Shown here piece after piece: positions 1 to 64,000 of a DNA stretch of 64,000 nt. A program made the translations under genes and the position numbers. The notes beneath the pieces were generated by a model, which worked only from the letters and a program-made list of their open reading frames with translations, had not been told where the DNA came from and made no database searches. The stretch's first letter is position 1, and every line of letters begins with the position of its first letter. Source of the stretch: Macrostomum lignano (Eukaryota); NCBI GenBank assembly GCA_002269645.1, contig NIVC01000446.1, positions 530,078 to 594,077 on the forward strand, in the 5' to 3' direction.

Positions 1-1381
1 TTTTTCAAATGCTGTGCTTTTTATTTTTTATATTTAAAGCAAACAACTTATATCCCCGAACTCAGCGTTGCAAGATCTTTCCAGCAATATAAGTCTCTCC
101 TCTCAAAGTTTAAAACTCGAGGAACAGTTAGCGTTTGAAATTTACCAATTTCCCGACTGCTTGACTGAGAGGCTCGCAAGTTTGTTCATTGAATTTCATT
201 GCCAAGCTAATACACAGGGCCGATAATAAAACCAATTGAATCTCGACACAGTCTATCTATTTACACTGTACAACTGCTATGTACACTCAGCCCAAGCCCT
301 ACCCCCGTTCTGGGAAAACCATTAAATTTAACTCAACCCACTCAATATGAAAATCAGTCTATAGCCCATGCACCTCCCCAAATGCACAGGGAGAGTCTAG
401 GCTTGTGCATTGCACAGTCAGAATTGAAATTAATGAAACCCCTCCCCAGCCACTTAACGTTTTCACAATTGAAATCAAGAAATTTTCTATGACAAATTGC
501 TCTGATGCAGTTGAGATTTCGGAACAGAAAAGTATACCATTCTGTTCAGTTTTTCAAACTCTTTCCAACGGTGTGATTCACTTTTCTGTAGCTTCAAAAT
601 TGAAAGCAGAAATTAAGGTGCAAGTTTTCCCGTTTCTTACTTACAGAGCGCAATGTACACTCGGAGTTAAAATCAAGCCAATCCATTCTCGCGCAGTGTG
701 CACCTCCACCCCATTTTAACACTGAGCAAGTAGGCAGGCCCGACCGCCGCCAACCAATTCTCGTCTCAAATGCCGGTACCCCTCCCACAGCTGAAATGAA
801 ATACACTGCAGAGATAGGAGAAAAGTTGTGGCGCAACCATACAAAATAGCGCCAAGTGGCAAGTCCATGGAATGCGATATATAGACATCTGGTTGTCTGG
901 TTTGTGCTGTTTTCTGCTTTTTTGAAGCACTTAAAATTGAAATTTGAAAATGAATTTTAAACTGTAGCATCGTCGGGACATTTGACATGTTTTGGTACCG
1001 GTTTGAAAGTTGAGTTGCAAGAATCCTAGGAGGAGATCGTCGACAAACCCGGCCCACCGGCCCACCCTACCACCGGACCACGACGTCAGCTTTAGTAAAG
1101 ACGAGGCCAACTCCTCCTTCGGAGGAGAAAGGGGAAGAACTCCCATCACCGGAATTCCATTCTCTGAAATTCATCAGCTGAATCCCATGACCCGAATCCC
1201 ATCATCCAACTGTTATCCAAATCTATCAAAATCCTTTCCGCGAAACTGAACACCATCGAAATCCTCTCCGCAAAACAGAAATCCTCTCCGTGAAACTGAA
1301 GAACATCGAAATCCTCTCCGCGAAACTGGACTCAATCAAAATTTTCTCCGTCAAAAAGAATAAAATATCAGGATTCATTGG

Positions 1382-1399
1382 TTAGGGTTAGGGTTAGGG
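1382..1399 (+). repeat. Interstitial telomeric tract (TTAGGG)3
   Basis: Three perfect TTAGGG plus TTAGAG, directly after GGATTCATTGG. Confidence 0.85.
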
Positions 1400-3229
1400 T
1401 TAGAGTTTGAGCTGCACAGAGCTGCGACTACAGGGCCCGATAAAAAATTGAGCTAATTGAATGTATAGATTGCACAATTTATTTCTCAGTCAGTCAGTAT
1501 CAGTTTCAGTGAAAGTTAACAAAAATACTGCGCAATCTAAATCAACCCTCTAATACACAGCGACCGACACCCCTTTTCAATACGCAGTGGCAGATAGAAA
1601 TTGAAGCCTCCCCCGCCTAACTGCTCGGGGTTCGGTTGAACGCCATTGAACCCGAAAATGAGTACAATCTTTGCAAATCGTTTGTTGGATGCTGTGCTTT
1701 AAGTTTTCATATTTAAAGTAAACAACTTATATCCCCGAACTCAGCGTTGAAAGATTTTTCCAGCAATATAAATCTCCTCTCTCAAAGTTTAAAACTCAAA
1801 GAGAATTTAGCGTTTGAATGATCCCGTTTTAAAGCATTGAAAAATCCAGTGTACGTGCACTGCGTACTAAAGAGGCTCGCAAGTTTATTCATTCATTTCA
1901 CAGGCTGGCTATAACACAGGGCAGCCTATTGAAAGGCAGAGATAATAAAACAAATTTATGGCGCAATCAATTTATTTCTCAGTCAGTCAGTAAGAGTCTC
2001 AATTAAAATGATCGCGCAATATAAATCAACCCTCCAATACACAGCGACCGCACCCCTCCCCCCCCCCCACTAAAGCACACTGAGCAATTAGAAATTCAAC
2101 CCTCGAACTTTATCTATTATGTCTCGCAAAAATGAGCACAACTTTAAAAAAAGTTAAAAGTATGAAAATAGTTTTTCGAATGCTGCGCCTTTTCTTTTCA
2201 TATTTGACTTGACTTGAGAAGCATCAGTTTATATGGAATTCAATCATAGGAGAGTTGAAAAATCAATGAGCTTTCGCTATTTGGACTGTGTACACTGCGG
2301 TAATTTATTTATTTAATCTCAATATTATCTCCAGCCAATCACTCAATATGAAAATCAGTCTATAGCCCATGCACCTCCCCAAATGCACAGGGAGAGTCTA
2401 GGCTTGTGCATTGCACAGTCAGAATTGAAATTAATGAAACCCCTCCCCAGCCACTTAACGTTTTCACAATTGAAATCAAGAAATTTTCTATGACAAATTG
2501 CTCTGATGCAGTTGAGATTTCGGAACAGAAAATTATACCATTCTGTTCAGTTTTTCAAACTCTTTCCAACGGTGTGATTCACTTTTCTGTAGCTTGAAAA
2601 TTAAAAGCAGAAATTAAGGTGCAAGTTTTCCCGTTTCTTACTTGCAGAGCGCAATGTACACTCTGTGATGAGTTAAAAAATCAAGCCATCCATTCTCGCG
2701 CAGTGTGCACCTCCACCCCTTTTTAACACTGAGCAAGTAGGCCGCCAATTCTCAAGTGCCGGCGACCCTCCCCCAGCTAAAATGAAATACACTGCAGAGA
2801 TAGGAGAAAAGTTGTGGCGCAACCATACAAAATAGCGTCAAGTGGGAAGTCCATGGAATGCGATATATAGACATCTGGTCTGGCTGTCTGGTTTGTGCTG
2901 TTTTCTGCTTTTTTGAAGCACTTAAAATTGAAATTTGAAAATGAATTTTAAACTGTAGCATCGTCGGGACATTTGACATGTTTTGGTACCGGTTTGAAAG
3001 TTGAGTTGCAAGAATCCTAGGAGGAGATCGTCGACAAACCCGGCCCACCGGCCCACCCTACCACCGGACCACGACGTCAGCTTTAGTATATACGAGTGGA
3101 ACTCCTCCTCTGGAGGAGAAAGGGGAAGAACTCCCATCACCGGAATTCTGAAGGGGAAGAACTCCTATCAGCTGAAATTCCATGAATTGAATCCCATCTT
3201 CCAAATCATCTCCAAATCCTCTACAATCT

Positions 3230-4290
3230 ATCAACTCCCATCTCTCATCTCTTGCGCCCTGCGCTCTGATTTTTATTTTTACTCTCTTCTTTCTCCTCAC
3301 TAATTACTCCTCTCTACACTTTCATCTCTCTCATCTCTGATCTTTCATCTCTTTTCTCCCTCCTCTCTCCCTTCTCTCGCTTCTCTCTCTCCTCTATTCC
3401 TACTCTTCTCGCTTATCTCTTCTCTCTCATATCTCATCTCTACTCCCTTATTTATCTCTTCTCCCTCGCCTTTCGTCTGTACCCTCTCCTGTCTACTCTC
3501 ATATCTTCTCTCTTATCTCTCCCCTTTTCTCTCCTCTCTCATATCTCATCTCTACTCACTTATCTATCGTCTCCGCTCTACTTTCTCTCTTCCCTTTTCT
3601 CTCTTCTCTCTGCTTTCATTACTCGTATCTCTTATACGCTCTCACCCTCTCCTTTCTTATCTACCATCTTTCTTCCCTTTCTACTGCATCACCTGTCTCC
3701 TCTCCTCTCTTTTCTCTCCTCTCCATTCCCTCTTCTCTCCTCTTATCTCCCCTCATCTCTTCTCTAATCTCTCCTCTCTCCTCTCTCATATCTCTTCTCT
3801 ACTCACTTATCTATTCTCTCTCCCCTTTTACACTTTCCTATATGCTCTCACTCTCACCCTCTCCTTTCTTATCTCCTGTTTTTTTACACTCTTTTCTATC
3901 ACCTGTCTCCTCTCGTTTCTCTCCTCTCTGCACTCTCATCTTTACCCTCTTCTTTCTCCTCACTACTTTCTTCTCTTAAATCTCTGATCTCTGATCTTTC
4001 ATCTCTCTCCTCTCACCTCTCACCTCTCTCCTCTCTTTCCTCTCTTCTATTGCCTCTGTACGCTCTTATCCCTCCTTTCTTTTCTCTCCTGTCTCCTCTC
4101 TGCTATCTCATATCTCCTCTCTCATATCCTCTCCCTTCATCTCCTCTCTCCTCTTCTCTCTCCCTCTTCGTTCCCGCCTTACTCCCCTCTTCTCTCCCAT
4201 CTGTCATGTCTAATCTCTCCACTCATTTCTACTCTGTTTTCTATCATCTCATCTCTCTTCTCTTTTCATTCTTCTCTTTACTCTCTTCTC
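3230..4290. repeat. Polypyrimidine (CT-rich) low-complexity tract
   Basis: ~1 kb almost entirely C/T on the + strand. It produces spurious Leu/Ser ORFs. Confidence 0.9.
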
Positions 4291-4720
4291 TGACTGATTG
4301 AAGATGCCAAATCCATCAAGATCCTCTCCGCGAAGCAGAAAAATCCTGTCCGTGCAACTGAAAACCATCGAAATCCTCTCCGTGAAACTGGACTCCTTCG
4401 AAATCCTCTCCTTGAAACTTAAATCCATCAAAATGGTCTCCATAAAACAGAAATCAATCATAAATTATCTCCGCGAAACAGAAATCCTCTCCGTGAAGCT
4501 GAACATCATCGAAATCCTCTCCGTGAAACTGAACATCATCGAAATCCTTTCCACGAAAGTGAACGCCATCGAAATCCTCTCCACGAAACTGAACACCATC
4601 GAAATCCTCTCCACGAAACAGAAATCCTCTTCGTCAAAATTAAAACATTGAAATCGTCTCCGCTAAACTGGACTCAATCGAATTTTTCCGTCAAACAACT
4701 CAACTCTCCGGATTCATTGG

Positions 4721-4744
4721 TTAGGGTTAGGGTTAGGGTTAGGG
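4721..4744 (+). repeat. Interstitial telomeric tract (TTAGGG)4
   Basis: Four perfect TTAGGG plus TTAGAA after GGATTCATTGG. Confidence 0.9.
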
Positions 4745-6379
4745 TTAGAACTACGCACAGGTTTGTGTTAAAAGGCACCGATAAAAATATTGAACTAATT
4801 GAATCAATTCATTGCGCAACTGATTTCACAGTCAGTCAGTCAATCTAAATTAACCCTCCAATACACAGCAGCAGTGAGAAGTTGAACCCTCCCCCAACTT
4901 TATCTATTACGTCTCGCAAAACTGAGTACAATTTTTGCAGAAAGTTAAAAGTATGGAAATAGTTTTTCAAATGCTGTGCTTTTTCTTTTCATATTTAAAG
5001 CAAACAACTTATATCCCCGAACTCAGCGTTGCAAGATCTTTCCAGCAATATAAGTTTCTCCTCTCAAAGTTTAAAACTCGAGGAACAGTTAGCGTTTGAA
5101 ATTTACCGATTTCCCGACTTCTTGCTAGAGAAGCTCGCAAGTTTATTCATTGAATTTCACTGCCCAGCTAATACACAGGGCCGATAATAAAACCAATTGA
5201 ATCTCGGCACAGTTCTATCTATCTTTTTACACTGTACAACAGCTATGTACACTCAGTCCAAGCCCAACCCCCCGTTACGGGGGAAGCATTAAATTTAACT
5301 CAACCCGCCAACACGCGGGGGGTTTTATTTGCATTGAACGTAGAACACGCGCACCCACCACCCCTCAATACACAGCGGCCCGCGGGCGGAGGTTGGGGTG
5401 GCTATTTTTACAAACTGGCTGAAGCCCCAGGCAGAGTGGCAAAAGAAGGTTATTGGGGGTCAAAAAAGCAGTTTACACTGCGGTGATTCATTTATTTAAT
5501 CTCAATATTATATCTAGGCTTGTGCATTGCACAGTCAGAATTGAAATTAATGAAACCCCTCCCCAGCCACTTAACGTTTTCACAATTGAAATCAAGAAAT
5601 TTTCTATGACAAATTGCTCTGATGCAGTTGAGATTTCGGAACAGAAAATTATACCATTCTGTTCAGTTTTTCAAACTCTTTCCAACGGTGTGATTCACTT
5701 TTCTGTAGCTTGAAAATTAAAAGCAGAAATTAAGGTGCAAGTTTTCCCGTTTCTTACTTGCAGAGCGCAATGTACACTCTGTGATGAGTTAAAAAATCAA
5801 GCCATCCATTCTCGCGCAGTGTGCACCTCCACCCCTTTTTAACACTGAGCAAGTAGGCCGCCAATTCTCAAGTGCCGGCGACCCTCCCCCAGCTGAAATG
5901 AAATACACTGCAGAGATAGGAGAAAAGTTGTGGCGCAACCATACAAAATAGCGTCAAGTGGGAAGTCCATGGAATGCGATATATAGACATCTGGTCTGGC
6001 TGTCTGGTTTGTGCTGTTTTCTGCTTTTTTGAAGCACTTAAAATTGAAATTTGAAAATGAATTTTAAATTGTAGCATCGTCGGGACATTTGACATGTTTT
6101 GGTACCGGTTTGAAAGTTGAGTTGCAAGAATCCTAGGAGGAGATCGTCGACAAACCCGGCCCACCGGCCCACCCTACCACCGGACCACGACGTCAGCTTT
6201 AGTATATAGATAGACGAGTGGAACTCCTCATTCGGAGGAGAAAGGGGAAGAACTCCCATCACCGGAATTCCATTCCCTGAAATATCCATCAACTGAAATT
6301 CCATGTCTTGAACCCTATCTTCCAAATCGTCTGCAAATTCTTTACAAACCTTTCAAGGACCATAGCTCAAAGACTCTTA

Positions 6380-7245
6380 CGTCTCTCATATCTCCTCTCT
6401 CCTCTCTTAACTATTATCGTGACTCTCTTCTCTCTCCTCTCTCTCATCTCATCTCTACCCCTACTCTCTTATTTATCTCTACTCTCTACTCCTTGTCTAT
6501 CGTCTCTCTTAACCCTCTCTCTCTTCTCTTTTCTCTCCTCTCTGCTCTCATTTTTCATATCTCATATACGCTCTCACACTCTACTTTCTTGTCTCCCATC
6601 TTTCTTTCCTCCTTTCCACTATTCCCTGTCTCTTCTCTTCTCTCTTTTCTATTCTCTCTATTCTCTCTTTTCTCCTCTCCTTGCTCCTTTCATCTTCTCC
6701 CCTCTCTTCTCTAATCTCTAATCTCTTCTCTCTTATGTTCTCACTCATCTCTTCTCATCGCATCTCTCATCTCTCCTCTCCTCACTACTTTCCTCTCTTA
6801 ACTCTCTCATCTCTGATCTTTCATCTCTCTCCTCTCTCTCCTCTCATCTCTACTACCTTATTTATATCTTCTCTCTGGTCTTTCGTCTCTACTCTCTCCT
6901 GTCTCATTTCTCCTCTCTTTTCTCCTCTCTTCTCTCTCCCCTCCTCTCTTATCTCTCCTCCCTCATCTCACTCTTTCTTTCTCCTCTACTCTCCTTTCTC
7001 TTTTATTTCCTCTGTACGCTCTTATCCCTCCTCTCTTCTCTCTCCTATCATCTCTCTTGTCTCCCTCTGCTATCTCATATCTCCCCTCTCATCTCCTCTC
7101 TCCTCTTCTCTTCTCTCCCCTTCGTTCCCGCCTTACTCCCCTCTTCTCTCCCATCTGTCATGTCTAATCTCTGCACTCATTTCTACTCTGTTGTCTATCA
7201 TCTCATCTCTCTTCTCTTTTCATTGTTCTCTTTACTCTCTTCTCT
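6380..7245. repeat. Polypyrimidine (CT-rich) low-complexity tract
   Basis: Diverged homologue of 3230-4290 in the next subunit. Confidence 0.9.
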
Positions 7246-7652
7246 GAGTGATGAAGATGCCAAATCCATCAAGATCCTCTCCGCGAAGCAGTCTGTGCAA
7301 CTGAAAATCAAAATCGTTTCCATAAAACAGAAATCAATCATAAATTATCTCCGCGAAACAGAAATCCTGTCTGTGCAACTGAAAACCATCGAAATCCTCT
7401 CCGTGAAACTGGACTCCTTCAAAATCCTCTCCTTGAAACTTAAATTTATCAAAATCGTCTCCATAAAACAGAAATCAATCATAAATTAACTCCGCGAAAC
7501 AGAAATCCTCTCCGTGAAGCTGAACATCATCGAAATCCTCTCCACGAAACAGAAATTCTCTCCGTCAAAATTAAAACATTGAAATCGTCTCCGCTAAACT
7601 GGACTTAATCGAATTTTTTCCGTCAAACAACTCAACTCTCCGGATTCATTGG

Positions 7653-7682
7653 TTAGGGTTAGGGTTAGGGTTAGGGTTAGGG
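7653..7682 (+). repeat. Interstitial telomeric tract (TTAGGG)5
   Basis: Five perfect TTAGGG plus TTAGAA after GGATTCATTGG. Confidence 0.9.
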
Positions 7683-10600
7683 TTAGAACTGCGCACAGGT
7701 TCGTGTTAAAAGGCACTGATAAAAATATTGAACTAATTGAATCAATTCATTGCGCAACCGATTTCACAGTCAGTCAGTATCAGTCTCAGTTAAAGTTAAC
7801 AAAAACATTGCGCAATCTAAATCAACCCTCCAATACACAGCAGCAGTGAGAAGTTGAACCCTCCCCCCAACTTTATCTATTACGTCTCGCAAAACTGAGT
7901 ACAATCTTTGCAGCAAGTTAAAAGTATGGAAATAGTTTTTCAAATGCTGTGCTTTTTATTTTTTATATTTAAAGCAAACAACTTATATCCCCGAACTCAG
8001 CGTTGCAAGATCTTTCCAGCAATATAAGTCTCTCCTCTCAAAGTTTAAAACTCGAGGAACAGTTAGCGTTTGAAATTTACCAATTTCCCGACTGCTTGAC
8101 TGAGAGGCTCGCAAGTTTGTTCATTGAATTTCATTGCCAAGCTAATACACAGGGCCGATAATAAAACCAATTGAATCTCGACACAGTCCTATCTATTTAC
8201 ACTGTACAACTGCTATGTACACTCAGCCCAAGCCCTACCCCCGTTCTGGGAAAACCATTAAATTTAACTCAACCCACTCAATATGAAAATCAGTCTATAG
8301 CCCATGCACCTCCCCAAATGCACAGGGAGAGTCTAGGCTTGTGCATTGCACAGTCAGAATTGAAATTAATGAAACCCCTCCCCAGCCACTTAACGTTTTC
8401 ACAATTGAAATCAAGAAATTTTCTATGACAAATTGCTCTGATGCAGTTGAGATTTCGGAACAGAAAATTATACCATTCTGTTCAGTTTTTCAAACTCTTT
8501 CCAACGGTGTGATTCACTTTTCTGTAGCTTCAAAATTGAAAGCAGAAATTAAGGTGCAAGTTTTCCCGTTTCTTACTTACAGAGCGCAATGTACACTCGG
8601 AGTTAAAATCAAGCCAATCCATTCTCGCGCAGTGTGCACCTCCACCCCATTTTAACACTGAGCAAGTAGGCAGGCCCGACCGCCGCCAACCAATTCTCGT
8701 CTCAAATGCCGGTACCCCTCCCACAGCTGAAATGAAATACACTGCAGAGATAGGAGAAAAGTTGTGGCGCAACCATACAAAATAGCGCCAAGTGGCAAGT
8801 CCATGGAATGCGATATATAGACATCTGGTTGTCTGGTTTGTGCTGTTTTCTGCTTTTTTGAAGCACTTAAAATTGAAATTTGAAAATGAATTTTAAACTG
8901 TAGCATCGTCGGGACATTTGACATGTTTTGGTACCGGTTTGAAAGTTGAGTTGCAAGAATCCTAGGAGGAGATCGTCGACAAACCCGGCCCACCGGCCCA
9001 CCCTACCACCGGACCACGACGTCAGCTTTAGTAAAGAGAGAGGAGGATTGTAAGACAATTAGCGCCTGAAAAATGAGCACTCGCAGATCGTGACCTACTA
9101 TTTTAGCTAAATCAACTATTATAGTTACAGAACCCAAAAGGAGATTATAAAAAGTACGTCGTAGATACGATCGACTTTTGTACTCGGCTGGTGTATAGTA
9201 ATTGCCATCTGACTTTTATGAGATATTGCGCGATTCTTTAGCTGAGCTCCCGCGTTGCAAAAATTGGCACGATTTTGTACAAAAATAATCATCCATATTA
9301 TTCGTCAAAGTTGATCCTTTTCTAGGTAATGTAATGAAAAAAATATAAGTTTCGACAGACAAGTATATTGCCAATATTTTAATTGATTTTAAAGTGCGCA
9401 AACTAAAGGCTTCATACATTTACACTTACGAAACGGTATAAAAGTAGTGCATATAAAGCCACTAAGCATAATTAATCAGCGCTAGCAAGGAAAAAAGCAT
9501 AAAAATTTCCGTTATTAATTAAGCCTCAATAAAAAAGCGGGTGTCTACTAAAAATAGTAAGGAAAGCGTATGGAGAGCAGTTTTTTACTAAAAAAATCGT
9601 TGAAAAATATTAAATGGACAGTATAACAATTTTAAACGTACTACGTACACGTACGAGCATAAGAGTACATAAGCGGATAATGCACTGATATATGAAATAT
9701 TTTCAGAAGTCTCTCAGGCCACACTATTAATGTACAAAACTTAAAATACACCAGAAACCAAAAGAAGGTTTGTTATTATACAGTACACAGGTAATTGATG
9801 ACTTATGAGCCAAAATGTGGCAAGAGAATTAAAATATTGCTCCACATAATATCTTTTACACAATATCTATACATACACTTATTCATACATCCATACTTCC
9901 AGGCCGTCAACCCCCCTCCCTCAAGCGTCAGACTCTTGCGACACAACCCTATGGTTCCATTCCGTGCCCGGCCACATTCATTTGAGACTAATTGCAGGAG
10001 TGCGCGAAAATCGGCCCTGGGGGGGGGGGGTTGAGATTCACAGCCATGAGGGACAACCTCTAAAGACACAGAGATTGTATTGAGTACATGCCTGACGATT
10101 TGACAGTCAAAGGGCCGCATGTACACCCTGTGTGAGCGTGTGTATGAGTGCGTATGAGTGATTATAAAATGACTATTCATAATAAGAAATCACCAGATAG
10201 ATAAAATATTAAAAAATAGACATTAAAAACAAAGTTGACATTGAGATTACAAGTTTATTAGGCAATTAGCTTCTGGACTTAATATAATCGTAGCTATTAA
10301 GCTTCACAAAAATGTTTAGCGATAGCTAATAGCAGTAGGACTAGAAGAAAAAATTCTGAACCGATGCTAATTAATGCCACTTATAACTTGCCACTATTTT
10401 CGTATGCAACACGAATTAGGTGTAAAAAATAGGTTAATTGATAAATGGCTCAGGTAAAAGATACAGATTCATCTTTTTACGAAGTCAAAGATACACACTT
10501 AAATTGAATAACTATACAATATAACATATCATAAGTTAGAAATGGTCTGGTTGATTTATATCAACCAGATAAATAATAATAAATAAGAAGCTTGTTAACA

Positions 10601-10884
10601 AGTACTACAAAGCAAGATAGTAATTATTACGTAACAGCTTACGTCATCGTTTTCGGAAAACTACACGGCTTGAAGCAGGCAGAGGAACTAATAAAAATTA
10701 CTCAAAATTCATTCAGAATTTTAAAGAAAAAAACATGCTTGAAAAAGTCTCCTTGCCCGTGGCTATGGTTACTAGATTGACTATTCTAGTTAGTAGTAAG
10801 TTACAGCCTAGGGCAGCTAGAAAAATATGGGCTTTTCCCCTAGTTCTGTTTATAAAAATTGTTTCAGAATTCCTTGGAGACCCC

Positions 10885-11390
10885 CCGGGCGCTACATTTG
10901 GCGCTGAAATTCCCTCTTCAGTGGCGCTACATTTGGCGCTAAAATCTACCCGTGGCGCTAACCTCTCTCTTGTGGCGCTAAATCTGGCGCTAAGATCTCT
11001 CTTGGCGCGCTGTTTGGCGCTAAGATCCCCATTGAGGCGCTACATTTGGCGCTAAAATCCACCCGTGGCGCTAAGATCTCCCTTGTGGCGCTACATTTGG
11101 CACTAAGATCCCCATTGTGGCGCTAAATTTGGCGCTAAGATCCCCATTGTGGCGCTACGCGCTAAGATCCCCTTGTCGCTAAGATCTCTTTGGGGCGCTA
11201 CATTTGGCGCTAAAATCCACCCGCGGCGCTAAATATAAATCTCCAGCTCCCGCTATGAGCGTAAAATCCTCCACGCGGCGATAAATTGGGAGCTAAAAGC
11301 CCCTCCCAGCGGCGCTACATTTGGTGCTAAAATCTCTCTCTTCACCCCTAAGCGCTACATCTGGCGCTAAGTTCTCCTCTGTGGCTCTCC
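10885..11390. repeat. Degenerate minisatellite built on TGGCGCTA
   Basis: Many TGGCGCTA copies in units such as TGGCGCTACATTTGGCGCTAAAATC, lying just 3' of the Shisa-like stop codon. Confidence 0.85.
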
Positions 11391-11431
11391 TCTGTAAGTT
11401 CTCCTCATTTGGCCGTAAAAAGTTGCGTATA

Positions 11432-14400
11432 TCATTGGTACGATTTGTCCTCCGGGGGAGAATAAGCTGGCGGCGGCGCCTGGAGCGCTGGGTAGCCGCT
11501 GAAACCGGCATCGGCAGGTGGAGCGGACGCTGGCACAGCAGGATCGTGTCCCATAGGCTGTCTAGGATAAGCAGCCGTAGGTAAATTAGTAGCGACAGCA
11601 CTGCCTGGAACAGGAGCGTAGGGCACAGGCGGGCCGGCCATTTGCATCGGTGGATGCGCAACGGCGTTTGGCTGCGGCACGTTTCGATTGCGTTGATTCT
11701 GTCGCGAGATGTATAGGTAAATGCCGAAACCGGCCCCGCAGCAACAGCAACAGCACAGTATAATTGACACTAACAGGACTGCCAACACGGGCCCGAATAC
11801 AGCAGCATCGCCGTGATATCTATAAAATTCCTCTTCATCGCAGCATCTCTGTTTCTCTTTACCGCAGCAATATTTAGAATCTTCATCATAATCCCATCCG
11901 ATAGCGTCAGTGGGGCACACAAAATATGAGTAGTTTTTCCCAACGCTAGGCCTGGTGGACAAGTCTTTATTAACTGGCGCCTTGAAACTGGGGCTCTCGC
12001 AGACGGCGATGTCATCGTAGGTATTCAGATAGCTGTAGCCGTTCCCGTCACCGGTGGAGCTGAACTTGTGTCGCATGCGGCTGCCCACGTACACTGACCC
12101 AGCTAGGAGCAGCCGCTCCTTCTTCAGCGTGGACACGCCGCTGTTAAACATTGAGGGAATTTGCCACTTGTTGGTTTATAATTTGAGTCTTCGCAGTCAG
12201 AGACCGTGGGGAGGGGGGTTGTAGCCTAGTGGTTGTTAAGAGCGTAGGACTCACGACTGAAAGGTCGGGGGTTCGATTCTCCACCCATTCGGAACAATTT
12301 GTGTCCTTGAGCAAGACACCTAACTCTGCATTGCTTCAGTTCACCCAGCTGTAAAATGGGTGCCAGCATTAGCTGGGCAAGTGTAATCAATTATTATTAT
12401 ATTTTTGGTTTCATTGATAAAGAAATAATAAACCGCCCAGGGTAAATTTGCATTTATAGAAAGCCGGACCATCGCAATATACAAAAATCGAAAACATTGC
12501 AATATTAAAATTAATGATATTAAAAATAGGCCTAGTGAAAATAACTAACTAGTTTAATTCCTTTTCAAAACTACGAGGCGCACTCGTAAGCACACAAGTA
12601 TCAGCAATCACTAAAGGAATAAAATTTAAAACCAATATAAACTCACCCCATTCGTTGGAGAATGCCAACTGGCATGATGTAGTCTGACTTGCGAAATCCT
12701 CCACTTTTATATGGCGTGTAATATGAGCGAGTATTCGATTGGAAAGAGCTTAAACGATTGCTTTGATCGCTTCTATAAGAGAAACTGCTGGAGTACCGAT
12801 CAGAGGACACATAGCGCGTGGCTGCAGTGGCATCTGTTTACAAAAAAATGATGTACATTTTCAAGTTTGTTAAGATGCAATATTTAATTTAATGCAATAA
12901 AAACTACATGTTCAAATAGTAGGCTAGTAGAATATATAGTACATTTACTATATGTACTATATAGTACAATACAATGTGAACATAATGTAATGAAAATGTT
13001 CTTCATAACCATTTTATTTGTACATTAATTAAACTTGAATCAAGGCTTAAATATATTGATAGTGTGCTATGTTGATTGCTATATAAAATTAAGCATTATA
13101 TTGCATATAAAGTTTCTACTAAACTAATAAATATAGACTTTGTAGGACATTATACATACTTGGGCATTAAATTGATAGTTATATTGTTTTTTGCAATAGG
13201 GATGCTATAGCATCTTTAATTTCGAAATTGCATCTTGAAATTTGACCTTATATACAATTTTGCATCTTAGTGCCAAAAAACCCCAGCTTATAAACCTAGA
13301 TTAAAAAAGATTAATTTTTAATCTTTTTTAATCTTTTTATACCCTGACGACGGCCCTAGTGGGTTGAAACGCGTTGGTTTTCGCCATAAATGTTGATCTT
13401 AAGCTTTATTTATTTGCTATTAATTAAGCGAGCAACTCTACCACAATTAATTTTTTTTATTTTGATTCAGAAGACTTTTAAAATAAAAAACTACAAACTA
13501 TTATCATAGACAAGAAATTCAAGAAAAGTTCTGACAAAATTACTGTTGTCCATATTGATTTAATTAGTTCTATATGAAGCCAGTCTATGCTGAAATCATA
13601 TGATTTTATATTATTGAATATTTAAAAAAGAAATTTAAAAATTAAAAAAAACTTTGAAGAGCTTAGCTTAATTTAATGTTTTTAATCTCTAAAGATAATA
13701 AATAATAAATAAATAAAGTTACAGTTATAAAAGTTTTAAATAAACTTTCTACAAAACATACATTTGCTCTATTAGTGAACCTTAAAAGTTTAGAAATCAA
13801 GATATAAATATGTTTATCTAGTTTTTATCTGAAATTTACTTTCAAAAATATTTACAAAAAGCATATGTTTGGTAGAAAAACTAGAGTTATTAGACACTGG
13901 AGTCTAAGTCTTATGTTAGACTATGGAGTCTCACTTAAACTTATACAATTGGACTATGTAAGAATTTTATAGTTTAAAGTTATATATATAATACACATAG
14001 ATATATAACCTATGCATTTATAAACCCTAGATTAGAATCATTTTGCTCTTGCTATAAACAACTAGAATAATTTAATGATTATAGTAATGATCATAGTAAT
14101 TATAGTAATGTAATGATATGATTCAGATTAATCATTGCTAACCAATTGTTTTAAATAAATAAAAAATATCTAGGCCATTTATTATAATTTTTTCTTTGCT
14201 GGGTTGAATAAGGTAATTAAATTAAAACATTAATCTTTGTTCTTCAAAATTTAAAGCACCATTTTTTCTTTACAGTACAGATACAGTGCTATAGTGTTAG
14301 TGGCAAATAAGTAGAAAAACTAACTATACAATTTCTCCATAGTATAGGACTCTCAAGCTTAATTTCTAGGCATTCTTTTTGTAAAATAATGAAGCCATTT

Positions 14401-14643
14401 AAGGCAAATATTAAAATATATATTTTTCAAGTGTTTTGGTGCAATGACACTTTGTCCATCTAAGAAAAGCTATAGTTATAACTATTATATAATGCATATC
14501 TCAGTAAGTCTTTTTTACAGACACTTACATTAGGTACGAAAGAAAACTGAATAGAAATCGCGAAGACGCGAATGTGTACCTTGAGATAGCAGCGTAAGTA
14601 GGCCTAAACCAAACGCAATCACCAGATTCCGAATTCGATCCAT
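11432..14643 (-). CDS. Shisa-like (Shisa/WBP1/VOPP1-type) single-pass membrane protein, 3 exons, ~319 aa
   Basis: Exons 14643-14580 (MDRIRNLVIAFGLGLLTLLSQ, signal-peptide-like; donor AG|GTACAC), 12833-12647 (acceptor AAACAG, donor GG|GTGAGT) and 12140-11432 (acceptor AACAG). Phases 1 and 2 match and all exons are open. The protein has the Cys motif C...YCCG...RCC, a TM helix followed by a Cys cluster, and a Pro-rich tail with PPAY (PPxY). Confidence 0.8.
12178..12207 (-). other. Spliced-leader-like relic
   Basis: Minus strand ACGGTCTCTGACTGCGAAGACTCAAATTAT versus the Macrostomum SL as recalled, ACGGTCTCTTACTGCGAAGACTCAATTTAT(TGCATG): 28/30 identical. The SL sequence is from memory and needs checking. 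Confidence 0.7.
12213..12400 (+). mobile_element. tRNA-derived SINE with MIR/CORE-like domain, copy 1
   Basis: A-box TAGCCTAGTGG (12222) and B-box GTTCGATTC (12271), then GTGTCCTTGAGCAAGACACCTAACTCTGCATTGCTTCAGTTCACCCAGCTGTAAAATGGG, which resembles the MIR core, and a (TTA)n tail. A second copy lies at 32660-32826. Confidence 0.85.
13341..13378 (+). ncRNA. Candidate minimal type I hammerhead ribozyme (Penelope-like element type)
   Basis: ACC-CTGACGA-C-GGCCC-TAGT-GGGTT-GAAA-CGCG-TT-GGT: core CUGANGA and GAAA, a 5-bp stem II with two G-U pairs, a palindromic ACGCGU stem III and a 3-bp stem I. Confidence 0.45.
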
Positions 14644-15174
14644 TTCGTAGTGCTCTGTAACTACAAAGTAAAAAAACCAGTCAGTTTGAAGGTAAATCCA
14701 AAATGCTTATTGTGACGGGTTGTTTTTTGCTTATTTAATGACTTGAAAACTTCCTAAAATTTTCACAAACACAGAGAAATCTAATGGCGCTATAGCCTCA
14801 ACCAGCCCCAAGGTCAAGGCCAAAACCAAAACCAAAATTGTAAAAAGTTAGCTGTACTGTCTAAGAAATCTGCTGTTTAACATTTTAGGAATTGGTAACT
14901 CAATGACCATTAGAATGCTTAATATAGTAAGATACAAATAAAATACAAATCGAAAATATAGATTTAACAATTGAAGTTATTTTTCATTGTGTGTATTAGA
15001 GAAACACGTTACTTGTTGTTTTACTTTTATTTTTTTCGGTGAATCAAAGACGAGTAAAAGATCCAAAGCATCTTAATCAGGGAACAGCAAACTCCGCGAC
15101 GCCGCGTACCAAATCCCGCGAAGCCTCTTTATCCAGCCCTTTGGTCCAGCCCGCTTCAAGTTTAAACGCTTCTC

Positions 15175-15480
15175 AGCTTTCTTCTCTCTAATCGTCCTCT
15201 CCTATATCCTCTCCCTTCTCTCCTCCAATCGTTTTCTCTGCTTAACTCTCTCCTCTTGTCTCCTCTCCTCACCCCTGTCCTCTCTTTTCTGTTGTTGCTC
15301 CTCTCCTCTCCCCCTCTCCGATCTCTCCTCTCTCCTCTCTCCTCTCCTACATGTGTACATGTATGTATTGATCGCCTCTCCTCCCTTTCCTTATTCTCTC
15401 GCCTCTCCTTTCTCCTACTGTATCTCTCTTCTCTCTTCTCTCTCCTCTCTTTTCCCTCTACTCTCCCCTTCTCTTGTTAT
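15175..15480. repeat. CT-rich low-complexity tract
   Basis: Pyrimidine-only composition; a mirror GA-rich tract lies at ~15840-15970. Confidence 0.8.
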
Positions 15481-17526
15481 GCGGCATATTCTCTATCTGG
15501 CCCTTGGGGCAAAAGGCGTGAAATGATGTACATGTACATGTAGATGTAAAGATTTTCAGACTTTAACTCAAGGCGCCATAGTCCAAGCTTTATCAAACCG
15601 CGATAACTTTTCCGTTTACCAAGCGTAAGATCAGATAACAAGAAAAACAAATTGAGACACCTCATTCTATCTCTCATGCGGCAATTATGGCACTGTAGAG
15701 AAAATACTAACGATTGAATTATGAGATATTTAAATTAGAGTTAAATTGAATCTAAGATAAGCCAGTAAGTGGGCGCAGGGCCCAAACAAGTATATTTATA
15801 TGACTTAATTTAGAGGGGGGTTGACTCCAGATAATAAGGAGAGGGGTGAAGTGCGCGACTGAAGAGAGAGGCGAGAATGGAGAGCCAATCAGAAGGCAGC
15901 AAGGGAGAGAGAGAGATAAGAATAACAAGATTGAGCTAGACAGAGAGAGAGAAAACAGAGTAAACAGAGACAAGTGAAGGTGAACTAAGAAATGACTAGG
16001 AAAGTCGCGACAGGCACTAACACCTTTTTTACCTCCTATTTTGAACCAAAGTACGTCTTGTTCAAAAGAATTAAACAAGCAGAACTTCCACTTAAACACT
16101 TGAGAAATCTCAGCGCTTGTGGAAGTTTAACTCAAGCAAAGTCCATTTCTAATTGAAACAGATGAAATCCAATTCAGACTGACTGTGGCCGAAACTGTCC
16201 CTGAGTGAAGCGCACGCACAGATTTGAAATTCAAAAGAAAAAAGTTTTCAAACAAACAAACATTCTATTTCGACAGAGATTTTTGCAGACTAGATACATT
16301 TTTTAACGACACCGAGTTAACGACACCGAAGACTTGTAGATTCCGGACTACGTGCAGGTCAAGCGGCTTTCACCATACAGTCCGTTTATGACTCCTATGG
16401 ACCAGTATAGACAAAGACATACGAGTAGACAAGAGGTGATATTCATATTGACATTTTGTCCTAAGTTTTCTTGAAATGGTCGAATTCCGGCCCTTGCCTT
16501 AAGCATGTATAAAATGCTACGTACATGAGAGTGTGTAATATACATGTATAATTACTACCACATTTAGAGTCGAGAGGATTAAAAATATGAGGTTTTAGGC
16601 AAGTTAATTAAGGGCTCCATTGTTACAAACAGGCGTTTAAAGTAAAACAGGATGGCTTCGATCGCATTATATTTTTAATTGATGCCTTATCCATACAGCA
16701 GTTCCTATGGCTACATAGTTGCAATCCACTGTTAATAAAACATTTCATATGAGCACTGAGTTTATAGTACTTTTAGAATCTAACGCACATGTGATGTATA
16801 TCGAACAAATCCAATTCGATGGCAAATTTCTTCAAAATCTCATTAAGCACTATATATGCTTTATGCCTCAAATAAAAGTAATAATTTCGTGGAAAATATT
16901 TTCTGCTTTTTACCAGTAAAAAAGAATTAATTCATTCCAGCAGCTGCTAATGCATGTATCCATATTATATTGTAGCCCTTGGCAGTTTCTGACGAATGGC
17001 ATTGAGCATGAGGGGCTCGCCTGCCCCTGCAGAATAGGACACATTCTTCCATTGAAAGCCAGGTCACGATATATGCATGCATATCCCAGGAGTTTAATGA
17101 ATCAGCTTCATGAATGCAGCTTCATGAATCGAAAATGAGATGTATAGATGATGTACATCATAGCTCAGTTCTGCAACACCCCCTACGGCGGGATACTGAG
17201 AATCAAGTAGATAAAGCCATTTGTCTTACCATCATTTTAGAACATCAGCATGTGATTACGAGCGTAAAGTTTATGTGTCGGAACAGTTTTACATCCTGTC
17301 AGCAAACTATAAGCTTGTAAATTAAATAACAACACGAAAGTGGTGCATGTGTTGTAATTGCAGAAGCTCAATTTTATGTGCTTACTTCAATAAGTCCATT
17401 GGGTTGGGAAAAGATCTTTCCTCAATCAGGTGGTAAAATACATCCAATAATCAAATGTCCTTATTTTGTTAAAGACCCTTCAATTTTGTTGTTTTGACGC
17501 TCGTGTCTTTTTCCGAGCAGACCGGG

Positions 17527-17892
17527 CTACATCTCTCGCTTTCCAAGCAGACCAGAGTACATCTCTCGCTTTCCAAGCAGACCAGAGTACATCGCTCGCT
17601 TTCCAAGCAGGCCAGAGTACATCTCTCGCTTTCCAAGCAGACCAGAGTACATCTCTCGCTTTCCAAGCAGACCAGAGTACATCGCTCGCTTTCCAAGCAG
17701 GCCAGAGTACATCTCTCGCTTTCCAAGCAGACCAGAGTACATCTCTCGCTTTCCAAGCAGACCAGAGTACATCTCTCGCTTTCCAAGACCGCGCTCCAAC
17801 ACCCGCTTAGAAGCAAGAGCGCTCTCTAGTTGACCAAAATTGTCCAGCAGAACATAGACTACCAGCAGCAGAAGCAGTGGATACTTCATCAT
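17527..17892 (-). CDS. Amidated neuropeptide precursor (6x EMYSGLL-NH2, 2x AMYSGLL-NH2, 1x VLERGL-NH2)
   Basis: Hydrophobic N-terminal signal (MMKYPLLLLLVVYVLL...) followed by tandem peptides, each closed by G-K-R (amide donor plus dibasic site). Encoded by a 30-bp coding repeat. Confidence 0.92.
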   Translation of the reverse strand: MMKYPLLLLLVVYVLLDNFGQLESALASKRVLERGLGKREMYSGLLGKREMYSGLLGKREMYSGLLGKRAMYSGLLGKREMYSGLLGKREMYSGLLGKRAMYSGLLGKREMYSGLLGKREM

Positions 17893-18634
17893 CTGATTTC
17901 TAGGAATGATTCTGTGCCAATCTAAAAAAATAATTGCTTGGTTTTTTGATCAAACTCAGAAAATGATGGACACAAACATTGACAAATAATCTTTTAAATT
18001 ATTAAATGAAGTGTTGTTATAGTAAGGACATAGTTTAGGAGGTAATTCAAATTTGCTTTTGCGCTACTTTGAGTAGTTTTATTTCCAGAAATACCAGTAG
18101 ATAGGTTAGTGAAGGCTTTGCGGGATGGGGGCACATGACGAAACCTGACGAGAGCTGCCCATTTGCAACGTTTTCCCAGATTTGAGAGAGAGTAAGCAAA
18201 ATTTTAGAAATTTTAAGCATAATTTTTCTTAAACCGACAGTCAATCTGAAGAAATGTCCATAAAAATTCGAGCACATTTCCTGAGCCATCCCAAGTGAAG
18301 AGAAGTACTCTAGCATCACGGAATTTACATGCCTAGTCAGACAGTATTAAGAGGACTCAAGATAAGAGTAATGACTGCCGCAACTTCAGCGGAAAATGAT
18401 TTCTAAGAAATACTGATTTTCTTGGTAAGCAAATAAAATGCAATTCGAAATATTTCCACTGACAAAATCAATACTGGTAGAGCCATTGAAATAGCTACTC
18501 AATCAGCGGGTTATTATGAGCGTAGATTGGGACAGGTGAGGTTGAGGCTATTAGTGAGTGCAGTTGAGGCTATTTGTGAGGTGGAGTTGATAGTGAATTA
18601 GTGAATGGGACAGGTAAAGGTGAGGCTATTAGTG

Positions 18635-19812
18635 ATTGGGACAGGTGAGGGTTGGGCTATTAGTGAATGGGACAGGTGAGGGTTGGGCTATTAGTGATTG
18701 GGACAGGTGAGGGTTGGGCTATTAGTGATTGGGACAGGTGAGGGTTGGGCTATTAGTGATTGGGACAGGTGAGGGTTGGGCTATTAGTGATTGGGACAGG
18801 TGAGGGTTGGGCTATTAGTGAATGGGACAGGTGAGGGTTGGGCTATTAGTGATTGGGACAGGTGAGGGTTGGGCTATTAGTGATTGGGACAGGTGAGGGT
18901 TGGGCTATTAGTGATTGGGACAGGTGAGGGTTGGGCTATTAGTGAATGGGACAGGTGAGGGTTGGGCTATTAGTGATTGGGACAGGTGAGGGTTGGGCTA
19001 TTAGTGATTGGGACAGGTGAGGGTTGGGCTATTAGTGATTGGGACAGGTGAGGGTTGGGCTATTAGTGATTGGGACAGGTGAGGGTTGGGCTATTAGTGA
19101 TTGGGACAGGTGAGGGTTGGGCTATTAGTGATTGGGACAGGTGAGGGTTGGGCTATTAGTGATTGGGACAGGTGAGGGTTGGGCTATTAGTGATTGGGAC
19201 AGGTGAGGGTTGGGCTATTAGTGAATGGGACAGGTGAGGGTTGGGCTATTAGTGATTGGGACAGGTGAGGGTTGGGCTATTAGTGATTGGGACAGGTGAG
19301 GGTTGGGCTATTAGTGATTGGGACAGGTGAGGGTTGGGCTATTAGTGATTGGGACAGGTGAGGGTTGGGCTATTAGTGATTGGGACAGGTGAGGGTTGGG
19401 CTATTAGTGATTGGGACAGGTGAGGGTTGGGCTATTAGTGAATGGGACAGGTGAGGGTTGGGCTATTAGTGATTGGGACAGGTGAGGGTTGGGCTATTAG
19501 TGATTGGGACAGGTGAGGGTTGGGCTATTAGTGATTGGGACAGGTGAGGGTTGGGCTATTAGTGATTGGGACAGGTGAGGGTTGGGCTATTAGTGATTGG
19601 GACAGGTGAGGGTTGGGCTATTAGTGATTGGGACAGGTGAGGGTTGGGCTATTAGTGAATGGGACAGGTGAGGGTTGGGCTATTAGTGATTGGGACAGGT
19701 GAGGGTTGGGCTATTAGTGATTGGGACAGGTGAGGGTTGGGCTATTAGTGATTGGGACAGGTGAGGGTTGGGCTATTAGTGATTGGGACAGGTGAGGGTT
19801 GGGGCTATTAGT
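18635..19812. repeat. 31-bp G-rich minisatellite, ~38 copies
   Basis: Unit ATTGGGACAGGTGAGGGTTGGGCTATTAGTG, near perfect, with an AAT variant every 4-9 units. Confidence 0.97.
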
Positions 19813-20060
19813 GAGTGGAGTTGAGGCTATTAGTGAGTGGAGTTGAGGCTATTAGTGAGTGGACTTGAGGCTATTAGTGAGGTGGAGTTGAGGCTATTAG
19901 TGAGTGGAGTTGAGGCTACTAGTGAGGTGGAGTTGAGGCTATTAGTGAGTGGAGTTGAGGCTACTAGTGAGGTGGAGTTGAGGCTATTAGTGAGTGGACT
20001 TGAGGCTATTAGTGAGTGGACTTGAGGCTATTAGTGAGGTGGAGTTGAGGCTACTAGTGA
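19813..20060. repeat. 22/25-bp minisatellite related to the 31-mer
   Basis: GAG(G)TGGAGTTGAGGCTATTAGT units sharing GGCTATTAGTGA with the 31-mer. Confidence 0.9.
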
Positions 20061-20626
20061 GTAAAATTTAGGGCTGTTAGTGAAAAATGCAACTGAAAAG
20101 TGATCAATTACCAGTATTTTGAAGCAATCTTGCTGGAATTCAGAACCTAGCTGTGTTCAGTAAGTTGATGGCTCTTCAAATTATTCTTCCTGCAGTTGCC
20201 AAGCGGCGCAATTCTTCAAAGAAATGGAAATGCTTCGCAAATAAAGATGCGAGTCTGAGATGATGGCAGCCGAGAATCCACGGGTTCCGTTTCTGATTGG
20301 ATATTTGCAATTTTCTTAACGCGAATTGGTCGGAAATTTCTGGGCTGGTAAGGTTGTCAAATTTGTTTTTTTCTAATGGATTTTGGTTCCAAATTCAAAA
20401 TCAATTCATTTTGCGGTTCTTTAATACTTTATCCACTGGATTAAACTAAAAAACCGATCATTAATTTCCTGAATAAATAAGACAACACTGAAAAAGAGAG
20501 GGCGGGGTGGAATGACAAGCGACTTACATGTAATTAATTTGCGATAGCACGAACTTTCAGTTCTGAGCCAACAAATCTAGCCCTAATTGGGGAATCTCGA
20601 TTTTCAGAAACCATAAAAAACTCTGC

Positions 20627-20958
<332 letters not shown>

Positions 20959-21130
20959 GCAGAATTCCTAGACTTGAAAATCTCTTTACAAACTTGACTG
21001 AGCATTTTAGTCTATGTCACAAAGGCTTTACGATTGAAAGCTGATGTTACTGGAGCTTATTCCGGTAAAGTCTGAATCTCGCATTAATTGTTAATTAAGA
21101 ACGACCTCCTCTTTCAAAACGGACGCGGCA

Positions 21131-21886
21131 ATGAAATCCTCAATGCCTGCACCTTCGAATGCGCACTTGAATGTCCGCTTCGCCGACACAGCCGTCGTTC
21201 ATTATCCGGCCCCGGAGCCGCTGTCCCCCACGCCGCTGGAGGTTGCAGCGGCTTCGATAAGCGACGGAGGCGGCGGCGGCGGCGGCAGCGGCGAGACTGG
21301 AGCGGAGGACAGCGGCTTGGCCAGCTTTTCAGGACCGCCTCGTTGCGGCCGAATCATTTCAAAGCGCGAGCTGCTGCAGTGCTTGAACGGGCCAGACTTT
21401 GATGCCAACATTGGCTGCCAGAATGACCCAGAAACTGCAGTTGCAGACTCGTCTAACGTGAGCAACCTGAGCGGCGACTTGAACGCCATGGACCAGCAGT
21501 CTCAGCAGCGGCAGCAGCAGCTGAGCATGATACCGAAGTACCAGCCGATTAACAACGTACCGCCGCAGGTGGACAATCGAGGTGGCCGGGTCGCACGAGT
21601 AGCCACTGACAACATCAGGGAGGTGGCAGCTGCGGCAGTTGCAGCAGCAGCAGCAGCAGCCGCAGCCGCAGCCGCAGCGGCCGCCGCGGCCGGTGGTACA
21701 GACAAATCCAACATGGTCGGAAAGTCGACCGGAACGATGTCGTCCGCCCTGCGCCGCCGCAACCTTGCCAGCGAGAGAACAAGAAGCAAACAGTCCACCG
21801 TGTGCGCGATTCTGCTTGGTGAGGCCTTCGACGATGTGGGTCACTTCTGGCACAGAGGCAGGACTGCCCATTCCGCTGACTTCTGA
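21131..21886 (+). CDS. Unknown protein, 251 aa, with poly-Gly/Gln/Ala tracts
   Basis: ATG-initiated GC-rich ORF in AT-rich surroundings with natural composition. VRFAD near the N-terminus is loosely RVxF-like. No family recognised; it may be one exon of a larger gene. Confidence 0.55.
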   Translation: MKSSMPAPSNAHLNVRFADTAVVHYPAPEPLSPTPLEVAAASISDGGGGGGGSGETGAEDSGLASFSGPPRCGRIISKRELLQCLNGPDFDANIGCQNDPETAVADSSNVSNLSGDLNAMDQQSQQRQQQLSMIPKYQPINNVPPQVDNRGGRVARVATDNIREVAAAAVAAAAAAAAAAAAAAAAAGGTDKSNMVGKSTGTMSSALRRRNLASERTRSKQSTVCAILLGEAFDDVGHFWHRGRTAHSADF

Positions 21887-22552
21887 GCTCCCACAGGGTT
21901 TACAGCGGCGGTGATAGAGTCAGACATTGATCTTTTGTTTGGTATGGCAATAGTTTTAAGCACCCATGGCCTGTTTGAAATTCCCATTGTTAAACCCAAT
22001 GATAGCTATATAGAATTCCTACGAGAAAATTTGATGCTGAAAACACCCAAAACTGGTTAAACCATTGGTCAAAAAAGGAATTTTTAAAATTCAAATGTTG
22101 TTTACAAGTGTTCTAATGGTCTTTAAAAAAACTAACTTTGAAATCAGCAACCCCCCCCCCCCCCTACAAAAACTGCAAAACAATTCTTGGTACTTGCCTA
22201 AAAATCATGAACTTACAGGTTACAGCAGTAGCAAGTGATGCTATTATAAGTAGTATCGTGCAAAAGAAAAACAAGGGGCAATTATAAATCTTTCTCGCAA
22301 CCAAGAACGGCAGAGTTTTTGTGGAACTTTTTAATTAAACACCCATTATACTCATTTGGTTAGTGAAGAGAAAAGTCAGCAAACAATGAACAATTATCAA
22401 TATTTATTATTGTTGATCAAGCGCGTCGCCACCGGAGGGTCCAGGGGGGCAGGTCTCCCCAGTGAAAGCTATGTGGGGACAGGCCAATGCTTTGTTCCCC
22501 CACTCAACCTTGTGACCCGTTATGGAAATTAATAATCTTGCTTCAGGGCGAC

Positions 22553-23277
22553 AAAATGAGTGCCTGCGGCGCTAAAATGAGTGCCTGCGGCGCCAAAATG
22601 AGTGCCTGCGGCGCCAAAATGAGTGCCTGCGGCGCCAAAATGAGTGCCTGCGGCGCTAAAATGAATGCCTGCGGCGCCAAAATGAGTGCCTGCGGCGCTA
22701 AAATGAATGCCTGCGGCGCCAAAATGAGTGCCTGCGGCGCCAAAATGAGTGCCTGCGGTGCCAAAATGAGTGCCTGCGGCGCCAAAATGAGTGCCTGCGG
22801 CGCCAAAATGAGTGCCTGCGGCGCCAAAATGAGTGCCTGCGGCGCCAAAATAAGTGCCTGCGGCGGCAAAATGAGTGCCTGCGGCGGCAAAATGAGTGCC
22901 TGCGGCGCTAAAATGAGTGCCTGCGGCGCCAAAATGAGTGCCTGCGGCGCTAAAATGAGTGCCTGCGGCGCCAAAATGAGTGCCTGCGGCGGCAAAATGA
23001 GTGCCTGCGGCGGCAAAATGAGTGCCTGCGGCGCTAAAATGAGTGCCTGCGGCGCCAAAATGAGTGCCTGCGGCGCCAAAATGAGTGCCTGCGGTGCCAA
23101 AATGAGTGCCTGCGGCGCCAAAATGAGTGCCTGCGGCGGCAAAATGAGTGCCTGCGGCCTCAAAATGAGTGCCTGCGGCGCCAAAATGAGTGCCTGCGGC
23201 GCCAAAATGAGTGCCTGCGGCGCCAAAATGAGTGCCTGCGGCGCCAAAATGAGTGCCTGTGGTACCAAAATGAGTGC
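22553..23277. repeat. 21-bp minisatellite, 35 copies
   Basis: Unit AAAATGAGTGCCTGCGGCGCC. The ORFs through it (MSACGAK / LILAPQA) are repeat artefacts. Confidence 0.97.
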
Positions 23278-23813
23278 TGAGAACACCGATTCTGAAAATA
23301 ATGAAAACTGCAAGTCTAACACAAACTCAGCAAATTAAGTTGCAGTTTCGGCCGGCGCGAGTTTCTGTCATTTGTACCCACCTCAAAATTTGCCTTCCAG
23401 TGTTTCTGCTGCTCATCCTGCCCATCACTATGGTGGTTGGCACTGTGACTCAGATCTCATCCGGCTGCCGAATCTGGTTGGACTCGCCCATCCTGCTCCT
23501 GGTCATCGGCCTGTGCTCAACCGTCATCGCAGTCATGGCGCCGCTGTTTCTCTTCCGACTGATGGGAATTCGCTGCCTTGAGGATCTGATCTCCATCTGC
23601 ACGATTGCTGTCATCACCATTGCCCTGGGTGCCATCATCTTTGCGCTGTTGCTGGTGATCACCGGTGGCATGCTGTTCCACCCGGAGAAGCAGGAGCAGC
23701 ACCGGGTGTGCAGCCAGTTCATTAAGAAGTTCATCATTGCCAGCGTCGCGGTGCTTTGGTTCTTCATAGCGCTGGCTCTACTGCTGTTCTGCTGCGACGT
23801 CATCATGTCCTGA
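23274..23813 (+). CDS. Four-transmembrane protein, TMEM272-like architecture; true start uncertain
   Basis: Four hydrophobic helices. LP..M.VG.....C.....P..L.VIG around TM1-TM2 and a Cys before TM4 resemble TMEM272 proteins. Possible acceptor GTTGCAG at ~23345. Confidence 0.65.
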   Translation: MLRTPILKIMKTASLTQTQQIKLQFRPARVSVICTHLKICLPVFLLLILPITMVVGTVTQISSGCRIWLDSPILLLVIGLCSTVIAVMAPLFLFRLMGIRCLEDLISICTIAVITIALGAIIFALLLVITGGMLFHPEKQEQHRVCSQFIKKFIIASVAVLWFFIALALLLFCCDVIMS

Positions 23814-26800
23814 CAGCCGCGGTAACAACCTGAAAGGGATATTTACTTTGAGTATAGAATTACAAATTGTCATTCTTATTGGGGGTGCTTCAAAAGAAAA
23901 ATATTAGTTAAAATTCGGTTTTTTTGTCAGTGCAACGTACAGGGCAAAAGTATATGGTCTGATGTAAGCTAATTTTTTGTATCGAATAAGTTTAGTTTTA
24001 TTCGCAAAGCAAATGCAAAATGAGCGCACAATGATATCAAAACTACTATTGACAATTAGTGATTTTACAAGTGATTTTTTTACAAACCGGAATTCTATGC
24101 TTTCCCAACTGGTTATGAATAGTCTAACATGTTACTTGAAATCCTGCCTCAATAATACGAAAATCGATAACTTCAACTTGCAGCCTTCAGCATTGCTTCC
24201 TTGTACTGGGCTTGCAGAAATTGTTGCTATTTGAAAAAAAAGGTAGAAATATTTCAAGTGGCATCTCTGCGTACACATCAAACCAATGCAAAATGGAGTG
24301 CATCTGTATAATTCGGAGTTGACAAGCGGACAAACAGACTTATTTTGTGTGGAGTTAATAGCTGGAGTAGAGTCCATCGTAGAAGTCGGCGTTTGAATAC
24401 GGCGACAGGAAACAGAATGGATGGTCCGGGACCATCGCTTGGAACAGAGCCAACCTCTCTGGCATCAACGCCCTCACAGGACAAAAGGCGAGCATCGCAG
24501 ATTCACGCGGACGTCAGGAACCAGACCGTTTAAGGTAGAAGAACTGCAGACAACTTCGCTGTAGCTCCCCATTGCCTGTCCACCATCGCGATCTCAGCGC
24601 CTTGTCTCGAAGTCGTCCGGAATGCAGAGGCCGAAAAGCAGCTCGGCAGCATCCAGTCTGGAGTGACTCTGACGTCATTGAGAATTTTTAACGCAGCTGA
24701 TAGTTTGCCGAGGCTGAAGTGCAGCTTTTATTGACTAAGAAGGACAAATTTTTCTTATCTGCTAAAGTACACTCAGATTACTCACTACAGCTTGTGTTTC
24801 ATCTGATTTTGCCAACAAAAAGCGGGTTTTTGCTGAAGCATTTCTGCAAATACTTTATTTTCTGTCTTTGGGACAATTCTTTCCATATTTTGCCTCTGCT
24901 GAAGAGAAATCTCCCTATAGCGGCTTGATTTCATCGCTTTTGCTTGAAAACGCTTTGCCTATTTTCAAAGATACGAGACAGGGATACAGTGAGCTCACAT
25001 CCTCTCTGAAAAAATGTGACAACCTGAGCAATTTATAAAGTAATCTTTTCTTTAATCTCCCTGCATCTCCCTATTCTTTTCAGCAAATTCAAATCTATGC
25101 AAGCATCGGGGACGCATGAGAGAGGCTGTGGGTATTTTTGGTAGCGAGAAAGCAGATCGCCAGCGCTTCAATGCTTAAATGCAGCCTCCCCCCCCAGGTG
25201 ATTCGCTTTTGAATTATGTAGCGCGCAAAACGGTGAGCTGGGGGAGTCGACCGGCTGTTTATTCCCCTCTTATCTCTCTCTCCCTATCCTCTCCATGCAT
25301 AGTTCGGATACAAACGCAGTCAATACGCTTTGTGCATCTGGGAAGGGCTCAACTATAAGCCTCAAGCACCTGGGTCTGCACAGTCAAAGTCGAGTAGAAA
25401 GAGAAAGGATGGCGGACACAGAGAGCTGCACGCAAAACGCAGCAATAAGGTAGAGGGAAGAGTCGGAACACACCTGAAGTCCTAGCCTAAGCCCTCGACA
25501 GAGGAGAGAGACAGTTTAAGATGAGGTTTAGTTAAACTCTGCCAATCTTCAGTGTCGCAGCGGTGTCTGCTATATAGTGCGACGTCAAGGATGCGGTCAC
25601 GAATTTTCGGACAGCAGCTTGTTCTCAAAGGATTGTATTTGAACTTTGAGTACTCGTATAAGATGAAGCTAATTATGCTTAAATATGCATAATTTTTTAA
25701 TACTTACAAGTGGCATTGGCTCAACTTTAGTTCCTACAAGCCCATGAAACTTTAGGCTTATGAAATTAACAAAATAGTATGAAAATGAAACTTTCCTGTT
25801 GCGCTTGTTAAATAAAAAGAATGCTAATCTTCACTGCACCAAATCAAATGCAATCATTGATTTTTCCTATCTCCGCAGTGTATTTTTTCGAGGAATTTGG
25901 CCTTCAAAAATACACGATCGTTGAGTTTAACGTCCTGTTATATTACAGTGATCCTTTTGGGGGGGGGGGGTAAATGGTTCTCCGTAAATCGAATTCTTAA
26001 GAAAAGAGGCCGACAATAAATCTCAAAAAAATGATTTTGACTGGCTAAGATTTTGGCCTTAGCCTGTCACAAATTATTGATTAATTTGGTCAGCTTTTCA
26101 GTGCGAATTTCCTTGGAATAAGAAGACTTTAAATTCTTCGGCTCCACTGCCGAAGATGCTGACAATCATTTTTGTTGTGAGCAGCATCCTCGTTGTGCGT
26201 AAAAAATCAGACACTCTAGCTATGTTAAAACCGCAGGTTACAACAGCTTCTGTTACAGGCGTCAGTGCTGATCAGCTGACCATCTCATGGCTTACATGTC
26301 CTATATACTATATAGGCTCTATCCAGACAGTCTTCTTATCTCTGGCCAAGGAGAACCACAGCTAGAATCTGGAATGACTTGCACAGCAGGAGCACAACAA
26401 GTAAGCTGTCGGCTGACTGACAGGCAGCGCAGACAGCAGTTGATAATCACCTGACAGGTGGGAACAACCACTGCCCTGAGCTGCCCTCGGCGCCTTCGCC
26501 ATTCTGTGAGACAGGGAGGCTGAATGCTCACCCACGCGCCCCCTCACTGAGCCTCGTCCTCGCCTCACCTACCCAACTGTTCCCCAGCTACTCCCCATCC
26601 CATGCCTCAGCCTCTCATCTTCATTGCATCCTCTTCTTCTTTCTGTCGTCTCCGTTTTCTATTTCTCCCCTATCTTCCAGCGGGTTCCCAGAGCTCTGTT
26701 TAAATGTGAGCGCGACTGTCCCCATGTGTGGAACGTTCACCTCGCACTAGAGTATCCAAAGTTCTTTGATTGCAGATCCCTCTGACTCCTCTGTTACTGC

Positions 26801-26910
26801 TGCTGTCCCGTTGACCCTGCCCGCATCCTAACTGGGGAGCTGAAAATTAATACACTGAGCGACTGGGAGAAGCGATCAAAGGCGTAAGAAGACACTGAAG
26901 AAAAGGTAAT

Positions 26911-27738
<828 letters not shown>

Positions 27739-27952
27739 TATACACTTGTCTATAGTCTAATGTGCGGAATATGCAGCTCATTGAATTTTATTGAATGAAA
27801 TGAATTTAGTTCCTAAAAAGGAATTCATCAAAAAGTGAATTAAAAAGCCAAGAAAATCCTCATTGAAAAGATCGGAAGAAGTGATGGAAATTGCACTTTT
27901 GCCTAATTAATTCCAATGCTTAATGGCTAGTTTTTTACATTATTTTTTACAG

Positions 27953-36227
<8,275 letters not shown>

Positions 36228-38175
36228 TTATAGAAAAAGTTGACAGTACAATTTTAGTTTTAAAATATACTTTCTACATGTATCTGCCGCAATGTCGAGT
36301 TATTATCCATTCGTGTCGCTGTATTTTCCCAGACTTTATTCCCGCTTGCTTCACTCTAACTGCGAGTTGAGTAACTGTACTTTTCGAATATTGAAACTTG
36401 TGAAAATTATTGGTCTCCAACTTCGCTGCATAATGCATTGGCGAGATGGGAAGTTGTAAGTTTCTTTATGTCAGTAAATTTACAACATGTCACCCCCCGA
36501 TGTTTAGCCAAGCTAAAGGTAAGATAACATGTATGTGTCGTGCCGCCCATGTTTATCAAGCTGTATTTAAGAACTAGCTACTCAAGAAGGTCGGGGAACA
36601 ACGTTTCTTGAAAATTTTTAGTAGGCAGATTTTTCCCGAAAATACATGTACGCTACGGGGAATGGAAGTTTTCAGTTTTTCATTAAACTTTTTTAATTGC
36701 TTTTTATTAAAGACATAATGTTCATAATTTGATATGACTTGCCTTTCTTATAGCTCTACTGATTTTTGTAGAACCTGCCTCCTAAAGATTTTTCCAAGAA
36801 AGTTCGTTTCCTGTTCTTCTACTTGACAAAAAAGTAAATCTTTGCAAAGTCTGTTTAGAACTCACAACTGTACAGGTAATGCTACAACACTGAAAAATGA
36901 CTACTTTTGCTAATGGGTTTTTTCAGCGAGCTAAAGTTTTCCGATTCGACCAACTTTTATCGTGCTGTATGACTACAGTGGCGCGAATGACGTCTGCCAA
37001 GCAGCTTTAGGCAGTTACTTTTCGCCTATATAACCATCGGATGAAATAACAGCTATGTCAAGTTGATCTACGTTCGAATACGTTAAGTCCAGGATATAGC
37101 TAAGTCCGATTTATCCAGTCAAACTAAATACAATTATTGGTAGTTGAAGCTTTGTGCGTTAACTTCGCTATTAATTCAAATTCAAATTAATTGCAACAAT
37201 TACGAGACCTTCTCTGAATTTTTTACTACAGATACATGAAATCGTCCGTTTACATTTTAATAGAAGTGAAAAAATATCTTTTTTACTATTATTCAAAATT
37301 TCTCAAACATGTTTTGCTTCGCTTTTATTCTTCAAAACTGAATAAAAACTTTTAGCTTTAAAGTTATTTTATGATTTCGAGAAGTTTTCATTTTGTTCTT
37401 AATGATTTTTACGAGTGCTAAAATTAACATTATTTATTATTGCTTGCTGTGACGATACAAAAGTTCCACTGATTCGAGATTGTTATTAAAAACGTTCTCC
37501 AGAGTAAAAGTGAATTTAGTACTGTACATATGGCAACATCGACAAGAAACAGAAACAGAAAATAATTTTACTTTGATTAAACGACTTTAATTTCACATGT
37601 ACATGCACTCCAGCTTGACAGTTAGCTATAGGTAACAAAGGCAATTCAAACAATTTATAAGCATCTGCAATAAAGACCTTAGATTTCCAACGCATTCAAA
37701 GAAAATCCACATTTAATATCGAATTTCTGTCACTAAAGATTCTTTCTAAAGCCGAAATCGTTAGTCACATTGAAGTCTCTCTTAAAACCGTTTTGTGTGA
37801 TGACGCAGAACTGCTGTGCTGCCGGTGGAACCCTTGTGTTTTTGGCAAGCGAATTCAGGGTGAAATAAGCGGCAAGGGATAGAGGGGAACGGCCTGTGTG
37901 TAATACCATGGCTTCCCGGCTTGTAAACTATTCGCTCTGGGAGCTTCGCTGTGTGTACAGAAAAGACCTTTTAAATTTCCCACGACCGAATGGATTGGAT
38001 GCTATCGGCCCTTATCGGCTGCCCCCCCCCTCTCTCTCCCTAACCCTTAAAGCTTCCTCTAACCGAGTGTGTATCGTTTGGTACCATATATGTATTCTGC
38101 TGCTGCATTCTGCGACAGAATACCAGTGATCCACACGCGAAAGACTACCCTGGGCTTGCAGTCAGATCGTCTTCA

Positions 38176-41100
38176 ATGAAATCTCTACTAAAAATTCAGG
38201 CTCTCACAGTGCTGCTTCTATTCAACTCGTGCAACGAGGTGTTAGCAACTGAAACTATGAGCGACACTGGGAGCCCTTTGATGCTGTCACAAGCCGGTTG
38301 GTACGCCTGCCTGCTCTACAATGACAGTCGCGGTCTCAACTGTGACATCTTTGCCAGCGATGTTGCAAATGCTATTAGGCTTCTCCCGCCACTGCCCCGG
38401 ACCATCTCCAGTCTGGCACTGGTGCTTCAGCCAGCGACAGACGAGCCTGCAGCTGACCAACTGTTGCCAGTCGACACCTTGGTGCGGTATGGTCCAATCG
38501 AATCATTATTCGTGAGAAGCCACAGACGTCGCCCATTTGGCCTGGCCGAATGCGGTCTAAGTCCACTTGCGGCCAGTCTGCGTTCTCTAGAATTCATCGG
38601 CTTCTGTGGAATTATTGGCAGTGAACTAGCCAGCAATGATCCATTCTGTGATGCGCAGATTAATCTGACCAGTTTGAAACTGAGCTTGACTCCAGGCAGC
38701 GCCAGCTGCTGGGGATGCTATTCGCCTGCCACAATCATGGATCGAAATTCATTCAGCCTGAAGGAACTGCACCTTAGCTTGCCATCCGACTGCAGTCTGG
38801 CTAGGTTACAGGTGGAAAATATGCCTCGACTGGAGAGGCTGTCCTTGCGCACGACTTCTCTGACAGGAGACGCCAATGAAGCAAACAGTGACAGCAACTC
38901 CATAAATAGTCAAAGAGAGCTGCGCTATGAAGAAGAGAGCCTGTCTGGCATGCGGTTTCGCAATTTGCCTAACCTTCGGTCTCTGTTTCTGACACTCTAT
39001 CACAAGATGGTCAAGTGTGACAATGGCAGCGTGTTCGAATCGGAGTCATTCGTGAATCTCACCAGCCTGGAGTCAATCAACATTGGCAACATGCTTGTAT
39101 GTGAGTAAACTCGTACCAAATTTTCTGTAACAGTGAATGAGAATAGTTAATGAAAACAAAACAACTTCAGCCCCGTTCAAAGTTGGGCCATAGACGGTTC
39201 CACTGTCTGACTTTCATATCCGTTCCCCCTATCCAGAGCTGCCGATTCAAATGCATTTTATTGGAATTTGAGCTTAGAATTTCACCATCCTCTCTCTTAA
39301 TGATCGCAGTATTGATTTGGTCAGCCAAGTTGATAGTTAAGCTAACAAGGTTCCATCTTCACTGCATAGAAGTCGATATTTAAGCATGATTTATATGAGA
39401 GAGGCTGCTGCTGGCATCCTTCTTTGTGCTGATGTCTAAGGTCGAATTCTCAACTTACAGTGTACTCGTCTTTTTTCCGCATTCACATCTGAGATGATAG
39501 GCAGTGCAGTAGACGAGATAATCAGATAATTTGGTGAAATAGAATTTCTATGATATATTTTATTCGAGACCGGGTGAATGATGCGAAATTTGGGCCAACC
39601 TGGTAACTTGTGGTAGAGGATTTTAGCTTTCTAGACGTATTTCTACACTCGTGTATCTATTTTTGCGTTTCCGCAGCTGTCGGGGCCTCGCTAATCTCGG
39701 CCGGCAACAAACAAAACTGGTGCGAGCTGCTGGCACCGGGAGCCTTTCAAGCCGGCTCTGAAGCAATCCGGCATGTCAGTCTTGGCGCCGGCTTCATGAT
39801 GCCGCTCAGCATCAACCTGCGGAGTAACCCGGATCTGCTGCGCTGCCGCAACTGCTCCGAACAAAGACTAGTGATTGGCGAGTCCCCCTGGATGACGTCA
39901 TTGTTTTTTACGAACCCGAAGCGCTGCCAGCTGCTGCTGCCAGTAGATCAAGCGCTAAATGTTACACATTTACGCGTCGGCAAGTGTACGTTTGGCCCTA
40001 TAAATTCCAGCCTTCTTAGTTTATGGCCGCGTCTTCGCTCAATTGTTATGGACAACACTGACAGCAATGATGGGCCCAAGGATGACATCAGAGAATGGAA
40101 TTCATTCCGAGCCGGTCGCGGTTCAGTTGGTGAAAATCATTTTCTCGTGACGCAGCTGAACTTAGACGACTTCATTCACTATGCCGGAACCAATGCGAAG
40201 CTTCAACAGGTGACACTGACCGCTCGGGAGTGCTTGTGTTCGGCTGGCAATTTCAGCGATAACTTGCCGAGGCAAATACCAGAATCGCAGGCGATTCTAG
40301 TCTCTATTGGCTGCGCCAACCTCAATTCTGCAGATCCGTTTACTTCTCTGGCTTCGGCGCTGGAAGGTTGCCGCGAGTTTGCCATTTTTCCAATCAGCAT
40401 TCGGCAGTTTCTCGCCGCCCAAGAAGGCCAATGTGTCAGCTTCAACACAAGCGTTTCATGTGTTTTAACGAGCAGTTTCTTTGTCAGCTCTCTGCCTTTG
40501 CCATATCCGGTAGATCGCTTTGATTGCCTGATGAGGATAGTAGTCCCGACTTTATCGCGTCTTTTTCTGGCAAAAGCGCAAAATCTGCGCACCTTAGTAT
40601 TTTCTGGGTCACACTACTCCAGCTTTCGGACTGTGGGGCTTTGCGACATCGAGGACGGCGCCTTTGAGGCATTGCATAACTTGGAAACACTCGTGTTGCG
40701 CAATAACCTTCTCAGCAAGATTAATGCGCACACATTCACGGGACTTAGCCGGCTTCGACTGCTCGACTTGTCCACTAACTTCCACCTTAAGACAATTGCT
40801 GCCGAAGCATTTAAGCCAGTGGCAACAACAGTACAATTCCTTCGAATGACAGTGCGCCAACCAGATGACCTACCAAAATGTATCAGCCAGTCTAATCTGA
40901 CGCATCTTGAAAGCTTTAACATTGAATTTTCTTTTAGCCTTGATGAGCCCAACCTCGAGACAAAGCTGCTGCATATCGACCTACCAGAGGGTAGCGTTGC
41001 TAATCTGCCGTTACTGCGCAAGCTCGCCATTTCACTGCATGACTACTGGCTGCCTCGGCGGGTCCTGCTGCGCCGTCACAGCATTGCACACCTGCCTAGT

Positions 41101-41796
41101 CTGCGAAGCCTGTCTATTCACGCAAACCACCGAGACTCGACCATAACTATGGAACCAGAAGCCCTTTATCGCTTGGCTCAAGGCCACGATGGTTTAGGGC
41201 TTCGGTACCTGTCTCTGCTGTCGCTGAAGCCTCCCGTGCCAGTTTCTATTTGGCGCGAACTTCTGTCTGGATCCGTGAGCGGCGGTCAAGAAGCAATTAT
41301 AAACTTTGCAGCCGCGCCAACAGAGTTCATTTTTCACAACTTGGCGTCTTCTGCTAATCTGAGCTTTAACGCTAGCCGCTTGACTTTAAGCGTGAGTAGA
41401 GGCTGTCATCTACTGACTCGGCGAGATCTGAGTGACCTGGGACGCCTGTTTCCAAGGCTTCGTCGGCTCAGCTTGCAGTCATTCTTGGCCATCAATTTAG
41501 GAGATGATGAAAACCTTCTCACTGACTTGAGGTCAGCTGCAATCTTCTTGACGCGACTCGATGCGGTGCCGAACAACTGCACAGCGCTTTCCACAGTCAT
41601 TAGGCCGCGATTTCTAGATGGCGTTAACTTCAACGAATCTCTTGTTGGACCCCGACTCAAGCTAAGACTTAGCTGCCCGAAAACGGGCGGAGAATGCAAC
41701 TTTTACAATTTTGCCTCTATGCCGATTCAAGGTGCTAAAAGTTTGCAGCCTTTGATAGCCATCTCTGCGCTTGTTTGGATGGTTAGTTTCTTTTAG
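38176..41796 (+). CDS. Secreted/GPI-anchored leucine-rich-repeat protein, 2 exons, ~1014 aa
   Basis: Exon 38176-39100 (signal peptide MKSLLKIQALTVLLLFNSC; donor T|GTGAGT) joins 39677-41796 (acceptor TTTCCGCAG) in phase 1. Canonical LRRs LETLVLRNNLLSKI and LRLLDLSTN, many degenerate LRRs, and a C-terminal hydrophobic tail PLIAISALVWMVSFF with no cytoplasmic domain. Confidence 0.82.
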
Positions 41797-41980
41797 ACAT
41801 GGTCATGTTTGCTTGACTTCCCCAGAAATCATGCCCAATGTCCATATAAGACTTTACTGCCTAATTATATTAGAGCAAATTTACACAGGGTGTACAGGCC
41901 CATAGCAGTGTACGGTACAAGGACTAATAAGTAGGACTGGAAACTAACGTTTCTTGGAAAATTTTAGGACCCAGGTTTTA

Positions 41981-42171
41981 CCCAAAAATACATTACGGAG
42001 AATGGATCGGTTTTATCATTTTATCATTCTTAGCTGACTGTGTAACAAAATGTCAAATGCCAAAGAGCTATAAAAAGGCAAGTCATATCAAAAGATGTCT
42101 CCTTTAAAACGTAATAATAATGTTTGTCCTGAAAATGAAAAACCTCCATTCTCCGCAATGTATTTTTCGGG
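41981..42171. mobile_element. MITE-like element with ~26-bp inverted repeats
   Basis: CCCAAAAATACATTACGGAGAATGGA ... TCCATTCTCCGCAATGTATTTTTCGGG. A related partial copy lies at ~36595-36790. Outer boundaries are uncertain. Confidence 0.5.
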
Positions 42172-42790
42172 TATTGAATAGAAATTAATAAATCCTAGTA
42201 CTACTGGACTACCTTCGGAACAATTAAATAACCAAAACTACACTTATAATAATTGGCACTGGACGTAGTCCAAGAGTTGCGGACTTTAACATGGTCTTAA
42301 AATATTGCCATTTCAACTACCTATTACAGTGCGTAAAGTCGTGGTCTAAGTTTGCATGCATTCTGCCGCTTTTTTGACATAAAATATACAATAATGATAA
42401 GTTTCTAGATAATAAACGTTGTGTCAGTATCTATGAAGATTCACATATAGCTATATGATAAATTACTACTTGAGCATTTTAGCCGCTCTTGGTCCAACAG
42501 CTTCTTTACTTTCAGTTCAGTAGTGAAAGGCAGAGTGTGTAAGCTATTTTTATGAAAATAAGGCTGCGCTAAAGAGTGACTTGTTAGGTCGTAAAAAACT
42601 TGCTAATCGGTGCAATCGTAATGTACATTAGTCAGCCAGCGCTACTGAAAATGTACATTTCGGCTTTCGGACGGAGCACTGAGGGAGGCAATAAAAATAG
42701 GGTTGGTGGCGGGGTAAAGGTTTGTGTGGAAGGACACGGTCGGACGGTTAAGGGCCTATAGAAGGGTTTTTTCCTAGAATACATTGTATT

Positions 42791-42893
42791 GTCTATGATC
42801 AAAACACTGTCTATGGTAAAAAACCGTCTATGGTCACAAACCGCGTCTATTGTCAAAACACTGTCTATGGTCAAAGCACCGTCTGTCTACCGG
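42791..42893. repeat. ~18-bp array of GTCTATGG-type units
   Basis: Units start at 42791, 42809, 42826, 42845, 42863 and 42881. Confidence 0.8.
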
Positions 42894-43562
42894 TATGACG
42901 CAGGCACAGATACAGTATTGAATTTAAGACACAGGGCAGTTAAATTCAGACAAGTCATGCCCGCCCTGCAAATGAAGCTTGAGAGTCCATCAGACGAGAT
43001 CAATCTACAGAACTGGCGTTCCATGGTAACTGCAGAGAATCATGGGTTGAATATGGTTGGCCGTGTCTTAAATTGAATGCTCGACTTCCTAAATCAGTGT
43101 TGCCACTACAACAACCAAAGAAATTATCACAGAATAAGAAAAAAATCGCAGGAACAAATTTCTTATTTGTCATAGAGAAAAAGGCGCCAGTATGCGAAAA
43201 CAATTTTTTTTAGTTTTCCATTTCTAATTCCATCTTCTATTTGACCAAAAAGAACTACTACAATTTGCAATAACTCTCATTTACGCCGAATCAGTGAAGT
43301 AGTCATACAACACAAGCATTTTCTTAAGGGAAGACAGGCATACATATAATATAGATTACTGATGTTCATTATGGAACCGACCCGAGCAACCAACTAAAAC
43401 ACAAGACGCTACGACCGCTGATGAGTAACAGCAATTGTCATTAACTTTTCTTAGCTCAAGTGTCCGTTTTCGGGGTATCAATGAATGAAATTTCGTCTCG
43501 AATTTTCTTAGCCTATGGTAAAACAAGTTCCAACCAAGTATGCTTTTGTATTTCAAAAGAAA

Positions 43563-44447
43563 TTATACTTTTATAGGAATATTATGATTTAGTTTTCTTT
43601 TACGCTTTCGTACTTTTATAATTTCGTACGTATCGTACATGCGCGCCTTCTTGGCATCCTGGAACTCGCTGGGTTTTAACGAAGCCTTTGAATTCTTGCT
43701 GATAATTTCATGGTTTAGAGCGACATACTCTCTGCCTTCCGAGTCCTTTTGAAAAACGAAGCTTGCTTTGTCTAGCAAAGGGAGCGTCTCTCGTCCACGT
43801 AGTCCGAAATAGTAAATTAGGTGGAATATTACCTCCTGCTGCAGTGCTGCGCCGTTTGTCCGATCAAAGTAGGCCATGATTTTGACCAGATCGTTCTTCT
43901 CGATGGCAGCGAATTAGTCTCGGACCTTTGGCTGGTTTGCGCGCTTGTATTTTTGGACCATGGACACTAGCATCTGATTGGCAGCGGTAAACATGGGATC
44001 TCCGATAATGTTTACTCCTGGACGGTTGAGATTGAAGAACCTACAAGGTCCGGCTCGAATGCAAATCAGTGTTGGAGGCGCATAGAACAGGCCATCCTAG
44101 GTCCTTAGCGTTGAATAGAAGAAATGCAGATAGTTGTTCAAAATAGTAGGAGGTACTCGCATCAGACCTGATGATAATTGCTTATCAGTCAAAAACGTTT
44201 GAAACCTCCTCACAGCGTCCGCCATCTGTCTTTCAGAGGACTTCGGGATTCCTTCTCGTTCAATTTCTTTAAGTTCCTCGAGCGCATCTTCGCTTAGGTC
44301 CTGAATCTCTTCAGCGTCTAGTTGTCGAGCGAACTCGCCACTCAATTCTTCCAAATAGCGGGTTGCTGACTCTGACGACACCCAATTCAACTCCTCTGTT
44401 GACAGACCACTGATAAGTTGGTCGGGCAGATTCGCGTAGTTCAACAT
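43563..44447 (-). pseudogene. Decayed Crypton-type tyrosine-recombinase (DUF3504-like) transposon ORF
   Basis: One frame from 44447 to 43563 broken by TAG (44097-99) and TAA (43914-16). Reads FYSTLRT*DGLFY...ICIRAG..RF, LQQEVIFHLIYYFGLRGRE and QKDSEGREYVAL...SKN, typical of Crypton/ZMYM/KCTD1-type YR domains. The C-terminal H-x-x-R...Y motifs are not visible. Confidence 0.75.
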
Positions 44448-44878
44448 TCTTAGTCAGTAGTTGATTAGACAGACAGAACTTTCTAGAATCGTTGCTTCAA
44501 AACGCGGCTCCATAGCCCCGTCCTCTCGATTAATCCGAGTGTTTAGTCTATGGCACAAAGATTTGCCCATCCACCGAAAAAAATAGCCTTCGACCATAGA
44601 CTTTCTCAACTTTCTGCCTATCTCTAACATAGTGCCCTCAAAATTCCCCATTGACAACTGCAAAATTCTATGTTAATGTTATATTTTACAACTAAATTTC
44701 GTGCTATATTCCAGTTGTCTGAATCTGTTCTCAATTCTATATAGCTGAAATGAATTCTTTTAATATTTTAATTGTTGATCAATGTCGGTTACTGTAGGGG
44801 AAGAAATACTTTTACGTGAATCTTTGTTTGGCTAGTCAAACGTTAGTCAGGCAAAACTGCAGGCTCTTCAGTGGATGT

Positions 44879-45043
44879 TCATTTTTTCTTTGGAACCTTT
44901 GGCAGGACAGATCGAGCGCCGAACTCCGCCTGTCTCTTTCGCCGAGCCGTTTCGTCAGCAGCTTTCCTTAGTGCTCGCTCGACCGCAGCATGCTCAATCT
45001 CCTTTCGCCGAGCTTCAAAACCGGAGGCTTGCACAGCCTCACG
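44879..45043 (-). CDS. Putative orphan terminal exon (charged helical peptide)
   Basis: Acceptor CAATATAG then open REAVQASGFEARRKEIEHAAVERALRKAADETARRKRQAEFGARSVLPKVPKKK*; parent gene not identified. Confidence 0.35.
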   Translation of the reverse strand, partial: REAVQASGFEARRKEIEHAAVERALRKAADETARRKRQAEFGARSVLPKVPKKK

Positions 45044-45611
45044 CTATATTGATGACAATCATGACACTTAAATTGAGCACAAAATGAAACACAGTACTTG
45101 ATAAAAAAGCTGAAAGGACTGGTGTCCACAAAAAATCGCAGGAAACGAGCAAAATGGACAAAATTATCGCTGAGCGATAAAAAATCGCAGTGGTGGCAAC
45201 ACTGTAAATACGAGCTAAAACGAAAAATGCTATAATAATTGCATGCTAAAAAGTTTTAGACTACGCAAAACAGCGGAAATGCTTCTAAATTCAGCGCAAA
45301 AATTTCTGTTTCCGTGAGGCAATGTGATGGAGGGCTGAGGGGTCGCTGAGAGATGAAGAACTGTAAAATGCGCGTGACCTGCCATTTATTAATTCTAAAA
45401 GATTATAGAATTTATAGAATAACAGCCGAGTTCGTTCAATTATAACAAATTGAGGATAGTTGAACTTGCAGTTATAACGCCTTTCCCGAAAATTCTAGAA
45501 TCTACTAACCTTGAACCAATTGTATTTTCCGGAAACTTCCCTCACTTCTAAATGATTACTTGTAGCATTTTTAGCTATAAACATATTATCATAAAATGTA
45601 TTTAATGCGTC

Positions 45612-45975
45612 GGTGGTGCCGTAGCCCAGTGGTCCAACGCGGCGCTTGGATGTACCAGCGGCCCAGGCTCGATTCCAAGTGCAGTCACATTAATTTGGGG
45701 CTGAATTGGAATCTCGGCTTGGCTCTGCTCGTGCAATTAACGGCCTTGAGGGCCAACCCCCAAGGCGCAGTGAAGTGTACATGCCTAACGATAAATAAAG
45801 TTAGGGCCGCTGTACACTCCTGTGGGAGTGTGTGCCTGCGTACGTATCCGCGCGCTTGTGTGCCTGCTCAGGGGAGTCGGCGGAATGGGCAGTAATGCCT
45901 CTCGCCGGTTGTGTGACAGTGTGGCGCTTAAAGTGTCCCAGGGTGCACATGGCCCCTGCCTCTAATAAAAATGCA
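45612..45975 (+). mobile_element. Second tRNA-derived SINE family
   Basis: A-box TAGCCCAGTGG (45622), B-box-like GGCTCGATTCC (45666), a ~300-bp body unrelated to the CORE SINE, and AATAAA near 45964. Confidence 0.6.
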
Positions 45976-48015
45976 TACACCCTATCCCTCTGATAGATGC
46001 AATTAGTCTTTTATAAAACTTTAGGAAGGCCATATTACTATAATAAACACACAAATCCAATCTGCGTGTTACTTAAGACTCTTCCAAGTAATCATCTATG
46101 CTTGGTAACAGGAAAAACGAATTTAATCGAACAGAAAGAATGCGAATCAAGTTCTTAGGCTTGTTACCGAGCAGCCTGACAGTGCATAACTAGGCTCAAT
46201 CAGGACTCTGATTCTTGAGTCAGATTGTGTGTATAGATATTTAATAAAATTATAATTCATTTAGGAAAAGTCAATTAAATGATAAACATAAGGATAATGT
46301 AAGGCATCAGTTTAATGTACGTACAGTGCCACTAACCTGTGCATAGACGTATGGCAGCATATTATAAATATGAAAAGTATCAAACAAAGAATATATTATA
46401 GAGTCAGTCTAGAGTTGACAACATAAATACAGACAGCTATAAATCAGCGCTTGCACAAATAAATATAGCCTTAGTGACAGAATGTTGCAAAACCAATCGC
46501 ATTGAAGGAAGGATTCTAATGGTTGAAAAATAGTGAATTAAATCAATATTGTCGAATACAGTATTATCAAATGTCTGAAGCCATAACTAGAATGTGAATA
46601 TCTGAGAGGCTGCTACAGAAGAAGGCAATGCCGCACTGAAAATGTATGTATATGGTTACGGGCCAATATTCATATATGCTCTTTATCAATCTTGTCCTAA
46701 GCCTGTTTATTTGACAAAACTGATAAAACTTCTATAAGGTTATCAGGCAATATCAATCAAGTGCACCATGGCGCAACTGCGACATCCCCACCACAACCCT
46801 AGGGGTCGGCCCTCAAGGCTGTGAACCGCACGACAACCTCTGGTAGCCAATGCAATTTTTCCTGCACAACCCCCAAATGAAAGTGAACTCTTCTTCTACA
46901 ATCAAAGATTAAACACGGAGGAGCAAGGACTAAAAGTATAAAGGCATGATCGAAAACGCAGAAGAAAAAAGAAACGCAAAAACACGGTTAAAAGTTTCAG
47001 CAAGAAAACCTGAGACAGAGATTCAAGTGGCTCAAAGAGGTGCACGCAGTTGCGCAATGTACAACTGGGTCAAGGCCCCAACTGCATGAAGCGCCAAGTG
47101 CATGAGTACATCAGCTGGTTAAGAACCAAGCAGACAAAGAGTGCGCCTGCATAACAATCAATAGTTCAATGGACGTGAAACAGTGAGCTGTGCGGTGCTT
47201 CAATATCTGTAGCAAAGAACAGGACTGAACTCTATATAATAAAATAAATATAATAAATATACACGAGTATGATAATTCGGTTGGAGTACACAGAGTTTAT
47301 AATATTGTTTCAAGACTTGTATAGACATGGGAAAAATATGATTAATCGCGAGATTAAAGTCTTTGGATATTCAAAAATGTCATTGGAGTTCGCAGCTACT
47401 ACTACTCATAGCATTATAGTTATTGCCGCAGAAGCAGTTAGCTATGAAGTGAGTGCAGGAACTGACTACAACAGTGGCTGCTGCTGACTTCGTACCAGTC
47501 AGAGAGAGAATCCAGCAAAGTGCTTTGACAGTAATAAAAAATAAAATAGTAATTATTAGTGCTAAACTGAATAGAGGTAGCTGATTATTTCTTATCTAAA
47601 AAGTTACATCCAATAAAACATTCAGATTCTAAAGCAGTCGGCTTGTGCTACTACTACAAGTAGCTATCCAGGTGTGCATTTTTTAAGAGATGATCTTAAT
47701 CCTAATCATTGGACAGCTAAAGTACAAGGACTGCAGACTGCATCCGAGGTACAAATCAAGCAAGCACGTGTTTTGTCCAAGGCGCACTTTCAAGTTCTTC
47801 AAGCTGTTTCTTTCAAGTAAGCAAAGTTGCAGCAAAATTTAGAAAAAGACCAAAAAAGCAAATCTTTACGAAATTATTTAGAATCTGCACGATTTGAAAA
47901 GTGCATAGTGTCCTTCTGCTTCAGCTGTCCTGGATTGTAAGTTTAAATCAGAGGTCGGAAATATTTTTTACCTTAAAGGCCAGATAGAGAGCCTGGCTCA
48001 TGATTGCCACGTCAA

Positions 48016-48435
48016 GGGAGGAGGAGAGAAGAGAGGGAATAGGGATAGGAGAAAGGAGAGATGAGGGAATAAAGAAGAAAAGAGGAGAGGAGAGGAGGGA
48101 TGAGGAGGGAGGAGAGAGGAGAGAGGGGAGAAGAGAATAGAAAAGAAGAAAGAGGAGAGAATAAAAAAGAGGGGAGAGAAAAGAAAGAGAAGAGGAGAGA
48201 GAGAGGAGAAAGGAGAGGAGAGGAGGGGAGAGAGAAGAGGGGAGAGTGAGGAGAGAGAGGAGAGGAGAGAAGAGAAGAAAAGAGGGAAGGGAGAATAGAT
48301 ACAAGAAAAGAGAGAGGAGAGAGGAGATAGGAGAGGGGGAGAAGAAAAGAGAGAGGAGAGAGGAGAGAATAGATAGAAGAAAAGAGAGAGGAGAGAGGAG
48401 AGGAGAGAGTAGAGAAAAAGGGAGAGAGGAGATTT
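48016..48435. repeat. Polypurine (GA-rich) tract
   Basis: Almost pure G/A on the + strand, 3' of the UBXN10-like stop. Confidence 0.9.
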
Positions 48436-48819
48436 TGCAAGAGAGCTGAGAAGAGACACAAACCTTGAGCATGCTATTGTCAAGTTTCAAAGGACCTGAC
48501 GGCCGGTAGAGAGGCGTCGCGGACCGAATGTGGCCCGCGGGCGGAGTTCGCCCACCTCTGGTTAGAAAAAAAACTCAAACTAGAAAACAATATTTTAATT
48601 ATTACTTGTATTGACTGATCTGAGTTTTGCCAGATGCAAGCTGACTCAAGCACAGTTGACTGCAGGAAATCGGTACAAGTTATTCAGAGTGGGCGGGGAC
48701 AGAAGCCGCAAAGTCGAGTCCCAGAAGATGCTTTCAATCAGGAAAACGGCTGAGAGGATCACCCATGATTGCAGTAGGAGAAGAAAAGCAGCTCAGCCAA
48801 TAGGAATTTCGCCGGCTCG

Positions 48820-51273
48820 TCACTCCAGCATCTCTTCGTCACCATCGTCGTCATCGTCGTCCAGGGCCTCCTGCAGGATGAGCAGGCTGCGATCCCGGAT
48901 GCCGAGCTCCTGCAGGCTGCGCTCCAGCTGGCGGCGTCTGAAAGCCGTTCTGTCGTCGGCGCGCACGAGCTCGCACTCGCTGAAGTCCTCCTCGGCGGCC
49001 GCTTCGGCGAATTTGCGCACGGCCAGCAGCGGACTGTCCGGCCGGAAGTGGCGCTGCATCCGGGATCCGTTCGGCATGCGCAGCGCCAGCAGCAGCCTTG
49101 GCGAGTCCGGGCCAGGTTCGGGGCGAAGACCGGGCGCGGCCGCCGCGTTGGCGCCGCCTGAGCCGCCGCTGTCGCCGACAATGGGGGTGGCGGAGACCGC
49201 CTGCGGGACAGAGGACATTGAGCTGCATTTTGGTGATCTTAATTTAGACCTGCATGCCCAACAATATTCTATAGTCTAATGCGAACTTTATAAGCTTTTT
49301 TCTATCTGGAAATTACAGCACATGCGTGCGCGACAATAAAGATTTTTTTGCGTGATAGGAACACCAATGAAATGCGTTATAGAAAACATGTATAAACTAG
49401 CATTCAGTCAGAATGAAGCTTCCGCTGCCCCCCCCCCCCATCTTTTCCGCTCCTGCGCCTGCTCGCTCTTTTCACATTCTCCCAATATAACTCTGAATTT
49501 CTAGTCTAGACCACAGATATTAAAATAACTAGATGGGCAACAGGCATATACACTTCGTAAAAAACAGCTTTCTACTTCCAGTTCAGTAGCAAAGAAGAAT
49601 ACATAAGCTTAAAATAAGGGCAAGATAAAATGAATTTGATAAATTTAGAAGCCCCAAAAGCTTGTAGGCGTAAACAGCTTGCCAATTGGTTCAGCAATAA
49701 TGTACATTGGCCAGTCCACTGAAATGTACATGGCAGCTTTAGGCTGGAATTCCGAGAAAGGCAATAAAAATTGGGTGGCGGGGGGTTTGGAAAGGCGCGG
49801 TTGGAGGGTTTAAGCGGGAGGGTAAAAGCCAATAAATGAGCCTCTGCTTTACAAATGCATTTAAATGCTTCTGTTCAACTTACTACTGAACTGAAAGTAG
49901 CTTACACGCATATGTGCTGAGCGGCCCATCTAGGTAATTCTAGTACCTGTGGTCTAGACTAATCTACTCAGACGATATTCAGAGTTGTCCCCCAACACCA
50001 TCAAGAAAACCTCTTTTTTGAATCGAGCCCTAGACTCCGATATCCTGGTCTAACTCAGAGATCATCTGGAGACGCGTCAAGATAGAATTACAACAATATC
50101 AAAAAGTGACCAGCTGTAGCTCTCCTTGTCTCTGAATTGATTATACAATTGCAACTGTAACGATCAAGGAAGCTGTAGAAAAAAACATCCTTGTTGAGGG
50201 TTATACATCGATAGAAACCGATCGAACTTGTCTAACTGATTGGAAACCTATACGATTGGAGACCTCGTCAGAGAGAGCCAGAAGGAGAAAAAAACAAAAA
50301 ACATTTGAATCGGCCAGTCGGCTCGCTAGACTCTCCAAGGGGGCTCTGGACGCTGCCGCAATCCAAGGCGGTGCGGCTATGACTTTCTCAACATCAGACA
50401 GGTTGCGCAATCTGCGCTCCTGGGGTTCAGTGCAAGCTTGAGTTCAATTAGCAGGCATGTGAACATTTAGCACAGCGCGCCCACCTGACTAGCTGGTGTA
50501 GCAGTTTTCGGCTGAGGAGATTGCTTCTGCGGCTGCTGCTGCGGCTGCTGCTGCTGCAGGCCGTTCCCATTGCCGCTGATGTCGGGCAGAACTTTGTACT
50601 TGGATGAAAATGGCCTCGCCGGAGGAAACGTAGTGGCGAGTGCTAGGAGCTCCTCCTGCTGTTGCTGCTGCAGCAGCAAGTCCTGCGGGTCCGGCGGCTG
50701 CTGCAGGTCCATCATGGCGTCCTCGATGGTGTTGCGGTGATGATGCAGCTGCTGCTGCTGCTGCTGTTGCTGCTGCTGCCGAGCCGAGCCAGATCGCAGA
50801 CCCGGCCGGCTTCCCATACTGACAGTGGCTGCTTCGCCTCCCGACTGCACCGGTGGTCGGCGCCGCCCGTAGCCGGTCTGGGGTCGTCGACGCCGGGCTG
50901 TGGCGGCCGTCTGCGGCCTCGGGTCGTCAAGAATGAGGACGTCCGCGTCCGAGCTGCCGATACCGATTGGCAGCTGCTGTTGCTCCTGCTGATCGTCCAT
51001 CTGCTGCTGGTCTGACGGTGGCATTGTCTGCCTTCGACCGTGACCGGTTTTCGGCCGCGCCGCTGGCTGATGCTGCTGCTGCAGCTCAGCTTCTGCTGGG
51101 CTATTGGCAGAAACGGCGGCGGCGGCGGCGGCGGCGGCAGCTGCGGCAGAGGCAGCTGCGGCAGAGGCGTTGTTGTCGGCCCTTGTGGAGGCGGATGAGT
51201 CATAATAACTGCCACAGGCTGGGCCGCGGCGCCTGCCATGGCCAGTCTTGGGGCGCTCCGAGTGCAGCATCAT
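48820..51273 (-). CDS. UBXN10: UBX-domain protein 10-like (ciliary p97 adaptor)
   Basis: Exon 51273-50485 (ATG after acceptor CTTAAAG; donor CAG|GTGGGC) joins 49200-48820 in phase 0. RPKTGHGR repeats, SKYKVLPDI and a C-terminal UBX domain (LLLALRMPNGSRMQRHFRP...RSLQELGI) match UBXN10 features as I know them. An intermediate exon near 50419 is not excluded. Confidence 0.72.
49560..49925. mobile_element. Dispersed MITE-like repeat
   Basis: Inverted pair CTACTTCCAGTTCAGTAG ... CTACTGAACTGAAAGTAG. The interior is similar to ~42470-42790 (CTGAAATGTACAT, GGCAATAAAAAT..GGTGGCGGGG). Confidence 0.5.
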
Positions 51274-53260
51274 CCGGGATCCTTTAAGAGCGGGGCGAGG
51301 ATTGAACAAGTTTTTGAAGCGTAAATTAACTTAGAAGGTTTGTTTGAATAAAGATTTCCAATAAACCTCGAATATGCTATATGCTTAGATTTTTAACATT
51401 TTTTGCTGGCTTATTCAATACTTGTTATAAGGGTAATTAAAAGAAAGAAAAGAAATAGTTATTGAAGCCCAATTGTCATTTTTATACTTAGTTTATTACT
51501 ATGGTTATTGGTTAAATTATTTTATGTCCAACTCAGAAAAAACGCAAAAAAGTATATCTGTAGCTTGAAATTATATGCGTCTTTTAGATGAGATAGCTCA
51601 TGAACTATGAATATATGCTGCACTAGAAGAGCAAATCAAAAATAAAAAGTATATATATATATTTACAGTTCTATATCAGATATGACTTTCCTTTTCTTAG
51701 AAATCCTATGAAAACAAAGAATTAAGAACCTAAGAGTTTAAAAATTAATATCAAGTTTAATAACAATGGCCAACATAATTTTTTGTTTAGGTGCTAGCAT
51801 TTAGAAGATTTTGTGACAAATTTGTAATCAATTTGTTAGAGTTGGCAGTTATGCTTTGTCCTATTACGAGTATGTAGGCTAAAATAATTATTAATATATT
51901 AACTTACAATATTAAAGCTGATTGCTGAATTACCTAAAAGGAAAAAAATTATGCATGTTTATACTCGTAACTGACCATCTTGCAGTTCAAATAATAAAAG
52001 AAAATTATTGTAACTTAATTTAACTATTAAATTTAGTAATCATTATTCCAGCTTATTTATTTGATTGTAGTACTTGACAAATAATAATATAAATATTATA
52101 TATAAATATTAAAGTTAATAAATTGGTTATTAAAGTTATTAAAGTTAAAGAGTGAATAATAAACACGCATTGTTATGTTCACTAGCTTTGACTAAACCTG
52201 TAAATTATCAGTCAAGTTCTACATTGATTGAAAATACATATGTAGCTATATTTAACTTTTTCTTTTCAAAAAGTCGTATGACCCACGCACCATAGTACTA
52301 ATTGAGCTTTGAGCATTCTTTTTCCCGAAAAATGATAGCCGTAAACGACCCATGGCTGAAAAAATATATAGATAACACTAAGTTTATATGCACCAATTAG
52401 TTAAGTTAGTGGCTTATATTTTGATTCATTGTTTTCTTATCAAAACTCATATCGATATTTCTCGATTGCAAAATGCGCTCAAAAATGATCAGAAATATGC
52501 AAGTTAAACTATATTACAGCTAAATATTTTTAGCAAAAACTTAAAAAACCAATACCAAGCAAATTAGGATGTATAAAAAATACTTACTTTTCGAAAATAC
52601 TTTTGCGAATATAACTTTTGCTTTAAATTTTTTTATCTCTTTTGTTATACTTTTAACTATTGATAAAAAACGGAAAACGTCAAATACAATAGATTTCATA
52701 CTAAACTGATTCAAAAAAGAATAATTTTTGTTTTAATCTTGTCAGTACAGCGCTCTAGGCTCTAAATCAACATCGGATGAATCAAGCTATGGTAAAGAGC
52801 TTTTTCGGTCTCATATCCAATAATCAAGTATAGCGAATCCCGCTAGTGAGAGAAGTCTACTACTTATGATGTTGCAATCTACAAAAATATGCATACGTAC
52901 GAGCGTACGGTTTGATCGATTAGAAAGAGATTTTACACTTTTTTGAAAAAAGCTTTTACTTGCGATATTTTGAGTCCGGATTTAAAAAAAATTGTTTCAA
53001 TCTGCGCGTGCATTCTGGTCTTGTACTTTCTTTGAAATAAAGAAATAAAGTCTCTTAAATTTTAATTTAATATTCATGCATGCTAGATTATTCAAATTCA
53101 ATGCTGCATGCCTAAAAGGTGCACATAACCTCAAATCGAGTCCTGCTTATGTATTTCATATTAAATTTAAAAAACTAAAAATGCCAACCATGGAGGAGAG
53201 CAGGAAAGAGCAAGTCATATCAAGTAAATGTGAAATTTAACAAGCCACTTTTGTAATAGA

Positions 53261-53458
53261 TCAAGACGACTTAGGCTCGCCTTCGGCTTTTTCAGGCGGT
53301 TTCTCCAGCACCGAGTCGATAAGGCCAAATTGAACCGCCTCAGTTGGCGACATGAACCGGTCGCGCTCCATCGCTTCAGCCAGCACGGACTCGGGCTGAC
53401 CCGTATGCTTGGCATAGATCTTCAACAGGGCCGTCTTCATGCGTAATATCTCCGCCAC
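53261..53458 (-). CDS. CLPP: Mitochondrial ClpP protease, terminal exon
   Basis: VAEILRMKTALLKIYAKHTGQPESVLAEAMERDRFMSPTEAVQFGLIDSVL is the ClpP C-terminal region. Acceptor GTACAG, phase 0. Upstream exons were not found in the window. Confidence 0.92.
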   Translation of the reverse strand: MAEILRMKTALLKIYAKHTGQPESVLAEAMERDRFMSPTEAVQFGLIDSVLEKPPEKAEGEPKSS

Positions 53459-53569
53459 CTGTACAGTTTGATAAAACACTGTTAGTAAGATTCGAATAGT
53501 ACAAAGCAAAGTTAAATATTTCCAGAAGGGTTGCGAGTACCCTGCTTGGTGTGTACGATATTCTTTGGT

Positions 53570-53917
53570 TGTGGCGTCAGGAATAATGGCTTAAGAACGA
53601 ACAACAAGCATTTTACTCGATATACACAAGTGAACGCAAGACGGAAGAAATTCAGCCTAGGGGGCAGGCCCAATCTAGCTCAGCCAATGAGAGAGCAGTA
53701 AGGAGAGAAGTCAAAGTCAGACGGACGAAACTCAGCCTAGGGAGCAGGCCCAATCTAGCTCAGCCAATGAGAGAGCAGTAAGGAGAGAAGTCAAAGTCAG
53801 ACGGACGAAACTCAGCCTAGGGGGCAGGCCCAATCTAGCTCAGCCAATGAGAGAGCAGTAATGAGAGGTAGAAAAGCACATCTGTTTATCGGCCTGGCTG
53901 GGGCGCCAGTCGCCACC
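53570..53917 (-). mobile_element. Probable solo LTR with three 80-bp tandem enhancer-like repeats
   Basis: Ends TGTGGCG (53570) and CGCCAC (53911-16). An 80-bp unit containing CCAAT recurs at ~53652, 53732 and 53812. AGTAAA lies near the minus-strand end. No TSD seen. Confidence 0.45.
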
Positions 53918-54070
53918 CCTTTTCTCTCTTGCTCGCTATGCATACGCACTGGATTTGGCTTTTTTTAAGTTTTCCTGCAATCTTCTATCTTAAAATGATT
54001 TCGTTTTAAATATTTTTGAGTCTGGGGAAACCTACGCTCGTAGATTCGGTGAAATAGAATAAAGATGTGA

Positions 54071-56281
54071 TGTAACCACGCTCTGGTCGCGGGATAGGGC
54101 ATGGGAACTTTTTCGAAAGTGCCTCCTATCCCGTGCACCCTCTGCACAGAGCTGTCGAGACTCGGCCAGGTCTCCGCCCGGGCCTGGAGACTCCCGCTCT
54201 GCTGCACCCCTCCTGCTGCCTTGGTCCCGTCTCTCCTGCCGCCACACCTGCCTTTCCGGAGCCCCTACCCCTTTCTGTACCTCCCCCTCTACCCTATCTC
54301 TTCTGTTCCCGCCCTATTCTTCCTGTACTTTCTCTACCTCCTCCCTTTTTTTGTCTCCCTCTGCACTCTTTTCCTGCGCTGTCCCCTCTTTCCCTGTGTC
54401 TACTTACAGTACTTTGTGTGCTCACCGTCTCCCCATCCCCTCTCAAACTCCCAAACGGTGACGCAAGTCGTGTGACCCCTTCTCCCCCTCGGTGACTCAT
54501 CGATGACTCATCCCCCTCTCTTGCGCAACCTTTTCTCACGCTATTGTTCTCCTTCCCAAATTTCTCATGTGACACCCACCCCACCTCCGCTTCTATTGTT
54601 CTCGTTTTTGCTTCTTTTGTTCTCTCGACCCCCACCAATTATCACATTTTCTCCGGTTTTCTCTTTCTTTTGTTCTCGTTTTCGCACCTAATTATCACCT
54701 TTTCTCCAATGTTTACTTTTCCATTGTTCTCAGTTTTCCCCAATTATCCCCGATTTCCAATTCCTTTGTTCTCGACCCCAGCCCTATTGTTCTCAATGTT
54801 TGCTTGCGCAACACTTTCGTGACCACCCGCTGCGCCAATTATCCCCCCACCCCACCTCCGGATTGCGCAATTTCCCGATTTCTCATGTTGCTATGCCGGT
54901 CTCGTGCTTCTCATCATGACTCATTCTGACGTCATTCTGCCGGCAGCCAATCAGAGAGAGGGAGCCATGGTAACGACCTTGAGGAGGCGGCTGTGAGGTC
55001 TATAAAAGGAAGCGATTTCGGCATGAGAATACTCAACTGAGTTTATCTCTGTTCCTCTCCTCGTCCTTCTTTGGACTTGCTGTCAGATTGAGTTCTGACC
55101 CATTCGTCTATAAGACGAATCCCTGCCGGCCCGCGGTCTGTTACCGCCAAGTTATCCTTAGCTCCCCAAGTGAGCTCGCCTATCGGCCAGCGGTCTGATA
55201 CCGCCCCGCATCATCAGCATCGCCTGATCTACATCAGCGCCTCGTCGCTCCAGCGCATCGCCGCTTCACCGTCTGCCTGACTGCAGCCTACAGCCGCCCT
55301 CGGTCACTCCGCCTCTCTCTCTCTCTGTGCAGCTGCCGGTAAGTTCCTACTACTAATTTGTGCTCTAATTGCCTTTGCTTATCCGGGGTTTGCCTATTTT
55401 CCATTGTCTGATTAGAGAGCTGAGCCAATTGTGATACCGTATCTTTTGCTGTATTTTACTCAATAGTGAAGCCGCCTAATTGCCTGCTTATTTGCCTAAG
55501 GGCCTAATTATTAACTATTAACTAACTTCATCATTATTCAATCTTTCACCATCATTTCACTCATGGCTTGCTAAGCCTTTCTCCCGGGGTGGCAAAGCAT
55601 AAGGAAGTTTGGGTAAGCTAATGGCCTCTCCCCGTGCAAAGCCCGCCTGTGAGGGCGTGCTGCGGGGCCGCGTGTGCGTGCAGTAGAGGGATTAGCGAGT
55701 CTTGGCACAGAATGGCAGTAGGAAGGTTGCACCCCATGCTAACGCGTCCCTTCGCCCTGAGCAATCTAAACTGTAGACAGTACATGTTCGCCTCATACTA
55801 CTCTTAGTAATCAAAGTCGCAAGTCAGCCTCGCTCACAGCCACAAAGGATCCCCTGCTGAGAAATCCTCCAGGATTGAGCCCAGAGTTCCCGATCATGCC
55901 CCAAGCAGAGTCCCTGTACTCGGCTGCATGCGTCTCCCCTGTTAGCCTAAATCCCCTGGTAACCAATCCAGGCGGGGCTCTAGCCTCGAGAGGTCTGGTA
56001 GAAAGATCCAGGTGCGCCAGGTCACATAGAGTGGTGGCAGCCACTCGGTCATACTATGACCGAGTGACCAACTATTGCACCTTGGCTACAGGTGGGGTCC
56101 ATGTGGGTCCTTGGCCCTCTGGTCACGAAGCGCTACCAAAGCTACTAATCATGTGGGCGGGACAGTCTGGTGCTGGAGGTCCGTCAGGTCATTGCCCGGT
56201 CATAGGCAGCCTACGGTCATTGCCCCCTCTAGTCATGCGTTCGTCTCTCTACGGAGCGGACAGGCGACAAGGGCGGTTACA
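54071..56281 (+). repeat. 5' LTR, 2211 bp
   Basis: Starts TGTAACC and ends GGTTACA (7-bp inverted termini). It is followed 6 nt later by the PBS and contains CCAAT and TATA. Confidence 0.85.
54493..55007 (+). promoter_or_regulatory. LTR U3 enhancer/promoter
   Basis: TGACTCA at 54493, 54504 and 54917; TTGCGCAA at 54521, 54804 and 54863; TGACGTCA at 54927; CCAAT at 54947; TATAAAA at 55001. Confidence 0.7.
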
Positions 56282-56287
56282 TCAAAA

Positions 56288-56305
56288 TGGTGGCAGCGGT
56301 GGGAT
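56288..56305 (+). promoter_or_regulatory. Primer binding site, tRNA-Leu (AAG/UAG family)
   Basis: TGGTGGCAGCGGTGGGAT is the exact 18-nt complement of the conserved metazoan tRNA-Leu 3' end AUCCCACCGCUGCCACCA. Confidence 0.9.
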
Positions 56306-58656
56306 CTGGTGCAAACAGCGCTGAGTTTCGGACTGGTGGTTTAGATGTGACAAGCGCACCTGTGGCATCCCTCAGAATGGTGGCCGAAGCGCAAAGAGTG
56401 CCATGTCTAAATCTACCAATCGTAAAAATCGCCAATCGTCATTCTCTTCTCCCATGGCGTGAGGCAACAAAATCCAAAAATATTAATGTAACTTTTCAAA
56501 TTTTTCGGGCTGCGAATTCGTTCAATTCATTCGAAATTTCCAAATTCATTCATTCGCCAAAAGCCCCTGATTCAATTTAAAATTAATTTAGCCGATCAGT
56601 TTCAGCGCTAGAAAGTGTGAAGTGGTAGACGAGCGGATTTGATTACAATCAGAATAGCTACCTGGTAACGGAGTGTGTGAAGAACTGCGAAAGTGAATTT
56701 TCCGGACTCACTTTCTATTTCATGGTAATATGCTTTATTTCCCCTCCCTTTCTTTCTCTCGCCTAGCCTACAGCAGAACTGTGTGAGTGTTGAGGTGGAC
56801 AGCCAGCCAGGTACGGAAGCCTCATCACGCAAGCACAGGGAAGCTGGAAGCGAAGCATTTCTTTCCTTTGTCCTACCTCTTTCTTTTACTCGGGGAGTGT
56901 AACGGTCGCTCTCCCTGATCGCTCAGTTAATCCTAGAAATGCGTAGAGACCGGAGCGTGTTTTGTTTGTCCATTAGAATGAACAGCTATCAAGGGCTATG
57001 GGGAACTCGCTATATATGCATAGTAAGGGAAGCAGTAGTCATGGCCTTGGAAACATTGGGGGATACCAAAGTCTCGCAGGAATGGGAATAGCGGTGTGAT
57101 TGTATCTCTGTAGGGTATCAGTGTGACTCAAAAATCTCGGGCTAAAAAAAGTGTCACCTCCTATGGAATACCTGCGATCAGCCCGGACCTGAATTCTGCG
57201 GTAACCCCTGGTGCCTTCATGGCTGGGATTCGATCCCAACGTGTCTGCTGACTCTCCCCACTGTATTGCAGACCCGGTAGTAACTGCTTTGGTTGCATTT
57301 GGGCTGGTGCAGTGGCTGGGAATAGTAGATCCCATAGTATCCTATTGATAGTGGAGTTCAGTGAGTATTGGAATGGTGTACTGGAAGCCTGGTGGCCCCC
57401 AGTGATCTCGTAATGTTTCCTGCTGCATTCTCCTCCTTTAGTAATTCCTCCCCCCTGCTGTCAGTCTGATAGGGGAGGTGGGTGTGCCAATCAGCCCGAC
57501 CCGGTAGAACGGCGCTCCTGCCCGACTTGTCAGCCTGGCCCAGGAAGGCGCTATTGCGCAACTCTTTTCCCCTCTGGCCACTGCAGCCCACTAAGCGCTT
57601 AGACGCAGGGTTGCATGCAGTCCCCTAATGTAAAGCCCCGGTACATAGAGTGCCACCCCGGTGCCCCGCAAGGTCAATAAGACGGGTTGACGTCTCTGGC
57701 AACTTGGAATAACCTAGATGGAGGTACCGCTGTCTCCTGGTAGAACCGGGCGTTCAAGTACAGTAAAGTGGAGAGGCTGACAACTGTAGGACTTTCTCCG
57801 CCATCAGATAAAGGTCCCAAGTATGCTATTTCGAGCTGCAGCAAAGGTGGAGTATCGGAGGGGCAAGCATTTCAGGAAGATACTCACTTAGGTCTGTTTA
57901 TCCTAGGAAAGCGGGCGAGAGTTTCAGGCTTGTAATCCGCCTAACCTGAAAACTTCGGGGACAGTTTAGTCTGGACTCCCGCTGCGCGCCTTCGCTCTGA
58001 ACAGAAGGGGGAGGTCTTGGTTTTTGTGGATTCTGCTAGACGTAGGGGAGCTGGATTCCCGCCTTTTGTGAAGCTGCGTGTACAAGATTGGTAGTCCTGA
58101 GGTGGAAGCCCCACTGGACTCCGACGGTTTTCCGGCTGTGCAAGGGCAGTAAAGTGGGAGGACCTCCATGGGGATTGCTCCCGCCACTTGGGTTTTTGGG
58201 TCCAGGCGCCAACGCTTCTTCGTAGTAGCTTTCTTAAGGAAATGGGGCCCGGCGCGCAACCCTAGGGGAGAATTTGTACAGGTGCCGTAAGTCCGTTTAC
58301 GGTCGGCATTTGGGTTCCCTAGCATGGCCGCAAAATGAAGGTCAAGTCTCTCTGAATAGCCAATTTTTCCCTGTCAGGATGTGCCATAGACAACTGGTAG
58401 TGGTAGCCGCAGTTTGAGTCAGTGTGCTTTGCCGAGTGAAGCCGTTAGGACTGCCTAAATGGAATTATGTGGAGCCACCCGTTTTTCAATTTGTTTTCTT
58501 CGACGCCGCAAGTGTGTGAGTTTTGTCTGTGTTTGTGTGTACGTGAGTGTGTTTGTGTGTTTCGGGTCAACTTTTCGGTCTTTACCTGTAGTTGCCCCGG
58601 TTTTCTTTTCTTTTCCTTCCCGGTAGTGGGTACTCCCCCAGCTATCCGGCATTCAC

Positions 58657-60138
58657 ATGTCACGGGCGCGTGGAGATAGGGTCGTAGAAGCTGTGTGCGC
58701 AGACGCCCCTGGTCAACCACCCTCGGCCGCTGACACCCCAGCAGTTGCCGCCCCCGCAGCCGCAATGGCCGCAGCCGCTGGTAACCAGGTCCCTCAGCCT
58801 CCAGAAGCAGTAGTAGTTGAGGAACCAGATGAAGGAGTAGCAGCTCCCGCTCCCAATCAGGGTGGCGCAGCAGCCGCCGCTGCTCCCCCGGACGCAGCCC
58901 AGAATCCTCCTCAGGCAGTCCCGCAGCTAGGAGACTTAGTTGCCGCTATAGCCAATGCGTTTAACCAGCTAAACATGGGCCAAGAAGCTCAGAGGCCGAA
59001 AATCTACGTAGAGAAGTTCTCTCCCGGCGAACACTGTTTTGTGCAATGGGTAGAGAGAATGATCTACAAGCTGGACGCGGAGAGAACTGTAGGAGATCAG
59101 GCTAGGAAGCAGGTGCTCATCTCGCACCTCCCAGGTGAATTTCAGAACTTAGCCTTAGGATTGGACGGGCAATTGCCCTTTGAGCAGTTCGTATCTAGAT
59201 TAGGAGAGCAGTTGGGCGAGGCCAACACTGATCTGGCTAAGAGAAATAAGCTGAAGAATCTGAGCCAGAAACCCGGCCAATCACATAGTGCTTTTGCTGC
59301 TATGATAAGATCTCAGATAACGGCCATGTTTCCTCAGATTCAGGGTGAGCAGAGAGAACAAGAAATCGTGTACACCTACTTGGAACACGCTAAGCTCCCC
59401 CGCCAGGTCAGACAAGATCTGTTGAGCCGTCGCTGGCAGACAATTGAGCAGGTGTTAGAACAGCAGCAAGCCCTGTTAGAAGCCGCAGACTTAGCCGGGA
59501 AATGGGACAGTAGTGGCCCGCCCAGGTCTGAGTCCCGCACCGAAGTCCGTCTGCAACCTCAGCAGCCACCCAGGCCCCCTCGCAAGTGGGTCAGGATGGT
59601 GAACCAGGAAGCTGACGAGACGGAGGAGGACGGTGACGGCCTATCAGAGATGCAAGAGAGGTTGGGCGCGCTAGAGCAAACGCAAAAGGATCTGCGCAAC
59701 CAGCTGGTGCAGCTCAATGAAACTATGAAGGCGACAGCAGAGTCTGTTGCCCAGCTGCCCCAGCAGATGAGGCCCCCTCGCCCCGCCACTCCCAACAGGA
59801 ACTGGAGGCAGGGGCAGGGCGGCTCTAATAGCAGTAGGAACTGGCGCCAACCCCAGCCCCCGCCGCTTGCAATTCAGGAGGCGCCCACGCCGCCGGCGCC
59901 GGGTGTGCAGCAGCAGCAATTGCAGCTTCGTGCGCCACCTGATCGCCATAGGCAAGATTTAGAGGAGTGGGGCAGAGATATGTTAGACGAGGCTACCAGG
60001 GAGAGGCAGGAGAGGCTCGCCCAGCTGCGCGCGCAAGCTCTGATGCCTCCTCCTTCCACGCCTGAAGAGCCCCGGGTTCGGGAAACCCGTGGGAGGGCTG
60101 AATGGCCCGGCCCGAACTCAGCCCCGTTCCCTCTCTAG
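58657..60138 (+). CDS. gag: Ty3/Gypsy-type Gag (capsid domain plus coiled coil, no CCHC knuckle)
   Basis: Capsid-like KFSPGE..FVQWVERM...ARKQVLISHL...FEQFVSRL and MHR-like LKNLSQKPGQS..AFAAMIR...MFP, positioned downstream of LTR and PBS. Confidence 0.85.
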   Translation: MSRARGDRVVEAVCADAPGQPPSAADTPAVAAPAAAMAAAAGNQVPQPPEAVVVEEPDEGVAAPAPNQGGAAAAAAPPDAAQNPPQAVPQLGDLVAAIANAFNQLNMGQEAQRPKIYVEKFSPGEHCFVQWVERMIYKLDAERTVGDQARKQVLISHLPGEFQNLALGLDGQLPFEQFVSRLGEQLGEANTDLAKRNKLKNLSQKPGQSHSAFAAMIRSQITAMFPQIQGEQREQEIVYTYLEHAKLPRQVRQDLLSRRWQTIEQVLEQQQALLEAADLAGKWDSSGPPRSESRTEVRLQPQQPPRPPRKWVRMVNQEADETEEDGDGLSEMQERLGALEQTQKDLRNQLVQLNETMKATAESVAQLPQQMRPPRPATPNRNWRQGQGGSNSSRNWRQPQPPPLAIQEAPTPPAPGVQQQQLQLRAPPDRHRQDLEEWGRDMLDEATRERQERLAQLRAQALMPPPSTPEEPRVRETRGRAEWPGPNSAPFPL

Positions 60139-60142
60139 GGCC
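60080..60142 (+). promoter_or_regulatory. -1 ribosomal frameshift signal (slippery heptamer plus predicted pseudoknot)
   Basis: GGGAAAC at 60080-86; an 8-nt spacer; stem GGGCTGA (60095-101) with TCAGCCC (60118-124); loop GGCCC complementary to GGGCC (60138-142). Confidence 0.7.
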
Positions 60143-60604
60143 CAGCTTAACCTGCCACGTCCGCCCAGCAAGAAGTTTAGATTTGAGAAGGTACCCGATT
60201 TCTATCAGCCAAGACCAGCTAGAGGACAACGCGGGAGAGATATTGTTGTAGAGTTGCCAATTGAGAATGTTCCCACCCGCCTCCTGGTAGATGGGGGCAG
60301 TGCGCTGTCTTTGCTAACAGTCAAAGACTTTACTAAAATTACCGGACAGAGTGTGGAGGCCCTGGAGCCCCCATGTGTGAAGGCCGTGTCCTACACGGGC
60401 AATGAATTAGAGATGCTAGGCCAGGCCACCCTCACAGCAGTTATTGGGCTAGAAGAGGTGAGAATCCTCTTTCTGGTCGTTGGCAATTCAGCAGCAGTTT
60501 CCCTCCTGGGTAGTGCTTTTCTAGCCAGTACGCATGCTATCATAGACTATCGAACAGAAAAGGTTTACTTGCTAGGTGTGAGTCTCCCATTCGACCCCCG
60601 CTGA
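60089..60604 (+). CDS. Retropepsin-type aspartic protease, stand-alone, ends in a stop
   Basis: VELPIENVPTRLLVDGGSALSLL (LVD[TS]G position), AVSYTGNELEMLG (flap) and SLLGSAFLASTHAIIDY. TGA at 60602-04. Confidence 0.82.
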   Translation: MGGLNGPARTQPRSLSRAQLNLPRPPSKKFRFEKVPDFYQPRPARGQRGRDIVVELPIENVPTRLLVDGGSALSLLTVKDFTKITGQSVEALEPPCVKAVSYTGNELEMLGQATLTAVIGLEEVRILFLVVGNSAAVSLLGSAFLASTHAIIDYRTEKVYLLGVSLPFDPR

Positions 60605-61192
60605 GTAACAGATCGGTAGCTAGCCAGTGATTGCTTAATTCCCCCCCCCGATTCGCGTGTCGAAATTTTGCTCGTGTTGCCCCGTTGGAGACCGCTTTTC
60701 GCGTATTTACGTATGCCCTCTATTACTCGAATTTATGTTGTGACCTCGTGCTCGTTGGTGTTGTTTAAATATCTAAGATTTTAGCTCGAAAATTAGGCCC
60801 GTACAGTATGCGTTAATTCCCTATCAGTAAATATTAACTTGGAAACTAGTAAAATTTCTATGGGTCTGCTCCACAGGAGGTCCTGCCCGCTGTTCAAGAT
60901 TTTCTGGGAACAATGGAAGTCTGGGACCGTAGGAAATTAGCACCTTTAGGTCTGATTTCGTGTGTTTGTTCACACTTTGTGAAAGTCCGATTTTGGGAAA
61001 CTTTTAATTGGTTTCGATGAGGCAATAGGGGGGGGGGCATTCAATGTAATTAAGTTTATCAGGCAAATGGGGCAGCAATTAGTTTAGAGTAGGCCAGTGG
61101 TTTAGTCAATGTAAAGTCAGGTAAGTAATTAAAGTCAAGTTATGGGGACAGATAGTTCAGAATTAGTAAGTAAGCATTAAGAACCACCAGCA

Positions 61193-62886
61193 TCAGCAGT
61201 TGGGAAGCCGCAGAAATAGCTCCAAGAGCAGTAGCCAGTGCATTGTGAGACCGGCTATTAGGGCCGTCGACAGCACGACCAAATGCCAGGAGCCGTCGGT
61301 CTCCACCACAGGGGTTGGCAAGGGCTGTGGAGCGGCAGCCACGGGCGTCACCGCGGCGACCGGCGGCGGAGCGTGCGCTCGGGCTGACAACGGCGGTGGT
61401 ACCGGATGCCAACCGGCCCCGGACGCTGGTTCGCTGGCGGCCCGGCGGTCGCATGGCCCGGGAGCCGCGGCGCCTATGTCACCAGATGGCGCAGCCGGCC
61501 CAGAATCAGAGGGGGCGTCCGGCTCTGAATGGCTGTCTTCGGGCGCTTCGTAGTCGGACTCCTCTTCAAGGATGGGCTCGGCTACTAGCGGCCGGAATCC
61601 TGAAAATGAGGATTTAAGGGATGAAATAGAAGTAGGGAACTAGCCGGGTATTAGGATGTAGATAGATGGGGATTTTAACTTTATGGCGTGTGGTAGTGGC
61701 CTTCCTGGGGGTTTCTTCCTTTCTTCATTCCCTCTCCTTCCTTGAGCTCTAGGTGATCAAGTAGTGGTAGCCTTCTTCCCCGCCTTCTTTTAATGATACA
61801 CCTCTAAGGATGGCAGTTTTTCGTCTTCCTCTCCTCTGGTAGAAGGGCAAATAGTGGCAGTTTCCCCGGGCAATCCACTCTAATTGGTGACGGGTTCCCT
61901 CTTTCTCTTCCCTGTTAATGTACAATTGGTGGCAGTTTTCCCTAGCAACCTCTCTCAAAATGGTGGCTGATCCTCCTTTTCTTTTCTTTGGTAATGCGCC
62001 AAGATGGTGGTAGGTTCCCCTTTCTCTTTTATAATAGTACATCAAACTGGTGGCAGTCAAATTAATGATTAATTCCTCTTTCGAATTCTTTCGGCTGTTA
62101 AGTTTATGAGGGTCTCGGAGGCATGGATGAGAACTGCGTGCGCGTGGCGTTGAAGGAAGAAATCGAAGGGAGTTGGGCCGCATCATCATTTATCCTCCGG
62201 AGTCTAATCTCCAAATCCCTCTTCTATTCATATTAACCAAATTAATTTGTGTGCCTGATCTGAATGTGTGCATGTGAGGTGGGAGTGCGATCTCTGTCGG
62301 CTGGAGTACGGATCTGCCGCGGGCGCGACCGGAGGTGGTCTCGGGTCTGCCCCTTCTTCTCACAGGTGAGGAAACAGGAAGCGGCGGAACCAGCCAATCA
62401 GAGCGCACGGAGACTAGAGCGAGCGGTCCAAGCCAACGGCGACCCCGGCCGCAGCAGGTGTGCCTCCCAATGTGCTCAACCAATGGAAGCCAGCCCGGCA
62501 CTATAAGAAGACCCACGCCTGCCAGAGCTGGAAATCATCAATCAGAGAAATCATTCTGTCCTTCAATCGCTGAAGCATTCTATGAACTATCCAGCTTGAC
62601 ATGGACACGAAGTCTACCATCAATCGAATTCAGCTATGCTCCAGCTTACCGTCTGAGCGTCCTGCCAGCCCAGTTAGCGAAAGCGGCCCGTGACGCCATC
62701 CAAGAGGCGGAGGACGGCCCGAGCCGCCAGCGGCGGCCTCCGCCAGGGTCGAAGAAGGTGACGAGACAATCGACCCGGCCAATGCTGGGGCGACACCGCG
62801 GACATTTCGGACCGCGGCAATTCGGCGAGGCGGCCGCCGCCGCTGCGTGATGTTCTGCCCAACAGCCGCCGAAGTGTGACATCGCC
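61193..62886 (-). CDS. Putative antisense spliced ORF with acidic/Pro-Ala-rich body and C-terminal TM helix (partial)
   Basis: Terminal exon 61599-61193 (acceptor CATTTTCAG; FRPLVAEPILEEESDYE...WHLVVLSTALIAGLTMHWLLLLELFLRLPNC*). Candidate upstream exon 62886-62650 (acceptor CTCTTTGCAG, donor G|GTAAG) is open in the matching phase 1. Confidence 0.45.
61762..62056 (+). repeat. Array of eight LTR-end/PBS-like motifs, each followed by a pyrimidine tract
   Basis: TGGTGGCAG-like 9-mers at 61762, 61808, 61852, 61885, 61927, 61961, 62005 and 62048. Confidence 0.7.
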
Positions 62887-64000
62887 CTGCAAAGAGAAGA
62901 AGTCGATTGGGGTCAGGTGGCTGGCGAACCTTCGGCGACAGCTATGGATCTGGTGCACTGGGTCGGCCTGAGTCCTATCATGGCCCACTCCAGGCCGAGG
63001 ACAGGCATGCGACTCTAGAGCGCCAACTTCGCGACAACCTGGACCGGCCTGTCTGCTCATCCTGTCAAAAGCGGCCCTGCTGGGATGGTTGACAATACAG
63101 CTGTTAATGTACATCGAGGCAGCGGCCCAGAGCGCTACAAATACGCCCTCGGCGACCTAGTCCGGCAGGCCGCCAAGTTCCTCCGCAAGGTTGTGGATGA
63201 GGAACCATCACACCTGACAGCCCGGCCGCCGTCCTGTGCCCCCATCACAGCAATCTTCAGCACCTGCGAACGGCCGGTCTACAAGAAGGTGATCATCAGC
63301 TGCGCAGCCTCCTCTCAGATGACTAGACAACTGACACCAACCCAGAAGCCCGGCTATTGATTGGCCTGGCCAGCTTGGGCCAGCGCTGGGGCATGCTTCC
63401 TGCGGACCTGCCAGGGTGCTCTGGGGCTTCCTGAGCGAGGGCGCCGAATGGGAAGAGGCTCTCGTCATCCACGACGGCATTCTTGCGGCCTCCGCGCCGG
63501 CCTCTGCGCCCCTCCTCTATGCGCCGTTTGCCACAGTGGCCTGGGCCGCCACTCTCTCGCAACGTTCAATCGCCGCTGTGGGGGTGTTGGCGGCCCTGGG
63601 CGACGTTGAGCCGGCTACGCGGGCCTGGCGAGGTGCCCGTGGCACTTTGCAGCATTTTGCAATCGCGCAGCCGCCCCTGTCTGCACCAACTCTGACACGG
63701 CTGCAACAAGTACGGAATGCGGCCTTCGTCGTCCAATGCCAAGCCCTGGGCATCCCGACTCTGCCGCAGTTGAGGGCGTGCTGCGAACGACATCTTGCCT
63801 AGCGATGGCACCGAGTGGTGCTCACGGCCGCGGCAGCAACGTTATGTGGAAGCATGGCAAGTGCCATGGCTCAGGTGGCGGCATATGGCCGTACCAGCTA
63901 AATCAAGAGGCCCATTTCGAGTAAGGATGCTGACTGCCTGCTGAGCGACGTCCGCCGGCCGGTCCGACCCGCCTTTCGCCCCCTTGCGTTGTGTGTTTGT

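What the first reader, a model, noticed from the sequence alone, without database searches (positions are those of the whole stretch)
61762..62056. Internal array of LTR-end/PBS mimics (possible tRNA-Leu fragment decoys or extra priming sites)
Seen: eight TGGTGGCAG-like motifs at 33-46 nt spacing, each followed by a pyrimidine run. The last, TACATCAAACTGGTGGCAG (62038-56), matches the element's own LTR-end/PBS junction TACATCAAAATGGTGGCAG (56278-96) at 18/19. Others keep TACA-AT-TGGTGGCAG (61921) or TCAAAATGGTGGC (61955). Known: 3'-CCA tRNA fragments repress LTR elements through the PBS. Inference: the array could sponge tRF-3 Leu, offer secondary tRNA annealing or integrase-end sites, or be a relic of repeated template switching. 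The pyrimidine runs read as polypurine tracts on the minus strand.
Basis: partly seen in the sequence, partly recalled or inferred. Interest (0 to 1): 0.72.

Follow-up and report, generated by a model that had tools for sequence, protein, structure and literature searches.

The report
Repeated half primer sites in retrotransposon
A helper-dependent jumping gene carries, far from its start, eight worn tandem copies of its own repeat end plus half of its tRNA primer site, which likely arose as copying slips and may be kept as weak extra docking sites for the primer, while a role as decoys for silencing tRNA fragments looks unlikely.

Summary
The array is real: eight motifs 33-46 nt apart, the last matching the element's own LTR-end/PBS junction at 18/19, far beyond chance. 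It lies in the non-coding 3' part of a young non-autonomous (gag-protease only) Ty3 element. Its autonomous partner shares LTR and PBS but has no array. The spacers are homologous, so this is a decayed tandem repeat; it keeps only the LTR end and the first 9 PBS bases. Junction copies are clade-wide here: 17 of 17 tRNA-Leu-primed loci carry extra half or whole PBS copies upstream of the PBS, and a sister gag-protease family has one internal mimic of its own junction. The array sits inside a spliced antisense intron. Evidence for selection is mixed: none among young copies, p=0.026 among diverged ones, and 16 of 16 gag-selected copies keep 5-7 units. A tRF decoy is disfavoured (no seed match, at most half the PBS binding energy); minus-strand PPTs and YY1 sites are unsupported. 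Best reading: a reverse-transcription by-product likely kept as auxiliary primer-docking sites (0.38); neutral relic 0.30. The scan noted in-LTR junction arrays once before, in another genome.

The parts
54068..56284 (+). 5' LTR, 2217 bp, with 10-bp inverted ends; TATA box at 55001
   Evidence: Matches the 3' LTR of other copies at 97-99.9%; 4-bp target duplications in 5 of 6 copies with both ends
56032..56041 (+). In-LTR half-PBS (10-nt complement of the tRNA-Leu 3' end), 256 nt upstream of the PBS
   Evidence: a counterpart within 330 nt upstream of the PBS in 17 of 17 Leu-primed loci tested, absent from the one non-Leu-primed LTR checked
56278..56296 (+). LTR-end/PBS junction 19-mer that the array mimics
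56288..56305 (+). Primer binding site, 18 nt, tRNA-Leu(AAG/TAG)
56326..56338 (+). 13-nt box complementary to tRNA-Leu(AAG) positions 39-51 (likely a second part of the PBS)
   Evidence: longest block in 300 shuffles was 9 nt
58657..60138 (+). gag ORF; first ~70 codons shared with the autonomous partner, the rest only 27% identical to it
   Evidence: Retrotrans_gag look-alikes at score 0.94-0.95
60044..60604 (+). Aspartic protease ORF overlapping the end of gag in another frame; no RT, RNase H or integrase follows
   Evidence: weak PF13975 match, E=0.023, below the curated cut-off; complete copies show no room for pol
61600..62649 (-). Antisense GT-AG intron that contains the whole array
   Evidence: Joint seen in contigs of 3 of 4 runs guessed to be RNA; joined form not found in the genome or in 227 loci
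61762..62056 (+). Array of eight half-PBS units with pyrimidine-rich spacers (decayed tandem repeat)
62038..62056 (+). Unit 8: 18/19 copy of the element's own junction, preceded by a pyrimidine tract ending in TAG
   Evidence: at least 18/19 in 52 of 55 spanning copies
62247..64000 (.). GC-rich optional segment, missing in several copies; holds the antisense donor; origin not identified
   Evidence: no Pfam match for the 4 ORFs tested

Best explanation
The array is a decayed tandem repeat whose unit contains the end of the element's own LTR and the first nine bases of its tRNA-Leu primer site, likely seeded by a template-switching slip during reverse transcription and likely kept as weak auxiliary docking sites for the primer on the genomic RNA. 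Shown: the match to the own junction, homologous spacers, unit-wise gain and loss between copies, loss of the second PBS half in every unit, absence from the autonomous partner, and many junction copies inside the LTRs of other Leu-primed families. Inferred: (1) a junction copy was written into the 3' non-coding region and then amplified with a pyrimidine-rich spacer; (2) each unit can pair 7-10 bases with the tRNA-Leu acceptor end, and unit 8 can pair about 18 bases with the tRNA-cDNA joint of the nascent minus strand, so the array would hold primer or early cDNA near the 3' part of a helper-dependent RNA; (3) stopping at nine bases would limit harmful internal priming. Origin from the junction is about 0.85 likely; the docking function is the uncertain part.
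For: 18/19 junction match against a shuffle maximum of 14. Spacer pairs 2-4, 4-7, 4-6, 6-7 and 3-5 beat all 300 dinucleotide shuffles; 21 pairs were tested and about half are not significant. In 19 units from three lineages, matches to the junction are high from -3 to +9 (9-19 of 19, lowest at -1) and fall to 0-3 of 19 at most positions of the second PBS half. 16 of 16 spanning copies among 20 picked by gag, not by the array, keep 5-7 units although neighbouring DNA is often deleted. A sister gag-protease family (46% gag identity, unrelated LTR) has one internal mimic of its own junction, with its own 2-nt spacer, after a pyrimidine tract, in 9 of 14 fetched stretches, and it also ends at PBS base 9. 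17 of 17 Leu-primed loci carry an upstream half-PBS (expected <=0.04 each), 11 of 17 carry two or more; the non-Leu family checked has none. One insertion (assembled twice) has unit 6 extended to 12 PBS bases at a deletion joint, as expected if tRNA or PBS sequence was copied there. Ty1 and Ty3 prime from 10- and 8-nt acceptor-stem sites, and Ty3 uses tRNA sites at both RNA ends (PMC4974528, passages).
Against: The autonomous partner uses the same LTR and PBS with no array (10 of 10 pol-bearing loci without a cluster in the stretch fetched), so it is not needed for reverse transcription. Young copies show no extra conservation of motifs (5/72 vs 13/223). The diverged-copy test is ascertained, non-independent, and not significant for either copy alone (p=0.054 and 0.20). 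Several motif changes break tRNA pairing (units 1, 2, 4, 6). The array has no extended complementarity to the tRNA body (7 nt; 168 of 300 shuffles reach it), unlike the real leader. Predicted unpaired probability of the motifs is only 0.19-0.52. Two sister-family copies with 99.4-99.8% identical LTRs lack the mimic. The extended unit 6 is a single event and could come from microhomology plus a variant unit.
Confidence: 0.38

Rival explanations
1. Neutral relic: a junction copy was captured once and expanded as an ordinary minisatellite in a repeat-rich genome; it now decays and does nothing.
For: Tandem pairs of this 9-mer occur 1613 times genome-wide, and a dinucleotide-permuted control 1639 times, so such arrays are common here. 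No motif excess in young copies. The helper lacks it. Unit number varies from 5 to 8.
Against: No spanning copy has lost it (55 of 55; 16 of 16 unbiased). An equally truncated own-junction mimic sits after the protease in the sister family. Motif substitutions are half those of spacers in diverged copies.
Confidence: 0.3
2. Protein-binding array: CAAA(A)TGGTGG repeats are recognised by the element's own Gag on RNA (packaging) or by a transcription factor on DNA, for example for the antisense promoter.
For: The most conserved letters are A at -3 and the TGGTGG core, which includes bases upstream of the tRNA-pairing part. The array occurs only in the elements with the divergent gag. The region folds worse than all 100 shuffles on both strands.
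Against: A YY1-type core is not met (T in 19 of 19 units where C is expected; consensus recalled). No genome-wide excess of the motif in tandem. No binding data.
Confidence: 0.18
3. Decoy for 3' tRNA-Leu fragments that would otherwise silence the element through its PBS.
For: Units pair with the 3' half of the fragment. 3'-tRF repression can be seed-independent (PMC12853362, passages).
Against: No seed match; duplexes -10 to -19 kcal/mol against -39 at the PBS. In the same preprint sites with extra mismatches gave weak or no repression. The half that would make a good decoy is the half lost in all 19 units. 666 exact 18-nt PBS copies in the genome would be better sinks.
Confidence: 0.06
4. A row of plus-strand splice acceptors (pyrimidine tract plus AG) that places a new LTR end and half PBS at the start of a subgenomic RNA.
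For: Unit 8, several units of diverged copies and the sister-family mimic follow a pyrimidine tract ending in AG.
Against: No plus-strand joint into the array among the 4 joints listed for four runs, and contigs run through 61571-62105 unbroken (contigs drop rare forms, and 77 loose ends were not shown). No long ORF follows.
Confidence: 0.06
5. Minus-strand polypurine tracts or integrase-end sites of an opposite-strand replicon.
For: The pyrimidine runs read as purine runs on the minus strand, and an antisense transcript covers them.
Against: They lie in the intron removed from that transcript. No copy joins the true LTR end directly to an array unit. Integrase acts on DNA ends (established knowledge).
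Confidence: 0.02

Closest known systems
Retand/Tat plant Ty3 elements with tandem arrays and antisense genes between pol and 3' LTR (PMC11963269, passages)
   Same: Tandem array and antisense transcription in a long 3' non-coding region; non-autonomous members; array function unknown.
   Different: Animal element without pol; the unit is built from the element's own LTR end and half PBS; no conserved antisense protein was found.
Sirevirus multiple PPTs (PMC2829016, passages)
   Same: A short priming-related motif repeated in the linker upstream of the 3' LTR, role unclear.
   Different: The repeated motif is the minus-strand primer site, not the PPT; it is degenerate, includes the LTR end, and occurs only in the non-autonomous partner.
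Ty3 and Ty1 bipartite PBS (PMC4974528, passages)
   Same: 8-10 nt acceptor-stem pairing can be functional; Ty3 has tRNA-pairing segments in the 3' UTR.
   Different: Ty3's 3' segments pair with other arms of the same tRNA; here the same acceptor end is repeated, so one tRNA cannot use both sites at once.
HIV-1 tRNA-complementary motif in U3/R that aids minus-strand transfer (recalled; paper not held)
   Same: A short primer-complementary site near the 3' end proposed to tether the primer.
   Different: Single site pairing with the anticodon arm; shown by experiment, which is lacking here.
PBS-derived 3'-tRF target sites in mouse transcripts (PMC12853362, passages)
   Same: PBS-derived sequence away from a priming position.
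   Different: Those sites have extensive complementarity and confer repression; these keep nine bases or fewer.

Membership tests
Ty3/mdg4 LTR retrotransposon (element and partner) | LTRs with TG..CA ends and target-site duplication | tested here: met
   2.2-kb LTRs, 4-bp TSD in 5 of 6 copies
Ty3/mdg4 LTR retrotransposon (element and partner) | tRNA PBS after the 5' LTR, PPT before the 3' LTR | tested here: met
Ty3/mdg4 LTR retrotransposon (element and partner) | pol order RT-RNase H-integrase | tested here: met
   Met by the partner L101; the window's element has no pol and is non-autonomous
Ty3/mdg4 LTR retrotransposon (element and partner) | Placement in a named clade (Mag, CsRN1, Osvaldo/Gmr1) by RT tree | not tested
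Functional PBS (array units) | Complementarity to the tRNA 3' end of at least 8-10 nt | tested here: inconclusive
   Units 5 and 8 give 9 bp (10 with a wobble); others 7-9 with mismatches or wobbles
Functional PBS (array units) | Directly downstream of a full LTR | tested here: not met
   Only 10 nt of LTR end; no homology further up- or downstream (p=0.44, 0.45)
Functional PBS (array units) | Priming shown by cDNA ends or derived elements | tested here: inconclusive
   One insertion with unit 6 extended to 12 PBS bases; none for the unit-8 type
3'-tRF target or sponge | Seed match or long contiguous pairing | tested here: not met
3'-tRF target or sponge | Binding or de-repression in vivo | not testable with these tools
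   No small-RNA data served
YY1 site array | AANATGGC core (recalled) | tested here: not met
   T at the C position in 19 of 19 units; A before TGG in 9 of 19
Retrotransposon 3' tandem array (Retand/Tat type) | Family-specific tandem repeats between the coding region and 3' LTR with variable unit number | tested here: met
   Homologous spacers, 5-8 units; too decayed to appear among the 150 rows shown by Tandem Repeats Finder, 33 rows not shown

The most novel reading that the evidence does not exclude
Helper-dependent Ty3 elements multiply half primer sites on their RNA to capture tRNA-Leu or primer-bound early cDNA, and with it the helper's reverse transcriptase. The sites are kept matched to the current LTR end by template switching and held at nine bases to avoid internal priming. 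Together with the clade-wide junction copies in the LTRs, this would be a repeated tRNA-docking element that lets a parasite outcopy its helper.
Probability: 0.2. Interest if true: 0.75.

Novelty: new variant of a known kind. Interest (0 to 1): 0.5.

Why it matters
Tandem arrays in the 3' region of LTR elements are common and their origin and function are stated to be unknown (PMC11963269). Here the unit has a traceable source, the element's own priming junction, and the same genome shows every stage of junction duplication inside LTRs. That makes a general route from reverse-transcription slips to repeats testable. If the half sites bind the primer, they would show how a non-autonomous element competes with its helper, and would bear on how LTR elements balance priming against tRNA-fragment silencing.

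Tried and rejected
Searched for mini-elements joining the true LTR end to an array unit: none. Searched for unit-8-type sites extended to a longer PBS: none. Genome-wide enrichment of the motif in tandem looked strong against the tool's reversed control (1613 vs 54) but vanished against a dinucleotide-permuted control (1639). A common hairpin for all units: not found; the region folds worse than shuffles. Homology of unit 8's flanks to U5 or leader: none. An apparent echo of the leader's second tRNA box 40 nt after unit 8: not significant. A protein-coding cause for the repeat: the 146-codon minus-strand frame has no Pfam match and lies in the antisense intron. No run was on record as RNA (no RNA holder listed; kinds are guesses), so levels, strands and ends of transcripts were not measured; loose ends around the array and a DNA-run control for the joint remain unseen. 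Paper searches for repeated or duplicated PBS arrays found no description; subscription journals are mostly not searched. Supplements 2-5 of PMC12801592 were not read and may list the partner family. Three of 20 loci (L177, L183, L184) were left out of the 17-locus count because their true PBS is degenerate or ambiguous; L201 and L202 held no matching element sequence and L188, L207, L214 ended too early, so 55 of 60 were counted.

Full report
Setting. The window is the end of contig C446 of G000 (764 Mb, 5269 contigs). Earlier scan notes call the host the flatworm Macrostomum lignano (unchecked; the size agrees with my recall). The finding lies in an LTR element that runs off the contig. Other copies give the whole layout: 2217-bp LTRs with 10-bp inverted ends, a PBS at 56288-56305 that is the exact complement of tRNA-Leu(AAG/TAG) plus CCA, a long leader, gag, an overlapping protease frame, no pol, the array, an optional GC-rich segment, a 3' non-coding region and a PPT. 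Five of six copies with both ends have 4-bp target duplications. An autonomous partner with RT, RNase H and integrase shares window 54059-58866 at 98% and the last 0.8 kb before the 3' LTR, but its gag is 27% identical and it has no array.

Observation. Eight motifs start at 61762-62048, 33-46 nt apart. Five hits with at most one mismatch compare with 0.03 in 5000 shuffles, and the 18/19 junction match with a maximum of 14 in 100 shuffles. Units 1-7, not unit 8, are followed by pyrimidine runs.

What it is. Spacers are homologous to each other (pairs 2-4, 4-7, 4-6, 6-7, 3-5 beat all 300 shuffles; about half of the 21 pairs do not), and copies gain and lose whole units: 5 to 8 in 55 spanning loci of 60 fetched. 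So it is a decayed tandem repeat. In 19 units from three lineages the match to the junction covers the last few LTR-side bases and the first nine PBS bases; the second PBS half is absent in all. Unit 8 matches the junction at 18/19 in 52 of 55 copies; a diverged copy mismatches at a different base. Nothing beyond these 19 bases is homologous to U5 or leader.

Context in the genome. The exact 18-nt PBS occurs 666 times. Of 20 loci fetched, 17 had an assignable PBS and all 17 carry at least one half-PBS within 330 nt upstream (expected at most 0.04), 11 carry two or more. Several hold tandem units of LTR end plus PBS, from perfect to decayed, also in the 3' LTR. The one non-Leu family checked has none. 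I infer that plus-strand strong-stop DNA, which ends in LTR plus PBS (PMC6088434, passages), mis-anneals and duplicates the junction; this is not shown. A sister gag-protease family with another LTR has one internal mimic of its own junction, 14-16 of 18 bases, after a pyrimidine tract, in 9 of 14 stretches; two complete copies have deleted it and three stretches do not reach it.

Transcription. Contigs of 3 of 4 runs, RNA by guess only, skip 61600-62649 with GT-AG ends on the minus strand. The joined form was not found as DNA. The array is therefore in an antisense intron and, in PBS sense, on the genomic RNA. No plus-strand joint into it was listed.

Selection. For: all 16 spanning copies among 20 picked by gag keep 5-7 units; two diverged copies show 11/99 substitutions in motifs against 74/370 in spacers (p=0.026 pooled, 0.054 and 0.20 singly, and units were found by the motif). 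Against: 52 young copies vary at 5/72 motif and 13/223 spacer sites; the helper does without it; some changes break tRNA pairing. One insertion, assembled twice, has unit 6 extended to 12 PBS bases at a deletion joint, a hint that units meet tRNA or PBS sequence during copying; it is one event.

Mechanisms. tRF decoy: no seed match and at most half the PBS duplex energy; seed-independent repression exists but weakens with mismatches (PMC12853362, passages). YY1: the core is not met (consensus recalled). The motif is not enriched in tandem genome-wide (1613 vs 1639 for a permuted control), which also shows how easily such arrays arise here. Docking: units 5 and 8 pair 9-10 bases with the tRNA end, as long as the Ty1 and Ty3 acceptor-stem sites (PMC4974528, passages), and unit 8 pairs with the tRNA-cDNA joint at about -30 kcal/mol using RNA parameters as a proxy. 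I put docking at 0.38, neutral relic 0.30, protein binding 0.18, decoy 0.06, splice acceptors 0.06, PPT or integrase sites 0.02.

Known versus new. Tandem arrays with antisense transcription in the 3' region are known from Retand elements, with origin and function unknown (PMC11963269, passages); repeated priming motifs from Sireviruses (PMC2829016, passages). The survey of this flatworm's LTR families starts from RT and would miss this element (PMC12801592, parts 1-2 of 6 and supplement 1 read). PMC3601003 (passages) mentions no PBS repeats. Six searches found no description of arrays built from LTR end plus half PBS. Verdict: a real feature and a new variant of a known kind, with a traceable origin and an unproven function; interest 0.5.

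Noticed in passing
L168-L187, LTR 3' parts: Many tRNA-Leu-primed Ty3 families carry tandem copies of their own LTR end plus PBS inside the LTR (35-86 nt units). In 7 loci a full 18-nt PBS copy is present in the 3' LTR as well. Probably the more general finding.
   Followed up: partly
window 56032-56041 and equivalents in L168-L187: A half-PBS of 9-11 nt lies 80-320 nt upstream of the PBS in unrelated LTRs, often able to form a small hairpin; absent from the one non-Leu family checked.
   Followed up: partly
L172, L174, L177, L181, L182: By eye, the in-LTR full PBS copy is followed by a conserved stretch that could pair back onto it and mask it; not folded or tested.
   Followed up: no
window 56306-56338: Extra boxes complementary to tRNA-Leu(AAG) positions 38-44 and 39-51 just after the PBS, like a multipartite PBS.
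   Followed up: partly
window 54068-58866 vs L100/L102: The element is a chimera: LTR, 2.4-kb leader and first ~70 gag codons from the autonomous partner, then a gag-protease from another lineage; it outnumbers the partner (55 copies spanning the array against 10 pol-bearing loci seen, both lower bounds in a redundant assembly).
   Followed up: partly
L030 2300-2430 (3' non-coding region, beyond the window's end): Minus-strand TATA box and splice donor, shared with the autonomous partner; a likely start of the antisense RNA. Start not mapped.
   Followed up: no
window 62247-64000: Optional GC-rich segment with broken reading frames; in three copies replaced from 62496 on by another sequence with integrase-like frames by eye.
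   Followed up: no
window 1-9000: Three to four near-identical units about 3 kb apart, each with CT-rich tracts; three carry short GGTTAG runs.
   Followed up: no
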